A stretch of 62,291 nucleotides of DNA, counting the filler. It is 2 parts of 2 records of this genome, joined end to end, with 100 filler letters (N's around TTAATTAATTAA, not from the genome) between each part and the next. Parts side by side here need not be neighbours in the genome. Positions count along the whole stretch, not along the records: positions 30,595 to 62,291 come from SRR31156797_120; 1 more part is not named here. The stretch is one strand, 5' to 3'. Positions within the stretch are counted from its first letter, which is position 1; every line of letters starts with the position of its first letter. Shown piece by piece: positions 1 through 62,291 of the stretch. The position numbers and the translations under genes are program-made. The notes under the pieces were generated by a model that saw only the letters and a list, made by a program, of their open reading frames with translations, was not told the origin of the DNA and searched no databases.

Positions 1-72
1 CTTTTAAGAGAAGAAATAGAAATGAACAGAAATATTACAAGTACTAAATATTATACTCATGTAGGATTATAA
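1..72 (+). CDS. 3' end of a truncated upstream CDS (LLREEIEMNRNITSTKYYTHVGL*)
   Basis: Open frame from base 1 to TAA at 70-72, followed by a hairpin; too short to assign. Confidence 0.4.
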   Translation, partial: LLREEIEMNRNITSTKYYTHVGL

Positions 73-121
73 AATTATTTTACGTGATTTTAATCTTAAA
101 CAGGGTTTATCTACAGTCTGT

Positions 122-151
122 ACTGCGTATAAAATATTCATTATGCGCAGT
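122..151. terminator. Inverted repeat / possible terminator after the partial CDS
   Basis: ACTGCGTATAA-N8-TTATGCGCAGT, one G-U pair. Confidence 0.45.
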
Positions 152-210
152 TGACTTGATATTTAATTCGTGATAATATTTCGTTATCAGAATATTACGA
201 GTGACGAAAT
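151..210 (+). promoter_or_regulatory. SigA-type promoter with overlapping MarR-type operator
   Basis: TTGACT(151)-N17-TAATAT(174) with TG extension; inverted repeat ATTTCGTTA(178-186)...TGACGAAAT(202-210) before the RBS. Confidence 0.5.
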
Positions 211-224
211 AAAGGGAATTTATT

Positions 225-659
225 ATGAATGAATCTCAACTACTGCACAGATTAATTGATATTATACATTTTAAAGAGATATACCAGCAGAATATTTCAA
301 AGCTGCAAAAGCGATATGAATTTATTTTGGAGCGTATTCATATGAACGAAAATATTTCCCCAATAGAATTATCAAAAAAATACAATTTACCTCCATCTAC
401 ATTGACAGGACAATTGGATAAACTGGAAGGTGAGGGGCTTATTAAGCGTATTTGTTCAAAAAAAGACAGACGATCAATAACACTTAAGATTACGCCAGAA
501 GGAGAAAATATTATAAAGAGTCATAAAACGACAGATGAACTGTTCGTTAATAACTTCTTTGGAAGCCTTGATGGACATGACAGGGAAGTATTTATTACTC
601 TCTTAAACAAACTACTAGAAAATATTGATACACAATTGTTATTTACTGAGGAGAAATAA
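225..659 (+). CDS. MarR-family transcriptional regulator
   Basis: 144 aa; wHTH with LDKLEGEGLIKR and DRRSITLKIT motifs. Confidence 0.9.
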   Translation: MNESQLLHRLIDIIHFKEIYQQNISKLQKRYEFILERIHMNENISPIELSKKYNLPPSTLTGQLDKLEGEGLIKRICSKKDRRSITLKITPEGENIIKSHKTTDELFVNNFFGSLDGHDREVFITLLNKLLENIDTQLLFTEEK

Positions 660-660
660 T

Positions 661-1287
661 ATGGGAGATGAGAAAATAATTGAACTGAAAAATATTACTC
701 ATTCTTTTTGTGATAGAAAAATACTGAATAATTTTAGCATGAGTATAAATATTGGAGGTAAGTATATCTTTAGTGCACCATCAGGCTATGGAAAGAGTAC
801 AATTTTTAATATGATTATGGGCTTTATTAAGCCTGATAATGGTACAGTAATAGTTGATGGAATTACTATAACAGATAATAATGCTCATGAAGTTAGGAAT
901 AAAATATCTTATCTTCCACAGAATATTTCACTGCCAAACATAAGCGTAGAGGAGTTTGTGATAGAGGTAAGCAACTTTGGTCAGAACGATTTCAGCAATA
1001 ATATTTTTGAAGATTATATTAATGAGTTTGATTTGCCAAAAGATATTTTAGGAAGCAGACTCCATTCATTATCAGGAGGCGAGAAGCAGAGATTAATGCT
1101 ATGCATTTGTTTAGCACTAGATAAGAGAATTCTATTGATAGATGAGGGTATTACTGGGGTGGACAATGAACGTGCGAAGAAAATTCTATCTTTGCTGTCA
1201 AAGGATATTGAATTGACAATAATATACATTTCTCATGATATTACTCATGCAAAGAGCAGCGGATTTGAAATATTGGAGGTGATGTAA
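661..1287 (+). CDS. ABC transporter ATP-binding protein (FetA-like)
   Basis: Walker A APSGYGKST, LSGGEKQR, Walker B ILLIDE; ATG at 661 after GAGGAG. Confidence 0.85.
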   Translation: MGDEKIIELKNITHSFCDRKILNNFSMSINIGGKYIFSAPSGYGKSTIFNMIMGFIKPDNGTVIVDGITITDNNAHEVRNKISYLPQNISLPNISVEEFVIEVSNFGQNDFSNNIFEDYINEFDLPKDILGSRLHSLSGGEKQRLMLCICLALDKRILLIDEGITGVDNERAKKILSLLSKDIELTIIYISHDITHAKSSGFEILEVM

Positions 1288-2078
1288 TGGGTTTTGAGAG
1301 TATAACAATTTTTGGGGTGCTGGCTGTATCATCATTACTGATACCTATCTTTATAAGTAATCTTTTATTAGGTCTGAAGCTGAATAAGTCTTTGGGAATC
1401 GGAGCAGCAAGGATGGCGCTGCAATTGGCTCTTGTCAGTATATATTTACAGTTTCTATTTGAAAAAAACATATGGTGGCTCAATCTCCTGTATGTGTGTA
1501 TAATGCTTATAGTAAGTGGATTCACAATCACAAAATCAACTAATCTCAAACGTAAAAAATTCATAATACTGATATTTATAGGTATGGCTGTACCAATTTT
1601 GGCTATTTTGATTTTTCTAACTGGCTTAGTAATTAATATTGACAATATTTTTGATGCAAGGTATATCGTAACCATTAGTGGTATGCTGATGGGTAATTGT
1701 ATGAGAGGAATAATCATAGGAATTAACTCCTTTTACAAGGATATTGGGGAAAACAAAGCAACATATCTTCTTTATTTATCATTGGGAGCAACACGCAGTC
1801 AGGCACTAAAGCCAATGATAATTAAAGCTATGGAAGCTGCCCTGAAACCAGCAATAGCGACAATGGCAGTTACAGGGCTAGTTTCATTACCAGGCATGAT
1901 GACAGGACAAATACTAGGTGGGGCTCTGCCTGTTACGGCTGTATTGTATCAATTTATGATTATGATAGCTATATTTGTAGTTGAATACATAGGTATTGGT
2001 CTGATGTTAAAGATGATTACATCAATTTCATTTACAAAGCGTGATATTATTAGGGAAGATATATTTATATCTAATTAA
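1287..2078 (+). CDS. fetB: FetB/YbbM (UPF0014) ABC permease, putative iron export
   Basis: RMALQL, GMLMGN, LSLGAT and GLVSLPGMMTGQILGG signatures. Confidence 0.85.
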   Translation: MGFESITIFGVLAVSSLLIPIFISNLLLGLKLNKSLGIGAARMALQLALVSIYLQFLFEKNIWWLNLLYVCIMLIVSGFTITKSTNLKRKKFIILIFIGMAVPILAILIFLTGLVINIDNIFDARYIVTISGMLMGNCMRGIIIGINSFYKDIGENKATYLLYLSLGATRSQALKPMIIKAMEAALKPAIATMAVTGLVSLPGMMTGQILGGALPVTAVLYQFMIMIAIFVVEYIGIGLMLKMITSISFTKRDIIREDIFISN

Positions 2079-2113
2079 AAATCAATAAATTCTTCAGCAG
2101 TATTATCTGATAT

Positions 2114-2461
2114 TTATAGTATATCTTCCCAATCTGATAGTCTGAAGCCAACTTTTACAAACCCCTCATCAATCAAAATTGGACGCTTTACCAGCATTCC
2201 ATCAGTTGATAAAAGTTTATATTTTTCATCTGTTGACATTTCAGGTAGTTTGTCCTTTAGCTGCATTGATCTATAGAGCATTCCGCTTGTGTTAAAGAAT
2301 TTTTTGATAGGTAAACCGCTGGCTTGATGCCACTTCTTTATTTCATTATAATTTGGATTATTTGTCTTTATATCTCTTTGATTGTATTCAATATTATTTG
2401 AATCCAGCCATTTTTTTGCTTTTTTGCACGTACTGCATTTTTCATAACAAATAAATATCAT
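2114..2461 (-). CDS. ArsC/Spx-family (YusI/YffB-like) protein
   Basis: CSTC, FFNTSG and LVKRP motifs; RBS AAGGAGG. Confidence 0.9.
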   Translation of the reverse strand: MIFICYEKCSTCKKAKKWLDSNNIEYNQRDIKTNNPNYNEIKKWHQASGLPIKKFFNTSGMLYRSMQLKDKLPEMSTDEKYKLLSTDGMLVKRPILIDEGFVKVGFRLSDWEDIL

Positions 2462-2665
2462 ATATACCTCCTTATTGTATAATTATTATAGCATAATTCA
2501 GTAGATTTTATTTTTACTTATGCATAAAAAACTATCAATTTTTAATAGATAACGAATTTACAATATATAAAAAATGCTTCACTTAATTATATTAATGTGT
2601 ACACGAGCACTAAACTTATATATAAACATTATACTGAAATTAACTTTAATATACATCGTTATATA

Positions 2666-2694
2666 TTGATTATTAATTATATAAATAGTACTAT
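2666..2694 (+). promoter_or_regulatory. Putative SigA promoter of small-ORF transcript
   Basis: TTGATT(2666)-N17-TACTAT(2689). Confidence 0.35.
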
Positions 2695-2833
2695 ATTGCT
2701 GTAAAAAGGAGGTATGTTAATTTCAATTAATACTACTAGCGAGATTTTACTTTGGCGTTTTAAGTAAGATGTACTAAAAGATAGTCAGGATTATCATTTA
2801 ATTCTGTAAATTAATTCATTGAGGAGGATAACA

Positions 2834-2983
2834 ATGATTAAAGAGTATAATTATTATGAGATTAATGCATATTGCAAGAGTGAAGGACTGAACACAGAAT
2901 TCTTTATTACAAACTTTGACGAGAAGAAAAAACTGAAAAACAATAAGCTGCTTAGCTTAATTTTATCTGCTGTTACTAATTAA
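2834..2983 (+). CDS. Unannotated 49-aa small protein (MIKEYNYYEINAYCKSEGLNTEFFITNFDEKKKLKNNKLLSLILSAVTN)
   Basis: GAGGAGG at 2821-2827, 6 nt before ATG; intrinsic terminator 30 nt after stop. Confidence 0.65.
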   Translation: MIKEYNYYEINAYCKSEGLNTEFFITNFDEKKKLKNNKLLSLILSAVTN

Positions 2984-3012
2984 ACAATAGAATTAGAAAT
3001 TACAAAGACTAT

Positions 3013-3045
3013 AATAGCATCATTAAATATGGTGCTATTTTTTTT
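3013..3045 (+). terminator. Rho-independent terminator
   Basis: AATAGCATCAT-taaat-ATGGTGCTATT followed by T-tract. Confidence 0.75.
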
Positions 3046-3118
3046 GTAATAATATACTCAAGTAACCAATACAATATCATAGATTATGTGTATACTTAAA
3101 TTAGATAATACATGAACA

Positions 3119-3151
3119 TTTAGATAACATAATTAAATTAAGTTATCTAAA
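3119..3151. repeat. 33-bp near-perfect palindrome
   Basis: TTTAGATAACATAATT-A-AATTAAGTTATCTAAA, one mismatch. Confidence 0.6.
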
Positions 3152-3221
3152 CATAGTAGCATTGTACATTATTTGATGTACTATATAAATTTCATTATGA
3201 TTTTAAATGCCTGCTATTAAC

Positions 3222-4451
3222 TTATGCAAATTTAAGAATAACACTGAACTCTGTACCATTTTCTTCATCGCTTGTGACTCTGATTTTACCATTGTGCCTT
3301 TTAACTATTTCATGGGCAATAGCAAGCCCCAAGCCATGACTAGAAGCTGTTCTGACTCTTGCTTTGTCTACTTTATAAAATCTGTCAAAAATATGTTCAA
3401 TGTCTTCTTCTGAAATATAATTACCGGTATTGTGAACCTTTAGTTCAGCTGAATGTTCATCAGCTGAAAGTTTGACATTTACGTTACCGTTTTTGTTACA
3501 GTATTTGAAAGCATTATCAAGAAGAATTAAGACAAGCTGTTTAATAAGATGCATATCACACTTTATGCTAATATCATTAACTATATTGTGTTCAAATGCT
3601 ATCTGTTTATCAAAAGCTATAGGCTCAAACATTAGAACACTTTCTGTAATAATATCACTTATATTGGAGACAGTCATTGCAGTTTCTAATTTATTTTCAT
3701 CAGATTTTGCCAAAAAGAATAGGTCGTCCACCATCTTTTTCATTCTAAGAGCTTCATCATTTATCAATCCTATCCATTTGTTGGCTTCTTCATTTGACAT
3801 GTTTTTCTTTCTTGTCAGTATTGAAGTATTAGCCAGAACCACAGTTAATGGAGTTTTTAATTCATGTGAAGCATCAGATAGAAATTGTTTCTGCTGATTC
3901 CATGCATCTTCTATTGGCTTAGTCACCTTATTAGCCAGGAATATGCTGATAAATAAGAAAAGTAATATAGTCAGCACAACTACAATTAGCAGATTTATGG
4001 CAAATTGAGTTAAGTATTCATACTCGTGGGTAAAATCTGAAATAGCTATTTTGGTAAAACCATTCTTTTCACTTTTTACAAATGCAATTTTCTCAGAATG
4101 TATTATACCTTCGTTATCTTCAGCCTGCATTATTTTGGCAGCAATGTTTGCTGCTTCATCATCTTCCATTGAAAAGTTGCCGAATGCTCTTTCAATTTCA
4201 TTATCAGAATTCAAAGTGATTACAGCTACTGGTCTGGAATGGAATTCTAAAGGTGTAAAATCATCAAATGTATCTGATTCAAAATCATCAATTGGATGCA
4301 TTTTTTTTTCAGTCATTTCCAGATCATTATATATTCTTCTTTTTAGTTGATCATAGGAACTTATCAACAGTATACTCATAACTGTAATGAGTACTACACT
4401 GACTATTGATATAGAAGTAATTACGAAGTTCCTTTTTAGTTTTTTAATCAT
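3222..4451 (-). CDS. Membrane sensor histidine kinase (CiaH-like)
   Basis: Two TM segments; H-box DASHELKTP; N-box LLDNAFKY; FDRFYK; GLGLAIA. Confidence 0.92.
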   Translation of the reverse strand: MIKKLKRNFVITSISIVSVVLITVMSILLISSYDQLKRRIYNDLEMTEKKMHPIDDFESDTFDDFTPLEFHSRPVAVITLNSDNEIERAFGNFSMEDDEAANIAAKIMQAEDNEGIIHSEKIAFVKSEKNGFTKIAISDFTHEYEYLTQFAINLLIVVVLTILLFLFISIFLANKVTKPIEDAWNQQKQFLSDASHELKTPLTVVLANTSILTRKKNMSNEEANKWIGLINDEALRMKKMVDDLFFLAKSDENKLETAMTVSNISDIITESVLMFEPIAFDKQIAFEHNIVNDISIKCDMHLIKQLVLILLDNAFKYCNKNGNVNVKLSADEHSAELKVHNTGNYISEEDIEHIFDRFYKVDKARVRTASSHGLGLAIAHEIVKRHNGKIRVTSDEENGTEFSVILKFA

Positions 4452-5124
4452 CTGATTTTTCCTTTAATATGTAGCCTGTTTTTCTAATAGTACTTATAAT
4501 TGTATTAGATCCAACAAAATCAAGCTTTTTACGTAAAAATGAAATATATGCTTCAATATTGTTATCCACTATATCAGAATCCGCACCCCACACTTTTACT
4601 ATGAAGTTTTCCTTTGTAATAACGGTACCTGGTGATTTCATAAATATCAGCATTATTTTATATTCTTTGTTGTTTAGATTAATAGACTTACTAGGTCCTG
4701 AAAGTGAATGATTAGACATATTTAAGGAAATATCATTAAATTCTATTTCATCTATTACTACTTCTCCAAGACGTCGGGATACAGCACGAATTCTTGCTAA
4801 TAATTCCTCAGGAGCAAATGGTTTGGTTAAATAATCATCAGCACCTAAATCCAAGCCTTTAACTCTGTCTGAAATGTCAGATTTTGCAGTTAGCATTATA
4901 GTAGGTGTTGCGTTACCTTGCTTTCTAAGCATCTTTATAGCTTCATAGCCATTTAGCTTTGGCATCATAATATCAAGTATAATGGCATCATAAGAATTGT
5001 GTGTGGCATAATATATCGCATCCATACCATCATACACTGCATCAACCAAATATTCTTCATCAGTTAATATCTCAACTAAAGCATTGGATAGATTAATATC
5101 ATCTTCTACAACTAAAATGTTCAT
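4444..5124 (-). CDS. OmpR-family response regulator (CiaR-like)
   Basis: VVEDD, LDIMMP, GADDYLTKPF; wHTH WGADSD..NNIEAYISFLRKKL..TIRKTGY. Confidence 0.92.
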   Translation of the reverse strand: MNILVVEDDINLSNALVEILTDEEYLVDAVYDGMDAIYYATHNSYDAIILDIMMPKLNGYEAIKMLRKQGNATPTIMLTAKSDISDRVKGLDLGADDYLTKPFAPEELLARIRAVSRRLGEVVIDEIEFNDISLNMSNHSLSGPSKSINLNNKEYKIMLIFMKSPGTVITKENFIVKVWGADSDIVDNNIEAYISFLRKKLDFVGSNTIISTIRKTGYILKEKSDD

Positions 5125-5198
5125 TGTGTCTCCTGAAACTAATTTCTGTCATTATTGTACTATTTATTCATAATTATATCACAATTGCTGAAATTGCC

Positions 5199-5242
5199 CT
5201 TAAAAAGGTTTTAAGGTTAATTTAAGTATGTTGACTTAGAAT
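5199..5242 (+). promoter_or_regulatory. CiaR-type direct-repeat activated promoter
   Basis: TTTAAG(5210)-N5-TTTAAG(5221)-N10-TAGAAT(5237); weaker third repeat CTTAAA at 5199. Confidence 0.7.
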
Positions 5243-5312
5243 ACCATTAATAATTTGGAAGACTTTGGTCTTATAAAACAAAATAGCTTAATATACGCAT
5301 AAGGAGAAAATT

Positions 5313-5753
5313 ATGAATAAAACTCTTGTAATCATTTGTACAGCAGTTATTGTTTTGGCAATTGCAGTACCAAGTACGATATTGATTATGAACAAAATTA
5401 ATGCTGATAACCAATCTGATGTAACAGGCTTTGGGGCTAATATAACAAATGAAATTACTGCAGATATGACTTTCGAGGAATACAGCAAAGATTTTAAAGA
5501 TGATGTTACTGATGATCAAATTGAGGAAGCACAGGATTTGTTTAATCAAATACAGCAGGCAATTGCAGATGAAGATACAGATTCAATGCGCTCACTGATG
5601 ATGCAGATTAATCAATTGGATTTATTTGAAACAAGCGGACAAATGGGCGGAGGTCAAATGCCAGGAGGCGGAGAAATGCCAGAAGGCGGTATGGGCGAAC
5701 AACCAAGCGGAGGTCAAGGCGGAGCACCAGACGGCAACGGACCAAGTAATTAA
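5313..5753 (+). CDS. Membrane-anchored acidic protein with Gly/Met/Pro-rich tail
   Basis: N-terminal TM/signal, acidic helical core, GGQMPGGGEMPEGG tail; RBS AAGGAG. Confidence 0.75.
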   Translation: MNKTLVIICTAVIVLAIAVPSTILIMNKINADNQSDVTGFGANITNEITADMTFEEYSKDFKDDVTDDQIEEAQDLFNQIQQAIADEDTDSMRSLMMQINQLDLFETSGQMGGGQMPGGGEMPEGGMGEQPSGGQGGAPDGNGPSN

Positions 5754-5764
5754 ATGAGAGAAGT

Positions 5765-7216
5765 ATGAAATTTAGTAAGCTAAAAATTATAATTGTTATT
5801 TTTGCTGCAGCTGTACTAACTAGCTGCAGTAAGAATACTGAAGATAACAATATACAGAATGCAGATGCTGAAAATACTGATAGCGGTGAATATGAAACAC
5901 TAGAGATTGACGGAGTGCTTTATTCTGACAGTACTTACGAATACTCGCTTCCTATATCTTCAACTATTAGTGAAATTCTTGTTCGTGAAGGTGAATTTGT
6001 TGAGGAAGATGATTTGTTGTATACGGTAGATTACAGCGAGTACTTGACAAATCAGAATAAATTTGAAAACGAATTCAATGATGCACTGGAGTATTCAAAT
6101 GGGGTATATAAAGTAATTACAGTCAGTGCTCGCAGTTCTGGTTATGTATTTAACTTAACTGCTGAGGATGGACTCAACCTGTATGATGAAGGCGGTACGG
6201 CTCTATGCACAGTTGCAATGGACAGAATGGCAGTAGATATTGAGTCTGACAGTCTGAAAGAACGGGACATGGTTACTGTTGTTGTAAATGGTGAAGAGAA
6301 CACTGGATCTGTAAAATCAGCAGAAAATGGTACAGCTGTGATTGAGATAACGAAGAGTTATTATGGTGAAGGTGCAAAGGCAACAGTATATTCAATGGAT
6401 AAGTCTGCTGTAATAGGCAGTGGTTCTCTGTATTACTCTATGGCACAAGAATACTATTATTTCGAAGGATATGTATCAAACGTATTTGTTATTGAAGGTC
6501 AGTATGTAGAAAGAGACGATAAAATATGTACTATATATATTCCAAGTTCTGATATGTGGGATGTATATACCGATATACTGGCAACTGAGACAGGTATTAT
6601 TCAGTTGAATGAAATAAATGTTGGAGACAGTGTAGAAACTATTCAAACTCAATATGGCTGTATTGGTGAAATAACTTCCGATACAAATAATGAATTGTAT
6701 ACAATTCAGTGCCCTTCAGGAGAAATAGACAGCATAGCTGTTGAGGATGGTGATGAAGTTGAAAAGGGAGAGACGATATTGACTGTAAAGAGTCCAAGTC
6801 GTAAAATTCAACAAAACTATGCAAATATTGAAGACTACTACACTAAGATTAGGAAACTGTGTGATTATACTACCTACGGTGCAGTACCTGCACAACAATC
6901 AGGTATTGTTACAAATATCAATTATAGTGAAGGCTCATATGTAGAAGCAGCAAGTGCAGTAATATCTGTTAGTACAACAGATAATTATTACATGTCAATA
7001 GAAGCTGATATACAATATATTGATATATTGACTGTTGGTAAAGAAGTAGGAATTGCGTTTACAAATAATATGATGGCAACAGGATATATTGCCCATATTG
7101 ATTATAATGTTAATAATGACATGCTTAATATCAGAATATCTGTACCAACTACAGATGAGATAGAGGGTGGAGATATTGTTCCAGGTATGACAGGCATTGT
7201 TGAAATAAATTACTAA
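5765..7216 (+). CDS. Lipoprotein membrane-fusion/adaptor protein with several barrel-sandwich (lipoyl-like) repeats
   Basis: Lipobox VLTSC; repeated V.EG..V..GD.L motifs; C-terminal PGMTGIVEI. Confidence 0.75.
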   Translation: MKFSKLKIIIVIFAAAVLTSCSKNTEDNNIQNADAENTDSGEYETLEIDGVLYSDSTYEYSLPISSTISEILVREGEFVEEDDLLYTVDYSEYLTNQNKFENEFNDALEYSNGVYKVITVSARSSGYVFNLTAEDGLNLYDEGGTALCTVAMDRMAVDIESDSLKERDMVTVVVNGEENTGSVKSAENGTAVIEITKSYYGEGAKATVYSMDKSAVIGSGSLYYSMAQEYYYFEGYVSNVFVIEGQYVERDDKICTIYIPSSDMWDVYTDILATETGIIQLNEINVGDSVETIQTQYGCIGEITSDTNNELYTIQCPSGEIDSIAVEDGDEVEKGETILTVKSPSRKIQQNYANIEDYYTKIRKLCDYTTYGAVPAQQSGIVTNINYSEGSYVEAASAVISVSTTDNYYMSIEADIQYIDILTVGKEVGIAFTNNMMATGYIAHIDYNVNNDMLNIRISVPTTDEIEGGDIVPGMTGIVEINY

Positions 7217-7234
7217 ATTTTGAAGGGAAATAAA

Positions 7235-8857
7235 ATGAGCAATTTGAATAAAAAGGAAAAGCTGTTAGTTGGTATTACAATTGGTGTAGTAATTGTTTCT
7301 GCATTGGTTTCGGCGTGGCTGTTATATGGAGACAGCATAGTATCTGGTACAAGTACTGACAGCTCAGAGGAAACTGTACAGGATGAAATTAGCCTAGGAA
7401 TTGTAACAACCGGCGATATGAGTACTACTATTGATGCCAGCGGCTCAGTATCTGTATCTAATACTAATTCGGTTTCTTTACCTGTTGATACAGTTATTAA
7501 AGAAATCTACGTAGAGGAAGGTGCTTTGGTTAAGGAAGGCGATATATTATACACAATCACCAATTCATCTTTGCAGAATGGATTAAAGACTTTGGAAGAT
7601 GAATTAGTTGAATACTTAGAGGATTCAAGCAGTGATGAAGAATACTTTACAACTAAAATCAAGGCAACTCAGGACGGCAGAATAAAGGATTTGGTTGCTG
7701 AAGAAGATGATGATGTTATTGAGCTTAATGCACAATATGACCAGCTTGCAATTCTTTCAACCGGCGGTACAATGCTTATGGATATTGAGGATACTTCACA
7801 GACAACAGGAAGCACTGTGAATGTAAATATTGATGGTACTACTGTAGAGGGTACTGTAATATCAGTGGATAGCAGATATACATGTGTAGAAATTGATTCA
7901 GATGAATATACAATAGGAGCGCAGGTCGAAGTATCATCTAGTGACGGTACTAGCCTTGGCACAGGAACATTAAGACCATCTGAATATGTGCAGATTCAGT
8001 CAACTGATGGTGAGATTACATATGTGTATGTAGAAGAAAATGAGCTAGTTGAACAAGGTGATGTCTTATTTAAGGTTACTACTCTAGATAAAGAACAGGC
8101 TGAGAACTTTGAAATAATAAATGATTTGTATGAACAAATCGCTATCATGAATGAGTATCAGGTTAATAGTGCAGTACTTTCACCATGTGATGGTATTGTT
8201 GGTACTATTAAACAAACAGAGAATTCGAACGTTACAGCAAATGGCGAAGTTGTATCAATAAAACCAACCACTGGTTTTGAAATATGTATTAGTGTAGATG
8301 AGTCACAATTGAGCATGGTGAGCGTTGGTCAGAGTGCTTCTATAACAATTTCTACTGGTGACGAGCTAGAGGGTGAAATAGTACATATTGACCACAATGC
8401 AGTATCAGGCAGTTCATCTGCGACTTTCAGTGTATATGTTTCACTATATGAATGTGAAGCTATCACAGAGAACAGGGTGCTTCCGGGCATGACTGGAGAT
8501 GTTAACATTGTACTTAATGAAAACACTGATGCCATCAGAATACCTCTTGCAGCATTATTTGAGGATAGTGAAGGTACATACGTATTAGAATTTACTGGCG
8601 ACGATGATATCTCAATGTATGAGACTTATGATATTCCATATGAAATAAAATATGTAGAAGTTGGTGAGATTTCAGACCTATATGCAGAATGCTTATCTGG
8701 CTTAGAAGGCAGTGAGGAAGTTATTATGATGAATACTGCAACAAACCAGAACAGTATGACGTTTGGCGGCGGAATGCAGCCGGGTAGTATGACAGGCGGT
8801 AATATGGGCGGCGGCAGTATTACTAGCGGTATTGTACAAGGCGGACCAGGTCAGTAA
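7235..8857 (+). CDS. Membrane-fusion/adaptor protein (MacA/YknX-like, expanded)
   Basis: N-terminal TM; repeated lipoyl-like motifs; SPCDGIV; LPGMTGDVNI; IPLAAL; GLEGSEEV; Gly/Met tail; ATG 7235 after GAAGGGA. Confidence 0.8.
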   Translation: MSNLNKKEKLLVGITIGVVIVSALVSAWLLYGDSIVSGTSTDSSEETVQDEISLGIVTTGDMSTTIDASGSVSVSNTNSVSLPVDTVIKEIYVEEGALVKEGDILYTITNSSLQNGLKTLEDELVEYLEDSSSDEEYFTTKIKATQDGRIKDLVAEEDDDVIELNAQYDQLAILSTGGTMLMDIEDTSQTTGSTVNVNIDGTTVEGTVISVDSRYTCVEIDSDEYTIGAQVEVSSSDGTSLGTGTLRPSEYVQIQSTDGEITYVYVEENELVEQGDVLFKVTTLDKEQAENFEIINDLYEQIAIMNEYQVNSAVLSPCDGIVGTIKQTENSNVTANGEVVSIKPTTGFEICISVDESQLSMVSVGQSASITISTGDELEGEIVHIDHNAVSGSSSATFSVYVSLYECEAITENRVLPGMTGDVNIVLNENTDAIRIPLAALFEDSEGTYVLEFTGDDDISMYETYDIPYEIKYVEVGEISDLYAECLSGLEGSEEVIMMNTATNQNSMTFGGGMQPGSMTGGNMGGGSITSGIVQGGPGQ

Positions 8858-8868
8858 ATGGAGCAATT

Positions 8869-9564
8869 ATGAACGAATTAATAAAATTAAACAATATTCA
8901 TAGACACTATATTATGCCAACATTTACTGTTAAAGCCTTAGACGGTATAGACTTGACTATAGAAAAAGGCAGCTTTACAGCATTAATTGGCGCATCAGGA
9001 AGCGGTAAATCAACTCTTATGAATTTACTTGGATGTCTTGATTCACCAACCGAAGGAGAGTATTATCTCCTAGGTGAAAATGTTGCCAATCTATCTGAAA
9101 ATAGATTGGCCGATATCAGGAACAGACAGATTGGCTTTGTGTTCCAGAAGTTTAACTTGCTTTCGGATTTATCTGCATTGGAGAATGTAGCATTACCAGG
9201 CAGGTATAGGAGATTGAGTACTCGCGAGTGCAATGCTATGGCTGAAATAGCACTAGAAAATGTAGGACTTGCTGATAGAATGCATCATACACCAAATGAA
9301 TTGTCAGGTGGACAGCAGCAGCGTGTGGCATTTGCTAGAGCACTTTTGTGTAAACCTCCAATCATTCTAGCTGACGAACCAACAGGTAATCTGGATTCAA
9401 AAACTGGTAATGAAGTGCTGAAGATGATTACAGACTTAAATCGGCAGGGTACTACAGTAGTTTTGGTAACTCACTCTCATGAAGTAGCAGAAGTTGCTGA
9501 CAGACAGGTAACTATGCTTGATGGCAAAATAATAAAAGATGTAACAAAGGAGAGTGTTAAATGA
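8869..9564 (+). CDS. MacB/LolD-type ABC ATP-binding protein
   Basis: [35 protein letters not shown]. Confidence 0.95.
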
Positions 9565-10727
9565 GATTTATTGAAATAGTAAAATCTGCTTTCCATGCAA
9601 TAATGGCTAGAAAAACTAGATCATTCCTTACTATGCTGGGTGTAATTGTTGGTGTGTTTGCTGTAGCATCACTGCTTGCTGTAGGTAATGCAAGTATAAG
9701 GCAGATGAACACGGCTTTATCATCACTTGGTGCTGAGGTTATGGAGGGTAATATCTATTCCTCAGACTATGAGATTACTACTGATGATTTGGATGCAATG
9801 AGTGAAAGTGAATTGATTGATGGTCTAGCTCCTTCTGTCAGTACCAGGAGTACTGCATCTAAGGGTGACAATAGTACCAGCGTTACAGTTATGGCTACTA
9901 CAACAGAATATGCTAGGATTGGCAGTCTGGAATTTGCCTGCGGAAGGTTCTTCTTACCGATTGATTATGAAGCAGCGAATACAGTAACTGTCGTTGGTAA
10001 AACCGTTGCACTGACGTTATTTGGTCATACTGATATTTATGGTGAAGTAATTGAGGTAGGTGACGTTAAGCTGACAATTGTTGGCGTTCTTCCAACTATG
10101 GAAGAGGCAATGGGTTCTAATCCTAATGAGCAGATATTTATTCCTCTTACAACTGGCGAAGAGTACTTTGGATTGGATAGTATAACTTCATTTGTTGCTT
10201 CTGCAACAGATACAACAAGTGTTGATGATGCTGTAGAATACATTGAAAGCTATCTGTACTCAGCTCTCGGTGAAGATGAGGATTCATTTGATGTATCATC
10301 AGCTGAAGAAATCCAATCTACTCTAGATGAGTCTAATAAAATAATGATGGCAATGCTAGGCGGTATCGGCGGAATATCACTGCTGGTCAGTGGTATCGGC
10401 ATTATGAATACTATGCTTGGCTCTGTAAGAGAACGCATAAAAGAAATTGGTATACGTAAGGCTATTGGAGCAAAAAGAAAAGATATTATGATTCAGTTTT
10501 TACTGGAAGCAATAGTTCTATCTGGTCTAGGAGGATTACTAGGTATAATACTAACTATTATACTAGCTAAACCTGTAGGAGCTTTGATGGATATGGAAGT
10601 TAAGCTTTCGGTTCATATTTCTTTGCTGGCAATAGTGTTTTCAATTGTTGTAGGTGTAGTATTTGGACTGCAGCCTGCAGCAAGTGCAGCTAAGATGGAT
10701 CCTGTAGAAGCTTTGCATTACGAATAA
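9561..10727 (+). CDS. MacB/FtsX-family ABC permease (YknZ-like)
   Basis: RSFLTMLGVIVG; GIGIMNTML.SVRERIKEIGIRKAIGA; DPVEALHYE. Confidence 0.93.
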   Translation: MRFIEIVKSAFHAIMARKTRSFLTMLGVIVGVFAVASLLAVGNASIRQMNTALSSLGAEVMEGNIYSSDYEITTDDLDAMSESELIDGLAPSVSTRSTASKGDNSTSVTVMATTTEYARIGSLEFACGRFFLPIDYEAANTVTVVGKTVALTLFGHTDIYGEVIEVGDVKLTIVGVLPTMEEAMGSNPNEQIFIPLTTGEEYFGLDSITSFVASATDTTSVDDAVEYIESYLYSALGEDEDSFDVSSAEEIQSTLDESNKIMMAMLGGIGGISLLVSGIGIMNTMLGSVRERIKEIGIRKAIGAKRKDIMIQFLLEAIVLSGLGGLLGIILTIILAKPVGALMDMEVKLSVHISLLAIVFSIVVGVVFGLQPAASAAKMDPVEALHYE

Positions 10728-10765
10728 GCTATATTCCCTAAACCAATGTTTAGTTATTTTATCAC

Positions 10766-10798
10766 ACAAAAAAGGGGCAAATTAAGCTCCTTTTTTGT
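10766..10798. terminator. Bidirectional intrinsic terminator
   Basis: ACAAAAAAGGGGC-N7-GCTCCTTTTTTGT. Confidence 0.8.
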
Positions 10799-10880
10799 TA
10801 TCGTGTAGATATAGTAATGTTCAATAAATAATTGTGAATTACCAGATTAAGCAGTACTTTTAGTTATATTTTGGATTTAA

Positions 10881-10909
10881 TTGACACATTACACTACGTA
10901 ATATATATT
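10881..10909 (+). promoter_or_regulatory. SigA promoter
   Basis: TTGACA-N17-TATATT. Confidence 0.55.
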
Positions 10910-10992
10910 ATGAATTAAGGGTATTTGGTAGATAGATTTGATTTTTTTATGTTATGATAAACATACTATGGTATAATAAATTTTGATATAAA

Positions 10993-11382
10993 GTGGTGAT
11001 ATATATAAAAAGATTATTAGGAAAATTTGATATTATATTGATAATAGTTCTATTATTGCTGGCAGTAGCAGTTTCTCTGTTTAATTATCTGCAGCCATTT
11101 AGAATGCCTGAATATGCACTAATCTATGTTGATGGTGAACTAACACAAGCACAAGAATTGACTGATGAAATGAATACCATTAATATTAAAACATATAATA
11201 GTTCTCTTGAAGTAATTGTGATAGAAAAAAAAGTTTTTGTAGAGAGCTCCAGCTGCACCACAAAAGAGTGTATAAAGAAGGGGAAAATAACAAAAGCTGG
11301 TCAAACGATTTACTGCAGTGAAAGTCGTGTACTGATTACGATAACAGACGAGAATGGACTGTATGAGGCACAGAATGAATAA
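10993..11382 (+). CDS. NusG domain II (DUF1312, EetA-like) protein
   Basis: N-terminal TM, IYVDG, and C-x3-C..G.I...GQTIYC three-Cys pattern. Confidence 0.8.
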   Translation: MVIYIKRLLGKFDIILIIVLLLLAVAVSLFNYLQPFRMPEYALIYVDGELTQAQELTDEMNTINIKTYNSSLEVIVIEKKVFVESSSCTTKECIKKGKITKAGQTIYCSESRVLITITDENGLYEAQNE

Positions 11383-11893
11383 ACTTTTGACTAGAAAAAT
11401 ACTGATAAGGCTGATTACGATTATTATATTTACAGCACTATACATTGCTGAAATTCCCCTGAAGCAGTATATGCCGGGAATTGAGGGAGTGACTTTAGGA
11501 ATTAATAATGCTGTAATACTTGCTGGATTATTTGTTATTGGTGAACCAATTGTATTGTTTATGTTCTTTTTAAAGATAGTATTACATGCTATTTTCCATA
11601 ATACTAATGTAGTCTATCTCTTAGCAGGTGGGCTATTAAGCCTTGGTTCAATGTATGCTTTGAAAAGATTTACTAAAAAATTCGGAATTATCGGTATTAG
11701 TATTATCGGAGCAGTCATATATAATCTGACTACTTGGGTAATAGCTTGCAAACAAATTAGTAACAATATCTTAATAAATAACTTGCCTTTACTTCTAGTA
11801 TTTAGTATTATATATGGTGTTATAACTGGAGTCATAGCTTTCCAATTGATAAGGATATGTGGAAAGCATAAAATTGGAGGATATGATGAATAA
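11375..11893 (+). CDS. Gx transporter family (EetB-like; 'heptaprenyl diphosphate synthase component I')
   Basis: IAEIPL..PGIEGVTLGINN, LAGGLLS, GISIIGAVIYN; ATGAATAA overlap with upstream stop. Confidence 0.8.
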   Translation: MNKLLTRKILIRLITIIIFTALYIAEIPLKQYMPGIEGVTLGINNAVILAGLFVIGEPIVLFMFFLKIVLHAIFHNTNVVYLLAGGLLSLGSMYALKRFTKKFGIIGISIIGAVIYNLTTWVIACKQISNNILINNLPLLLVFSIIYGVITGVIAFQLIRICGKHKIGGYDE

Positions 11894-12839
11894 AAAGAAA
11901 AAAGTATTGGTAATTATTCTATCTGTACTATTGGTAATCAGCTCATTAGCTTGCTTTGCTTCATTAGCATTAAGATTTGGTGTAGCTAGTCCAGAGGTAT
12001 ACAAAGGATTTTTGCCCAAGATTAATGCATACAGTGGCTTTTATCCGGCTTTTAAGGATATGATACTGAAGCAGACTCAATATATGGAGCTTCCCGATGA
12101 AATGGCTATGATACCTGAGCAGGTATTTGACGAAGCTGTACCTGAGGATTATTTCAATACTAAAATTGGTAGTATGTTAGGCGGCGGAATTGGCTGGCTT
12201 ATGTTTAATCAGGAGGAAGCAGAACTTCCTACTAATGAAATTCAAAGCAGACTTACAGAGGCTATTAATAATAATGAAGTCATTGCTGAGGATACAGGTA
12301 ATCTAGCAGAAATAATGGATTTAGCATTATTATCACCACTTGAGGGGTTTGTAGTACCAGATGAATATCCAAGTACGATAAGAGGATTTATTCATTATTA
12401 TTTTACTGGTGGAAATGAACAGTTCCAGAATAATTTTGACTACTATTTTGATGTTGTTTTCTACTACTATGGTAATTTGCTAAATTGGGTTGTAATTGGT
12501 TCTTGTGCGCTTACTATTTTAGTATTTGTAATTTTATTAATAGTAAACAAAAAGCAAAGATATAAGACGTTCAAATTGGTTAAAATTATGTTAATTGTGT
12601 CAGCTTCATTAAATGCTTTAATTGCATTATTTATGTTATTAGGCAAACCATTGCTAAATGGAATTACGACAACATACGCCGATTATATCAAAATGCTGCA
12701 TCCTATAATTAATGGACTTGCTTTGGTATTCTTTGGGTATGCTATGTTGAATCTGATGTTGGCATTAATTACACACTGTGTACAAAAGTATAATGAAGCA
12801 ACAAAAGAAATTGCAAAGCAAGAGAAAATGGCCGCTTAA
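11886..12839 (+). CDS. Hypothetical membrane protein (1 TM, extracellular domain, 3 TM)
   Basis: Long ORF with hydrophobic segments; GGAGG RBS; overlaps upstream stop. Confidence 0.75.
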   Translation: MNKKKKVLVIILSVLLVISSLACFASLALRFGVASPEVYKGFLPKINAYSGFYPAFKDMILKQTQYMELPDEMAMIPEQVFDEAVPEDYFNTKIGSMLGGGIGWLMFNQEEAELPTNEIQSRLTEAINNNEVIAEDTGNLAEIMDLALLSPLEGFVVPDEYPSTIRGFIHYYFTGGNEQFQNNFDYYFDVVFYYYGNLLNWVVIGSCALTILVFVILLIVNKKQRYKTFKLVKIMLIVSASLNALIALFMLLGKPLLNGITTTYADYIKMLHPIINGLALVFFGYAMLNLMLALITHCVQKYNEATKEIAKQEKMAA

Positions 12840-12843
12840 ATAG

Positions 12844-14136
12844 ATGGAGTTTCTAAACAAAATAAGAAAATCATCTAATACCCAAGTAGGCAGTGGTATT
12901 AAGTGGAATTTGTTTTCGTTAGTGTTTTTGGTTATAGCAGGTATGGTATTCAACCTGCTGATAGCCAAAATATACGATGCAGAAGTATTTGGGTACTATA
13001 GCGTAGCTTTTTCATGGTATACAGCTATGTCCCAAGCTACTGTTTTTGGTATTCATTTTTCTGTATTAAAGTATATTTCTGAATATTCAAAAGATGATGT
13101 AAAGTGTAATAAGATTATAGGTTCTGCATTAGCTGCAGTATTAACAACTTCAATAATAATTTCTTGTATATTTTTTGTAATAGTATTACTGTTATCAAAG
13201 GCTTATAATGACCCTACCTTGGTCTCACTGCTTCGTGCAATTCCAGCATTGGTTTTCTTTGCGATAAACAAAGTACTTTTGAATTTTTATAATGGCAAAT
13301 CAAAGATGAAGGAATATGCTGTATTCCAGTCATTGAGAAATGTGCTGTTAATGGCAGCGTTTATTATTATTGTAGGAATGAAATTAGATGGTACATATCT
13401 GACGTTATGTTTCTTAATATCCGAAGGCTCATTATTCCTAATTATTTCAGTATATACTCTGTTTAGAAAATATATTAATTTTAAAGTAAGTTTTTCTTGG
13501 ATAAAGGAGCACATACGATTCGGTTTGAGAATTATGCCATCAAGCTTAGTGGTTGATTTGAATTTCAGAACTGATATTTTATGCTTACGTTTCTTGGGTA
13601 TTAACTATAATATTATTGGTGGATACTCTTTTGCTATAAATTTCGCACAAGGCTTTTACCAGTTGTTAGTAGTTATAAGAAGAAATATTAATCCTAAGAT
13701 AACACAATATTATTCTAATAAAGATTTTGACAGATTTGAGGATTTAAAAAAGACAATAAAGAAGTATGTACCTTTAATTATATCAATATTATCAGTTGTA
13801 CTTGTTGTTGGTTATGTGCTGATTTGCAAAATTATAGGTAAGCCAGAATATTTAAATGCAACTTTCCCTTTAGTAATTATTCTAATTTCAATGTCCATTA
13901 ATAGTTATTATACATGTTTTGGTAATACTCTTAATCAATTTGGACTACCCAAACAGGAATCTATATTAAATATTGTAACCTTAGGATCAAATTTTATATT
14001 AAACATGGCGTTCATTTCATTGTTTGGTATTTATGGTGCTGCTACGGCTACAGCTGTAAGTTATTTTGTATTTTCAACGACACTCTATCAGCTGGTTAAG
14101 CGAAAAGGTAAATATGAACTGAATGTGTCGTCTTAA
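12844..14136 (+). CDS. Wzx/MOP-superfamily oligosaccharide flippase
   Basis: About 12 TM; EVFGYYSVA; TDILCL...GGYSFA; FGIYGAATATAVSY. Confidence 0.85.
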   Translation: MEFLNKIRKSSNTQVGSGIKWNLFSLVFLVIAGMVFNLLIAKIYDAEVFGYYSVAFSWYTAMSQATVFGIHFSVLKYISEYSKDDVKCNKIIGSALAAVLTTSIIISCIFFVIVLLLSKAYNDPTLVSLLRAIPALVFFAINKVLLNFYNGKSKMKEYAVFQSLRNVLLMAAFIIIVGMKLDGTYLTLCFLISEGSLFLIISVYTLFRKYINFKVSFSWIKEHIRFGLRIMPSSLVVDLNFRTDILCLRFLGINYNIIGGYSFAINFAQGFYQLLVVIRRNINPKITQYYSNKDFDRFEDLKKTIKKYVPLIISILSVVLVVGYVLICKIIGKPEYLNATFPLVIILISMSINSYYTCFGNTLNQFGLPKQESILNIVTLGSNFILNMAFISLFGIYGAATATAVSYFVFSTTLYQLVKRKGKYELNVSS

Positions 14137-14161
14137 AAAATTACAATTTACCCATAAACCG

Positions 14162-14188
14162 GCAGACATAAATCGACATAATTCTACA
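14162..14188 (-). promoter_or_regulatory. Tandem Spo0A-box-like heptamers
   Basis: Minus strand TGTAGAA, TGTCGAT, TGTCTGC at 10-bp period versus consensus TGNCGAA. Confidence 0.4.
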
Positions 14189-14294
14189 TTAATATACTAA
14201 TATCCTTTATATATTCTATTCTTTTTTATTGTATAATACATAATATATCGTCTATAATAACATTGAAATATATACATTATAAAAGAGGTGATTT

Positions 14295-15359
14295 ATGAAT
14301 TCTGATTTGTACACTCCAGTGTCAGGAATGCTAAATATTTTTGTTGAGTATGATTCCTATGATATTTTTACAAATGTCGAGATGGTAATAAATCAATTTG
14401 TTTTTGGTGTTGATTATTGTAATAAGAAAATTCTTATCAGTAAGTATGCATTTGAAGCTATTACTGAAGTACGTGAATGCAACTGCTACACCACTAAGGG
14501 GGCAGTATGTTTTATGAGAAAAATATTCAGGAATGATTTTTTATGTGATTATATAAGTGAATATATACCGATATATGTAAAATATGGAGATGAATATGTA
14601 AAATATACGACTATTGAAATCTTTGTTTCAAAGGATAGCGAGAAAAAGATAGGAAGTGTTGTTGGTATAGTAAAGATACTTGAAAATGAATTAGGAAGTG
14701 AAATTGGAGAATTAAAAACAAATCAAAATCTTCATGATGTAAAAAATCAGCTTATGGCTATAGCATCAATATCTAGCACTATCGAAAAGAATACCGATAA
14801 TAAAAAAATAATTGATTATACATATAATATTAAGGATGCTGTATATAATTGTAATTATCTAATCGATGAGACACGTGGAAAAACAATTCCGAATTTTAAA
14901 AATAAGGTAGATGTCCATGAGTTACTAAATTACCATATATCTGTTGTTGAGATGGAAGATAATATTGATACACATTATTTTTTTGAAGCAGAGAATTCTA
15001 TTGTAAGAGGGAATTGTGTAGCAATTTCAAATGTATTACAAAACATATTATTGAATGCTGTTCAAGCGATTGACGAAAAGGGGAGCATTACAATAAACAC
15101 AAAAACTATTGTAAAATCAACCTCACAAAATAATAAAGCAAAAAAAGGAATTGCAGTGCATATATCTGACAATGGAAGCGGTATTGATAAATCAATAATA
15201 AAGGACATATTTGATTATTCATTTACTACTAAAGAGTTTGGTTCTGGTCTTGGGCTGTATACAGCGAAGCAGACGATAAATGCACATAAAGGTACTCTAA
15301 CTGTTGAGTCGGAAGTAGGTCTAGGAACCACATTTACTATATTCCTGCCAAATGCTTAA
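14295..15359 (+). CDS. Orphan cytoplasmic histidine kinase
   Basis: H-box LHDVKNQL; NILLNAVQA; DNGSGI; FTTKEFGSGLGL; no TM, no adjacent regulator. Confidence 0.85.
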   Translation: MNSDLYTPVSGMLNIFVEYDSYDIFTNVEMVINQFVFGVDYCNKKILISKYAFEAITEVRECNCYTTKGAVCFMRKIFRNDFLCDYISEYIPIYVKYGDEYVKYTTIEIFVSKDSEKKIGSVVGIVKILENELGSEIGELKTNQNLHDVKNQLMAIASISSTIEKNTDNKKIIDYTYNIKDAVYNCNYLIDETRGKTIPNFKNKVDVHELLNYHISVVEMEDNIDTHYFFEAENSIVRGNCVAISNVLQNILLNAVQAIDEKGSITINTKTIVKSTSQNNKAKKGIAVHISDNGSGIDKSIIKDIFDYSFTTKEFGSGLGLYTAKQTINAHKGTLTVESEVGLGTTFTIFLPNA

Positions 15360-15367
15360 TTGATACG

Positions 15368-15409
15368 GAGGATTAACTAACTTGTAAATCCTCATTTTTT
15401 TGTTATAAT
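15368..15409 (+). promoter_or_regulatory. Terminator hairpin overlapping next SigA promoter
   Basis: GAGGATT..AATCCTC plus T-run; TTGTAA(15382)-N16-TATAAT(15404) with TG extension. Confidence 0.45.
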
Positions 15410-15442
15410 AATTAAAAGATAAAGAAGATATTGGTATGGATA

Positions 15443-15877
15443 ATGAATCAAAATAGAGATTTAGAGAAGGCAAAAGGATTCTTGGATGAAAATAGATGCT
15501 CTTTGGCAATTGCAAAAGACGGTGATATAGTATTTTCTAGCAAAAGTTCAGGAATATTACCCTTATATCAAGCGTATATTAACAGTCTTGATTTTGAAGG
15601 TGCATGTTTGGCAGATAAGGTAATTGGGCTAGGTGCAGCTATGATAATAGTAAAATTAAAGCTCAGTGAAATATTCACATATACTATAAGTGAATCAGCA
15701 TATTTATATTTACACTCTAACAATATTATGATATCATATGACAATAAAGTTGAGTATATTAAAAACAGAACCAATGAAGGAAAATGCCCGGTCGAAACCA
15801 TGGCGGATGAATCCAGAAATTCAGATGAATTATTATCAAAAGTCGAAGAGTTCTTGAAAGGATTGGGTTTGATTTAA
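15443..15877 (+). CDS. DUF1893 (TM1506-like) protein
   Basis: GILPL, LADKVIGLGAA, IKNRT..GKCPVE motifs. Confidence 0.8.
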   Translation: MNQNRDLEKAKGFLDENRCSLAIAKDGDIVFSSKSSGILPLYQAYINSLDFEGACLADKVIGLGAAMIIVKLKLSEIFTYTISESAYLYLHSNNIMISYDNKVEYIKNRTNEGKCPVETMADESRNSDELLSKVEEFLKGLGLI

Positions 15878-15878
15878 T

Positions 15879-16289
15879 ATGAGTACTTTAATAGCTGTAA
15901 TAGATGGTAAGGGCGGCGGACTTGGAAAGGCTATATGCCAGAGACTTAGCGATATTGGTGGTTTAGAAATAGTTGCACTGGGTACTAATTCGCTTGCTAC
16001 CAGTTCAATGCTAAAAGCAGGAGCCAATGATGGTGCAACCGGTGAAAACGCAATATGCCATATAGCTTCAAAGGCAGATATAATAGTAGGACCAATCGGT
16101 ATCTTAGTTGCCAATTCCATGATGGGAGAAATAACCGAGAAAATGGCATCAGGTATTGCAAACTGCAGCGGTGAAAAGTTGCTGTTGCCTATGCAGAAGT
16201 GTTCTATTTCTGTAGTTGGAGTGAAGCAAATGAGTATCAAGCAGATGCTTGATGAAGTAGAGGAAGAAATCAAGAAACGAATATCTTGA
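15879..16289 (+). CDS. DUF3842-family protein
   Basis: IAVIDGKGGGLG, ALGTNSLATSSMLKAGA..GATGENAI, GPIGI..NSMMGEIT. Confidence 0.85.
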   Translation: MSTLIAVIDGKGGGLGKAICQRLSDIGGLEIVALGTNSLATSSMLKAGANDGATGENAICHIASKADIIVGPIGILVANSMMGEITEKMASGIANCSGEKLLLPMQKCSISVVGVKQMSIKQMLDEVEEEIKKRIS

Positions 16290-16305
16290 AAATATAAAGT
16301 GATAT

Positions 16306-16350
16306 AACCACGAAGGTAAATCAAAGCTGATAAAACCTTCGTGGTTTTTT
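16306..16350 (+). terminator. Intrinsic terminator directly upstream of ECF S-component
   Basis: AACCACGAAGGT...ACCTTCGTGGTT plus TTTT. Confidence 0.75.
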
Positions 16351-16368
16351 ATTGGCGGAAAGGTATTT

Positions 16369-16914
16369 ATGAAATTAAACAAAACAACAAGAGACTTAAT
16401 ATTAGCAGGAATTTTTATTGCTATTGGTGTAGTATTGCCATTAGCATTTCATGCTATACCAGACGGCGGCAAAATATTTATGCCAATGTTTATTCCAGTA
16501 GTATTGGCTGGAGTATTTTTACCGCTAAGATACAGCCTAGCAGTAGGTGCTATTACTCCTTTGCTGTCTTCACTGCTTACAGGAATGCCTCCTATGGCAC
16601 CGCTTCCTATGGCATTGATGATGTGTGTAGAGTTTATGGTAATAACATTTATTCTGTGGATTTTGGTTCAAAAGTGTAGTAAAAAAGTAAAAATGCCTAG
16701 ACTGATATTAGCATTAATTCTGGCTATTGGTTTAGGACAAATTGCAGCAAGCTTGGTACTATGGACAGCTGTGAAATTTTTCTCAGTAAAAGGACCTGGA
16801 ATTGTCGCCTATATTACAGGTGCAGTTGTAACAGGACTGCCAGGTATTATTATACTTCTAGTGCTGATACCAATACTATATTATGCTTTATATCCAAGGC
16901 TTAAGACTATATAA
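16369..16914 (+). CDS. ECF transporter S component
   Basis: AIGVVLPLAFH, FMPMFIPV, TPLLSSLLTGMPP, TGLPGII. Confidence 0.85.
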   Translation: MKLNKTTRDLILAGIFIAIGVVLPLAFHAIPDGGKIFMPMFIPVVLAGVFLPLRYSLAVGAITPLLSSLLTGMPPMAPLPMALMMCVEFMVITFILWILVQKCSKKVKMPRLILALILAIGLGQIAASLVLWTAVKFFSVKGPGIVAYITGAVVTGLPGIIILLVLIPILYYALYPRLKTI

Positions 16915-16925
16915 GTAATAAAGAA

Positions 16926-16955
16926 GTATATCTAAAACATATTTATTCATATAAT
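16926..16955 (+). promoter_or_regulatory. Putative SigE (sporulation) promoter of yqfCD
   Basis: GTATATC-N15-CATATAAT; yqfCD is SigE-dependent in Bacillus. Confidence 0.4.
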
Positions 16956-16974
16956 TACTTTCAAGAGGTGCTAT

Positions 16975-17244
16975 ATGGATACTATTATTGAAAACAGCTC
17001 ATTTTCTATTCTCCCGAAGGATGTTATGAAAAATGAGCTGATTTTGCATATTGTGGGGAATAAGAGGATAGATATTCAGAACCACAAGGGCATATTAGAA
17101 TATAACGAAGATGTAATACGGATAAAATCCAAATATGGAATATTAAAAATTTCAGGCAGAAATATGTTAATAAAAGAGATAGATCCATATACAATAACGA
17201 TATTCGGTAAATTGCTTAGTATTTACTTTGATGGTGGTGCATAA
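16975..17244 (+). CDS. yqfC: Sporulation protein YqfC (YabP family)
   Basis: IQNHKGILEY, LKISG; synteny with yqfD. Confidence 0.85.
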   Translation: MDTIIENSSFSILPKDVMKNELILHIVGNKRIDIQNHKGILEYNEDVIRIKSKYGILKISGRNMLIKEIDPYTITIFGKLLSIYFDGGA

Positions 17245-18401
17245 TGTGGAATTTTCTAATAGATTGTGTTACAATATCAGTTGATGGACTGTCCTTAGAC
17301 AGCTTTATTTCTGAGCTTAATAAGCGAAGAATTAATCTAAAGAATATTACACGAAAAAAGCGAACTAAACTAAGAGTATCTATAAAAAGCAATGATTACA
17401 AAGAGTTTGTACGTATAGCAGATAAATACAATCTGTCATACAAAGTAATAGCCAGGTATGGTACTCCTTATACTTTTTTTAGAGCTGTCAGCAGACCTTT
17501 GATACTAATTGGTGGAATTATAATTATATCTGGTATATTACTGGCTAACTCCTTTGTTCTTAGTGTAAAATATGTTATTGATTCTGATGAGGATACCAAG
17601 AATGAACTAATTGATTACTGTTCCAATATGGGTATTGTTGTAGGAGCATACAAGAGAGACTGGAATATAGACGATATGGAGTTGGATATCTACCTGAATG
17701 TAGATAACATATCTTACGTTAGTATAAAAGATACAGGGAGTACAATTGAGGTTGAAGCTGTTGAGGAAACGCAAAATGAGGTAGATAGAAGTAGAAATGA
17801 AATGGCAAATGTGTATGCAGTTAAATCCTGCATGATACAAAGAATAACACTGTATAATGGAAAATGCTTAGTTGAGGTAGGTGATGTAGTTCAAAAAGGT
17901 CAGCTATTAGTAAGCGGAAATGTGCCCATCAATAACGATACAGGTATTTTGCCTATGGGTGCAGATGCAGATATTATAGGTAGTGTGTACTACACAGCAT
18001 CATCGGATAAATATCTATATGATATTATTAAAGTACGTAATGGTGAAATAAAGAAAAATATAGCTTTTTATTTTGGCGACACTGTATTATTCAGAACGAG
18101 AAAGAATCTGAATAGATATGAAAGTGAATATAAGGAATACAATCTTTTTGAAGGCATTTTACCTATAAAAGTAATAGTTGAGTCTCAATTTGGTGTAGAT
18201 ACTGAGAGAATTGATATCAGTTTAGAGGATGCGAAATACATTGCTGAATCTGAGGCACTTAGGGAAGCTAGAATAAAACTAGATGATAAAGCAGAAATTA
18301 TTAATACATCAGTAAATTTAATTATTAATGATGACAGAGTGACTGCACAGGTTACAATTGAAACAAATGAACTGATAAGTAAGAGAGTTATAAGAGAATA
18401 A
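17244..18401 (+). CDS. yqfD: Sporulation protein YqfD
   Basis: One TM; V.VGDVVQKGQLLVSG; synteny with phoH. Confidence 0.88.
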   Translation: MWNFLIDCVTISVDGLSLDSFISELNKRRINLKNITRKKRTKLRVSIKSNDYKEFVRIADKYNLSYKVIARYGTPYTFFRAVSRPLILIGGIIIISGILLANSFVLSVKYVIDSDEDTKNELIDYCSNMGIVVGAYKRDWNIDDMELDIYLNVDNISYVSIKDTGSTIEVEAVEETQNEVDRSRNEMANVYAVKSCMIQRITLYNGKCLVEVGDVVQKGQLLVSGNVPINNDTGILPMGADADIIGSVYYTASSDKYLYDIIKVRNGEIKKNIAFYFGDTVLFRTRKNLNRYESEYKEYNLFEGILPIKVIVESQFGVDTERIDISLEDAKYIAESEALREARIKLDDKAEIINTSVNLIINDDRVTAQVTIETNELISKRVIRE

Positions 18402-18411
18402 GGAGTAAATA

Positions 18412-19443
18412 TTGTACAAAGGAAGCAATTCAAAAGAAATTATAAATATAGATAGTGTAAATGAAATGACATTGTTATTTGGCTCATTTGATAAGAACAT
18501 AAAGATAATCGAAAAAGAAACTGGCGTAATAATAAAAGCACAAGAGAATCTAATATCAATAGAAGGTGATGAAGAGGATGTAAATATTGCATATCAGGTA
18601 CTTAAGCAGCTAAAATCTATGCTTAAGCGCAATGAAGCAATTGAAAAGGACAGAATACACTATGCTATTGAATTGGCTAAAGAGGGAAACGCAGAGTTAA
18701 TAGGAGAAATAATGACCGATGTGGTCATTGTAACAAATCGAGGCAAGCACATAAAAAGCAAAACTGTCAGACAGCAAAAATACGTTAAACTAATGAAAAA
18801 ACACACGGTAGTGTTTGCTGTTGGTCCTGCTGGTACTGGTAAAACTTACCTTGCTATGGCTATGGCAGTTTTAGCATTAAAGAATAAAGATGTTTCCAGA
18901 ATAATATTAACAAGACCAGCTGTTGAAGCAGGAGAAAAATTGGGATTTTTACCTGGTGATCTGCAGAACAAGGTTGACCCGTATCTTCGCCCTTTGTATG
19001 ATGCACTTTATGAGATGATTGGTGCAGAGAAGTTCCAGTCATTATCAGAAAAGGGTATCATAGAAGTTGCACCGATGGCATATATGCGGGGCAGAACATT
19101 GAATGATGCCTTTGTGGTACTGGATGAAGCGCAAAATACAACAGTTGAGCAGATGAAAATGTTTTTAACCCGACTCGGTGAAGGTTCACGAATGGTTATA
19201 ACCGGAGATATTACGCAAAGAGATTTGCCCGATGGCAAAAAATCCGGTTTAGTTGATGCTGTAGAGATACTTGAGGATGTTGAAGATGTAGGAATAGTGG
19301 AGCTGACGGCACAGGATGTAGTACGGCATAATCTAGTAAAGAAGATAGTAAGAGCATATGAAAAAAGAGATAAAAAGAGAGAATTTAATAAGAGAAAAGC
19401 ACCTAATAAGGCTAGTAAAGCCAAGGACAAGAAGCAGAAATAG
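18412..19443 (+). CDS. phoH: PhoH-family ATPase
   Basis: GPAGTGKTYLA, RPAVEAGEKLGFLPG, AYMRGRTL, LDEAQN; TTG start after AGGAG. Confidence 0.95.
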   Translation: MYKGSNSKEIINIDSVNEMTLLFGSFDKNIKIIEKETGVIIKAQENLISIEGDEEDVNIAYQVLKQLKSMLKRNEAIEKDRIHYAIELAKEGNAELIGEIMTDVVIVTNRGKHIKSKTVRQQKYVKLMKKHTVVFAVGPAGTGKTYLAMAMAVLALKNKDVSRIILTRPAVEAGEKLGFLPGDLQNKVDPYLRPLYDALYEMIGAEKFQSLSEKGIIEVAPMAYMRGRTLNDAFVVLDEAQNTTVEQMKMFLTRLGEGSRMVITGDITQRDLPDGKKSGLVDAVEILEDVEDVGIVELTAQDVVRHNLVKKIVRAYEKRDKKREFNKRKAPNKASKAKDKKQK

Positions 19444-19465
19444 TCAATAGGAAGGGTTACTATAA

Positions 19466-21577
19466 ATGGGTAAAAAGAGAGATAACAGAGAAAAATTAAG
19501 AAAACATGATAGAAATCCCAATCCTGTTGGCGGTATATTCATTGCCTTGATTACTTTTTTGATTATTATGGCTATATACACAGGTATTCTTGTTATGCCC
19601 AAGTCACAGCTGGCAGTAGGAGAAATAGCTGAAACTACGATAAAAGCTACTAGAGACGTAGAAGATACATATACAACCAATGCAAATCGTCAGGAAGCCG
19701 GACTTCAGGTTGGTGCCATATATAGAAAAGATGCAGCTATTACATCAAGTACTGTAACAGCACTAAATGATGCACTGGATGCTATTGATCTGGTAATGGA
19801 ATTAGGCGCAGAAGAATATGAAAGAATGAGAGATTCTGGTGAGGATATTAAATATACAGTTTCATTCTACGAAGAATGTCTGAAGGAATTGCCTGATGGC
19901 TTTATTATTGGTGACGTTGTTAGCATAATTCAGATCAGTGAAGAGGAAGAGTATGTTTTGATGAAGGAAAGCGTACTTGAACTAATTGAGACTGAGATGG
20001 AAAATGGTGTAATTGAAAGTGCACTTGATGACAGAAAGACTGACTTGAAAAATCAACTGATATTATCGGGATTAAGCAATGATGTAAGAAAATTAGGATC
20101 AACAATAATTGACTTGTACTTAGTTCATAATATGACATATGACGTGGACGCTACAGAAGCAGCCAAGGAAGCAGCTGAAGAAGAAGTAGAACCAACTATG
20201 TATAAGGAAGGCGAGATAATAGTATACGAGGGTACAGCTGTTACTGAAGCTCAGTTGAATGTGCTGATATCACTTGGTATGGTTGAGGATACAAAAGCCG
20301 GCTGGGTTGATTATGTATCTGTAGGTAGTCTGCTATTGATTATTTATTTAGCTGCGGTTATTTACTTAATGATTTTACATAAGGAAATAGTCAAATCCAA
20401 TAAAATGATAGCAGTTATTTGTATTGTATCAATTCTTACAATAATTTTGACATGGGCAGGTTCATTCCTCAGCCAATATTTTATCCCTATTGCTTATACA
20501 CCTCTAATGCTGGTAATGGTGATGATGAATAAAAGGGCAGTAATTGTAATAAATGTTTTTCTCTCAATACTAGTAGGTATAATGGCTACCAGACTAAGCG
20601 AGAGCATGATACTGCCTATTATTACTGCATCAATTATTAGCGGTACAGTAAGTGTATATATATCCACGAAAGCAGGACAGCGTTCCAATGTAATACTTTC
20701 AGGCTTTATTTCAGGTTTTTTTATGGGACTTGTTTTTGTATGCTTTGATATGATAAATCATGTGGATGGGTTGGTTTCACTATTGCACTTTGGATACGGT
20801 GTTGCTTCAGGGTTGGTTGTAGCAATTATTACAATAGGTTTGCTTCCAATATTTGAAAGTACATTGAAGCTGGTTACACCGATGCGGCTAATGGAACTGA
20901 TAAATCCAAATCAGCCATTGCTAAAGCAATTACTGGTAGAAGCTCCCGGCACATATCATCATTCAATTATGGTAGGCAATATGGCAGAGAGAGCAGCATC
21001 TGCAATAGGTGCAAATGAATTAATTGTTCGTGCAGGTGCATATTACCATGATATAGGCAAGACAAAACGCCCGTATTTTTTCATTGAAAATCATGCAGAC
21101 AGCAGAAATCCTCATGATAATATTGATTCTGCGATGAGTGTAAATGTAATTACTGCTCATGTAAGCGATGGCTTGGAGATGGCGAAAAAGGCTAATATTC
21201 CACAGGTTATTTTGGATGTAATTGGTCAGCATCATGGCGATACTGCTGTTATGTATTTTTACCTAAAGGACAAGGAAGAATCAAACTATCCAGAGAATAT
21301 AAAATTGGATGACTATAGATATCCAGGCATTAGACCAAGATCCCGAGAAGCTGCTATTGTAATGCTTGCAGATTCATGTGAAGCAGCGGTAAAAAGCCTT
21401 GATAATGCAACAAAGGAAAATGTTGAAGAGATGATAAGTAAAGTTATCAAAGGCAAATTAGACGATGGACAGCTGGATTATTGCGAACTAACACTTAAAG
21501 ACATAACAATAATAAAAGAGCAGTTTTTAGTCGCCCTTAATGGTGTATTTCATGAACGAATAGAATATCCGGATTAA
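19466..21577 (+). CDS. pgpH: 7TM-HD cyclic-di-AMP phosphodiesterase PgpH (YqfF)
   Basis: Extracellular domain plus 7TM; EAPGTYHHS, YYHDIGK, QHHGDT, MLADSCEAA. Confidence 0.9.
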   Translation: MGKKRDNREKLRKHDRNPNPVGGIFIALITFLIIMAIYTGILVMPKSQLAVGEIAETTIKATRDVEDTYTTNANRQEAGLQVGAIYRKDAAITSSTVTALNDALDAIDLVMELGAEEYERMRDSGEDIKYTVSFYEECLKELPDGFIIGDVVSIIQISEEEEYVLMKESVLELIETEMENGVIESALDDRKTDLKNQLILSGLSNDVRKLGSTIIDLYLVHNMTYDVDATEAAKEAAEEEVEPTMYKEGEIIVYEGTAVTEAQLNVLISLGMVEDTKAGWVDYVSVGSLLLIIYLAAVIYLMILHKEIVKSNKMIAVICIVSILTIILTWAGSFLSQYFIPIAYTPLMLVMVMMNKRAVIVINVFLSILVGIMATRLSESMILPIITASIISGTVSVYISTKAGQRSNVILSGFISGFFMGLVFVCFDMINHVDGLVSLLHFGYGVASGLVVAIITIGLLPIFESTLKLVTPMRLMELINPNQPLLKQLLVEAPGTYHHSIMVGNMAERAASAIGANELIVRAGAYYHDIGKTKRPYFFIENHADSRNPHDNIDSAMSVNVITAHVSDGLEMAKKANIPQVILDVIGQHHGDTAVMYFYLKDKEESNYPENIKLDDYRYPGIRPRSREAAIVMLADSCEAAVKSLDNATKENVEEMISKVIKGKLDDGQLDYCELTLKDITIIKEQFLVALNGVFHERIEYPD

Positions 21578-21586
21578 ATAGTAATA

Positions 21587-22075
21587 ATGAAGATAAATGT
21601 TGATGTAAAAAATATAAAGATAAGTTTCAGTGACAAAAGGGCTATAAAGAAAGCTCTTTTAGCTGGTATCAAAATGTATTCTCAAGGTACAAACTGCGTA
21701 GTGTATGTTACTCTTTGCAACGATGAATATATAAGAGAAATTAACCGTGAACATAGAGAAAAGGATACTGTTACTGATGTATTATCATTTCCTCTGGTTA
21801 TGTGGGAGAAACCCATGGATTGGGAAAATCTCAAAACAGGAGAGGACATCAATCCGATTGATAGCAGCGTAGAATTAGGAGATATTATAATCTCTATGGA
21901 TGCTGTCAAAAGACAAGCCCTAGAATATGGTCACAGCGAGAAACGCGAACTATGCTATCTGACTGTACATGGTTTGATGCATCTTATGGGATTTGACCAT
22001 ATGACAGAAGAAGATAAAATTTTGATGCGAAATGCAGAAGAAAGCGTTATGGCAGAAATCAACCAAGTGAGGTAA
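21587..22075 (+). CDS. ybeY: rRNA maturation endoribonuclease YbeY
   Basis: TDVLSFP, LGDIIIS, HGLMHLMGFDH. Confidence 0.95.
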   Translation: MKINVDVKNIKISFSDKRAIKKALLAGIKMYSQGTNCVVYVTLCNDEYIREINREHREKDTVTDVLSFPLVMWEKPMDWENLKTGEDINPIDSSVELGDIIISMDAVKRQALEYGHSEKRELCYLTVHGLMHLMGFDHMTEEDKILMRNAEESVMAEINQVR

Positions 22076-22079
22076 TACC

Positions 22080-22466
22080 GTGGAAAAGATAATTGAGTTA
22101 GCAATTAAATCAAAGGATATTGCGTATGCACCATACTCTAGATTCAAGGTAGGTGCCTGTATTGAAGGAGATAATGGTAAGCTATACTGCGGATGTAATA
22201 TAGAGAGTGTATCATATTCACCAACTATATGTGCTGAACGAAGTGCTATAAGCCATGCTGTTATGGATGGATGTACCAAATTCAAGCGAGTAGCTATTGC
22301 AAATAGCGGTAATGGCTTCTCATGGCCATGCGGTGTATGCAGGCAGCTGCTGTCTGAATTCGGATATAAAGATATAGAGATAATTGTAGTAAATAAAAAC
22401 GGAGATACGGATAAGCAAATGTTAAGTTCTTTGCTGCCTGAAGCTTTTGTAGAGATACCAAAATAA
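22080..22466 (+). CDS. cdd: Cytidine deaminase
   Basis: AYAPYSRFKVGA, CAERSA, PCGVCRQ. Confidence 0.95.
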   Translation: MEKIIELAIKSKDIAYAPYSRFKVGACIEGDNGKLYCGCNIESVSYSPTICAERSAISHAVMDGCTKFKRVAIANSGNGFSWPCGVCRQLLSEFGYKDIEIIVVNKNGDTDKQMLSSLLPEAFVEIPK

Positions 22467-22475
22467 AGGACATAT

Positions 22476-23372
22476 ATGACAGAAAAAATTTATAAATCAG
22501 GCTTTATAGCCATAATAGGAAGATCAAATGTTGGTAAATCGACTTTGATGAATGAGATAATAGGAAATAAAGTCGCTATTGTTTCAGATAGACCTCAAAC
22601 TACCAGAAATCAAATTAAGGGTATATATACCTCAAAGGATTGCCAGATGGTATTCCTAGATACCCCAGGACTCCAATTACCCAAAAACAAGCTGGGTAAA
22701 TATATGCAGAAAATTGTTACCGATTCTCTGCCGGATGTTGATGCTGTTATGGTTGTATTAGATGCCAGTGAATACATTGGTGCAGGGGATATGGCTGCTG
22801 TAGATATGCTGGAGCAAGTGGATTCACCGGCTGTGCTTGTACTAAATAAAATTGATAAAGTAGACAAAGAACCGCTACTTACAATAATTGATAGATTTAA
22901 GGAAAATAAAAATATAAATAACATAATACCTATTTCAGCACTAAAAGGAGATGGTATTGAAGAGCTGGTTGATGTCTTGAAATCTTATCTGAATGAGGGA
23001 CCGAAATTTTTTCCAGATGATATGATTACTGACAGACCAGAAATGTTTATTGTGCGTGAGATAATCAGAGAGAAGACACTGCGTAATATAAAAGAGGAAA
23101 TTCCTCATGGAATTGGTGTAGAAATATTAAAGATTGAGAAAATCAGAGATAATCTGATAGAAATTCATGCTAATGTAGTATGCGAAAAGCAGTCTCATAA
23201 GCCGATAATAATTGGTAAAAGAGGAAGCATGATAAAAAAGCTGGGTACTCAGGCCAGAGAGGATATTGAGAAACTGTTCGGAAATAAAGTGAATCTGCAG
23301 CTCTGGGTCAGGGTTAAGCCTATGTGGCGGGATAATTTGTCGCTGATGAAAGACTACGGTTATGACGAATGA
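22476..23372 (+). CDS. era: GTPase Era
   Basis: GRSNVGKSTL, QTTRN, DTPG, NKID, KH domain IIIGKRG. Confidence 0.97.
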   Translation: MTEKIYKSGFIAIIGRSNVGKSTLMNEIIGNKVAIVSDRPQTTRNQIKGIYTSKDCQMVFLDTPGLQLPKNKLGKYMQKIVTDSLPDVDAVMVVLDASEYIGAGDMAAVDMLEQVDSPAVLVLNKIDKVDKEPLLTIIDRFKENKNINNIIPISALKGDGIEELVDVLKSYLNEGPKFFPDDMITDRPEMFIVREIIREKTLRNIKEEIPHGIGVEILKIEKIRDNLIEIHANVVCEKQSHKPIIIGKRGSMIKKLGTQAREDIEKLFGNKVNLQLWVRVKPMWRDNLSLMKDYGYDE

Positions 23373-24108
23373 GGAAAGAGTTCAGGGTATAGTTACCAGA
23401 TATACTGACTATAAAGAATACCATAGAATGCTCACAATATTTACTCCTCAATACGGATTTATATCTGTTTTAGCTCCAGGGTGCAAGAGTCCAAAATCAA
23501 AGATTAGAGCTGGAAGTGAATTATTTGTATTTGGGTATTATACGATAAAGAACAAAGGAGAAAGAAAGTCACTCACACAAGTTGAAATTCAGGATGCTTT
23601 CTATGATTTAAGAACTGATATTACCAGTCTGTCCTGTGTTGTGTATTTAAGAGATTTTAGTGAATTCATCTGTATAGATATACAGGATGCTCAAGCAATA
23701 TTTTCTTTGTTTTTAAATTCGGTATCTTTGCTGTGTCATAAGAAGTTAAAATGTAAACTTGTTCAGTTTGCTTATGAAATCAGAGCCATGTCTATACTAG
23801 GATTTAATGTAGATTTCAACGAATGTATTTACTGCGGGAGTAAAGATACTCTGTCTGCATTTAGTGTCTCTGACGGCGGTGCGGTCTGCAGTGAATGCGT
23901 AGACAAAGTAAAACATATAATGGTATCACCAAGGGCAATAAAAACAATGAGCCAGATAGCATCATTTCCAATGGAAAAATTGAGTGTAATTATGCTGAAT
24001 GTGAATACTATTAAAGAAATCGATGAGTTTTGGCATGAATACATTAGATGGCATGTTGAAAGAAGATTCAAATCTGCGGAGTTTTTGAATAAATCATATA
24101 GTTTTTAA
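23362..24108 (+). CDS. recO: DNA repair protein RecO
   Basis: OB-fold N-terminus; CIYCG...CSEC zinc finger; follows era. Confidence 0.9.
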   Translation: MTNEERVQGIVTRYTDYKEYHRMLTIFTPQYGFISVLAPGCKSPKSKIRAGSELFVFGYYTIKNKGERKSLTQVEIQDAFYDLRTDITSLSCVVYLRDFSEFICIDIQDAQAIFSLFLNSVSLLCHKKLKCKLVQFAYEIRAMSILGFNVDFNECIYCGSKDTLSAFSVSDGGAVCSECVDKVKHIMVSPRAIKTMSQIASFPMEKLSVIMLNVNTIKEIDEFWHEYIRWHVERRFKSAEFLNKSYSF

Positions 24109-24130
24109 GTTAATTAAGGAGAAGAGAAGA

Positions 24131-25012
24131 ATGAATTCGATGACGGGCTTTGGAAGAGCGACAATTGAAACAAACGGCAGAAGCATTACTATTGAGCTGA
24201 AGTCGGTAAATCACAGATATCTTGATATTAATCTACGTCTTCATAGAAGTGTATCTTTCGTTGATGATGCACTGAGAGGGATAGTAAAGGATAACCTCAA
24301 AAGAGGGCATATTGATATATACGTATACTACGAAAATAATTCTGAAAGCAATAAGACAGTAGAAGTTGATAAAGATTTAGCTAAAGCGTATTATGATGCA
24401 ATAAATGAGATTGGAATGGTTATTGGTAAAAGTTGTGAAGTAACAGCCTCAGAAATTGCGAAAATTTCAGATGTCGTTAATCTGAAAGAAGAGGAAGATA
24501 ACGAAGAAATAATATTGGAATTAAGTACGACTGCAATGAATGAAGCAACCGGTAATTTAATAAAGATGCGCGAAGTTGAAGGAGAAAAGCTAAAGACAGA
24601 TTTGCTGGAAAAGCTGGATACAATGAAGGCTTTGTTGGAAAGAGTAGAGCATTTTGCTCCCAATGTTGTGTTAGAGTATAGAGATAAGCTGGAAAATCGA
24701 ATAGCTGAAATACTGAAAAGCACAAATATAGAAGTTGATGAAAGCAGAATTAGTACGGAGGTTGCATTCTTTGCAGACAGAAGTTCAATAGACGAAGAAA
24801 TCCAAAGACTAAACAGCCATATTGACCTTGTAAGGAGTACATTTGGGAAGAATGAACCAATTGGTCGCCAGCTGGATTTTATTGTACAGGAGATTAACAG
24901 AGAGGTTAATACGATTTGTTCCAAATCAAACAATATTGATATTACCAATACAGCTCTTGAAATGAAGAACACTGTAGAAAAAATAAGAGAACAAATACAA
25001 AATATTGAGTAG
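24131..25012 (+). CDS. yicC: YicC/YloC-family endoribonuclease
   Basis: SMTGFGR, KSVNHRYLD, GRQLDFIVQEINREVNTICSK, REQIQNIE. Confidence 0.95.
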   Translation: MNSMTGFGRATIETNGRSITIELKSVNHRYLDINLRLHRSVSFVDDALRGIVKDNLKRGHIDIYVYYENNSESNKTVEVDKDLAKAYYDAINEIGMVIGKSCEVTASEIAKISDVVNLKEEEDNEEIILELSTTAMNEATGNLIKMREVEGEKLKTDLLEKLDTMKALLERVEHFAPNVVLEYRDKLENRIAEILKSTNIEVDESRISTEVAFFADRSSIDEEIQRLNSHIDLVRSTFGKNEPIGRQLDFIVQEINREVNTICSKSNNIDITNTALEMKNTVEKIREQIQNIE

Positions 25013-25025
25013 TAAAGGACAAATT

Positions 25026-25631
25026 ATGGATAAAGGTCTGTTAATAGTTATTGCTGGTCCATCAGGTGTTGGCAAAGGAACAATATGTGCTGAAATATTA
25101 AAAGATAATGACGATATATCCTTATCAGTATCAGCTACTACCAGAGAGCCTAGAGAAGGCGAAATCGATGGCGTAAATTATCATTTTGTAAGTAATAATG
25201 AATTCGATGAAATGATTGAAAATGATGAATTCCTAGAATATGCAAATGTATTCGAAAATAAATACGGTACTCCCAGAAAATATGTTAACGATACTATAAA
25301 TAAAGGAAAAGATGTAATCGTTGAGATTGATGTTCAGGGAGCAATGATGGTTATGGATAACTGCGAAGAAGGTCTCTATATTTTTATTTCACCAAAGAGT
25401 TTAGAAGTGCTTAGTGAAAGACTAATCAACAGAGGTACAGAAACCAAGGAACAGTTTGAAATCAGAACCCAAAAAGCAAAGTGGGAGATTGAGCAGTGCG
25501 AGAAGTTCGAATACGTGGTAGTAAATGATGACCTTGATACTGCTGTTGAAGAGGTTAAGGATATAATCAAGAGTTTCCGAAGGAAAGTATTTCTTAATAA
25601 AGCATTATTAAAGAAATTGTTAAGTGAATGA
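25026..25631 (+). CDS. gmk: Guanylate kinase
   Basis: GPSGVGKGT, SATTREPREGE, YGTP, EIDVQGA; ATG 25026 after AAGGA. Confidence 0.96.
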   Translation: MDKGLLIVIAGPSGVGKGTICAEILKDNDDISLSVSATTREPREGEIDGVNYHFVSNNEFDEMIENDEFLEYANVFENKYGTPRKYVNDTINKGKDVIVEIDVQGAMMVMDNCEEGLYIFISPKSLEVLSERLINRGTETKEQFEIRTQKAKWEIEQCEKFEYVVVNDDLDTAVEEVKDIIKSFRRKVFLNKALLKKLLSE

Positions 25632-25658
25632 TATTGGACTATATGAATGGCTATTCTA

Positions 25659-26315
25659 TTAATTAATAGCTGACAGAAAGCCATCTAAATATCTTTCCAT
25701 AGTTTTTAGCACCTCGGTTCTAAAATCATGTTTAAAATAGCCCATATTATATTCATCTATGATATCCAAAATGCTTTGAGGTAATGTTGTATTGAGCTTA
25801 CAACCTGCTACTATTGACAGTTCAGCATTGATAACTTCAGTGATTTCGCTTGCAGTAAGAGGACATTTCTCACTTATAGCGTTTACGATTTCTAGAAATT
25901 TTTCACTTATAGCCAATTTAAATTTTATCATAAATTCCTTGTCAATATTCTTTTCCAGAATAAGACTTCGAAGGACTTCTAGGCGTATATATAATGAATT
26001 TTCATCAGCTATTTCGGATAAATCATCTAGAATGAATTTTTTGAATCTCTCATTGGTGCTAATGTTTGCAACTTTTATTCTGTTTCTTATTTTCTTAAAA
26101 CGATTTTGATATTCCCTAAACAGCAGCTGCATAAAAAGAGTTTCTTTACTTTTAAAGTACACAAATAGTATTCCATTGGATATTCCCATGGATTTTGCGA
26201 TTTCCGACATACGCACTTTGTCGTAATCAGATTGTAAAAACATTTCAGCTGCCATATCCAGTATTGCGTTAGCTTTTTCCTTCTTGGCAGCGTCAGTCAT
26301 TGCTCTTTTTGGCAT
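25659..26315 (-). CDS. TetR-family regulator
   Basis: N-terminal HTH: ILDMAAEMF..EIAKSMGISNGILFVYFKSKE. Confidence 0.9.
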   Translation of the reverse strand: MPKRAMTDAAKKEKANAILDMAAEMFLQSDYDKVRMSEIAKSMGISNGILFVYFKSKETLFMQLLFREYQNRFKKIRNRIKVANISTNERFKKFILDDLSEIADENSLYIRLEVLRSLILEKNIDKEFMIKFKLAISEKFLEIVNAISEKCPLTASEITEVINAELSIVAGCKLNTTLPQSILDIIDEYNMGYFKHDFRTEVLKTMERYLDGFLSAIN

Positions 26316-26318
26316 AGA

Positions 26319-27137
26319 TTATCCTAGAATTTTTTTTATCATTTTATCATAACCTTTGTCTCCAAGCAAACGCCTAGTAAATACTGCTAGTTTTGCACCT
26401 CTGCCAACTAAGTACCTGGTTTTAGGCTTCTTTGATGTTACAGCTTTTACTATTGCCTTTGCAATAACGGATGAGTCAGAGAATAAATTAGATTTATAGT
26501 ATTCTGTGAGCTTATCTGCTACTTTATTTGCACTATCTGCATAAGCACCATTACCGGAAGTTTTTTTCAGATTGTCAACTGCAATTGAACCCCAAGGTGT
26601 TCTTATTACGCTTGGTTCAATAATGACTACATTAATATTATAGTCTGATACTTCAATTCGCAAGCTATCAGAAAAGCCCTCAACTGCGAATTTAGTAGCA
26701 TGATACCATCCGCCAAACGGAGTCCATATTATACCGCCCATTGATGTAATGTTTATGATTTTGCCAAATTTGTTTTCTCTCATTTTTGGCAGTACTAATT
26801 GAGTCATTCTGGCTAATCCAATCAAATTGACTTCGACCTGTTTTCGAGCTTCTTGAATTGGAACATCTTCAATTGCGCCATATGAACCATAACCAGCACT
26901 ATTTACTAATACATCAATACTGCCTTCTTTTTTTATAATTTCATCAACACATTTAACCATAGATTCATCATTTGTTACATCTACATAAGTGATATTGATA
27001 CCTTTCTCTTCCAAATCTTTCATTTTCTCTATGCGTCTTGCTGCTGCATATACGTTAAATCCTTTATTCTTTAGTTCTATAGCAGTTATCTTGCCAATCC
27101 CTGAAGAAGCTCCAGTTACTAATGCTGTTTTACCCAT
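26319..27137 (-). CDS. Short-chain dehydrogenase/reductase
   Basis: TGASSGIG, NSAG, YHATK; ATG 27137 after AAGGAG. Confidence 0.92.
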   Translation of the reverse strand: MGKTALVTGASSGIGKITAIELKNKGFNVYAAARRIEKMKDLEEKGINITYVDVTNDESMVKCVDEIIKKEGSIDVLVNSAGYGSYGAIEDVPIQEARKQVEVNLIGLARMTQLVLPKMRENKFGKIINITSMGGIIWTPFGGWYHATKFAVEGFSDSLRIEVSDYNINVVIIEPSVIRTPWGSIAVDNLKKTSGNGAYADSANKVADKLTEYYKSNLFSDSSVIAKAIVKAVTSKKPKTRYLVGRGAKLAVFTRRLLGDKGYDKMIKKILG

Positions 27138-27169
27138 AATTATTTTCTCCTTAATGCTTAATTTATTTA

Positions 27170-27216
27170 ATAATTGATTACGAGTCAATTATAATTGATT
27201 ACGAGTCAATTGTCAA
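27170..27216 (-). promoter_or_regulatory. Consensus SigA promoter with two tandem TetR-type operators
   Basis: Minus strand TTGACA(27216)-N17-TATAAT(27193); exact 21-bp tandem repeat ATAATTGATTACGAGTCAATT, each copy palindromic. Confidence 0.85.
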
Positions 27217-27243
27217 CAGAAAAGCATAGTTAATTTCTCAAAT

Positions 27244-27275
27244 AAAAAAAGGACGGCTCAATATCCATCCTTTTT
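27244..27275 (-). terminator. Intrinsic terminator of ppa
   Basis: AAAAAAGGACGG-N8-CCATCCTTTTT. Confidence 0.65.
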
Positions 27276-27294
27276 CTGAGTTATATTCTGTTTT

Positions 27295-27780
27295 TTAGCC
27301 TTCTTTGTACCTGTCAAGACAGCTCTGTATCAATTCTATTGTTTCTTCAATACCATGGTAATCTAGAACTTTCGTTTCTGATGCTTGAAGGTGCTTATAC
27401 GTTTGGAAGAAGTGCTTTATTTCCTTTAGTGTATGAGGATGTACATCATCTAGAGAGTCAACATTCTCAAATCGTGGGTCGGCATTAACTACCGCTATTA
27501 CCTTCTCATCCTGGTCACCTTGATCAATCATATCCAGATATCCCAGAACTCTAGCTTCAACTATACAACCAGGAAATGTCTTTTCTGACGCAAGTACAAG
27601 AATATCCAGCGGGTCCCCGTCAAGAGCAAGAGTATTTTCGATATATCCATACTCAGCAGGGTAGGTCATACGTGAATAAAGAACACGACTAAGCCTTATT
27701 CTGCCACAGGATTTGTCGATTTCATATTTGTTAATGGTATTCATAGGAATTTCAATTATAGCATCAATAATTTTATACAT
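27295..27780 (-). CDS. ppa: Family I inorganic pyrophosphatase
   Basis: IEIP, NKYE, YPAEYG, DGDPLDIL, DEKVIAV. Confidence 0.95.
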   Translation of the reverse strand: MYKIIDAIIEIPMNTINKYEIDKSCGRIRLSRVLYSRMTYPAEYGYIENTLALDGDPLDILVLASEKTFPGCIVEARVLGYLDMIDQGDQDEKVIAVVNADPRFENVDSLDDVHPHTLKEIKHFFQTYKHLQASETKVLDYHGIEETIELIQSCLDRYKEG

Positions 27781-27851
27781 ATTTTACCTCTCATTTTTTG
27801 ATATACCTTTACTCATTTCTAAGGATTATTATAACATAAATATACATCTTA

Positions 27852-28652
27852 TTATAATCTGGTTATTATTAAATTCCCAGACTCGTACTTTCTCAGACCA
27901 CGGTTAAAAAATATACATGAAAAACTTAGAAATATGATACTAAAGCCAATCCATATTGCAAATGTACCAATACTGAAATCCTTAACCAGTCTTAATGGGA
28001 TATGTGTGATAAATGCAGCAGGAAGCAGCGAATAGATAAGCAGTCTGATAAAACCTTGAAAAATACCCTCTGGGTAAATAGAAAAGTTTATCATAAACTC
28101 AGCAACTGTATCAGTTATCATATTTGAATTACCAAAGTAGAATGTAAGAGTATGAGCAAATATATTGACTGCTGTAAATATCAATCCGCCAAGTATAGCA
28201 GCAAGTGTAAATACAAACCATACTTTAGGAGTTAATCCCCAGAATAGTGCTATAAGTACTATACCGTAGAAGAAATCACCCCATGCACTTACCTGAGTAC
28301 TTGCACCAAGGATATTTGGCAGAACAGGTATAGGTTGAAGCAAATATGTATCCAGCTCGCCTGTGATTATCATTTGACTGATTCTGTGTACATTGTAGAA
28401 AAGGATACTACTTACACCAAAGGCAGTACTTGCTACAGCCCAGATAAACATTACGTCCTTAAATGTATAACCAGCAATATACTCACCAGTTGCATCAAAA
28501 GCCAGCCACCAAAAGAAAATAAAGCTGGCATTGTTTAGTACCATTCCAAATACCTGTACAAAGAAGCTCGTACGATATTCCATCTGTGATGCTAAATTTA
28601 GTTTGAAATATTTAGAGAAAAGTTTAATTATTTTCTTAGCCTCCGTGAACAT
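27852..28652 (-). CDS. ABC-2 family permease (DUF990-type)
   Basis: MEYRTSF, GELDTYLLQP, SIYPEGIF, YESG; 6 TM. Confidence 0.85.
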   Translation of the reverse strand: MFTEAKKIIKLFSKYFKLNLASQMEYRTSFFVQVFGMVLNNASFIFFWWLAFDATGEYIAGYTFKDVMFIWAVASTAFGVSSILFYNVHRISQMIITGELDTYLLQPIPVLPNILGASTQVSAWGDFFYGIVLIALFWGLTPKVWFVFTLAAILGGLIFTAVNIFAHTLTFYFGNSNMITDTVAEFMINFSIYPEGIFQGFIRLLIYSLLPAAFITHIPLRLVKDFSIGTFAIWIGFSIIFLSFSCIFFNRGLRKYESGNLIITRL

Positions 28653-29424
28653 GAACTGATTTCACTCCTTTCTGATATATTCCTAAACATATTAGTATTG
28701 TAATAATTAACCACAATAATTGCATTGATATTGTAGTGACTGCATGAGTGGTATTAAAATTAACAAATATCTTTGCTGGTCCCCATGATATATATGAAAA
28801 TGGTAAGAATTTCAGTATATACTGCATCCAGTTTGGGAAAAATTCTATTGGAATAAATGTTCCAAGCATTAGTGTAAGCTTTGAGTAGATGAAGAAAAAA
28901 GGTCTGTTTTCCTCAACGAAGAATGCAAGGAGTCCAATTGTCATTAACATAAAGAATCGTAAAACCAAAGCCAGCAGTAGCGAAAATATAAAAAATGGTA
29001 TCATCAGTAAATTATCTATTGATGGAACTCCTACTAATATTGTTCCCAACATTCCACCTATGATGATATACAATATCAGTTTTATAAATGATGCTCCCAT
29101 GGTATTTGAAAATACATACATTACATAGCTGTAGGGCCTGCCTAGCTGATATGCGATTGCACCGCTTTTAATATCCTCGGACATTTCATAAAGAGTAAAT
29201 GTACCAATACTTAGAACAATAATTTCTGTTAAACAGACATACCATATCATTTGATTATATGTGTAGCCAGCAATGGTATCATCTTGGTATATCACACCCC
29301 AGAGCAGAAAAAACACATAGATAAAAAGAGAATACATTATTATGCCGCCTAGGAGATTTTTCCTGTAATAGAGCGCATTACGCATTGATATGCTGAATGT
29401 AGTTAAATATTTTTTTATATTCAT
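28636..29424 (-). CDS. ABC-2 family permease (DUF990-type)
   Basis: DIKSGAIAYQLGRP, PIEFFP, C-terminal VHGG. Confidence 0.85.
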   Translation of the reverse strand: MNIKKYLTTFSISMRNALYYRKNLLGGIIMYSLFIYVFFLLWGVIYQDDTIAGYTYNQMIWYVCLTEIIVLSIGTFTLYEMSEDIKSGAIAYQLGRPYSYVMYVFSNTMGASFIKLILYIIIGGMLGTILVGVPSIDNLLMIPFFIFSLLLALVLRFFMLMTIGLLAFFVEENRPFFFIYSKLTLMLGTFIPIEFFPNWMQYILKFLPFSYISWGPAKIFVNFNTTHAVTTISMQLLWLIITILICLGIYQKGVKSVHVHGG

Positions 29425-30413
29425 GCTTTTTTCTCTCCTGTTTTCTTGAATATCTCAAGTATTATCTCTTCCATAGGAGGATCAGTTATTGTAATGTCTG
29501 CTAAGTTACCGTCTTTGCTAAGCATGGATACTACATTGTTTATTGGGATGATATCAGTATCTACATGGATTGATACACCATAATCACTAGCTTTAATAAT
29601 ATTGACTCCATCAATATCAATTGGTATATACTTTTCATTGAAACGAGCAGATATAATCTTTCTGCGCAGATAATCATATTTAAGGTCTTTAACGGACTCA
29701 TCAAGTACGATGTTACCATGGTCGATAACCATTGCACGTTTGCATATCTTTTCGATATCACCAGCATCATGGCTGGTCAAGAAAATCGTTGTATCATATT
29801 CTTTGTTAATGTGAAGTATTAATTCCCGTATTTTCTGCTTAACTACTACATCTAATCCAATAGTTGGTTCATCTAGAAATAAGATTTTTGGCTGATGCAA
29901 AAGTGATGCGGCGATTTCACAGCGTACTCTCTGCCCTAATGATAGCTTTCTTACAGGTATTTTTAGCAAATTACCAATATCAAATATTTGCGTTAGGTAA
30001 TCCAATCTTTTTTTGTATTCATTTGAAGGCACTTCGTAAATATCTCCAAGCAGACGAAAGCTGTCAGTAGGAGGCAGGTGAAACCAAAGCTGTGATTTTT
30101 GTCCGAACACTGTTCCGATATGTTCTGCAAGCTGACGACGCTTTTTGACTGGGTTTAGCCCCAAAACTTGTATACTTCCACTGCTAGGGTGCAGAATACC
30201 TGTCAACATTTTGATAGTCGTGGATTTGCCAGCACCATTTGGTCCGATAAAAGCCATAATTTCACCAGATTTGACCTTGAATGAAATATCTTTTACAGCA
30301 TCTACATGAGAATACTGCGGCTTAACCATAGACTGTATACTTTGCTTAATGCCTTCGCCTTTTGTTTTGGTTGTAAATGTCTTTGTTAAATTTTCCACCT
30401 CTATACAGTACAT
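29421..30413 (-). CDS. ABC-2 exporter ATP-binding protein (TnrB/NatA-like)
   Basis: GPNGAGKST, VFGQKSQLW, LSLGQR, LDEPTIGLD. Confidence 0.92.
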   Translation of the reverse strand: MYCIEVENLTKTFTTKTKGEGIKQSIQSMVKPQYSHVDAVKDISFKVKSGEIMAFIGPNGAGKSTTIKMLTGILHPSSGSIQVLGLNPVKKRRQLAEHIGTVFGQKSQLWFHLPPTDSFRLLGDIYEVPSNEYKKRLDYLTQIFDIGNLLKIPVRKLSLGQRVRCEIAASLLHQPKILFLDEPTIGLDVVVKQKIRELILHINKEYDTTIFLTSHDAGDIEKICKRAMVIDHGNIVLDESVKDLKYDYLRRKIISARFNEKYIPIDIDGVNIIKASDYGVSIHVDTDIIPINNVVSMLSKDGNLADITITDPPMEEIILEIFKKTGEKKA

Positions 30414-30437
30414 TTTAAGCTCCTTAAAAATTTATAC

Positions 30438-30486
30438 AAAAAAAGCCCGGAGAAAAGAGCCATCAGGACTCCTTTCTCGGGCTTTT
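30438..30486 (-). terminator. Intrinsic terminator/attenuator upstream of ABC-2 operon
   Basis: Minus strand AAAAGCCCGAGAAAGGAG..CTCTTTTCTCCGGGCTTTTTTT, 24 nt before ATG. Confidence 0.7.
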
Positions 30487-30494
30487 ATCCCGAA

Positions 30495-30594
30495 NNNNNN
30501 NNNNNNNNNNNNNNNNNNNNNNNNNNNNNNNNNNNNNNTTAATTAATTAANNNNNNNNNNNNNNNNNNNNNNNNNNNNNNNNNNNNNNNNNNNN
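30495..30594. other. Artificial contig-joining spacer
   Basis: N44-TTAATTAATTAA-N44; the linker gives stops in all six frames; gene content changes phylum across it. Confidence 0.97.
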
Positions 30595-30595
30595 A

Positions 30596-30832
30596 CTTGG
30601 AATTGACCCAATTCACTTTGGTATTTTAATTACAGTTAATATGGAGCTTGGAATGGTATCCCCACCAGTCGGACTGAACCTGTTTGTTACATCAGGTCTT
30701 ACTGGAATGAGTATCAAAGATGTAATTGTGGCGGCTTGGCCTTGGACATTAACAATCCTTGTTGGTCTAATAGCAATCACTTATATTCCAGAGATTTCAT
30801 TATTCCTACCAAATTTAATGTATGGAAGCTAA
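30596..30832 (+). CDS. dctM: 3' end of TRAP transporter large permease DctM (partial)
   Basis: LGIDPIHFGILITVNMELGMVSPPVGLNLFV...YIPEISLFLP. Confidence 0.92.
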   Translation, partial: LGIDPIHFGILITVNMELGMVSPPVGLNLFVTSGLTGMSIKDVIVAAWPWTLTILVGLIAITYIPEISLFLPNLMYGS

Positions 30833-30845
30833 TTAAATTAAGACA

Positions 30846-30880
30846 TTCGATTATATGGGAATTGAGCCCATATAATCGAA
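30846..30880. terminator. Perfect 14-bp stem hairpin after dctM
   Basis: TTCGATTATATGGG-N7-CCCATATAATCGAA. Confidence 0.7.
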
Positions 30881-30948
30881 ACTCTCAACAAATAAATTTC
30901 ACAAAAACTTTACTACAATTTGTCAAAATATACTCTTTTTGACAACAT

Positions 30949-31003
30949 TTTACTGCACACTTTACTGCACACATCTAAAAAACTGTAATAAAAAACTGCA
31001 CAC
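30949..31003. repeat. Three ACTGCACAC direct repeats
   Basis: TTTACTGCACAC twice in tandem (30949-30972) and a third copy ending at 31003. Confidence 0.7.
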
Positions 31004-31270
31004 CATTTTAAACTATTTTGATTTTACTTTTTCATTTTGATATAATAATTAAAACAGTTAAAAGTGAAGCATCCATACTTTTATTAAACAGTTCAAGTGT
31101 AGGAGATTTTGAACTGGCTGTATTTCACTTAATTCCATATGTACTATCAAAATAACTTTTTAAACTTCTACAAACTTTAAATTTATATGTTAGTAATATT
31201 AAATATTTATAATTTTAATAAGTAATCTAAAATATATTTTGGTATTATAAAAAAAACAAGAATAAGAAAA

Positions 31271-32035
31271 ATGGCAGAAGAAAGAAAAGCAAGATACAGA
31301 GATATGTCTGAAGGATTATTAAGGCAAAGAAGAAATTTACTTATAATTTCAATTTTATTGCCTTTTATAATAACTAGTGGCGCGACAATCGAAGATATTA
31401 ATTTATTTGGAACAAAAATTAAAATTGAGAATCCTATAATTATAAATTATTCTTTATACATAATATTTTTTTATTTCCTATTAAGATATTGGCAATACTA
31501 TAAAGATGAAAGTTTTGTCAAAGACATACCAAGACTAAAAAATGAGCATATTTATTATTTAGAATATTCTTTTTTACATAAAAAAGCTAAAAAAGTATTA
31601 GATTTTATTGACTCTAGAAATATTCAAATAATACTAGGCAATCCTTTATACTCTTCTTCAAGTGGTTGGTATACTCATCTTCCAAAAAGTAAAGATATTT
31701 ATTTATTTCCATTTTATCTAAAAACAAAATTTTATTTTAGAATGGTTTCTGACATAGATTGTTTAAATGGGAAAAAAGATAGTACAGATGAAGAGATAAA
31801 TGAGATTACTCATAAATTAAAAAGTAATAAACAATTTGAATATATTCCGTCAGAAAATGGAGAACCTTTACATTTTATTGGTAAAATAGAATACAATTTA
31901 TTTCTATTTATTATATTTAGATTTATAGGATATATGAGATTTATTTTTCAAGAATCATATTTTACAGACTACATTTTACCTTTTTTAATTTCATTTATTG
32001 CGATTATAATATGCATATTGTTTCACTTTTTATAG
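31271..32035 (+). CDS. Hypothetical membrane protein (about 3-4 TM)
   Basis: 254-aa AT-rich ORF; two N-terminal and C-terminal hydrophobic segments. Confidence 0.75.
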   Translation: MAEERKARYRDMSEGLLRQRRNLLIISILLPFIITSGATIEDINLFGTKIKIENPIIINYSLYIIFFYFLLRYWQYYKDESFVKDIPRLKNEHIYYLEYSFLHKKAKKVLDFIDSRNIQIILGNPLYSSSSGWYTHLPKSKDIYLFPFYLKTKFYFRMVSDIDCLNGKKDSTDEEINEITHKLKSNKQFEYIPSENGEPLHFIGKIEYNLFLFIIFRFIGYMRFIFQESYFTDYILPFLISFIAIIICILFHFL

Positions 32036-32296
32036 TAGAAATAAATATATCGAATTAATATTATATGTATAAATATTTATACCATAAATCTTTTTCTCTT
32101 TACAAAATAGTTAATGCTATTAAAATTTTTACTATTGTAAGAAATAAAATATTAAGATAAGTTAAGATTCTTCTTCCTTTTGACTTTAAAACACAACATC
32201 TACTATTTTATATACATAACTTACTTTTCAAACTAACTATACTTTAACTTACAAATGATAAAATCTTAAAAATTATTTTTTAATAAAGGACAAAAA

Positions 32297-33238
32297 ATGC
32301 TCACTACTAAAATTGGTGTAATTGGAGCAGGAAATGTTGGTGCTGCAATAGTAAATGCCTTAGTTCTTAGAAATATAGGAAAAGAGATAGTTTTATTTAA
32401 TAGAGATTTAAATAAGGCTATTGCTGAAGCTATGGATATCGATGATACAGTGCCTTTATTATCAGAGATGCAAGTAAAAGCTACAAATAATTATGAAGAT
32501 TTAAAAGAGTGTTCTATTATCGCTATAACAGTGGGAGCTAGACAAAAAGATGGAGAAACAAGGTTAGAGCTTCTTGAAAGAAATGCAAGAATAATTGAAG
32601 ATGTTGTAAAACAACTTGATATTCATGCACCAAACTCTGTTTTACTTATAGTTTCAAATCCAGTAGATATCTTAACAAGAGTTGCTCAAAATGCAAGCGT
32701 AAGAGAAAATCACAAAATATTTGGTTCAGGTACTGTTTTAGATACTTCAAGACTTCGATATCAAGTTGGAAAAGAGTTAAATATAAATAGAAAAAATATC
32801 CATGTCCATGTAATAGGTGAACATGGAGACAGTGAATTTGCTGTTTGGTCAAATGCAATTATTGGGCTTATTAAACTCGAAGAATATCCCTTAAATGAAA
32901 ATCAAAAACTTGAAGAGTTAAAAGAAAGAACTATAAATATAGTTAAAAAAAGAGCATATGAAATCATACAAAGAAAAGGTTATACAAACTTTGGGGTTGC
33001 TGTTGCTGTTGCAAAACTGATTCAATGTGTTATTAGAGATGAAAAAAAGATATTTTCAGTCTCTGTTGAAGCTTTAAAAGAATACAACCTATTAGAAGAT
33101 ACTGTTCTTAGTCTTCCTTGTGTTGTTGGTAAAATGGGTGTTGAGAATAGACTAAATCTTACTTTGAATAATGAAGAAAAAATTAAACTAAGTGAAGCAG
33201 CTACTAGTTTAGATAAGGCATATTCAAGTATAAAATGA
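32297..33238 (+). CDS. ldh: NAD-dependent L-lactate dehydrogenase
   Basis: GAGNVG, GARQKDGETRL (Gln specificity residue), SNPVD, GSGTVLDTSRLR, GEHGDS. Confidence 0.88.
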   Translation: MLTTKIGVIGAGNVGAAIVNALVLRNIGKEIVLFNRDLNKAIAEAMDIDDTVPLLSEMQVKATNNYEDLKECSIIAITVGARQKDGETRLELLERNARIIEDVVKQLDIHAPNSVLLIVSNPVDILTRVAQNASVRENHKIFGSGTVLDTSRLRYQVGKELNINRKNIHVHVIGEHGDSEFAVWSNAIIGLIKLEEYPLNENQKLEELKERTINIVKKRAYEIIQRKGYTNFGVAVAVAKLIQCVIRDEKKIFSVSVEALKEYNLLEDTVLSLPCVVGKMGVENRLNLTLNNEEKIKLSEAATSLDKAYSSIK

Positions 33239-33320
33239 AAACTTTAGTATAGACATCAAAGAAACAACAAAATTCGCAAATATTAACTTGATGTCCATAA
33301 CAAAATATTCATATAGCAGC

Positions 33321-33779
33321 TTATGCTGCTATACTTTTGTTAAATCTTTTTCTTTTGTAAAAAGATAAAATAAGTGCACTAAAAGTAAAAAAGAGTGAAA
33401 GAAATAGTGTCAAATAAAAAGGGATATTTATATTTGCAAATAAACCTTTCTTTTCTACAAAACCACCTTGTGGTTTTATATTCCCCTCTTTTGTTACTCT
33501 ATGCCCTTGTCCTGCGTCTAAAACTATAATATATGGTTCAGTAGGAACTTTTATAGTTATACTTCCAGAAGAAGGAACTCTTTGTTTAAATAAAACTTCT
33601 GATGAGGCTTTAGATTCTATAATTACCATTGCACCTTGTGCTGTTTGTCCTGTACTAAATCCACCCATAACATCCATTGTTCCATCTTCATTATCAAAGT
33701 CAGTGATTAATAAAGTGTGGGCAAATAAACTACAAGAAAAAGACAATATTGTTAGTAGATAAAAAAGACTTTTTTTCAT
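33321..33779 (-). CDS. Exported protein with C-terminal TM anchor (iron-uptake cluster accessory)
   Basis: Signal peptide ending LFA-H; LDAGQGH; C-terminal TM and basic tail. Confidence 0.75.
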   Translation of the reverse strand: MKKSLFYLLTILSFSCSLFAHTLLITDFDNEDGTMDVMGGFSTGQTAQGAMVIIESKASSEVLFKQRVPSSGSITIKVPTEPYIIVLDAGQGHRVTKEGNIKPQGGFVEKKGLFANINIPFYLTLFLSLFFTFSALILSFYKRKRFNKSIAA

Positions 33780-33780
33780 A

Positions 33781-35319
33781 TTATAATCCTTTGAATTTAT
33801 CTAAAAATTTAATATTTGAAATATTAAAAACAAATACAAGTGATACTAAACCAAATAAAATCAATGAAAAATCTATCCAAAAAATCTCAGTAGAATTTTT
33901 TGAAAAACTATCCCATAAATAATAGTTAGTTTTAACTTCATGCATAAGCACTCCAATAAAAAGAAAGAGTGCATTTAAAAACATAAAGAGCTTTAAACTT
34001 TTTAAAAAATCATTTTGCCAAACACTATAAAAAAGTAAAAAACTCCAAAAAGAGAAAAACAAACCTACAAGCCAAGTTTCTCTTTGTAAAGTATCAAATG
34101 GTATTGTCCAATACAATGCGATTAGGAATGTACTTGCAGGAACTATTCCAATGCAAACAGCAATTGTAAGTTTTGATACAAAATGATAATAATTTTTATT
34201 TCCTTTGTATTTTCCTGCAATTTTTTCCAACCAAATCAATAAACCAAAAACTAAACAAATACCAAAAGCAACACCTAATACAAGATATATAAGCCTCATA
34301 ACAATCCCTTCATCAGGTAAAAAATGGAAAAAATAAAGTCCGGACAAAACTTTACTTATACCATGGGTTTCTTCTAAACCTTTTTTACTTACAAACTCTC
34401 CATTGGCACCATTAAAAATAATATTTGCTCTGTTTACTTTTCCTGTTAGGATTCTATTATCTTTTAAATATCCACTAAATACAATTTTGGCATTTTTGTC
34501 ATACCATTTATGTAAGTTGATTGTTGTAATATTTAAATTTGGATACATCTTTGAAGCGTTATCATACATCTTGGAAAAACTTTCCATAGGTACTTTTTCT
34601 TCACTTTTTTTAACTCTAATTTGTGCAGGGAAAATAATAGGTCTAACAAGTTTTGATAAAACTGTTTGTTCATTGTTTGTAGCACTTAAAACAAAAGGTG
34701 TAGAATGACCCAACATAAAACCTAACATTGCCCCTGTAATTGCAAATATCATAATATAGGGAAAAATAATAAGTGAAATATCTTTGTGCCATCTAAACCA
34801 AGTATTTTTTACTTTTACTCTTTTTTTTCTATTTAAAAGCCAAAGATAAATACCAGTTATTGTTAAAAATATTATTGAGATTGATGACAGTCCCATAATA
34901 ATTTGACCAAACATAGACATTCTAAGGTTTACATGAATCTTATCAAAAAAGATACTTAAAAAGTTTGTTTCATCTTTTGTATCTAATATTTCATTTGTAT
35001 ATGGATTTAAAAATACTTTTTGTGAGAATCCAAATTTTGCAGAAAAAGTATCATCTTTTGCTGAGGGTAAATCTATTTGAATCCTATCATCAGGATCACC
35101 TAACTCACTTAGTAATTTAGGAATAGTTTCATCTAAATTTAGTTTTATTTCACCAAGTTTTTCAAAATGTTTAGCTGGACTTTCCCAAGTTTCAATATAA
35201 GGTTTAAAAACTGTAATTGTCCCAAAAAATGTAGAAATAAAAAAGAAGAAGATTACAAATATTCCTAAAATAGTATGTGCTCTTATTAAATATTTTAAAT
35301 ATGTATTATCAAGTGTCAT
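33781..35319 (-). CDS. PepSY-associated TM protein (putative ferric-siderophore reductase)
   Basis: AHTILG, KIH, TGIYLW, WHK, FFHF heme-His pattern; ATG 35319. Confidence 0.85.
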   Translation of the reverse strand: MTLDNTYLKYLIRAHTILGIFVIFFFFISTFFGTITVFKPYIETWESPAKHFEKLGEIKLNLDETIPKLLSELGDPDDRIQIDLPSAKDDTFSAKFGFSQKVFLNPYTNEILDTKDETNFLSIFFDKIHVNLRMSMFGQIIMGLSSISIIFLTITGIYLWLLNRKKRVKVKNTWFRWHKDISLIIFPYIMIFAITGAMLGFMLGHSTPFVLSATNNEQTVLSKLVRPIIFPAQIRVKKSEEKVPMESFSKMYDNASKMYPNLNITTINLHKWYDKNAKIVFSGYLKDNRILTGKVNRANIIFNGANGEFVSKKGLEETHGISKVLSGLYFFHFLPDEGIVMRLIYLVLGVAFGICLVFGLLIWLEKIAGKYKGNKNYYHFVSKLTIAVCIGIVPASTFLIALYWTIPFDTLQRETWLVGLFFSFWSFLLFYSVWQNDFLKSLKLFMFLNALFLFIGVLMHEVKTNYYLWDSFSKNSTEIFWIDFSLILFGLVSLVFVFNISNIKFLDKFKGL

Positions 35320-35609
35320 CAAAAAACCTTTAATAAAAGTAAACAAAGTATTGAGATAACAATAATTTTATTTATGGCTAGAATCATTTTTTTTGAAAAT
35401 AAAATCCACATTGCATAAATACTTATAACAAGAGGCGTAAGAATTATAGAGGGCATAATTTTTATAGCATAATCACCTGGGATAAATTTTGTATATACCA
35501 TCATTGTAAGATATGATAAAAGAAAGGAACCAAAAATAACTAATATCCCATGAGTCCAGCCAATTTTTGACTTAGACTCATATAGATAGTTTTTCAACTT
35601 CAGAAACAT
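35319..35609 (-). CDS. Small 3-TM iron-uptake accessory protein
   Basis: 96 aa, hydrophobic; lies between receptor and PepSY gene. Confidence 0.7.
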   Translation of the reverse strand: MFLKLKNYLYESKSKIGWTHGILVIFGSFLLSYLTMMVYTKFIPGDYAIKIMPSIILTPLVISIYAMWILFSKKMILAINKIIVISILCLLLLKVF

Positions 35610-35618
35610 AATAATTTC

Positions 35619-37574
35619 TTAGAATTTATAAGAAACTGAGAATTTGAAACTTCTACCTGGCTCGTAATCTTCTATATTAGTACCTCTGGCAACTCTATTT
35701 TCTGAAATATGTGATACATATTCTTCGTCAAAAATATTATCTACTCCAGCAATAAAAGTAAGGTTTTTAATCGATGTTGGTTGCCACTTAACAGCTGCAT
35801 CATGAACATCATAAGATTCTTTTACATTATATCCTGCGTCAACTACATCATTCTCTTCAAACATAAAGATTGAATCCCAAGAAACAGAAAGGTTTGGTAA
35901 AATTGCATAATCTAAAGATAAACTAATACTATCACCTGGATCTTTAATATCAGCAATTCCAGTATCTTTGTATTTTGTTTCACTTCTAGAATAAGTAGTT
36001 AAAGAGTGAAGATTACCTATATCGTAAACAAAACTTGCTTCAAAACCTTTAATATCTAAATCACCAACATTAGTAAGAGTAGTTCCATCTATATAATCAT
36101 CAATTGTTGTATTAAAATATTTGAATTGAAAACCTAAAGTATCTGCACCTAAAACATTGTTATTAATATATTTAAATCCAACCTCTTTGTTTATACCTGT
36201 TTCTGATTTAATATCATCGTTTTGGTTTGTTCCACCTGTTCTAGTTGATGCTAAAACATCAACCATCTCAACACCCTTATAAAGTGTTGTAGCACTTGCC
36301 ATTAAAGTAATTGTATCAGTTAATGCATATTCAGCAGCTAATGAGTAAGTAAACTCACTATCATCTACATCAGAAATAATTCCTTCTAAATCATACATAG
36401 TGTATCTTACACCTGGCGTTACTAATAAACCATTGTTGAAATCTAAAGTATCTTCTACATATAAAACTTTTGTAATTGCTTTTTCATCATCACCATATTG
36501 AACACTATCTAAAGTAACTTCACTTGTTTGTTTATCATATGAAGCTCCATAAGTAAAAGTGTGAAACAAGCTACCCGTTTCAAGGTTAGTTTGTGCTTTT
36601 GCATTAAATCCTAAAGTTTTAACTTCACCTTTAAGAGAACCTTCTCTTCGGTAACTTCCACCTAAAGAATCTTCCTCTCTTTCTAATACATTTTTATTTG
36701 TATAAACTGTTGTATCAACTGTTGTATTTTCAAGTCTGATTTCATGTTTTAAAGTTGCAGTATCTCTAGTATATTCAGTAGGGAATGTTCCTGTTCCTGT
36801 AAATGCCATATTTGCATTATAACCCATATCAGGTCTAGGAGCATAATCACCCTCATCTACTAATCTATCATAAGAGAAAATAATTTTTTGTGTATCATCT
36901 ACTTTATAACCAAGTTTAATTAAAGTATTTTCAATTTCACCTTCATTACCAAATGTTTCAAGACCATTTGCATCTTCCCAATCACCTTTTTCAACATGGT
37001 TGTGATAAATCATGAAATCGCCATTTTCACCAATTTTACCATATGCAGCAACTGAACCACCAACACTGTCATTTGAGTTATAGTTTGCTTGGATTCTTGC
37101 TCCAAAATTTGCACCATTTTCTAATAAATCTTCACCATCTTTTGTTTCAAATGCAACGGCTCCACCAAGTCCACCATTTACAACTGAATTTGCCCCAACT
37201 TCTATTTCTGTTTTTTTCAAAATATCAGGATTGATTAAAAGGTTTCCAATATGGTGAAACATATTAGAGTTTGAAACTTTTGCACCATCAATTGTAATTT
37301 CAAGGTTTTCATCAGTTAAACCTCTAATATTAATTCTATTATTAATAGAGTGTGTTCCACCAACATCAACTCCAGGTAAATCTCTTAATAAGTCACTTAA
37401 GTGATCTGCTTGTTTTGTTTCGATTGACGATTCTCCTAAATTTAAAGAAGAACTAACAACTTCAGTATCCCATACATCTACAGAATCCATTGATTTTTTA
37501 TCATCTGCAATTAAAGATGTTGATAATAATGCAATAGATGCGATACTACTAATTAAAATTTTTCTTGTGTTCAT
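35619..37574 (-). CDS. TonB-dependent receptor (FetA/FrpB-like)
   Basis: Signal peptide; plug DLLRDLPGV..INIRG..IDG; VDNIFDEEY; terminal PGRSFKFSVSYKF. Confidence 0.92.
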   Translation of the reverse strand: MNTRKILISSIASIALLSTSLIADDKKSMDSVDVWDTEVVSSSLNLGESSIETKQADHLSDLLRDLPGVDVGGTHSINNRINIRGLTDENLEITIDGAKVSNSNMFHHIGNLLINPDILKKTEIEVGANSVVNGGLGGAVAFETKDGEDLLENGANFGARIQANYNSNDSVGGSVAAYGKIGENGDFMIYHNHVEKGDWEDANGLETFGNEGEIENTLIKLGYKVDDTQKIIFSYDRLVDEGDYAPRPDMGYNANMAFTGTGTFPTEYTRDTATLKHEIRLENTTVDTTVYTNKNVLEREEDSLGGSYRREGSLKGEVKTLGFNAKAQTNLETGSLFHTFTYGASYDKQTSEVTLDSVQYGDDEKAITKVLYVEDTLDFNNGLLVTPGVRYTMYDLEGIISDVDDSEFTYSLAAEYALTDTITLMASATTLYKGVEMVDVLASTRTGGTNQNDDIKSETGINKEVGFKYINNNVLGADTLGFQFKYFNTTIDDYIDGTTLTNVGDLDIKGFEASFVYDIGNLHSLTTYSRSETKYKDTGIADIKDPGDSISLSLDYAILPNLSVSWDSIFMFEENDVVDAGYNVKESYDVHDAAVKWQPTSIKNLTFIAGVDNIFDEEYVSHISENRVARGTNIEDYEPGRSFKFSVSYKF

Positions 37575-37627
37575 TTTTTTCCTTCGCGTGTGTTTCGAAT
37601 TATACTCACATTAAGTAAATATAATTC

Positions 37628-37671
37628 TGATAATGAGTATCATAACTAAGAGAAATCACATTGAAATCACA
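37628..37671 (-). promoter_or_regulatory. Fur box plus AATCACA direct-repeat activator site
   Basis: GATAATGAGTATCATAACT matches 14/19 of the Fur consensus; AATCACA-N4-AATCACA; 38/44 identical to 41346-41389. Confidence 0.75.
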
Positions 37672-37676
37672 AAATG

Positions 37677-39257
37677 TCACTTTTTAAAAATTTTTTCTAG
37701 TCCAAAAGGCAGTAAATATTCCCAAGCTAAAGAGTCATGTCCACTAGGAAATTCTTCATATTCAACCTTATATCCTTTTGATAACAAAACATTTTTTAAA
37801 TTTCTGTTTGTAGACAAAATATCTTTAGTTGAATCATTTTCCCCAATTTCAAATTTTCCTGCTGCAAGAAAGAACTCTATTGGCAACTTCTTGCTTTTTA
37901 TAAACTTTTTAGTTAGCCACTCACTTGTATCACGCTCCTTTCCCATCCACCAGTAAGAACCTGATAAACTTAACACTTTTCCAAAGATATTCGGATATTT
38001 GAAAGCTACATATGAAGATGCCAATCCTCCATAACTAGAACCAATCAATGTTGTTTCTTTTGACTCAAATTTCATTTGTGTTTTTTCTTTTATAAAAGGA
38101 TAAAATTCTTCTGCCATAAACTTTGCAAAGTTTTTATTTCCTGACAATTCTAAGGCTCTTGCCTTTGCACTTGGATTATTTATAAAAACAGCTACAACTT
38201 GGGGGATTTTACTCTCTTTTTGCAAATTATTTAATATTGATATACTATCAATACTATTTTGATAAGGTTCCCCATCAAAGAAAACTAAAAGAGGATAAAC
38301 TCTATTTTCTTGATATTCTTTTGGTTTATATATTGTTATTTTTCGTGTATTATTTAATATAGAACTTTTAAAAGAATACTCTTTTTTATCAAAAAAATTG
38401 TATTTAGATTTTTTAGACCAATATTTATATTTATTATCATCAAAAATCACAGTAGAAACTTTATTATATTTATCAAAATTTTTAGTTCTTTCTAATGGTG
38501 TTTTATTTAAAGGGTCAACTTGAAGTTTTGAGATAATTGCAATTTTCTTTTCTCTTGGTGTACCATCAAATGTTGGTACATCTGGAGCAATTTGGTAAGA
38601 CAATATTGTTCCTTTTGGAACCTTGAAACTTTTATACCAAATATCACTATTATTAAGTTTTGCCATCTCAATATGCTTAGAAACAGGAGAACCTAAAATT
38701 TTAACATTGTTTTTTGCACCCTTGTAAAGATATGTCAAAATATATTCTTCCTCAGATTTTTTTTCAACTAAAGGTGTTCCAACTTTTTTTACATAATTCC
38801 AAAATTTTTTTGTATCATTTCCTTTTTGTATTTCATAATATACTTCTTCTATTTTTTTACTAAGAAACTCTTTTTTTGGTATTATTTGTTCTTCTAAAGG
38901 AATTATTTTATTTATTTTTATACTGATTTTGTTTTGTTTATCCAGATTTTTTATTTTTACTTTTAGTTTTGTATCATCTTCAACTACAAAAAAGAATTCA
39001 TCTTTTAAATAATCATCAGGATTTAATTTTCTAATCAATTCATTTTTTGAATTTAAAAGATTAATATAGTCTACATTTGAACTTAAACTATATTCACCTA
39101 CTACATAATCACCTTTTTTGAAATCAAAAACAGCCTCAAAAAGGCTGTTTTTTTTAATATTTTCTTCCACTTGTTTTAAATCAGAAGAAAAAAGGTGAGA
39201 AATAAAAAGTAAGGGGAATAAAATTGCCCCTAGTATTTTTTTAGAATTTATATTCAA
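37677..39257 (-). CDS. fes: Enterochelin-esterase (Fes-like) alpha/beta hydrolase with signal peptide
   Basis: GTPLVE, SYQIAPD, DPLN, FFDG, GSSYGG, SGSYWW, GHD; probable TTG start 39257 after GGAG. Confidence 0.82.
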   Translation of the reverse strand: MNINSKKILGAILFPLLFISHLFSSDLKQVEENIKKNSLFEAVFDFKKGDYVVGEYSLSSNVDYINLLNSKNELIRKLNPDDYLKDEFFFVVEDDTKLKVKIKNLDKQNKISIKINKIIPLEEQIIPKKEFLSKKIEEVYYEIQKGNDTKKFWNYVKKVGTPLVEKKSEEEYILTYLYKGAKNNVKILGSPVSKHIEMAKLNNSDIWYKSFKVPKGTILSYQIAPDVPTFDGTPREKKIAIISKLQVDPLNKTPLERTKNFDKYNKVSTVIFDDNKYKYWSKKSKYNFFDKKEYSFKSSILNNTRKITIYKPKEYQENRVYPLLVFFDGEPYQNSIDSISILNNLQKESKIPQVVAVFINNPSAKARALELSGNKNFAKFMAEEFYPFIKEKTQMKFESKETTLIGSSYGGLASSYVAFKYPNIFGKVLSLSGSYWWMGKERDTSEWLTKKFIKSKKLPIEFFLAAGKFEIGENDSTKDILSTNRNLKNVLLSKGYKVEYEEFPSGHDSLAWEYLLPFGLEKIFKK

Positions 39258-41325
39258 AAGAAACTCCAACACTTCTTGGTGCTCCATATGTAGCATATGG
39301 TTTAATTAGTCCACCATAATATTTTTTATCAAAAACATTATCTACATTAAAAGAAAGTTTCATTGCTTTATTTATTTTATAACTCGCATTTAAATTATAA
39401 ATTGTATATTTTCCTTGCTCAATTGCAGCATTATTTGTTTCACTTCTATAGTTTGCAGATGCCCCTACTTTTAATGCTTTTAAAGTATTTGGAGAATATG
39501 AAACTGAAGCTTTTAACATTTGTCTTGGGATATATAGATTAACTTGTTCATCATCAGCATCTTTGATAGTAAGATTTGTATAGCCTAATGTTGCTTCAAT
39601 TTCATCAGTAATATTTCCTGCAACTTCAAACTCAAAACCTTTTGTTGTAACTCCATCAATAGCTTCATAATAAGATCTACCATCACCTAAATTTCCAACA
39701 TATTCTGCTACATTGTCTTGTTTTGTTTTAAATACAGCAAAAGAAGTATTTAATTTGCCATCAAAGAATGAAGACTTAATACCTGCTTCATAATTTATCC
39801 CCTCTTTTGGATCAAGTTGACTTGCACTTGAGTCTATTTCACTTTGAGGAGTAAATGTTGTTGTATAACTTACATATGTTGATAAATTTTCATTGATTTT
39901 ATATAATAATGAAGCATAAGGTAAAAACTCATTACTATCTTTTTGATATAAATCACTATCATAACTAATACCACTTTTTTCATATGTTACAAGTTTTGAT
40001 CCAACTAAAAATGCTAAATTGTCTGTTATATGAAAATTCGTTGCAGCAAAAACTGATTTTTCTTTTTGTGTCCAATCAGATTTTCTAGAAAAATCATCAA
40101 ATTCAGGAGTTGCAGTAGAACCATCCCAAGTATCTAAATCAACTATTGTTCCATTGTTACTTGTGTCATAAGAGTTTACTTCATTATATTCTTGTCTTGT
40201 ATAATTTAATCCAAATACTAATTCATGCTCTCTATTTAATAAAGAATATGTTCCATCTAATGTGATATCTAAAAGATGTTGTTTTGTTTCATTTTCTGAT
40301 TTAATAAAGTTTTCTAAGTAAGTTTCACTTGGGTTACTTGAAGTATGCCAAACTGTTAACATTTGTGCATCTTGATCAATCTTTTTAAATGCGTATGTTC
40401 CTTTTATATTCCAATTATCAAAAATATTTGAGTCTAATTCTAAAAAGGCATCACTTGTATCAATATTTCTAAAAGACCAAGATGGAGCAGTTGTAGTTGA
40501 GATATCATAATCTCTTACAGCTAAACTATATGCATCGAAACCACCTTGTTCTGTACCGTCATTATCATCAGTATTTTTACTAAATCCAACTGTAGCTTTA
40601 GTATTATCTGTTATGTCCATATCAAACATTGCAGATAAAAGTTTTGTTGTACTTGAGTATCTGTCTTGATATGAATCTGTATCCTCAAACGAACCTATAA
40701 CTCTATATCTAATAGATTTATCTTCATTAAGTGGACCAGAAACATCTGCTTCTACACCTTTATATTTCCAAGAACCAGCTGATAATTTTGTACTAGCTTG
40801 AAAATCTTTTGTAGGTCTTTTTCTAACTAAATTAATTGAAGCAGATGGGTCTCCATGGTTACTTGCAAGACCAGTTGCTCCTCTAGTAACTTCAACATGG
40901 TCGTATAAAGCCATATTTATATCACCATTTATATATATAAATGTTGTTGGTGCTCCAACTCCATCAATAAGAAAATTTGTAATATCAAACCCTCTTGATG
41001 TATAATGAGTTCTGTCTTTTTCAACTTTCTGAACATCAATACCGGTTGCTAAATCAAGAACATCATTTATATCAGTTAAATTAAAATCTTCCATTTGTTG
41101 TGAAGTTACAACAGATACACTTTGAGGAGTATCTATAGGTGCTAAATTCATTTTTGTAGCAGAAGACATTGAAGCAATTGTGTAAGAATTACTATTTTCA
41201 GTAACATCGCTAGATGCTTCAATTGTCACATCAGATAATTTAGTAGTTTCGTCTGCAAGCAGATTTACACTATTTAATATGACAAATGAAGCAATTATTG
41301 ATAACATTTTTTTTTGTGTGTGCAT
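39241..41325 (-). CDS. TonB-dependent siderophore receptor (FpvA/FhuE-like)
   Basis: DTPQSVSVV, SRGF, VEVTRGATGL, INLVRKRPT, DVSGPL, YGAPRSVGVSFEYKF. Confidence 0.93.
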   Translation of the reverse strand: MHTQKKMLSIIASFVILNSVNLLADETTKLSDVTIEASSDVTENSNSYTIASMSSATKMNLAPIDTPQSVSVVTSQQMEDFNLTDINDVLDLATGIDVQKVEKDRTHYTSRGFDITNFLIDGVGAPTTFIYINGDINMALYDHVEVTRGATGLASNHGDPSASINLVRKRPTKDFQASTKLSAGSWKYKGVEADVSGPLNEDKSIRYRVIGSFEDTDSYQDRYSSTTKLLSAMFDMDITDNTKATVGFSKNTDDNDGTEQGGFDAYSLAVRDYDISTTTAPSWSFRNIDTSDAFLELDSNIFDNWNIKGTYAFKKIDQDAQMLTVWHTSSNPSETYLENFIKSENETKQHLLDITLDGTYSLLNREHELVFGLNYTRQEYNEVNSYDTSNNGTIVDLDTWDGSTATPEFDDFSRKSDWTQKEKSVFAATNFHITDNLAFLVGSKLVTYEKSGISYDSDLYQKDSNEFLPYASLLYKINENLSTYVSYTTTFTPQSEIDSSASQLDPKEGINYEAGIKSSFFDGKLNTSFAVFKTKQDNVAEYVGNLGDGRSYYEAIDGVTTKGFEFEVAGNITDEIEATLGYTNLTIKDADDEQVNLYIPRQMLKASVSYSPNTLKALKVGASANYRSETNNAAIEQGKYTIYNLNASYKINKAMKLSFNVDNVFDKKYYGGLIKPYATYGAPRSVGVSFEYKF

Positions 41326-41345
41326 TTTTTAATCCTTTTTTAAAT

Positions 41346-41389
41346 TGATATTGAGTATCATAACTATAATTAATCACATTAAAATCACA
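41346..41389 (-). promoter_or_regulatory. Fur box plus AATCACA direct-repeat activator site
   Basis: TGATATTGAGTATCATAACTA-N5-AATCACATTAAAATCACA; second copy of the block at 37628-37671. Confidence 0.75.
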
Positions 41390-41400
41390 GAGGGCGTAAA

Positions 41401-42117
41401 TTGATAAATTTTGGAAAAGATAATATTTCTATTTTAATTGTTGAAGATGAAATAATTTTAGCACTTGGAATAGAAAATTCTCTAAAATCATTTGGATATA
41501 AAATCAGTGGGATAGAATCATCTGCACAAAAAGCAATAAACCATTGTAATACAAAAATGCCTGATTTGGCGATTATAGACATAAATCTAAAGGGTTCAGC
41601 ACTTTCAGGAATTGATGTAGCAAAAAACATTTGGCAAACACACAAAATACCTATAATTTTTTTAACATCATATTGTGATGAAAAAACAATATCAAAATGT
41701 ATGGAGTGTGAACCTTACAACTACTTAATAAAACCTTGTAAAGATGTTGAGTTAAATGCAGCTATTAGAACAACCATACACAAACACAAATATTTTTTTA
41801 AAAATATTGACACCTTTGATGAAAAAAGTAGTTTAGTACAAATAAATAGTTGTGTGAAATTCCATAAAGGGAAAAGTATCCTTTATGTAAACGACGAGCC
41901 AAAAAAACTAACTGGAAATGAAACAAAACTTCTACAATTATTATGCGAAAATAAAGGAGAAACAATCTCATTTAATAGAATTGCAAACTTTATTTGGAGA
42001 GAAGAGATTTATGATTTAGGAAAGCTTAGAACACTTGTATATAGATTAAAGACAAAAATAGATCAAGATATCATTGAGAATATATTCGAAACTGGCTATA
42101 GACTAAAAGTAGCTTAA
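41401..42117 (+). CDS. Response regulator (receiver plus winged helix)
   Basis: IVEDE, IIDINL, FLTSY, IKP; LRTLVYRLKTK..GYRL; TTG start. Confidence 0.9.
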   Translation: MINFGKDNISILIVEDEIILALGIENSLKSFGYKISGIESSAQKAINHCNTKMPDLAIIDINLKGSALSGIDVAKNIWQTHKIPIIFLTSYCDEKTISKCMECEPYNYLIKPCKDVELNAAIRTTIHKHKYFFKNIDTFDEKSSLVQINSCVKFHKGKSILYVNDEPKKLTGNETKLLQLLCENKGETISFNRIANFIWREEIYDLGKLRTLVYRLKTKIDQDIIENIFETGYRLKVA

Positions 42118-43955
42118 TGTTTAGAAATAAAAAACTCCCTTTAGGCTTGAAAATAGCCTTATCATTTTTTCTTTTCGGTCTTTTTTCTCTTTCAATACTA
42201 TTTTTATTATTAATTCCAAAAATTCAACAAGAGCAATACGAAAATGCACTAAACCAAACAGAGAAAAAAGTACTATTAATAAAACAGCAAATAAAACTGA
42301 TAGTTGAATATTTTTCAGAATATGGAGCATTTAGGAAAGAAGACTCAAAAAAAGAGATTATAAATATACTTGATAAAGTGGCATTAAAATATTCAATTGA
42401 TTCGTCCTACAATGAAAAATCAATAAAAGAGGATTTATCTAAACTATTTCAAAATTATAATTGCAATGTTGATTTAGAAAAAAATGGAAAAATTAAACTT
42501 GATTTAAAAAAACAGAACCAAACCATTCAAGTAGAAAACCCAAATAATCTACATGCAAATAAATGGCATCATTTTGAAGACTTCCATGATCTTTGCCCTC
42601 ACCCAAGTACATTTTTTTATAAAAAGATTATCAATGATTTGCAAATAAATCTACACTGTAGTTCAAACTTTAAATCTGACAATAAAAATATAGAAGCAAG
42701 AGTAAAAAAAATAATGCAAGAAGGTTTTTCTTTAACTCAAGCTTTACATAAAGGAAAAGTATATTTAATGTGGGTAAATAATACTCCTAAAAAAGAAGAT
42801 TTAAATAAAACTTTAGGAGAATTAAAAAACATACAAAATGAAAATTATTGTGTGAGTAAAATCTCAAATTTTAGAACCCCTAAGCTTGGAGAATTAACTT
42901 TAAGAGAGTTATTAAAAGTAGATAACACAAAATACATTTTACATAAAATAGATAATAAAAATAGTATAACTTTTGTAAGCCAAATCTATGAAAACAAACA
43001 TGAAAAGTTCATCTTCGTACTAAGTGCATATGAAGAGGATTTCAAAAACAATCTAAATTCACCTATTTTAAGGATACTTCCTTTATCTATTGTTGCACTT
43101 ATAGTTTCTATAATATGTGGCATTTTCCTATTTAAAAAATGGATTAGAAATATAACAAAAGTAGCAAAAACTGCACAAAAAGTAAAAAATGGGAATCTAA
43201 ATGTAAGAACAAATATCAAAGGTTCAGATGAGATTGCAGAATTAGGTAATACTTTTGATTTGATGTTAGACAATTTACAAGATAATATCAGTAATCTTGA
43301 TAATAAAATAGAAGAAAGAACTAAAGAATTAAAAAAAACAATAGATACAAAAGAGATTTTATTAAAAGAATTAAACCATAGAGTTAAAAACAACTTGTAT
43401 ATGATAATAAATCTTATAAAATTACAAAAATCAAAAGTTACAAAAGAAGATATAGAAGAAGCACTAAATATAATAGAAAATAGAATTTTCACTATTTCAT
43501 TAATACATACAAAACTATTTGAGTTAAGAAATTTTGATTCTATTGATGTAAAAACATATCTAAGCGAATTAATAGAGACAATTACTGGTACTTTTAATAG
43601 CACAGAGAATGTATCAATACAAAAAGACATTAGCAAATGTGAAATTGATGTTGACTTAGCAATGAATTGTGGATTAATGATAAATGAACTAATTACAAAT
43701 AGCTTGAAGTATGCATTTAGTTCATCAAAAGAAAATGCCGAAATAGAAGTTTCATTTAAAAAAGAAAAAGATTATTATCATCTTATATTTAAAGATAATG
43801 GAAAAGGTCTACAAAAAGATTTTGATATAGAAAACACGCAATCACTTGGATTAAAACTTATTTATTCAATATCAACGAGTCAATTAAATGGAGAGTTTAA
43901 GATAGAGAATAAAAAAGGTCTTGCCTTTTTTATTAAAATCCCTATTTTAAGATAA
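42117..43955 (+). CDS. Membrane sensor kinase, HAMP plus HisKA_2
   Basis: Two TM; HAMP DEIAELGNTF; ELNHRVKNNL; NELITNSLKYAF; DNGKG; SLGLKLI. Confidence 0.9.
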   Translation: MFRNKKLPLGLKIALSFFLFGLFSLSILFLLLIPKIQQEQYENALNQTEKKVLLIKQQIKLIVEYFSEYGAFRKEDSKKEIINILDKVALKYSIDSSYNEKSIKEDLSKLFQNYNCNVDLEKNGKIKLDLKKQNQTIQVENPNNLHANKWHHFEDFHDLCPHPSTFFYKKIINDLQINLHCSSNFKSDNKNIEARVKKIMQEGFSLTQALHKGKVYLMWVNNTPKKEDLNKTLGELKNIQNENYCVSKISNFRTPKLGELTLRELLKVDNTKYILHKIDNKNSITFVSQIYENKHEKFIFVLSAYEEDFKNNLNSPILRILPLSIVALIVSIICGIFLFKKWIRNITKVAKTAQKVKNGNLNVRTNIKGSDEIAELGNTFDLMLDNLQDNISNLDNKIEERTKELKKTIDTKEILLKELNHRVKNNLYMIINLIKLQKSKVTKEDIEEALNIIENRIFTISLIHTKLFELRNFDSIDVKTYLSELIETITGTFNSTENVSIQKDISKCEIDVDLAMNCGLMINELITNSLKYAFSSSKENAEIEVSFKKEKDYYHLIFKDNGKGLQKDFDIENTQSLGLKLIYSISTSQLNGEFKIENKKGLAFFIKIPILR

Positions 43956-44501
43956 AAGAGTGTGTTCTATTAAAATTTTTAAACCAATCAAGATTAGAAC
44001 AACTCCTCCAATTTTTTCAGCTTTGTCTTCTAAAAAACTTCCACTTTTTATTCCAACATAATTACCAATAAATGAGAAAACAAAAGTTACAACAGCAATA
44101 ATTATCATAGATAAATATGGATTTAATGCCATTAAATTTAAAGTGAACCCTGCTGCCATAGCATCAATACTGGTTGCTATAGCTAAAATAAGTAAAACTT
44201 TATTTGAGATAATACTTATCTCATCTTCTGTATTTTCTTGAAAACTTTCATATAACATTTTCCCACCAATTAAAGCAAGAAGAAAAAATGCAACCCAATG
44301 ATCTATTGACTCGATTGTATCACCTAAACCTACACTAGCTAAAAATCCTATAAAAGGCATAAAACCTTGAAAAAAACCAAAAAAGATACTAATTTTTATA
44401 GCCAAAAACAAATCAAACTTTTTATTCTTTACACCTAAACCAACTGAAACTGCAAAAGCATCCATTGATAAAGCAAAAGCTAAAAGTAATACTTCAAACA
44501 T
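43947..44501 (-). CDS. mntP: Manganese efflux pump MntP
   Basis: ALSMDAFAVS, DHWVAF, ATSIDAMAAG. Confidence 0.93.
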   Translation of the reverse strand: MFEVLLLAFALSMDAFAVSVGLGVKNKKFDLFLAIKISIFFGFFQGFMPFIGFLASVGLGDTIESIDHWVAFFLLALIGGKMLYESFQENTEDEISIISNKVLLILAIATSIDAMAAGFTLNLMALNPYLSMIIIAVVTFVFSFIGNYVGIKSGSFLEDKAEKIGGVVLILIGLKILIEHTLLS

Positions 44502-44605
44502 ATTTTAATACTCCTAATAAAAAATGAATTATATCAAAATATAAAAAATAATCCTTTAATTCACATAGTGATAAAATAATATTACACATCAAAGGAAAAG
44601 AAATA

Positions 44606-45448
44606 ATGTTTGAACCTTACATTTTCACTGATTACTTATACGCATTTTTATTAACATTATTTGCAGGACTTTCAACTTCTATTGGAGCAATTATTGCATT
44701 TTTTTCAAAGAAAAAAAGTGAGATATTATTATCTTTGGGGCTTGGGTTTTCTGCAGGAGTTATGATATATGTTTCATTTATGGAGATATTACAAAAATCA
44801 GAAGATGCCTTCTTAAAATATTTTCCAACAGGAACTATGGCACAAGGACTATCTGTATCTTGTTTTTTTATGGGAATCGCACTAAGTGCATTTATTGATA
44901 AACTAATACCAGAAGATGTTAACCCTCATGAGCCAAAATCTTACAATGAATTAGATGAATTAAAAGAGAATTCAAAAGATAAAAACATAACTAAATTGAA
45001 AAGAACAGGAGTTTTCACTGCACTTGCAATTGGTATTCATAATTTCCCAGAAGGTTTTGCTACATTTATTTCATCTTTAGATGATTTATCTATAGGAATT
45101 ACAATTGCCTTAGCAATTGCAATTCATAATATTCCTGAAGGGATGGCTGTTTCTCTTCCAATATATCACTCAACCGGAGATAAAAAAAAGGCATTTTGGT
45201 ACTCAACTTTATCTGGCTTTGCTGAGCCGGTTGGAGCTATAGTAGGATTTTTTCTACTCTACCCACTAATGGGAAATGCAACTTTAGGTTTGACATTTGG
45301 TATAGTTGCAGGTATTATGGTTTATATCTCATTTGATGAGCTTCTACCTGCTGCAAGGGTATATGGAAATGCTCACACTAGCTTACTTGGACTTGTTTTA
45401 GGTATGTTTGTCATGGCACTAAGCCTTATACTTTTTCAGAGTATATAA
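44606..45448 (+). CDS. zupT: ZIP-family zinc transporter ZupT
   Basis: FSAGVMIYVS, HNFPEG, HNIPEG, DELLP. Confidence 0.93.
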   Translation: MFEPYIFTDYLYAFLLTLFAGLSTSIGAIIAFFSKKKSEILLSLGLGFSAGVMIYVSFMEILQKSEDAFLKYFPTGTMAQGLSVSCFFMGIALSAFIDKLIPEDVNPHEPKSYNELDELKENSKDKNITKLKRTGVFTALAIGIHNFPEGFATFISSLDDLSIGITIALAIAIHNIPEGMAVSLPIYHSTGDKKKAFWYSTLSGFAEPVGAIVGFFLLYPLMGNATLGLTFGIVAGIMVYISFDELLPAARVYGNAHTSLLGLVLGMFVMALSLILFQSI

Positions 45449-46573
45449 ATATATCACAAAGGCAAACAAAGTGGAAAAAACACCTAAAATTAATATTGAA
45501 TGAATATTAAACCTTTCAATACTTAAACCCGCCAAAAATGCACCTAAAGCAAAACCCAATTGAACAAAAGAACTATTCAAACTTAACAAAATAGAAGCAT
45601 GAGAAGGTACCATTTTTGATAAATTTAATCCTTGTGTTGGTCCAAACATCCATATTGATATATTCCAGATTGTTAACATTACAACAAATATTAGTAATGA
45701 ATTAGAAAATAAGTTCATTAGTATCAAAGATAAAACTATAACTATCATTGTTGAAAATAAAACTTTTGTTACTCCTATTTTATCTGCTAAACTTGCACCA
45801 GATTTAGAACCAATAACACTTGCAATTCCTAGAATTGTGAATATTAATGCAATTGTATGTTCATCAACTCTCTCAATTGAAAATATAAGTGGTGTTATAA
45901 ATGTAGTTATTGCAGAAAAAGTAATAAATGCAAAAACAGTAACACTCAAAGATAAAGAGACTTTTTTATCTTTTAATATAGCTATTTGCTCTTTTATTGA
46001 AGGCATTTTTTGAGGATGTCTATTTTTAAAAGTTAATAAAACTATAATTAATCCTAAAAATACTAAAACACCAACAATATAAAAAATCATTTGCCAATTG
46101 TAAATATTTGCAATCATTCTACCTAACGGAACTCCTGCAACTTGAGATAAACTAAAACCTAAGGCGATATATGACATACCACTTCCTTGTTTACCCTCCC
46201 CAGCTAATCTTCCTGCAACTACATACGCAACAACTACAAATAAAATAGTTCCAACACCTGTAATAATTCTTGCAAAAACCAAAACTTCATATCCTAAATC
46301 TAATGGAGTTAAAAAAGCTCCTACTAGAAATATTGTCAAAGCAAGTAATAATTGCTTTTTTAAAGAGTATTTTGAAACTAATACTGTTAATATTGGTGTT
46401 CCTATTGCACTTGCTAGGGCAAATACAGTTACTAGCTGTCCTGCACTTGAAACTGTGATATTTAAAGAGTCTGCGATTTTATCTAAAACACCTGCAATAA
46501 TAAATTGTGAAGTACCAACTAAAAAACTAATTAAAGTTAGTAGATATATTTTGAGATTGTTAACTTTTAACAT
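45419..46573 (-). CDS. MFS efflux transporter (DHA1, PbuE/NepI-like)
   Basis: 12 TM; AGQLVTVFAL, ARIITG, GVPLG. Confidence 0.88.
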   Translation of the reverse strand: MLKVNNLKIYLLTLISFLVGTSQFIIAGVLDKIADSLNITVSSAGQLVTVFALASAIGTPILTVLVSKYSLKKQLLLALTIFLVGAFLTPLDLGYEVLVFARIITGVGTILFVVVAYVVAGRLAGEGKQGSGMSYIALGFSLSQVAGVPLGRMIANIYNWQMIFYIVGVLVFLGLIIVLLTFKNRHPQKMPSIKEQIAILKDKKVSLSLSVTVFAFITFSAITTFITPLIFSIERVDEHTIALIFTILGIASVIGSKSGASLADKIGVTKVLFSTMIVIVLSLILMNLFSNSLLIFVVMLTIWNISIWMFGPTQGLNLSKMVPSHASILLSLNSSFVQLGFALGAFLAGLSIERFNIHSILILGVFSTLFAFVIYLYTLKKYKA

Positions 46574-46638
46574 AATTATATTACCTTTGATTGAATAAAA
46601 ATTTCTACTGAATTATACAAATAATATTTTTTATCTTA

Positions 46639-46675
46639 TAGAATAATATTGTTATATTATTGCCTATTTCTGCAA
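46639..46675 (-). promoter_or_regulatory. AraC (YqhC-type) binding site of the MFS promoter
   Basis: Minus strand TTGCAGAAATAGGCAATAATATAACAATATTATTCTA, 21 nt before TATAAT; 28/37 identical to 47639-47675. Confidence 0.7.
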
Positions 46676-46707
46676 CTTTTGTTATAATCGATGATTCAGG
46701 AGATAAA

Positions 46708-47619
46708 ATGAATGAAATGATTAACAAATATAGAGAAGAGATTATAAATATAATTTTAAAACAATATGATGAAGAAGGCGTAAAAGATACGAAAATTCCT
46801 TCACTTTACTTTTATAAAACTTCTTCATTATCAGAATTTACTAGTATTGTATATGAACCTTCAATTTGCTTGGCACTACAAGGCTCAAAAGAGATTGAAT
46901 TTGGTAATAAATTTTATAACTATGATGAAAAAAAATATTTACTTTCATCTACAAATATTCCTGCTAAAGTGCGAATAGAAAAAGCATCAATTCAAAACCC
47001 TTATATTTCACTAAAAATAACATTTAGCTTAGAAGAAATATATGATGTGTTAAAAGAAATAGAAAACACAGATACAAAAAAAAGAACAAAAATGAAGAAA
47101 GGCTTATTTTTTGACCAATTAAATACAGATTTATTAAATCCAATTCTTCGACTTTTAAAACTTTTAAATACTTCAGATAATAATATAAAATTTATGGCAC
47201 CTCTAATAAAAAAAGAGATTTTATATATTCTAATAAATGGAGAAAGTGGTGACTTTTTAAAAGAATATGTAAAGGAAGGTACAATAACAAATCAAATTGT
47301 TAAAGTGATTAGTGAGATTAAAAATAATTTTAATGAAACACTAAATATGAAAGAAATTGCTTATAAATTTGACTTAAGTGAGTCCTCTTTGTATCATAAT
47401 TTTAAAAAAGTTACAATGCACAGCCCTTTACAGTTTCAAAAAAAACTTAGACTTGAAGAGGCAAAACACATATTATTAACCCAAAATATTGATGCTTCTG
47501 AAGTAGCTTTTTTAGTGGGATATGAAAGTCCTTCGCAATTTAGTAGAGAATACTCAAGAATGTATGGTCTTCCACCAAAAACTCATATAAAGCAACTTCA
47601 CGGACAAAATTTAGAATAA
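46708..47619 (+). CDS. AraC-family regulator (YqhC-like)
   Basis: YEPSICLALQGSK; SPLQFQKKLRL; VGYESPSQFSREYSRMYG; ATG 46708 after AGGAG. Confidence 0.92.
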   Translation: MNEMINKYREEIINIILKQYDEEGVKDTKIPSLYFYKTSSLSEFTSIVYEPSICLALQGSKEIEFGNKFYNYDEKKYLLSSTNIPAKVRIEKASIQNPYISLKITFSLEEIYDVLKEIENTDTKKRTKMKKGLFFDQLNTDLLNPILRLLKLLNTSDNNIKFMAPLIKKEILYILINGESGDFLKEYVKEGTITNQIVKVISEIKNNFNETLNMKEIAYKFDLSESSLYHNFKKVTMHSPLQFQKKLRLEEAKHILLTQNIDASEVAFLVGYESPSQFSREYSRMYGLPPKTHIKQLHGQNLE

Positions 47620-47638
47620 TCACTTTGTTTTTTAAAAT

Positions 47639-47675
47639 TTGCACAAATAGGCAAGAACTAGGCAAAAATATTCTA
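47639..47675 (+). promoter_or_regulatory. AraC (YqhC-type) binding site of the SDR promoter
   Basis: TTGCACAAATAGGCAAGAACTAGGCAAAAATATTCTA, 22 nt before TATAAT(47698). Confidence 0.7.
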
Positions 47676-47737
47676 CCTTTAAATTTATATTTCAGCTTAT
47701 AATTTTATTTATATTAAAAGATAAAAAAGGTTATAAA

Positions 47738-48556
47738 ATGAAAAAAGATGTAATTGTAGTAATTGGAGCAGGTTCGATAGGTCAAGCTTGTGCAAGAAAA
47801 GTTGGATATGGAAAACATATTTTACTAGCAAATTTAGATACTAATATCTTGCTAAATGCGGTTGAATCATTTGAAAATTCGGGATTTGAAGTTAGTAGTC
47901 AAAAAGTTGATATATCATCAAAACAATCAGTAGATGATTTAGTTAAAAAAGCTTCAAATATAGGTAATGTTACTAATATAATTATTGCAGCAGGAGTATC
48001 TCCTTCACAAGCTTCAATAGAAGATATACTAAAAGTTGACTTATATGGTACAGCAATAGTTCTAGAAGCGTTTGGAAAAATTATCACAAAAGGTGGAAGC
48101 GGAATAGTAATCTCTTCTCAATCAGGACATAGAATGCCTTCTTTGAGTCAAGAAGAGGATAAATTGTTAGCAATCACTCCAACAGATGAACTTTTAAGTT
48201 TAGACTTAATCAATCCAAAAAATATAAAAGACACTTTGCATGCATATCAAATGGCAAAAAGAGCAAATGGCTTAAGAGTTAAGTTTGAAGCAATAAATTG
48301 GGGAAAAAAATCAGCTAGAATAAATGCAATCAGTCCTGGAATAATTATGACACCATTAGCAAAGGATGAATTAACTGGTCCAAGAAAAGATTTTTATAAA
48401 AATATGATAATTTCAAGTCCTGTAGGAAGAGTGGGAACAGCCGATGAAGTAGGAGAATTAGCAGCTTTTTTAATGGGTCCAAATGCTGGATTTATCACTG
48501 GTAGTGATTTTTTAATGGATGGAGGGACAACCTCAGCTTTCTTTTTTGAAAAGTAA
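47738..48556 (+). CDS. SDR-family oxidoreductase
   Basis: GAGSIG, AAGVSP, YQMAK, INAISPG, FITGSDFLMDGG. Confidence 0.9.
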   Translation: MKKDVIVVIGAGSIGQACARKVGYGKHILLANLDTNILLNAVESFENSGFEVSSQKVDISSKQSVDDLVKKASNIGNVTNIIIAAGVSPSQASIEDILKVDLYGTAIVLEAFGKIITKGGSGIVISSQSGHRMPSLSQEEDKLLAITPTDELLSLDLINPKNIKDTLHAYQMAKRANGLRVKFEAINWGKKSARINAISPGIIMTPLAKDELTGPRKDFYKNMIISSPVGRVGTADEVGELAAFLMGPNAGFITGSDFLMDGGTTSAFFFEK

Positions 48557-48630
48557 AATTTAACAAATATATTATTGATACACTTTTAGTACACTTTCTG
48601 AGTATATTAAGATATACAAAGGAGTTTAAG

Positions 48631-48822
48631 ATGAGAAATAAAAATTTAACAAAACAAAAACTGTTTGATATTTCATTAATTCTAACAGATAAAGAAAAAA
48701 AGATGTTAAGAAATGTTGGATATATACTTTTGTCAGATGATAGAGTTCAAAGTAGCAGAAATCTGCAAAGTTATTCCATCAAAAAAAGAGATGATGTTTT
48801 ATTCTTACAACTAAATAGTTAA
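48631..48822 (+). CDS. Hypothetical 63-aa basic protein
   Basis: AAGGAG RBS 6 nt before ATG; ends at a shared hairpin. Confidence 0.55.
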   Translation: MRNKNLTKQKLFDISLILTDKEKKMLRNVGYILLSDDRVQSSRNLQSYSIKKRDDVLFLQLNS

Positions 48823-48843
48823 AACTCTCCTACTAGAAGAGTT
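48823..48843 (-). terminator. Hairpin between convergent small genes
   Basis: Minus strand AACTCTTCT-AGT-AGGAGAGTT then TT. Confidence 0.5.
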
Positions 48844-48946
48844 CTAATATTGTAAGATAACATCCGGCAGCAACTGAAACTTCGAAAATCAGTACCGCCA
48901 AAAGATCTCTTTTATTTTCTATCAAATTTATAGCGATATTTTTCAT
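48833..48946 (-). CDS. Unannotated 37-aa hydrophobic microprotein (MKNIAINLIENKRDLLAVLIFEVSVAAGCYLTILELF)
   Basis: AAGGA RBS 5 nt before ATG; TGcTATAAT at 48983-48975; C-terminal 23-aa hydrophobic stretch; terminator at stop. Confidence 0.7.
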   Translation of the reverse strand: MKNIAINLIENKRDLLAVLIFEVSVAAGCYLTILELF

Positions 48947-48989
48947 ATGTTTCCTTTTCATAAAATTGACTTACATTATAGCACAATTT

Positions 48990-49047
48990 TTAGCACTTGT
49001 AAAGTCAGTATGCTAATTTTCTAGCACTTATTTAGTTAATTTGCTAA
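48990..49047. promoter_or_regulatory. Two CIRCE-like (HrcA) operators
   Basis: TTAGCACTT-N9-GTATGCTAA (48990-49016) and CTAGCACTT-N9-ATTTGCTAA (49021-49047) versus TTAGCACTC-N9-GAGTGCTAA. Confidence 0.75.
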
Positions 49048-49092
49048 TTTTTTAAAATTAATTTTAGTTTTTCTAGTTTATAATTTTATTTA

Positions 49093-49115
49093 ACTTTAGT
49101 CTATATTACTAAAGT
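49093..49115. promoter_or_regulatory. HAIR-like (HspR) operator
   Basis: Perfect palindrome ACTTTAGT-N7-ACTAAAGT versus CTTGAGT-N7-ACTCAAG. Confidence 0.7.
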
Positions 49116-49206
49116 ATCTTTTTTATTTTTAATTAAATAAGGAGGAAAAATAGAGTAAAAGAAGTCTTGTAAAAATACTATTGAACTAAGCACTTAAAAA
49201 ATAGAG

Positions 49207-49233
49207 TAAGTCAAGAGTTAAGCTCTTGACTTA
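49207..49233 (-). terminator. Hairpin terminator of the FIST/kinase operon
   Basis: TAAGTCAAGAG-N5-CTCTTGACTTA, just after the stop at 49237. Confidence 0.7.
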
Positions 49234-49236
49234 AAA

Positions 49237-50355
49237 TCAATCTTCAACTTTGTCAAATTCCATGATGAATTTAACACCAATGTTTGAGTTTTCGATTGTA
49301 AGATTCCCTTCAAAAGAGTTTTTAACAACAAGTTTAACCATATAAAGTCCTATTCCAGTACCTTCTGATTTTGTTGTATAATAAGGATCAAATACTTTTT
49401 CTAAATCTTCTTCTTTTATTCCTCCTGCATTGTCTGCAAAAGTTAGATAGTTTTTATCATCTTTCGAATAAACATTTAGTTCAAGTTTTCTATCACTGAT
49501 TCCTCTTTCTTCAAAGGCTTGAATAGCATTTGTAACAAGATTCATCAATACTTGAGTTAACTCCATCTCTACACCTCTTAGTGTAAAGTCTTCTTGAAAG
49601 TTTATAGTCAAGTCTACATTGTTTTTCTTAATCATAGAATCTACTAATTCAAAACTTCCATCTAATGTTTTTTTAATAGAAAATCTTTTTTTATCTTTAT
49701 CAGCTTTAAAAAACTCAAGGAAACCATCAATTGTATCTCTCATATGATGGATTTGAAGTTTTGTGTTTTCTGAAAAGTCTGTAACTGTTTCTTTATCTAA
49801 CTCACCATAATCATATGAATATTTTATATCATCACAATACAAAGACAAGATATTAAGTGGTTGTTTTAATTGATGTGAAATTACACCAATCATTTCACCA
49901 ATTGAAGCCATTTTTGTGTTATGAACTACTAGTTTTTGTGCTTCAGATAATGATGCTTTTGTTTCTTTGCTTTTATTAAATAAATCAATATAAACTTTTA
50001 ATTTTGAACTTAAAAGATTTACATCAATAGGTTTCGAAATATATTCAATAACACCTAAATCATACCCTTTTTGTTGGTAAGCATCTTTATCATAAATACC
50101 TGTAATAAAAATGATTGGGATATCTTTTAGTTTTTCTATTCCTTTAATATATTCAACAAATTGGAAACCATCAATATCTGGCATTTGAATATCACTTAAG
50201 ATTAAATCAACATCGTTTTCCATTAATATTTGAATTGCATCATTTGCATTTAACGCAGTAAAAATATTTACATCAAACTCTTCTATTAACAGTTGTAAAG
50301 AATAGATATTCTCTTCAACATCATCTAAAATTAGTATTGAAAATTTATTATTCAT
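49237..50355 (-). CDS. Hybrid receiver-histidine kinase (REC-HisKA-HATPase)
   Basis: ILDD, SDIQMP, SKP; ISHQLKQP; NLVTNA; DNAGG; GTGIGL. Confidence 0.92.
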   Translation of the reverse strand: MNNKFSILILDDVEENIYSLQLLIEEFDVNIFTALNANDAIQILMENDVDLILSDIQMPDIDGFQFVEYIKGIEKLKDIPIIFITGIYDKDAYQQKGYDLGVIEYISKPIDVNLLSSKLKVYIDLFNKSKETKASLSEAQKLVVHNTKMASIGEMIGVISHQLKQPLNILSLYCDDIKYSYDYGELDKETVTDFSENTKLQIHHMRDTIDGFLEFFKADKDKKRFSIKKTLDGSFELVDSMIKKNNVDLTINFQEDFTLRGVEMELTQVLMNLVTNAIQAFEERGISDRKLELNVYSKDDKNYLTFADNAGGIKEEDLEKVFDPYYTTKSEGTGIGLYMVKLVVKNSFEGNLTIENSNIGVKFIMEFDKVED

Positions 50356-51863
50356 CGTCTTCCCCCAATAAAATCTTTTATATCATTTACATCAACTAAA
50401 TTATCTTTAATTATATAGATGCCATGTTCAAATCTCTCTTTTAATATATCAAGTTCATATTTTGATATTCCGCCACTATCAACTATTATTAAATCAAAAG
50501 AGTCGTTAACTTTTTCAAATAAATCATCGATTTTTGAAACTTGTGTAATAGTATGAGTTTTTTGTAACTCAATAACTATATTTATAAACTTAACCACATC
50601 AGTATTATAAAGTAATATATTCTTACTTTCAACTTTTTCTTCTTTTTTCTTATTCTTTACAGATGCAACATTTCTTTGAACCTGTTCATCTTCAATATCT
50701 AATATATCAAAGCATTTTATGGCATCAGTATTTTTAGGAATCGTTACATAAAAAGTTGTTCCTTGACCTAGTTTGCTTTTTACAAAAATCGAACCTTTTA
50801 GAAGATCTAAAAGTTCTTTTGTAATAGCCAAACCAAGCCCTGTTCCACCGAATTTTCTAGTAGTACTACTATCTGCTTGTTTAAACCTATCAAATATATC
50901 TGTAAGTCTATTTTCTGCTATTCCTACCCCTTCATCTTTTACTGAAATTGAAATATTTTCATCTTCATCTTTTACTTTAAAGTAAATTGATTTTCCTTTA
51001 TCAACAAACTTTACTGCATTGCTAAGAAGGTTTTTAACAATTTGTTTAATCTTCTTTTCATCACTATATATATACTCGATTTTTTCATCAAACTCAAAGT
51101 TTAAATTTATATTTTTCTCTTTTGTTTGAGGCAAGAACATAGAATAAACTTCATTTAACACTTCATATAGATTTAATTCTTCATAATCAAGGACAATTTT
51201 CCCTGATTCTATTTTTGACAAGTCAAGTACATCATTTATCAATGATAAAAGATAAGAACCTGAATTATTAATAATCTCAATATTTTTTACATCTCTTTCA
51301 GTAAGGTTTCCATTTTTATTTTCTTTCATCAAAGAAGAAATTACATTGATTGAATTAAGAGGCGTTTTTAATTCGTGGCTCATATTTGCCAAGAAGTCAT
51401 CTTTTGATTTATTTGCTGATTCAAGTTCTTTTTTTTGCTCTTTTAGTAAATCATTTGCTTCTTTCATTTTTTGAACATTCAAGCATGATTTTATACTTAG
51501 ATTTAATTTAGAGATAAAACTTTCAAACATAGAGATAAAAAAACTTAGGTCTAAATCCATTTGCTTTATTACGAGATAGATTGAACCATACTCTAATCTC
51601 AAGATTATAACAATTCTTTCATCTTCGTCTATTTTATTAATTGAATTATTAAAACTTTTATATATAGAAGGGTCAAAATTATGTATTTTTCCAAAAGAAG
51701 CTACCTGTGTGAACTTTTCATCATCTAAACAATACAAAGCATAAATAGCATAAGTTTCGCTAACAAAAGTACGCAAAACTTCTTGCATCATCTCATTTAA
51801 TTCCAATGAGTTACCAATAGAACTATAACATTTATATGTTATTGCTAAATTATTTACTAACAT
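50352..51863 (-). CDS. Cytoplasmic histidine kinase with GAF-like N-terminus and degenerate C-terminal receiver
   Basis: FLANMSHELKTP, NLLSNAVKF, DEGVG, FKQAD, GGTGLGL; ATG 51863. Confidence 0.9.
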   Translation of the reverse strand: MLVNNLAITYKCYSSIGNSLELNEMMQEVLRTFVSETYAIYALYCLDDEKFTQVASFGKIHNFDPSIYKSFNNSINKIDEDERIVIILRLEYGSIYLVIKQMDLDLSFFISMFESFISKLNLSIKSCLNVQKMKEANDLLKEQKKELESANKSKDDFLANMSHELKTPLNSINVISSLMKENKNGNLTERDVKNIEIINNSGSYLLSLINDVLDLSKIESGKIVLDYEELNLYEVLNEVYSMFLPQTKEKNINLNFEFDEKIEYIYSDEKKIKQIVKNLLSNAVKFVDKGKSIYFKVKDEDENISISVKDEGVGIAENRLTDIFDRFKQADSSTTRKFGGTGLGLAITKELLDLLKGSIFVKSKLGQGTTFYVTIPKNTDAIKCFDILDIEDEQVQRNVASVKNKKKEEKVESKNILLYNTDVVKFINIVIELQKTHTITQVSKIDDLFEKVNDSFDLIIVDSGGISKYELDILKERFEHGIYIIKDNLVDVNDIKDFIGGRR

Positions 51864-52927
51864 AATACACCAACTACACAAGTTTTATTGTAAAAGTTTA
51901 TATACTCATTACCATTATTTGCAATTTCCCCTAAAGTCATCGCTCCAAAAACTCTTTTTGTAGGGACTTCAGACTTGATTGCACCAAGTTCTTTTTTAAA
52001 ATCCTTTTCTAAGAATATTGTTCTAGAAATACAATTAAAAAGAATTATATTATTTATTTTTTCTTTTTCTTTTACTTTAGCTAAAGCATTCTTAATAGCA
52101 ATACTTGAAGACTCTATTAATCTTTCTTTTTGCCCTTTTAATATGTTAATTGTAGAGTTTTGCTCTATATCACCAACTAAAACCATATTTCCATCTTCAT
52201 CTAAAGCTATTGCATCTCGCACAATAATATCTTCATTGAATTTAACTATTCCAAGAGGATATGCCTTTACTATATCTAAAAAGTTATTCTTATCAAACTT
52301 TAATCCAGAGTCTTTTTCTACTACCTCTTTATAAAGTTCAAAAGCACTTTTAAAGTTTAAAGATTTTAAAATATTTTTTTGTACTGAAGTTACTATGAAA
52401 GGACCTTCTAAATATTCCCACCCATTTTCAATACCAACTGTAACTTTAGATTTTGAAGTAAGAACAATAGCGGCATCTTTGAAAATACCCTTATTAGAAA
52501 AAATAACAGGCTCTTGTTTTAAAGTCATTTTACCTGCTCCTCCTCCTATAACTTCACTATTTATTGGTAGTCTTTGGAATACAGTTTCTAAAAATGTTGT
52601 AACATATTTACTTAAACCATCTAGTATTATCAATATAGAATCAAAATTTGAAAGTTTCATAATATCAATATCTGAATTTCTCATATCTTCTAACAAATAA
52701 GCATTTATATTTTCAGTTAATTCACATGCAATCATTCCCTCATCAGAATTAAAATCTTCAAATACTATTTGAGGTACTATTGCACCTTTAAAATCTGCAT
52801 TAAGTTCTTGTAAATGTTCTAAATCAAAGTCTGTTTTCTCAGCAACTAAAAGAAAAAATCTACTATTTTTGTTTTTATTTACTTCAACAAATGTTTTAAT
52901 ATCCTCATAATATCGTACTGTTTTCAT
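51857..52927 (-). CDS. FIST-domain (NosP-like) sensor protein
   Basis: LDGLS, IGGGAG, ENGW, YPLG, VRD, FNCISR, GAMTLGEI, FYNKT. Confidence 0.88.
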   Translation of the reverse strand: MKTVRYYEDIKTFVEVNKNKNSRFFLLVAEKTDFDLEHLQELNADFKGAIVPQIVFEDFNSDEGMIACELTENINAYLLEDMRNSDIDIMKLSNFDSILIILDGLSKYVTTFLETVFQRLPINSEVIGGGAGKMTLKQEPVIFSNKGIFKDAAIVLTSKSKVTVGIENGWEYLEGPFIVTSVQKNILKSLNFKSAFELYKEVVEKDSGLKFDKNNFLDIVKAYPLGIVKFNEDIIVRDAIALDEDGNMVLVGDIEQNSTINILKGQKERLIESSSIAIKNALAKVKEKEKINNIILFNCISRTIFLEKDFKKELGAIKSEVPTKRVFGAMTLGEIANNGNEYINFYNKTCVVGVLC

Positions 52928-52939
52928 CTCTTTTCCTTA

Positions 52940-54715
52940 CTAACAATCACTCAATTCTTTATTTATTTTTAGAAATTGATCTATTTTCTCAAATAAAATA
53001 TTTACAATTTTTGGTTCAAAGTCTTTTCCAACTCTTTCATGAAAAAAGTTTTTTATATCTTCAATTTCCCATTTATCTTTGTAGCATCTTTTACTATTCA
53101 AGGCATCAAAAACATCTGCAACTGATGTTATTCTTCCAAATATATGTATTTGTTCCCCTTTTAATCCATTTGGATATCCCGTTCCGTCCCACTTTTCATG
53201 GTGTTCATGAGCAACAATAGATGAAGCATTCAATATTTTTCTTTTTGATCTATTAAACATCTTGTAGCCAATTGAAGTATGTTCTTTCATTTTTTCATAT
53301 TCTTCACTTGTAAGAGTTGATGGTTTTTTCAATATTGAATCATCAATTGCAATTTTTCCAATATCATGCATAGGAGAAGCCAATTTTAAAAGCTGTGCAT
53401 CCTCTTCAGAAAGCCCATACTCTTTTGCTAAGATATAACTATATAAAGCCACCCTTTTTACATGGTTTTTTGTTTCTTTACTTTTTGATTCAACAACTTC
53501 ACCAAGTGTTTCAATCAAATCTTTTTGGGTTAGTTCAATCTCTTGTTGGAGTTTGATTATCTCTGTAATATCATTTCCAACAGCCAAATACTCAATAACC
53601 TCTTCATCTTCATTGAACACTGGAGAAAATGTAAAATCAATATATATTTTTTGTTCATCTTTCAAAGCTAAAGTAACAACAGTTTTCTTTGTCTTTTTAT
53701 CAACTAAATTTGCAAATACATCTTGAAAAGACTCTTCTCCTATTATTTTTGATAAACTTACATCTATAAATGAGTTTAAGTCTTTTTCTATCAATGAAAT
53801 AAATTTACTATTTGCATTTACTACTTTAAATTTTTTATTTAAATTGATTAAGATAGTTGAGTTGTCTAAGCATCTTTTATACTCATTTAAAAGATGTGTT
53901 TTTGAAGTCAAACTCCCTTTATACTTTTTAAGTTCAACCTCTAATAGTTTATTTAATCCCTCTTCTTCTGTAATATCATTTGATATTGAAATATATTCAA
54001 TAATATTTTCTGTGTAATCACGGATAGGTATTATGGTAGAGTCTAATACATATTTTCTTTTTTCAATTGTTTGAGAAGTCAACTTACCTTTCCAAATGCC
54101 ATTTGACTCTAAGACTTCCCATATATCTAAAAAAGTTGATGATGGTTCATCTTCCAATGAATTAAAATTAAAAAATTGATTTCTTACACTGTTTTGTGTA
54201 AAACCACTTAGCTCTTCATATTGTTTATTTACATAGGTTATTTTACCTTCTAAATTAAACTTCATTACAATAGAGCTTTCATCAATTGCATCTTTATATT
54301 GATACATAAGTTTTTTAGTCTCATGCGCTTCAATCTTTTCACATACTGAATATATTTTATCTATTAAAAGATCTAATTCTATTGGTTTTAACAAATAACT
54401 ATCTATATTTAATTCTATTGCTTTTATTAAACAAGATGCTTCAGTTCTTGCTGTTGTCAATAGTATAGGAGTATCAGGATTAATCTGTTTTATTTTTTCT
54501 GATAATTCCAAGCCGTCCATTAATGGCATATTTATATCACTTATTACCAAATCTATTTTTGACTTATTAAAAACATCTAAAGCCTCTTTTCCATTTGGAC
54601 AATAATATATTTCATTAAATATTCTATTTAAAAACTTTGAAAGTTTATTTGCAGCTTCCAGCTCATCTTCTACATATAAAACATTTAATTTATTTAAATA
54701 CTCTTTATTAATCAT
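52940..54715 (-). CDS. REC-PAS-PAS-HD-GYP cyclic-di-GMP phosphodiesterase
   Basis: YVEDE, SDINMP; two PAS; HVKRV, MHDIGK, HHEKWDGTGYP, ADVFDAL. Confidence 0.92.
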   Translation of the reverse strand: MINKEYLNKLNVLYVEDELEAANKLSKFLNRIFNEIYYCPNGKEALDVFNKSKIDLVISDINMPLMDGLELSEKIKQINPDTPILLTTARTEASCLIKAIELNIDSYLLKPIELDLLIDKIYSVCEKIEAHETKKLMYQYKDAIDESSIVMKFNLEGKITYVNKQYEELSGFTQNSVRNQFFNFNSLEDEPSSTFLDIWEVLESNGIWKGKLTSQTIEKRKYVLDSTIIPIRDYTENIIEYISISNDITEEEGLNKLLEVELKKYKGSLTSKTHLLNEYKRCLDNSTILINLNKKFKVVNANSKFISLIEKDLNSFIDVSLSKIIGEESFQDVFANLVDKKTKKTVVTLALKDEQKIYIDFTFSPVFNEDEEVIEYLAVGNDITEIIKLQQEIELTQKDLIETLGEVVESKSKETKNHVKRVALYSYILAKEYGLSEEDAQLLKLASPMHDIGKIAIDDSILKKPSTLTSEEYEKMKEHTSIGYKMFNRSKRKILNASSIVAHEHHEKWDGTGYPNGLKGEQIHIFGRITSVADVFDALNSKRCYKDKWEIEDIKNFFHERVGKDFEPKIVNILFEKIDQFLKINKELSDC

Positions 54716-54837
54716 TGATAAATCCTTTGAAAAAATTATAACTTTAAATGGTATTAGAATAGTAATATTATTTTAAAAAAAAGAGTACTTTTGGAATATT
54801 TTTTATTGTTATAATTTTTGAAAATAAGGAGTAAATT

Positions 54838-55521
54838 ATGACTATGAATATCAAAACATCGGAATTTCTTCAAGAGAAATCAGTATTAATAATAGGGAAA
54901 GACTCTAATATTACAAATACAGTTACTACTTCTATCTCAAGTTATATGGAAAAGATTGAAGTAATAAATAAGATTCCTACATCAAGTAGTTTGTTTGAGT
55001 ACGATTTAATTATTGCAGATATTGATAACTTAGATGTAAAAGAATTATTTAAAGTATTATCTAATGATTTTTATAATACACCCGTTATTTTTTTAACTTC
55101 TGATATTGAAAAAGTTAACTTTAATTATCTTTATAATGTATCTGTAAAAAACATTTTATTGAAAGAATCTTTGTTTTTAGATAATATATTTATCTATATA
55201 TATATTATTTTACAAAAAAGTGATAAAATAATATTTAAGAATGGATACTATTACTCATTAAACAAGAATAGATTCTACAATAGAAGCAATGAGGTGCCAC
55301 TAACAAAGCTTGAGTTAAAGCTCTTTCAATATTTGGTAAAAAATATAAATAGAGTAGTTAACTATGAAGAACTAAGAAGTAATGTCTGGTTAAATGATAG
55401 CTGTACTATTTATAGTATGAGAAATGTTATTAATAAAATAAGAGAGAAATCTTATTATGAGATAATAAGTAACATTTCAAAAAAGGGTTATATAATAAAC
55501 AATGAAGTTGTTTATGCATAA
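54838..55521 (+). CDS. Atypical response regulator (degenerate receiver plus wHTH)
   Basis: IIGKD replaces the acidic pocket; wHTH LTKLE..MRNVINKIREK..KKGY. Confidence 0.8.
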   Translation: MTMNIKTSEFLQEKSVLIIGKDSNITNTVTTSISSYMEKIEVINKIPTSSSLFEYDLIIADIDNLDVKELFKVLSNDFYNTPVIFLTSDIEKVNFNYLYNVSVKNILLKESLFLDNIFIYIYIILQKSDKIIFKNGYYYSLNKNRFYNRSNEVPLTKLELKLFQYLVKNINRVVNYEELRSNVWLNDSCTIYSMRNVINKIREKSYYEIISNISKKGYIINNEVVYA

Positions 55522-55565
55522 CTCTTATGATACTATTTTAGTGCCTTTTAAAATAGAATAGAGTT

Positions 55566-56300
55566 ATGGAAAATTTTAAAGATTATGAAAAAAGTATTAG
55601 GATTTTATTGGTTGAAGATGATCATCATACTCAACTAAAGCTACTTAAAATTTTAAGTAGATATTATGATGATGTTATAGTTGCTAAAAATGGGGAAGAA
55701 GCTTTAAGAATCTTTAGAGAGTTCTATATAAGAAGAAAACCATTTGACTTGGTTGTAAGTGATATAAATATGCCAATGATGGATGGGATTAATCTCCTTG
55801 AAAATGTTAGGCAAGTAGATGAGTTATTACCTTTTATTTTTGTTACAGCTCAATTAGAGTTAGAAACACTTTTAAGAGTAGTAAAACTTGATATAGATGA
55901 TTATATTTTAAAGCCTATTGAGATTAATTCTTTAATGTTGAGTATTGATAAAACTATTAAAAAAAGTTTTAAAAGAAAATTTTTGACAAAAGATAAAGAG
56001 CAAATCTTTTTAAGTAAAAATCTATATTGGGATCCAACAGAAAAGACTATTTATTTAGATGAAAAGCAAGTTAAGTTGACAAAAAAAGAGATAATGTTTT
56101 TAGATATGCTTTGCACTAATATAAACCAAGTAGTAAGTACTGAAACCATAGTTTATAATCTTTGGGAAGATTCTATAGAAGTTGAAGCAAATATTGCAAA
56201 TTTAAAAAATTTGATTTCTAGAATCAGAATAAAACTGTCAGGTCTAAAAATAGAAAATGTTTATGGACTGGGATACAAATTAAGGATGTCTAATGAGTGA
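55566..56300 (+). CDS. OmpR-family response regulator
   Basis: LVEDD, SDINMP, LKP; LKNLISRIR..YGLGY. Confidence 0.92.
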   Translation: MENFKDYEKSIRILLVEDDHHTQLKLLKILSRYYDDVIVAKNGEEALRIFREFYIRRKPFDLVVSDINMPMMDGINLLENVRQVDELLPFIFVTAQLELETLLRVVKLDIDDYILKPIEINSLMLSIDKTIKKSFKRKFLTKDKEQIFLSKNLYWDPTEKTIYLDEKQVKLTKKEIMFLDMLCTNINQVVSTETIVYNLWEDSIEVEANIANLKNLISRIRIKLSGLKIENVYGLGYKLRMSNE

Positions 56301-57567
56301 AATAGATACTTCTAGTTTTCGAGTTCTCTATGTTGAAGATGAAGATTTAGCAAGAGAAAAATTTGGAAAGTTTTTAAGAAGAAGATTTGGAGAAGTAGAA
56401 CTTTGTGCAAATGGTGTTGAAGGTTTTATGAAGTTTCAAGAAAATTTTACTAAAAACCAAAAATATGATTTAATAATTAGTGATATAAATATGCCTAAAA
56501 TGGATGGCTTAGAACTATTAGAAGGTATCAGGGAATATGATAAAGAAGTTCCTACTATTTTTATTACAGCTAGATCTGAATCAGAACAGATGTTAAAAGC
56601 TATTAACCTTCATGTGGAAAGTTATATTTTAAAACCAATTGATTTTGATATTGTAAATCAAAAGCTTGATAAAGTTTGTAAAGATATTTTCTATCAAAAA
56701 ATGTATGATAAACAACAACAAGAGGTAAAAACATATCTTGATATTATCAATCAAGAAGCACTAGTTTCAAAAACTAATGCAAAAGGTGAAATCACATTTG
56801 TAAATGATGGATTTTGTGAAGTTTCAGGTTTTACAAAAGAAGAGTTAATTGGTTCAAATCATAATATAGTAAGACACCCAGAAGTTTCAAAAGAGTTTTT
56901 TTCTGAAATGTGGGAAACAATTACATCTGGTAAAATTTGGAATGGAATACATAAAAATAAAGCCAAAGATGGAAGTACATATTATGTAAACTCAAAGATT
57001 TTTCCTATATTTGAATTAGGAAATAAAGAGATTAAAGAGTTTATGGCTGTAAGATTTTTAGTGACAGATGTTGAGAATCAGAAAAGAGAAAGCCACAAAA
57101 ATTTCTTAAGTCAAATCACAAGCTATAAGATGGCTGTAAGCAATGCTTTAAAAGGAAAAGAAGCATTAGAAAAAAGAATCAAAGATTTAGAAACAACTGT
57201 AACTAATATAAATGAAAGATATAGAGTTAGTGAATCAAAAAGAAAAGAGCTTCATGGACAACTAGAGGCTTATGAGAAAAACAATTTAGAGTACAACAAA
57301 ATGGAGCTTATGTCTAAAAGAGACAAAACAAAACAATTTGAGGAGATTCATAAAGCCTATAATCAACTAAAAAGTAAGCTAAATAAAGTGGAAAGCGAGT
57401 TGAAAGAGAAAGATGAACAATATCAAAATAAAGTGCAAGAACTTGATGACTTTATTGCTAGAGAATTAAAACTACAAAAAAGAGTTTCAGACTTAAAAGA
57501 TTTAGCAACAAGTCTTCAAAAAGAGAATACACAAGTTTTACAAAACAAATCGAAATTCAATTTTTAA
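56293..57567 (+). CDS. REC-PAS-coiled-coil protein
   Basis: YVEDE, SDINMP; Aer-like PAS HNIVRHP..MWETI..W.G..KNKAKDG; long C-terminal heptad region. Confidence 0.88.
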   Translation: MSEIDTSSFRVLYVEDEDLAREKFGKFLRRRFGEVELCANGVEGFMKFQENFTKNQKYDLIISDINMPKMDGLELLEGIREYDKEVPTIFITARSESEQMLKAINLHVESYILKPIDFDIVNQKLDKVCKDIFYQKMYDKQQQEVKTYLDIINQEALVSKTNAKGEITFVNDGFCEVSGFTKEELIGSNHNIVRHPEVSKEFFSEMWETITSGKIWNGIHKNKAKDGSTYYVNSKIFPIFELGNKEIKEFMAVRFLVTDVENQKRESHKNFLSQITSYKMAVSNALKGKEALEKRIKDLETTVTNINERYRVSESKRKELHGQLEAYEKNNLEYNKMELMSKRDKTKQFEEIHKAYNQLKSKLNKVESELKEKDEQYQNKVQELDDFIARELKLQKRVSDLKDLATSLQKENTQVLQNKSKFNF

Positions 57568-57569
57568 AA

Positions 57570-59126
57570 TTATTTAGGCAAGATTATCTCAAATCTTGCC
57601 CCAAGTTCTGCATCTCTAACTCTTAACTTACCATTCATATTTTTATCAACAATAGTTTTTGACATATAAAGCCCAATACCTGTACCATCACTATCTTTTT
57701 TTGTAGTGAAATATGGCTCAAAAATTTTACCTTTTGGTTCCACTTTTATTCCACCACCATTGTCTTCTATACAAATCATTATGTAGTCTTTGTTAAACTC
57801 TTCTGTATAGATTTTTATCCAAGGTTTTTCAACTTTGTTTTCTATTAAAACATCTTTTGCATTTGTGATTATGTTTAATATTACTTGTTGAAATTCATTT
57901 AAATAAGTATTTAAAATAAGCCCATTATCAACACAAATAGTGATGTTAATACTATTATTAGATAAAGCACTAGAAACAATAGTCATAACTGAATCCATTG
58001 CAGTTTTTAAACCAAAAAATTCTTTTTCTTTTTTAGGCATAAAAAAATTTCTGAAATCATCGATTGTATGTGACATGTACTCTAAAACAGTATCTGCTTC
58101 TTTTGATTTTTGTTTCATTATATCATCATCAAGTTGTCCCATATTGTATTTAAATTTTACAAACATAAATATAGTTGAAAGTTCTGATAAAGGCTGCCTC
58201 CATTGATGTGCAATATTTGATATCATTTCCCCTAAAGCAATAAACTTCGACTTTTGAACAAGTAACTGTTCATGTTCTCTATTTTTTTCAATCTCCTCTT
58301 CAACTCTTCTTTCTAAGGTTTCATTTAATTCTTTTAAAGCTCTTGACTTAGACTGAACACTTTGTTGGTATTTTCTAAAAAATTCATCAATTTTTTGAGA
58401 TACTAAAATTGAGATTACTATTGCCATTGTAAGAAATAGTACAAAAAGAAGAATATTTTGGAAAACTTGATTTTGTACCCTTTTTATCAAATGCTCTTTA
58501 CTTGTTTCTATATCTTTTTCAATATCATCAACATATATTCCAACGGCAATAACCCAATTCCATCTAGGGAAATATTTAAAATAAGAAAGTTTTTGTTTTA
58601 CTTCATTTGTATAAACTTTGTTGTATGCGTATTCAGTATAAGATTCTCCATGAATTCTAATCTCTTGCATAAACTCTTCTCTAAATTTTTTACCATTTTC
58701 ATCTTTATAGTTTGTAGATATTTTTTCGCTTATTAAATCTGGTCTATTTGGATTAACTAAAAGTTTTGCAAAATCATCGCCACCATTTATATCTAAAATT
58801 TCATACACAAAAATATAATTACTTTTATCTCTGTCAAATTTTATATTGTTTAAAAGTCTTACTGTATCTGCTTTTAACTCAGTTTCATCCTCATCACTTT
58901 TTGTTGCATTATAATTAATAATATCAATAATAGTATTTATCTCTTTTTTCAAAATACTTTTTTGATTTCTATATTTATCTTGAACAAACTTGTCCATCTG
59001 TCTACCAAAATCTTCATATGTATTGCTAACATAAAAGTATGAAATCATTAAAATCATAGAAGTCATGATAATAATAAACACATAAATGATGATTTTTGAA
59101 ATATTTTTCTCAGTAATAAACTTCAA
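57570..59126 (-). CDS. Cache-domain membrane histidine kinase
   Basis: TM-Cache(YIFVY..DENGK..WNWVIAVGIY)-TM; IAHQWRQP; DNGGG; GTGIGLY. Confidence 0.92.
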   Translation of the reverse strand: MKFITEKNISKIIIYVFIIIMTSMILMISYFYVSNTYEDFGRQMDKFVQDKYRNQKSILKKEINTIIDIINYNATKSDEDETELKADTVRLLNNIKFDRDKSNYIFVYEILDINGGDDFAKLLVNPNRPDLISEKISTNYKDENGKKFREEFMQEIRIHGESYTEYAYNKVYTNEVKQKLSYFKYFPRWNWVIAVGIYVDDIEKDIETSKEHLIKRVQNQVFQNILLFVLFLTMAIVISILVSQKIDEFFRKYQQSVQSKSRALKELNETLERRVEEEIEKNREHEQLLVQKSKFIALGEMISNIAHQWRQPLSELSTIFMFVKFKYNMGQLDDDIMKQKSKEADTVLEYMSHTIDDFRNFFMPKKEKEFFGLKTAMDSVMTIVSSALSNNSINITICVDNGLILNTYLNEFQQVILNIITNAKDVLIENKVEKPWIKIYTEEFNKDYIMICIEDNGGGIKVEPKGKIFEPYFTTKKDSDGTGIGLYMSKTIVDKNMNGKLRVRDAELGARFEIILPK

Positions 59127-59186
59127 TTCAACTTCCGTAAAATGGTTTTTTGATATGATAGCATATCTTTTATAATAAGGCTTTGT

Positions 59187-59870
59187 ATGGATAAATCATT
59201 AGTTTCAAAACTTAGTGGCTTCACTTTACTATATGTTGAAGATGAAGAGGGAATCAGAAATAATATTTACGAAATATTAAGACACCTTTTTAAAAAAACA
59301 TTTGTTGCAAAAAATGCAAAAGAGGCTTACAATATGTATGAATCTAATCGTCCAGATTTGATTATTACAGATATAAAAATGCCAAATGAAACAGGACTTG
59401 AACTTATAAAAAAAATCAGAAAAAGAGATAGCAAAGTTAGAGTTGTAATAACTTCAGCTTATACTGATTTAGACTATATGCTTGAAGCTACAGAGCTTCA
59501 TTTAGTAAAATATATTATTAAACCCATAACAGAAGATAAACTAGACGAAGCTTTAGAAGCATTTATAAAAAGCTACGATAACTCAAAACTTTATAGCCTA
59601 AAAGAGGGTTGGATTTTTGATGCTAGTAAGTCTATTATTCAAGAGGGAGAAAATGAATATAAACTTACTAAAAAAGAGAATCAGTTTCTAAAACTTTTAA
59701 TAAAGAAAAATAGAATCATCACTTATGAAGAGATGGAAAATGTAATCTGGAGTGAGGATAATATTATGACTCCAAATGCAATGAGACTTTTTATTAAAAA
59801 CTTTAGAAAGAAGCTTCCAATAGATTCTCTAAGAAATGTTCAAGGAACAGGATATAGACTAGTTCTATAA
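59187..59870 (+). CDS. OmpR-family response regulator
   Basis: YVEDE, TDIKMP, IKP; MRLFIKNFRKK..GTGYRL. Confidence 0.92.
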   Translation: MDKSLVSKLSGFTLLYVEDEEGIRNNIYEILRHLFKKTFVAKNAKEAYNMYESNRPDLIITDIKMPNETGLELIKKIRKRDSKVRVVITSAYTDLDYMLEATELHLVKYIIKPITEDKLDEALEAFIKSYDNSKLYSLKEGWIFDASKSIIQEGENEYKLTKKENQFLKLLIKKNRIITYEEMENVIWSEDNIMTPNAMRLFIKNFRKKLPIDSLRNVQGTGYRLVL

Positions 59871-60668
59871 ATCCTGTTCTATCATTTTTGACTCATCAAT
59901 TCCTCTTAATCTCATCAACTCTTGAAAATATGCATGTCCCAAATAGATTATAAAAAATACTGCTGAGAATAACATCAAAGATGGTATTAAAGATAAAAAA
60001 TACAAGAACAGCGTTCTAAATCTAAAAGATATGGCTTTTCTTGAATGAATAAGTGCATATTCATCTTGTGTTAAAATAGTTGAAGCAACATCATGATTTA
60101 ACATCTTATGGAAAAAATAGTAAAAAGGCAGATTTATAGCTATAATATTAACCAATGGAATAAAATATAATGGTATAAAAAGTATAAATAAACCTATCAT
60201 TACTAAAAAACTTCTAAGTGCAATCCAAATTGGAGTCATCATTGAACCAAAACCACTCATTTGGATATTAGGATAGTGTCTTTTTTGTAATACACTTAAA
60301 ATCATTGGAGTTAAAAAACCTATAATTAAAACAGTAATAATTACTGAAAACATCATAACAAAAACTGTTCCAACTGTATATACTAAGAAGCCAACTAACC
60401 AAGATGTAATAGAGTATTTAAATAAAAATGCAATTACTGTAGTCATCCAAACATAAAAAAATGGCGCTTGTTCATCTATAACAACATTTTGTCCATTTTG
60501 TGTTTGTTGAATATAAATCTCCAATGAATCAAATCCATATCCTGCTGCTGCATAAAAAATCAATAACATAATTACAAAAGTAGCAACTAATGGAACTATT
60601 GCAATTTTTAACATAGGTTTTGTAAAAAAGTCTTTTAAACTCAAACCAATCATTTGTCCCTCTAACAT
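59865..60668 (-). CDS. EI24/CysZ-like (DUF540) membrane protein
   Basis: Multi-TM; GFLTP, KRHY, PLYFIPLVN; TGATG overlap with upstream gene. Confidence 0.75.
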   Translation of the reverse strand: MLEGQMIGLSLKDFFTKPMLKIAIVPLVATFVIMLLIFYAAAGYGFDSLEIYIQQTQNGQNVVIDEQAPFFYVWMTTVIAFLFKYSITSWLVGFLVYTVGTVFVMMFSVIITVLIIGFLTPMILSVLQKRHYPNIQMSGFGSMMTPIWIALRSFLVMIGLFILFIPLYFIPLVNIIAINLPFYYFFHKMLNHDVASTILTQDEYALIHSRKAISFRFRTLFLYFLSLIPSLMLFSAVFFIIYLGHAYFQELMRLRGIDESKMIEQDL

Positions 60669-61552
60669 CAAATATCCTTTTTATCAAATCTAGTTCTATA
60701 TTCACATTTTTGGCAAAATTCTTCTACTAAAATGTTTTCTTTAAAACCTTTTTTTATATCTATCACTTTTTTTGAATTAAGTATTTTATCCAAAGAAAGA
60801 TTGTTTATATTTCCTAAGTTCACAACTGCATCTTTATCTAAACAGCAAGGAACAACTTCTCCATTACTTAAAATACCAAAATGGGAATCAAGTCCATAAC
60901 ATGTCCCAGTTTTAGATACAACTTCATTATCTAAACTTGGCCAATTAAAGTACTCATCAAAATGAAAGAATACCATTCTTGCTATTTTTATATTTTTAGG
61001 TTTATTTGAATAGATATCATCAATATCTATGTTACTGTCAAACCTTTTATTTACCTCATCGAAAACTTGTGAATTAAACTGCTTTGCACTCATAGTTTCA
61101 TCAAGATTCCAAATTCTTAGATTGATAAAAAAGTGTTGCTCTTTTTCAATACAAAAATCAATAAAATCCAAGATTGGTGTAATATACTCTTGTAGCGATT
61201 TTTTATGAGAGTTTGCATTATAAGAGTTTATTGAAAAATTTATTTGTTTTATTGTTTTATTCATCAAAACATTAAAATGTTTCTTCTCTAAGTTATTTGC
61301 AGTTGTTGTTATATTTACTTTCAAGTTATGTTTTAAACTAATATTTAAGTACTCTTCTAAGTTACTTAAAACTAAAGGATCACCAACAATATGATAAGCC
61401 AACTCTTTAGTATATGGTTTTAATTGTGCATTTATTTCATCAAATGTATCTAAAGGCATAATTTTATTTGGCAATGTTTTAGGTGGACAAAATGTGCACT
61501 TTAGATTACATATATTACTTACTTCAATATGTACTTTTCTAAATTTTTTAAT
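60668..61552 (-). CDS. Radical SAM / SPASM-twitch protein, probable ATT start
   Basis: CNLKCTFC at 61510-61487, upstream of the ORF-track start; C-terminal CYG..VPCCLD..CQKC. Confidence 0.88.
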   Translation of the reverse strand: MKKFRKVHIEVSNICNLKCTFCPPKTLPNKIMPLDTFDEINAQLKPYTKELAYHIVGDPLVLSNLEEYLNISLKHNLKVNITTTANNLEKKHFNVLMNKTIKQINFSINSYNANSHKKSLQEYITPILDFIDFCIEKEQHFFINLRIWNLDETMSAKQFNSQVFDEVNKRFDSNIDIDDIYSNKPKNIKIARMVFFHFDEYFNWPSLDNEVVSKTGTCYGLDSHFGILSNGEVVPCCLDKDAVVNLGNINNLSLDKILNSKKVIDIKKGFKENILVEEFCQKCEYRTRFDKKDI

Positions 61553-61560
61553 AATTTATC

Positions 61561-62100
61561 CTATTTCAATAAATATGGCAAATCTCTTTGTAAAGACTCT
61601 AATAAATCTTCATTTAAAAAAAACTGAGCATATTCTTTTTCTTTGTTTTTGTATGCAAAAGCACAAACATATCTATTTCTTCTAAGTAGTTCAAGAGTTT
61701 GTTCTAGCATAACTTTCTTATCTTCACTAGAGTTTTGATAATGTTCGAATATTTGTTTTAAAGGTTTTTCATAATTTGTGTCTTTGAAAAATACAACATT
61801 GTCTTCTAATAATTCAATCACATTTTCATCATTTGTTTTGATATTGAAAAATGCTTCTTTTATATCTTCCATTCTAAGGTCAAACTTATATCCTAAAAGA
61901 AGAATCTCTTTAAAGTTTTCTATACTGTTTTCTTGAAAATAATATTGAAGTAAAAGAGTTAAATAGTGGTCTTTTACATCATCATCAAAACCTTCTATAT
62001 ATTCTAAAACATATTCAGTATCTTCTATTTTTCCATCATCAAGTAAAGTTTTATGTATCATTGTAACTTGTGCAATCACTTCATGTAATCTGTCACTCAT
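61561..62100 (-). CDS. Hypothetical acidic protein
   Basis: ATG 62100 after AAGGAG; tightly packed operon. Confidence 0.75.
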   Translation of the reverse strand: MSDRLHEVIAQVTMIHKTLLDDGKIEDTEYVLEYIEGFDDDVKDHYLTLLLQYYFQENSIENFKEILLLGYKFDLRMEDIKEAFFNIKTNDENVIELLEDNVVFFKDTNYEKPLKQIFEHYQNSSEDKKVMLEQTLELLRRNRYVCAFAYKNKEKEYAQFFLNEDLLESLQRDLPYLLK

Positions 62101-62101
62101 A

Positions 62102-62290
62102 TTATTCTCCTTTTTCAAAAGGTATTTTTAGTTTAAAACATGCAGAGTTATATGTAGTATTATTATACTCTATTTGTTCATTGTTTACTTCTATCTTACC
62201 ATTTAAATGCTTCATAATATTTTCACACATATAAAGCCCTATTCCCGTACCTTGATAATTGTGTTTTGTAGTAAAATATGGTTCAAAGAT
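62102..62290 (-). CDS. C-terminus of a histidine kinase (partial, runs off window)
   Basis: IFEPYFTTKHNYQGTGIGLYMCENI...LNGKIEV. Confidence 0.88.
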   Translation of the reverse strand: MFEPYFTTKHNYQGTGIGLYMCENIMKHLNGKIEVNNEQIEYNNTTYNSACFKLKIPFEKGE

Positions 62291-62291
62291 T

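Follow-up and report, generated by a model that had tools for sequence, protein, structure and literature searches.

Between positions 48,823 and 49,115 of the window, by which we mean the whole 62,291-nucleotide stretch of DNA that was analysed (filler included), the minus strand carries what is probably a functional gene whose product, a microprotein, would cross the inner membrane once, under putative HrcA control and with an hsp20 operon in its ancestry. Overall, this is the explanation that best accounts for the locus. The reality of the gene, its family, its linkage to operators and its operon ancestry come from comparison between genomes; HrcA repression, induction by heat, topology and function are what we infer. 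Judged by that comparison, the 37-codon frame is a real, functional gene of an unnamed Arcobacteraceae microprotein family. The kind of protein is already known, since stress-induced small proteins with a single helix have been described, as has an HrcA regulon that includes a membrane protein. What is new is the family and its coupling to hsp20.

A 37-codon gene and its family

What does the locus contain? The initial annotation had described a palindrome, two CIRCE-like sites, a promoter, a ribosome-binding site, an open reading frame (ORF) and a hairpin, and all of these are where it placed them on the minus strand. The promoter is of the sigma-70 type and spans 49003–48975. Its −35 element, TTTACA (49003–48998), is separated by 17 nt from a TG-extended −10 element, TATAAT (48980–48975), and in a consensus promoter scan this TTTACA-17-TATAAT arrangement, with TG ahead of the −10, agreed with the consensus at 11 of 12 positions. 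A ribosome-binding site, AAGGA (48956–48952), lies 5 nt ahead of the ATG at 48946, which opens the 37-residue frame MKNIAINLIENKRDLLAVLIFEVSVAAGCYLTILELF; the stop codon, TAG (48835–48833), is included in these coordinates. A hairpin of 13 pairs with a weak T tail extends across the stop codon (48847–48819) and would make a weak terminator. In the relatives, clearer intrinsic terminators are found directly 3′ of the microprotein gene. Over the interval 48300–49500, Rfam returned 15 weak matches, each far under its gathering score.

The list of ORFs also gives a 42-residue form of the same frame, beginning with the ATG at 48961. This start has no ribosome-binding site, and the N-termini of the family fit the 37-residue form.

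Is the frame a gene? Used alone as the query in a six-frame search of 184 Arcobacteraceae genomes, the window peptide matched short open frames over its full length (E from 1e-7 to 6e-3). A family profile matched 21 of the 184 genomes at E ≤ 0.01, and 16 of the 184 were accepted as holding members after their context had been checked. The family ranges from 35 to 39 residues in length, and the window peptide aligns to it without internal gaps at 28–51% identity. Its members have in common the motif M-x-x-I-A-x-N-L-x-x-N-K-x-D, a hydrophobic stretch with a Glu or Gln in the middle and, later, G-[CS]-Y. The window peptide places E22 at mid-helix, and lacks an Ile-Pro near the C-terminus, a feature of 12 of the 14 other members in the alignment.

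The frame is open in all 16 members that were checked, and each other frame has stops in all 16. Pairwise differences at codon positions 1, 2 and 3 numbered 1489, 1038 and 1703. At 60% identity or more, nine of ten pairs gave dN/dS values of 0.18–0.41, estimates whose power is limited by the short length of the gene, and the tenth pair was saturated at silent sites. A conserved ORF with dN/dS below 1 had been expected across the Arcobacteraceae, and these values, with the 16 genomes, support conservation of the ORF under purifying selection. The operators had been expected to be conserved as well, and every core member does have a CIRCE site upstream.

A single transmembrane (TM) span had also been proposed, and both hydropathy and an AlphaFold model agree with it: one membrane span is predicted in 15 of 15 members. 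Each of the 15 has a 19-residue stretch with a mean hydropathy of at least 1.9, located at residues 15–34 and preceded by two to five Lys or Arg residues. The window peptide begins with a basic N-terminus of 14–15 residues, followed by one predicted transmembrane helix. In the AlphaFold model (pLDDT 85) helices occupy residues 2–10 and 12–36.

Does the family have a name? Searched at E ≤ 1, neither Pfam-A nor NCBIfam held a family for any of 15 members. Public protein sets contain 19 members of 36–39 residues, all unnamed or entered as ‘hypothetical protein’. An exhaustive profile search found 15 clusters among 1.84 billion representatives; one of these, a 1321-residue protein with no matched stretch, is probably spurious. 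Among 401 Campylobacterales genomes, those beyond the earlier family-level searches contributed no more than two matches, both weak (E 9e-7 and 3e-4), one of which proved upon inspection to be a 71-residue ORF. The best score in Protein Atlas, 0.86, was under the useful range. Literature searches for Arcobacter together with HrcA and CIRCE, with HspR, or with hsp20 and a small protein gave nothing relevant. The epithet ‘undescribed’ can be kept: Pfam, NCBIfam and the public proteins supply no family name, and no paper on the microprotein was found.

Operators at the promoter and the palindrome upstream

Two CIRCE-like sites, both on the minus strand and both of the putative HrcA operator type, form a 31-nt tandem repeat whose units are 77% alike. 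The distal site is TTAGCAAAT-N9-AAGTGCTAG (49021–49047) and the proximal site is TTAGCATAC-N9-AAGTGCTAA (48990–49016). The −35 element falls within the spacer of the proximal site, where operator and core promoter overlap. Scored against TTAGCACTC-N9-GAGTGCTAA, the consensus quoted in the accessible part of PMC7464140, the proximal site agrees at 14 and the distal site at 13 of 18 positions. In both sites the outer hexamers are exact; the left arms lack the inner three consensus bases, while the right arms fit the local consensus AAGTGCTAA. To call these sites ‘9-9-9 inverted repeats’, as was done initially, goes too far, since pairing is confined to the outer six bases of each arm.

The core motif TTAGCA-N15-TGCTA has three strand matches in 62 kb, all of them at this locus, compared with 0.08 expected, and none of 100 shuffles reached three. 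With one mismatch allowed, the window holds four matches against 2.66 expected, which is not significant. A CIRCE site (with at most one mismatch) lies within 600 nt upstream of the microprotein in the window and in all 16 genomes. All 14 of the related loci have a proximal site whose spacer contains the −35, and in 12 a distal site stands 30–32 nt upstream of it. The window is the most degenerate of the family in its proximal site and its −35 element: the proximal left arm reads GCATA, and the −35 reads TTTACA, where all 14 relatives have GCACT and TTGACA. Repression in the window may be weaker than in its relatives.

What do sites of this type control elsewhere? Three Halarcobacter genomes have six to seven copies of the core motif each, against none for a reversed-pattern control. 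In the Halarcobacter genome G001, CIRCE sites precede an HrcA-family gene that is followed by grpE, and also precede clpB, htpG and hsp20. The HrcA-family gene that lies next to grpE in the relatives matches NF003033 at E 5e-73 (245.9 bits, against a cut-off of 248). The hsp20 promoters of the relatives are built like that of the window, with the −35 in the CIRCE spacer, then an A-run and the −10. Genome G139 has a single exact CIRCE site in 2.7 Mb, the one before hsp20 and the microprotein; G135 has only four, one of which serves a stand-alone microprotein. The operator was rightly described as chaperone-style, the same type being found in related genomes at the HrcA-family gene next to grpE, at clpB, at htpG and at hsp20. 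We conclude that control of the microprotein by HrcA, while putative, is well supported by comparison.

Upstream of both sites lies a perfect palindrome, ACTTTAGT-N7-ACTAAAGT (49115–49093, minus strand), which has no other exact copy in the window. It is HAIR-like, a putative operator of the HspR type, and agrees with the HAIR consensus CTTGAGT-N7-ACTCAAG at 12 of 14 positions, the two departures being a symmetric G-to-T and C-to-A change. In 7 of 15 family loci it is found at a fixed spacing, 63–67 nt upstream of the distal CIRCE site; two further loci have, by eye, a palindrome with a different spacer. Homologues of both HrcA and HspR are present in related Arcobacteraceae genomes, and the HspR of G135 matches NF047375 with 114.9 bits against a cut-off of 105.

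Is the palindrome an HspR site? Control by HspR through it is only plausible. There is a substantial chance, if somewhat short of an even one, that it binds a regulator other than HspR or that it served a divergent, secreted Hsp20-like gene since lost from the window. Both half-sites deviate from the HAIR consensus at the same position, but CTT...AAG and AGT...ACT are intact, and these are the parts most conserved in the C. jejuni sites according to the available part of PMC7464140. The cbpA–hspR promoters carry another repeat, CTTGATT-N7-ACTCAAG, in G135 and G001 (13/14) and a weaker variant in G139 (11/14), whereas exact copies of the CTTTAGT variant were found once per genome in four of the five genomes searched, always at the microprotein/hsp20-type control module. 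The differing spacer in two loci points the same way. So does the position of the palindrome, or of a degenerate form of it, some 20–25 nt before the ribosome-binding site of a divergent gene in G139, G115, G131 and G132. On the other hand, G133, G136 and G135 have stand-alone copies that lack a divergent gene and yet keep the palindrome at its usual distance, and an upstream HspR site combined with HrcA on the core promoter is known from C. jejuni and H. pylori (PMC7464140, same part). Of the HrcA-plus-HspR layout put forward at the outset, the CIRCE pair at the promoter and the HAIR-like repeat upstream of it stand; the assignment of that repeat to HspR does not follow, the palindrome differing from the repeats of the cbpA–hspR promoters.

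How does this arrangement compare with those described? As far as the available part of PMC7464140 reports, the chaperone promoters of C. jejuni and H. pylori (groESL, hrcA-grpE-dnaK) are co-regulated by HrcA at CIRCE and HspR at HAIR. The window resembles them in having a CIRCE-type repeat over the core promoter and a HAIR-like repeat upstream. It differs from C. jejuni, where a single repeat covers the start site (PMC7464140, same part), in having two tandem CIRCE sites 31 nt apart with the −35 in the proximal one. It differs from both organisms in that its HAIR-like repeat is a symmetric variant and its product a 37-residue membrane peptide rather than a chaperone. C. jejuni offers a precedent for a membrane protein in a Campylobacterota HrcA regulon: Cj0168c, putatively an integral membrane protein, which the introduction of PMC7464140 mentions as de-repressed in an hrcA mutant. 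No homology to it was detected when the family profile was run over the 401 Campylobacterales genomes, where the only additional matches were the two weak ones given above.

On the far side of the palindrome, about 24 nt from it, the plus strand of the window (49139–49158) reads AAGGAGG and then ATA-GAG-TAA, without a start codon. At the corresponding place G139, G115, G131 and G132 carry the ribosome-binding site and ATG of the divergent gene, and the AAGGAGG may be a relic of such a gene. In these four genomes (loci L115–L118) the gene encodes 150–161 residues with a signal-peptide-like N-terminus and is divergent from hsp20. That of G139 has an Hsp20 domain (PF00011, E 2.5e-21) and is transcribed away from the common control region; the product may be a secreted protein resembling a small heat-shock protein (sHSP). 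The window also has an exact 13-nt direct repeat, AAAAATAGAGTAA, at 49146–49158 and 49197–49209, one copy of which follows the candidate relic ribosome-binding site while the other forms the tail of the terminator of the neighbouring kinase gene.

The hsp20 operon, stand-alone copies and the cassette

In what company is the microprotein found? In 11 genomes (G130, G086, G131, G132, G115, G139, G134, G146, G181, G182 and G056) it lies 8–40 nt behind an hsp20 gene for 137–142 residues and is followed by a terminator. The product of this hsp20 belongs to PF00011, and tandem CIRCE sites lie upstream of the gene. In the window and in G087, G133, G136, G135 and G059, the microprotein comes 70–126 nt after the CIRCE sites, and hsp20 does not intervene. 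On this distribution the two-gene operon, hsp20 and then the microprotein, is the usual and ancestral state, and the window, which has no hsp20 at the locus, a derived one.

In G087 hsp20 was lost in place, since the gene downstream is the same as in G086; neither a protein query nor PF00011 found an Hsp20-family gene in G087, a genome that is possibly incomplete. G133, G135 and G136 retain hsp20 elsewhere, the copy of G135 under a palindrome and CIRCE pair of its own. Because the control module is retained over the microprotein where hsp20 is missing (five genomes and the window), the heat-shock control appears to have stayed with the microprotein. That control should stay when hsp20 goes is the strongest argument that selection may act on the peptide's own heat-shock control. 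As for what stands behind the relocated hsp20 genes, G133 has a TTG-started, 35-residue microprotein-like ORF directly after it (L151, 1933–2040), and G135 only a six-codon stump (L153, approx. 1930–1955).

Might the microprotein be an adaptor that binds the cytoplasmic Hsp20, holds it at the membrane and works only together with it? Position behind hsp20 in one operon in 11 genomes would suit such a partnership, as would the second microprotein-like ORF that G133 still has behind its hsp20, but at six loci no hsp20 adjoins the microprotein, and G087 seems to have no Hsp20 for it to bind. Nor do most CIRCE–hsp20 operons include a microprotein: in metagenomes, 96 sites bear the typical promoter motif and extend far enough downstream to be judged; hsp20 follows in 43 of them, and just one of the 43 has the microprotein as well. 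(The exact 26-nt promoter stretch had no match in the metagenomes.) Hsp20 is far more conserved than its neighbour, with a mean column identity of 78% against 57%. We consider the adaptor unlikely. A complex prediction for Hsp20 and the microprotein of G139, made without alignments and without control runs, scored 0.00 and speaks neither for nor against it.

How does the locus compare with its closest relatives? A block of about 375 bp, roughly 48851–49225, is missing in G106 and G107, the two closest relatives; it sits between a conserved ORF of 62–63 residues and the response-regulator/histidine-kinase gene (49237–50355, minus strand). Since the block spans all of the elements described above, it constitutes a compact, lineage-specific cassette. 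The difference could be a gain in the lineage of the window or a loss in G106 and G107; no target-site duplication was seen around the cassette. The window copy would have arisen from an hsp20–microprotein operon of which the cassette keeps the control region and the microprotein only.

The kinase gene is 70–73% identical to those of Halarcobacter metagenome-assembled genomes and 89% identical (330 of 372 residues) to that of G107. Seven genes tested in G107 are collinear with those of the window, at 57–89% identity. On the other side, the window has a 63-residue ORF (48631–48822, plus strand) that is convergent with the microprotein gene and that abuts the kinase gene in G106 and G107. It is 57% identical to its counterpart in G107 and has no match in Pfam or NCBIfam. 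A second block, 45419–48556, with an MFS transporter, an AraC-type regulator and a short-chain dehydrogenase, is likewise missing in G106 and G107. The syntenic loci reached via the kinase gene (L001–L014) have only the upstream operon in common with the window, and neither the operators nor the peptide.

Absence of the cassette from the two closest relatives, together with the lack of a profile match to the microprotein in the Halarcobacter genome G001, implies that the gene is dispensable. The initial annotation had suggested that it might belong to a ‘core proteostasis regulon’. That is too strong for so rare a family, absent at this site even from G106 and G107; with 16 of 184 genomes, the gene is accessory and patchy.

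Could the operators be what remains of a deleted hsp20 locus, with a 37-codon frame that no longer functions in the window? The absence of hsp20 from the locus, the degenerate operator arms and −35 element of the window, the absence of the cassette from the closest relatives and an orphan palindrome with CIRCE sites and no gene behind in G001 all lend the idea some colour. Yet the window has an unbroken frame, preceded by a ribosome-binding site and a strong promoter; the frame matches the family at full length (28–57% identity) with the same layout, and stand-alone copies are found in at least three further genomic contexts (G087; G133, G135 and G136; G059). A functional gene that has outlived its hsp20 neighbour remains the reading that we prefer, and a mere remnant would be very improbable.

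Possible roles of the peptide

If the gene is functional, how would it operate? Because two CIRCE sites lie over a strong sigma-70 promoter, HrcA would be expected to shut the gene off at normal temperature. Heat or protein-folding stress would release HrcA and so permit expression of the microprotein, and through the upstream palindrome HspR, or a regulator like it, may exert further control. In the predicted topology, the short basic N-terminus is cytoplasmic and the single helix, with its conserved Glu or Gln in the middle, crosses the inner membrane. Our best guess is that the microprotein is a heat-induced, Hsp20-independent protectant or modulator of the inner membrane. More specifically, and tentatively, it may act in the membrane under heat stress without Hsp20, using its polar mid-helix residue to stabilize or tune either the bilayer or a membrane protein.

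A bolder proposal, which we hold to be doubtful, would make the peptide the membrane arm of a three-compartment heat-shock unit, in which the cytoplasmic Hsp20, the peptide and the divergent Hsp20-domain protein with its signal peptide come under common control of the HrcA/HspR type. The peptide would then be a holdase-like protector of membrane proteins, or a membrane heat sensor, able to work alone. Such a unit, if it existed, would explain why the peptide is retained under its operators after both sHSP genes have been lost.

Type I toxins are of similar size and have a single hydrophobic helix, and a peptide that stands alone under a strong and putatively tightly repressed promoter in six loci might likewise depolarize the membrane and slow growth under heat, but we give this very little credence, for 11 genomes have the gene immediately after hsp20 within a single operon, unlike the type I toxin arrangement, it is single copy in most genomes, a consensus scan found no plus-strand (antisense) promoter in the cassette, and no linkage to mobile elements was seen in the loci inspected.

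How does a heat-induced membrane protectant or modulator, the role that we favour, relate to known stress systems? In ibpAB-type operons an hsp20-family gene comes first, and control by heat is exerted through the heat-shock sigma factor. The operons described here also begin with an hsp20-family gene; they differ in that the second gene encodes a 35–39-residue membrane peptide rather than a second sHSP, and in that the control is of the HrcA/CIRCE type rather than by a heat-shock sigma factor. Among small membrane proteins, YohP of E. coli (27 residues) has a single helix and is raised by stress, according to the available parts of PMC7549839 and PMC12719787. Like the YohP-type proteins of those reports, the microprotein has fewer than 50 residues and consists essentially of one transmembrane helix; unlike them, it belongs to an unrelated sequence family and a different regulon, and is linked in an operon to a small heat-shock protein gene.

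Heat-shock regulons have been described almost wholly in terms of soluble chaperones and proteases, and how membranes are protected in heat is far less well understood. In the present case hsp20 and HrcA-type operators are linked to a conserved membrane peptide, which has kept those operators in several lineages that have lost or moved hsp20. The retained operators point to a membrane-side component of the heat-shock response that is directly testable. The locus also shows cleanly how comparison between genomes can validate a gene of just 37 codons whose family is nameless in the sources searched. Its reach is limited, the microproteins being rare and restricted to a section of a single bacterial family whose members are mostly environmental.

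Some minor features of related loci may be recorded. The hsp20 leaders of L093, L098, L099, L114, L119, L139, L140 and others have a hairpin between the −10 and the start of hsp20, kept in structure but changing in sequence; in several loci it takes the HAIR-like form [CG]TTGATA-N7-TATCAA[CG]. The window lacks this hairpin, which might act as an RNA element or else offer HspR a second site. The module in G001 (L095, 3138–3383) has the exact palindrome and CIRCE sites, is 72% identical to that of the window over 114 nt and has no gene behind it on that strand, so that it looks like an orphan operator module.

Look-alike ORFs of about 30–35 residues with the motif N-T-[NT]-K-K-D-Y occur in L099 (G003), L294 (G106) and L161 (G154), and a more distant one in L165 (G094). 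They lie on the same strand as a CIRCE–hsp20 promoter and just upstream of it; in G094 a CIRCE pair is found some 900–1000 nt downstream of the look-alike, and the stretch that was scanned showed no hsp20. Similar ORFs are also present in L158–L160, L166, L138, L144, L122 and L124, there without a CIRCE site. Together with the microprotein family, the look-alikes may form a wider superfamily of small proteins.
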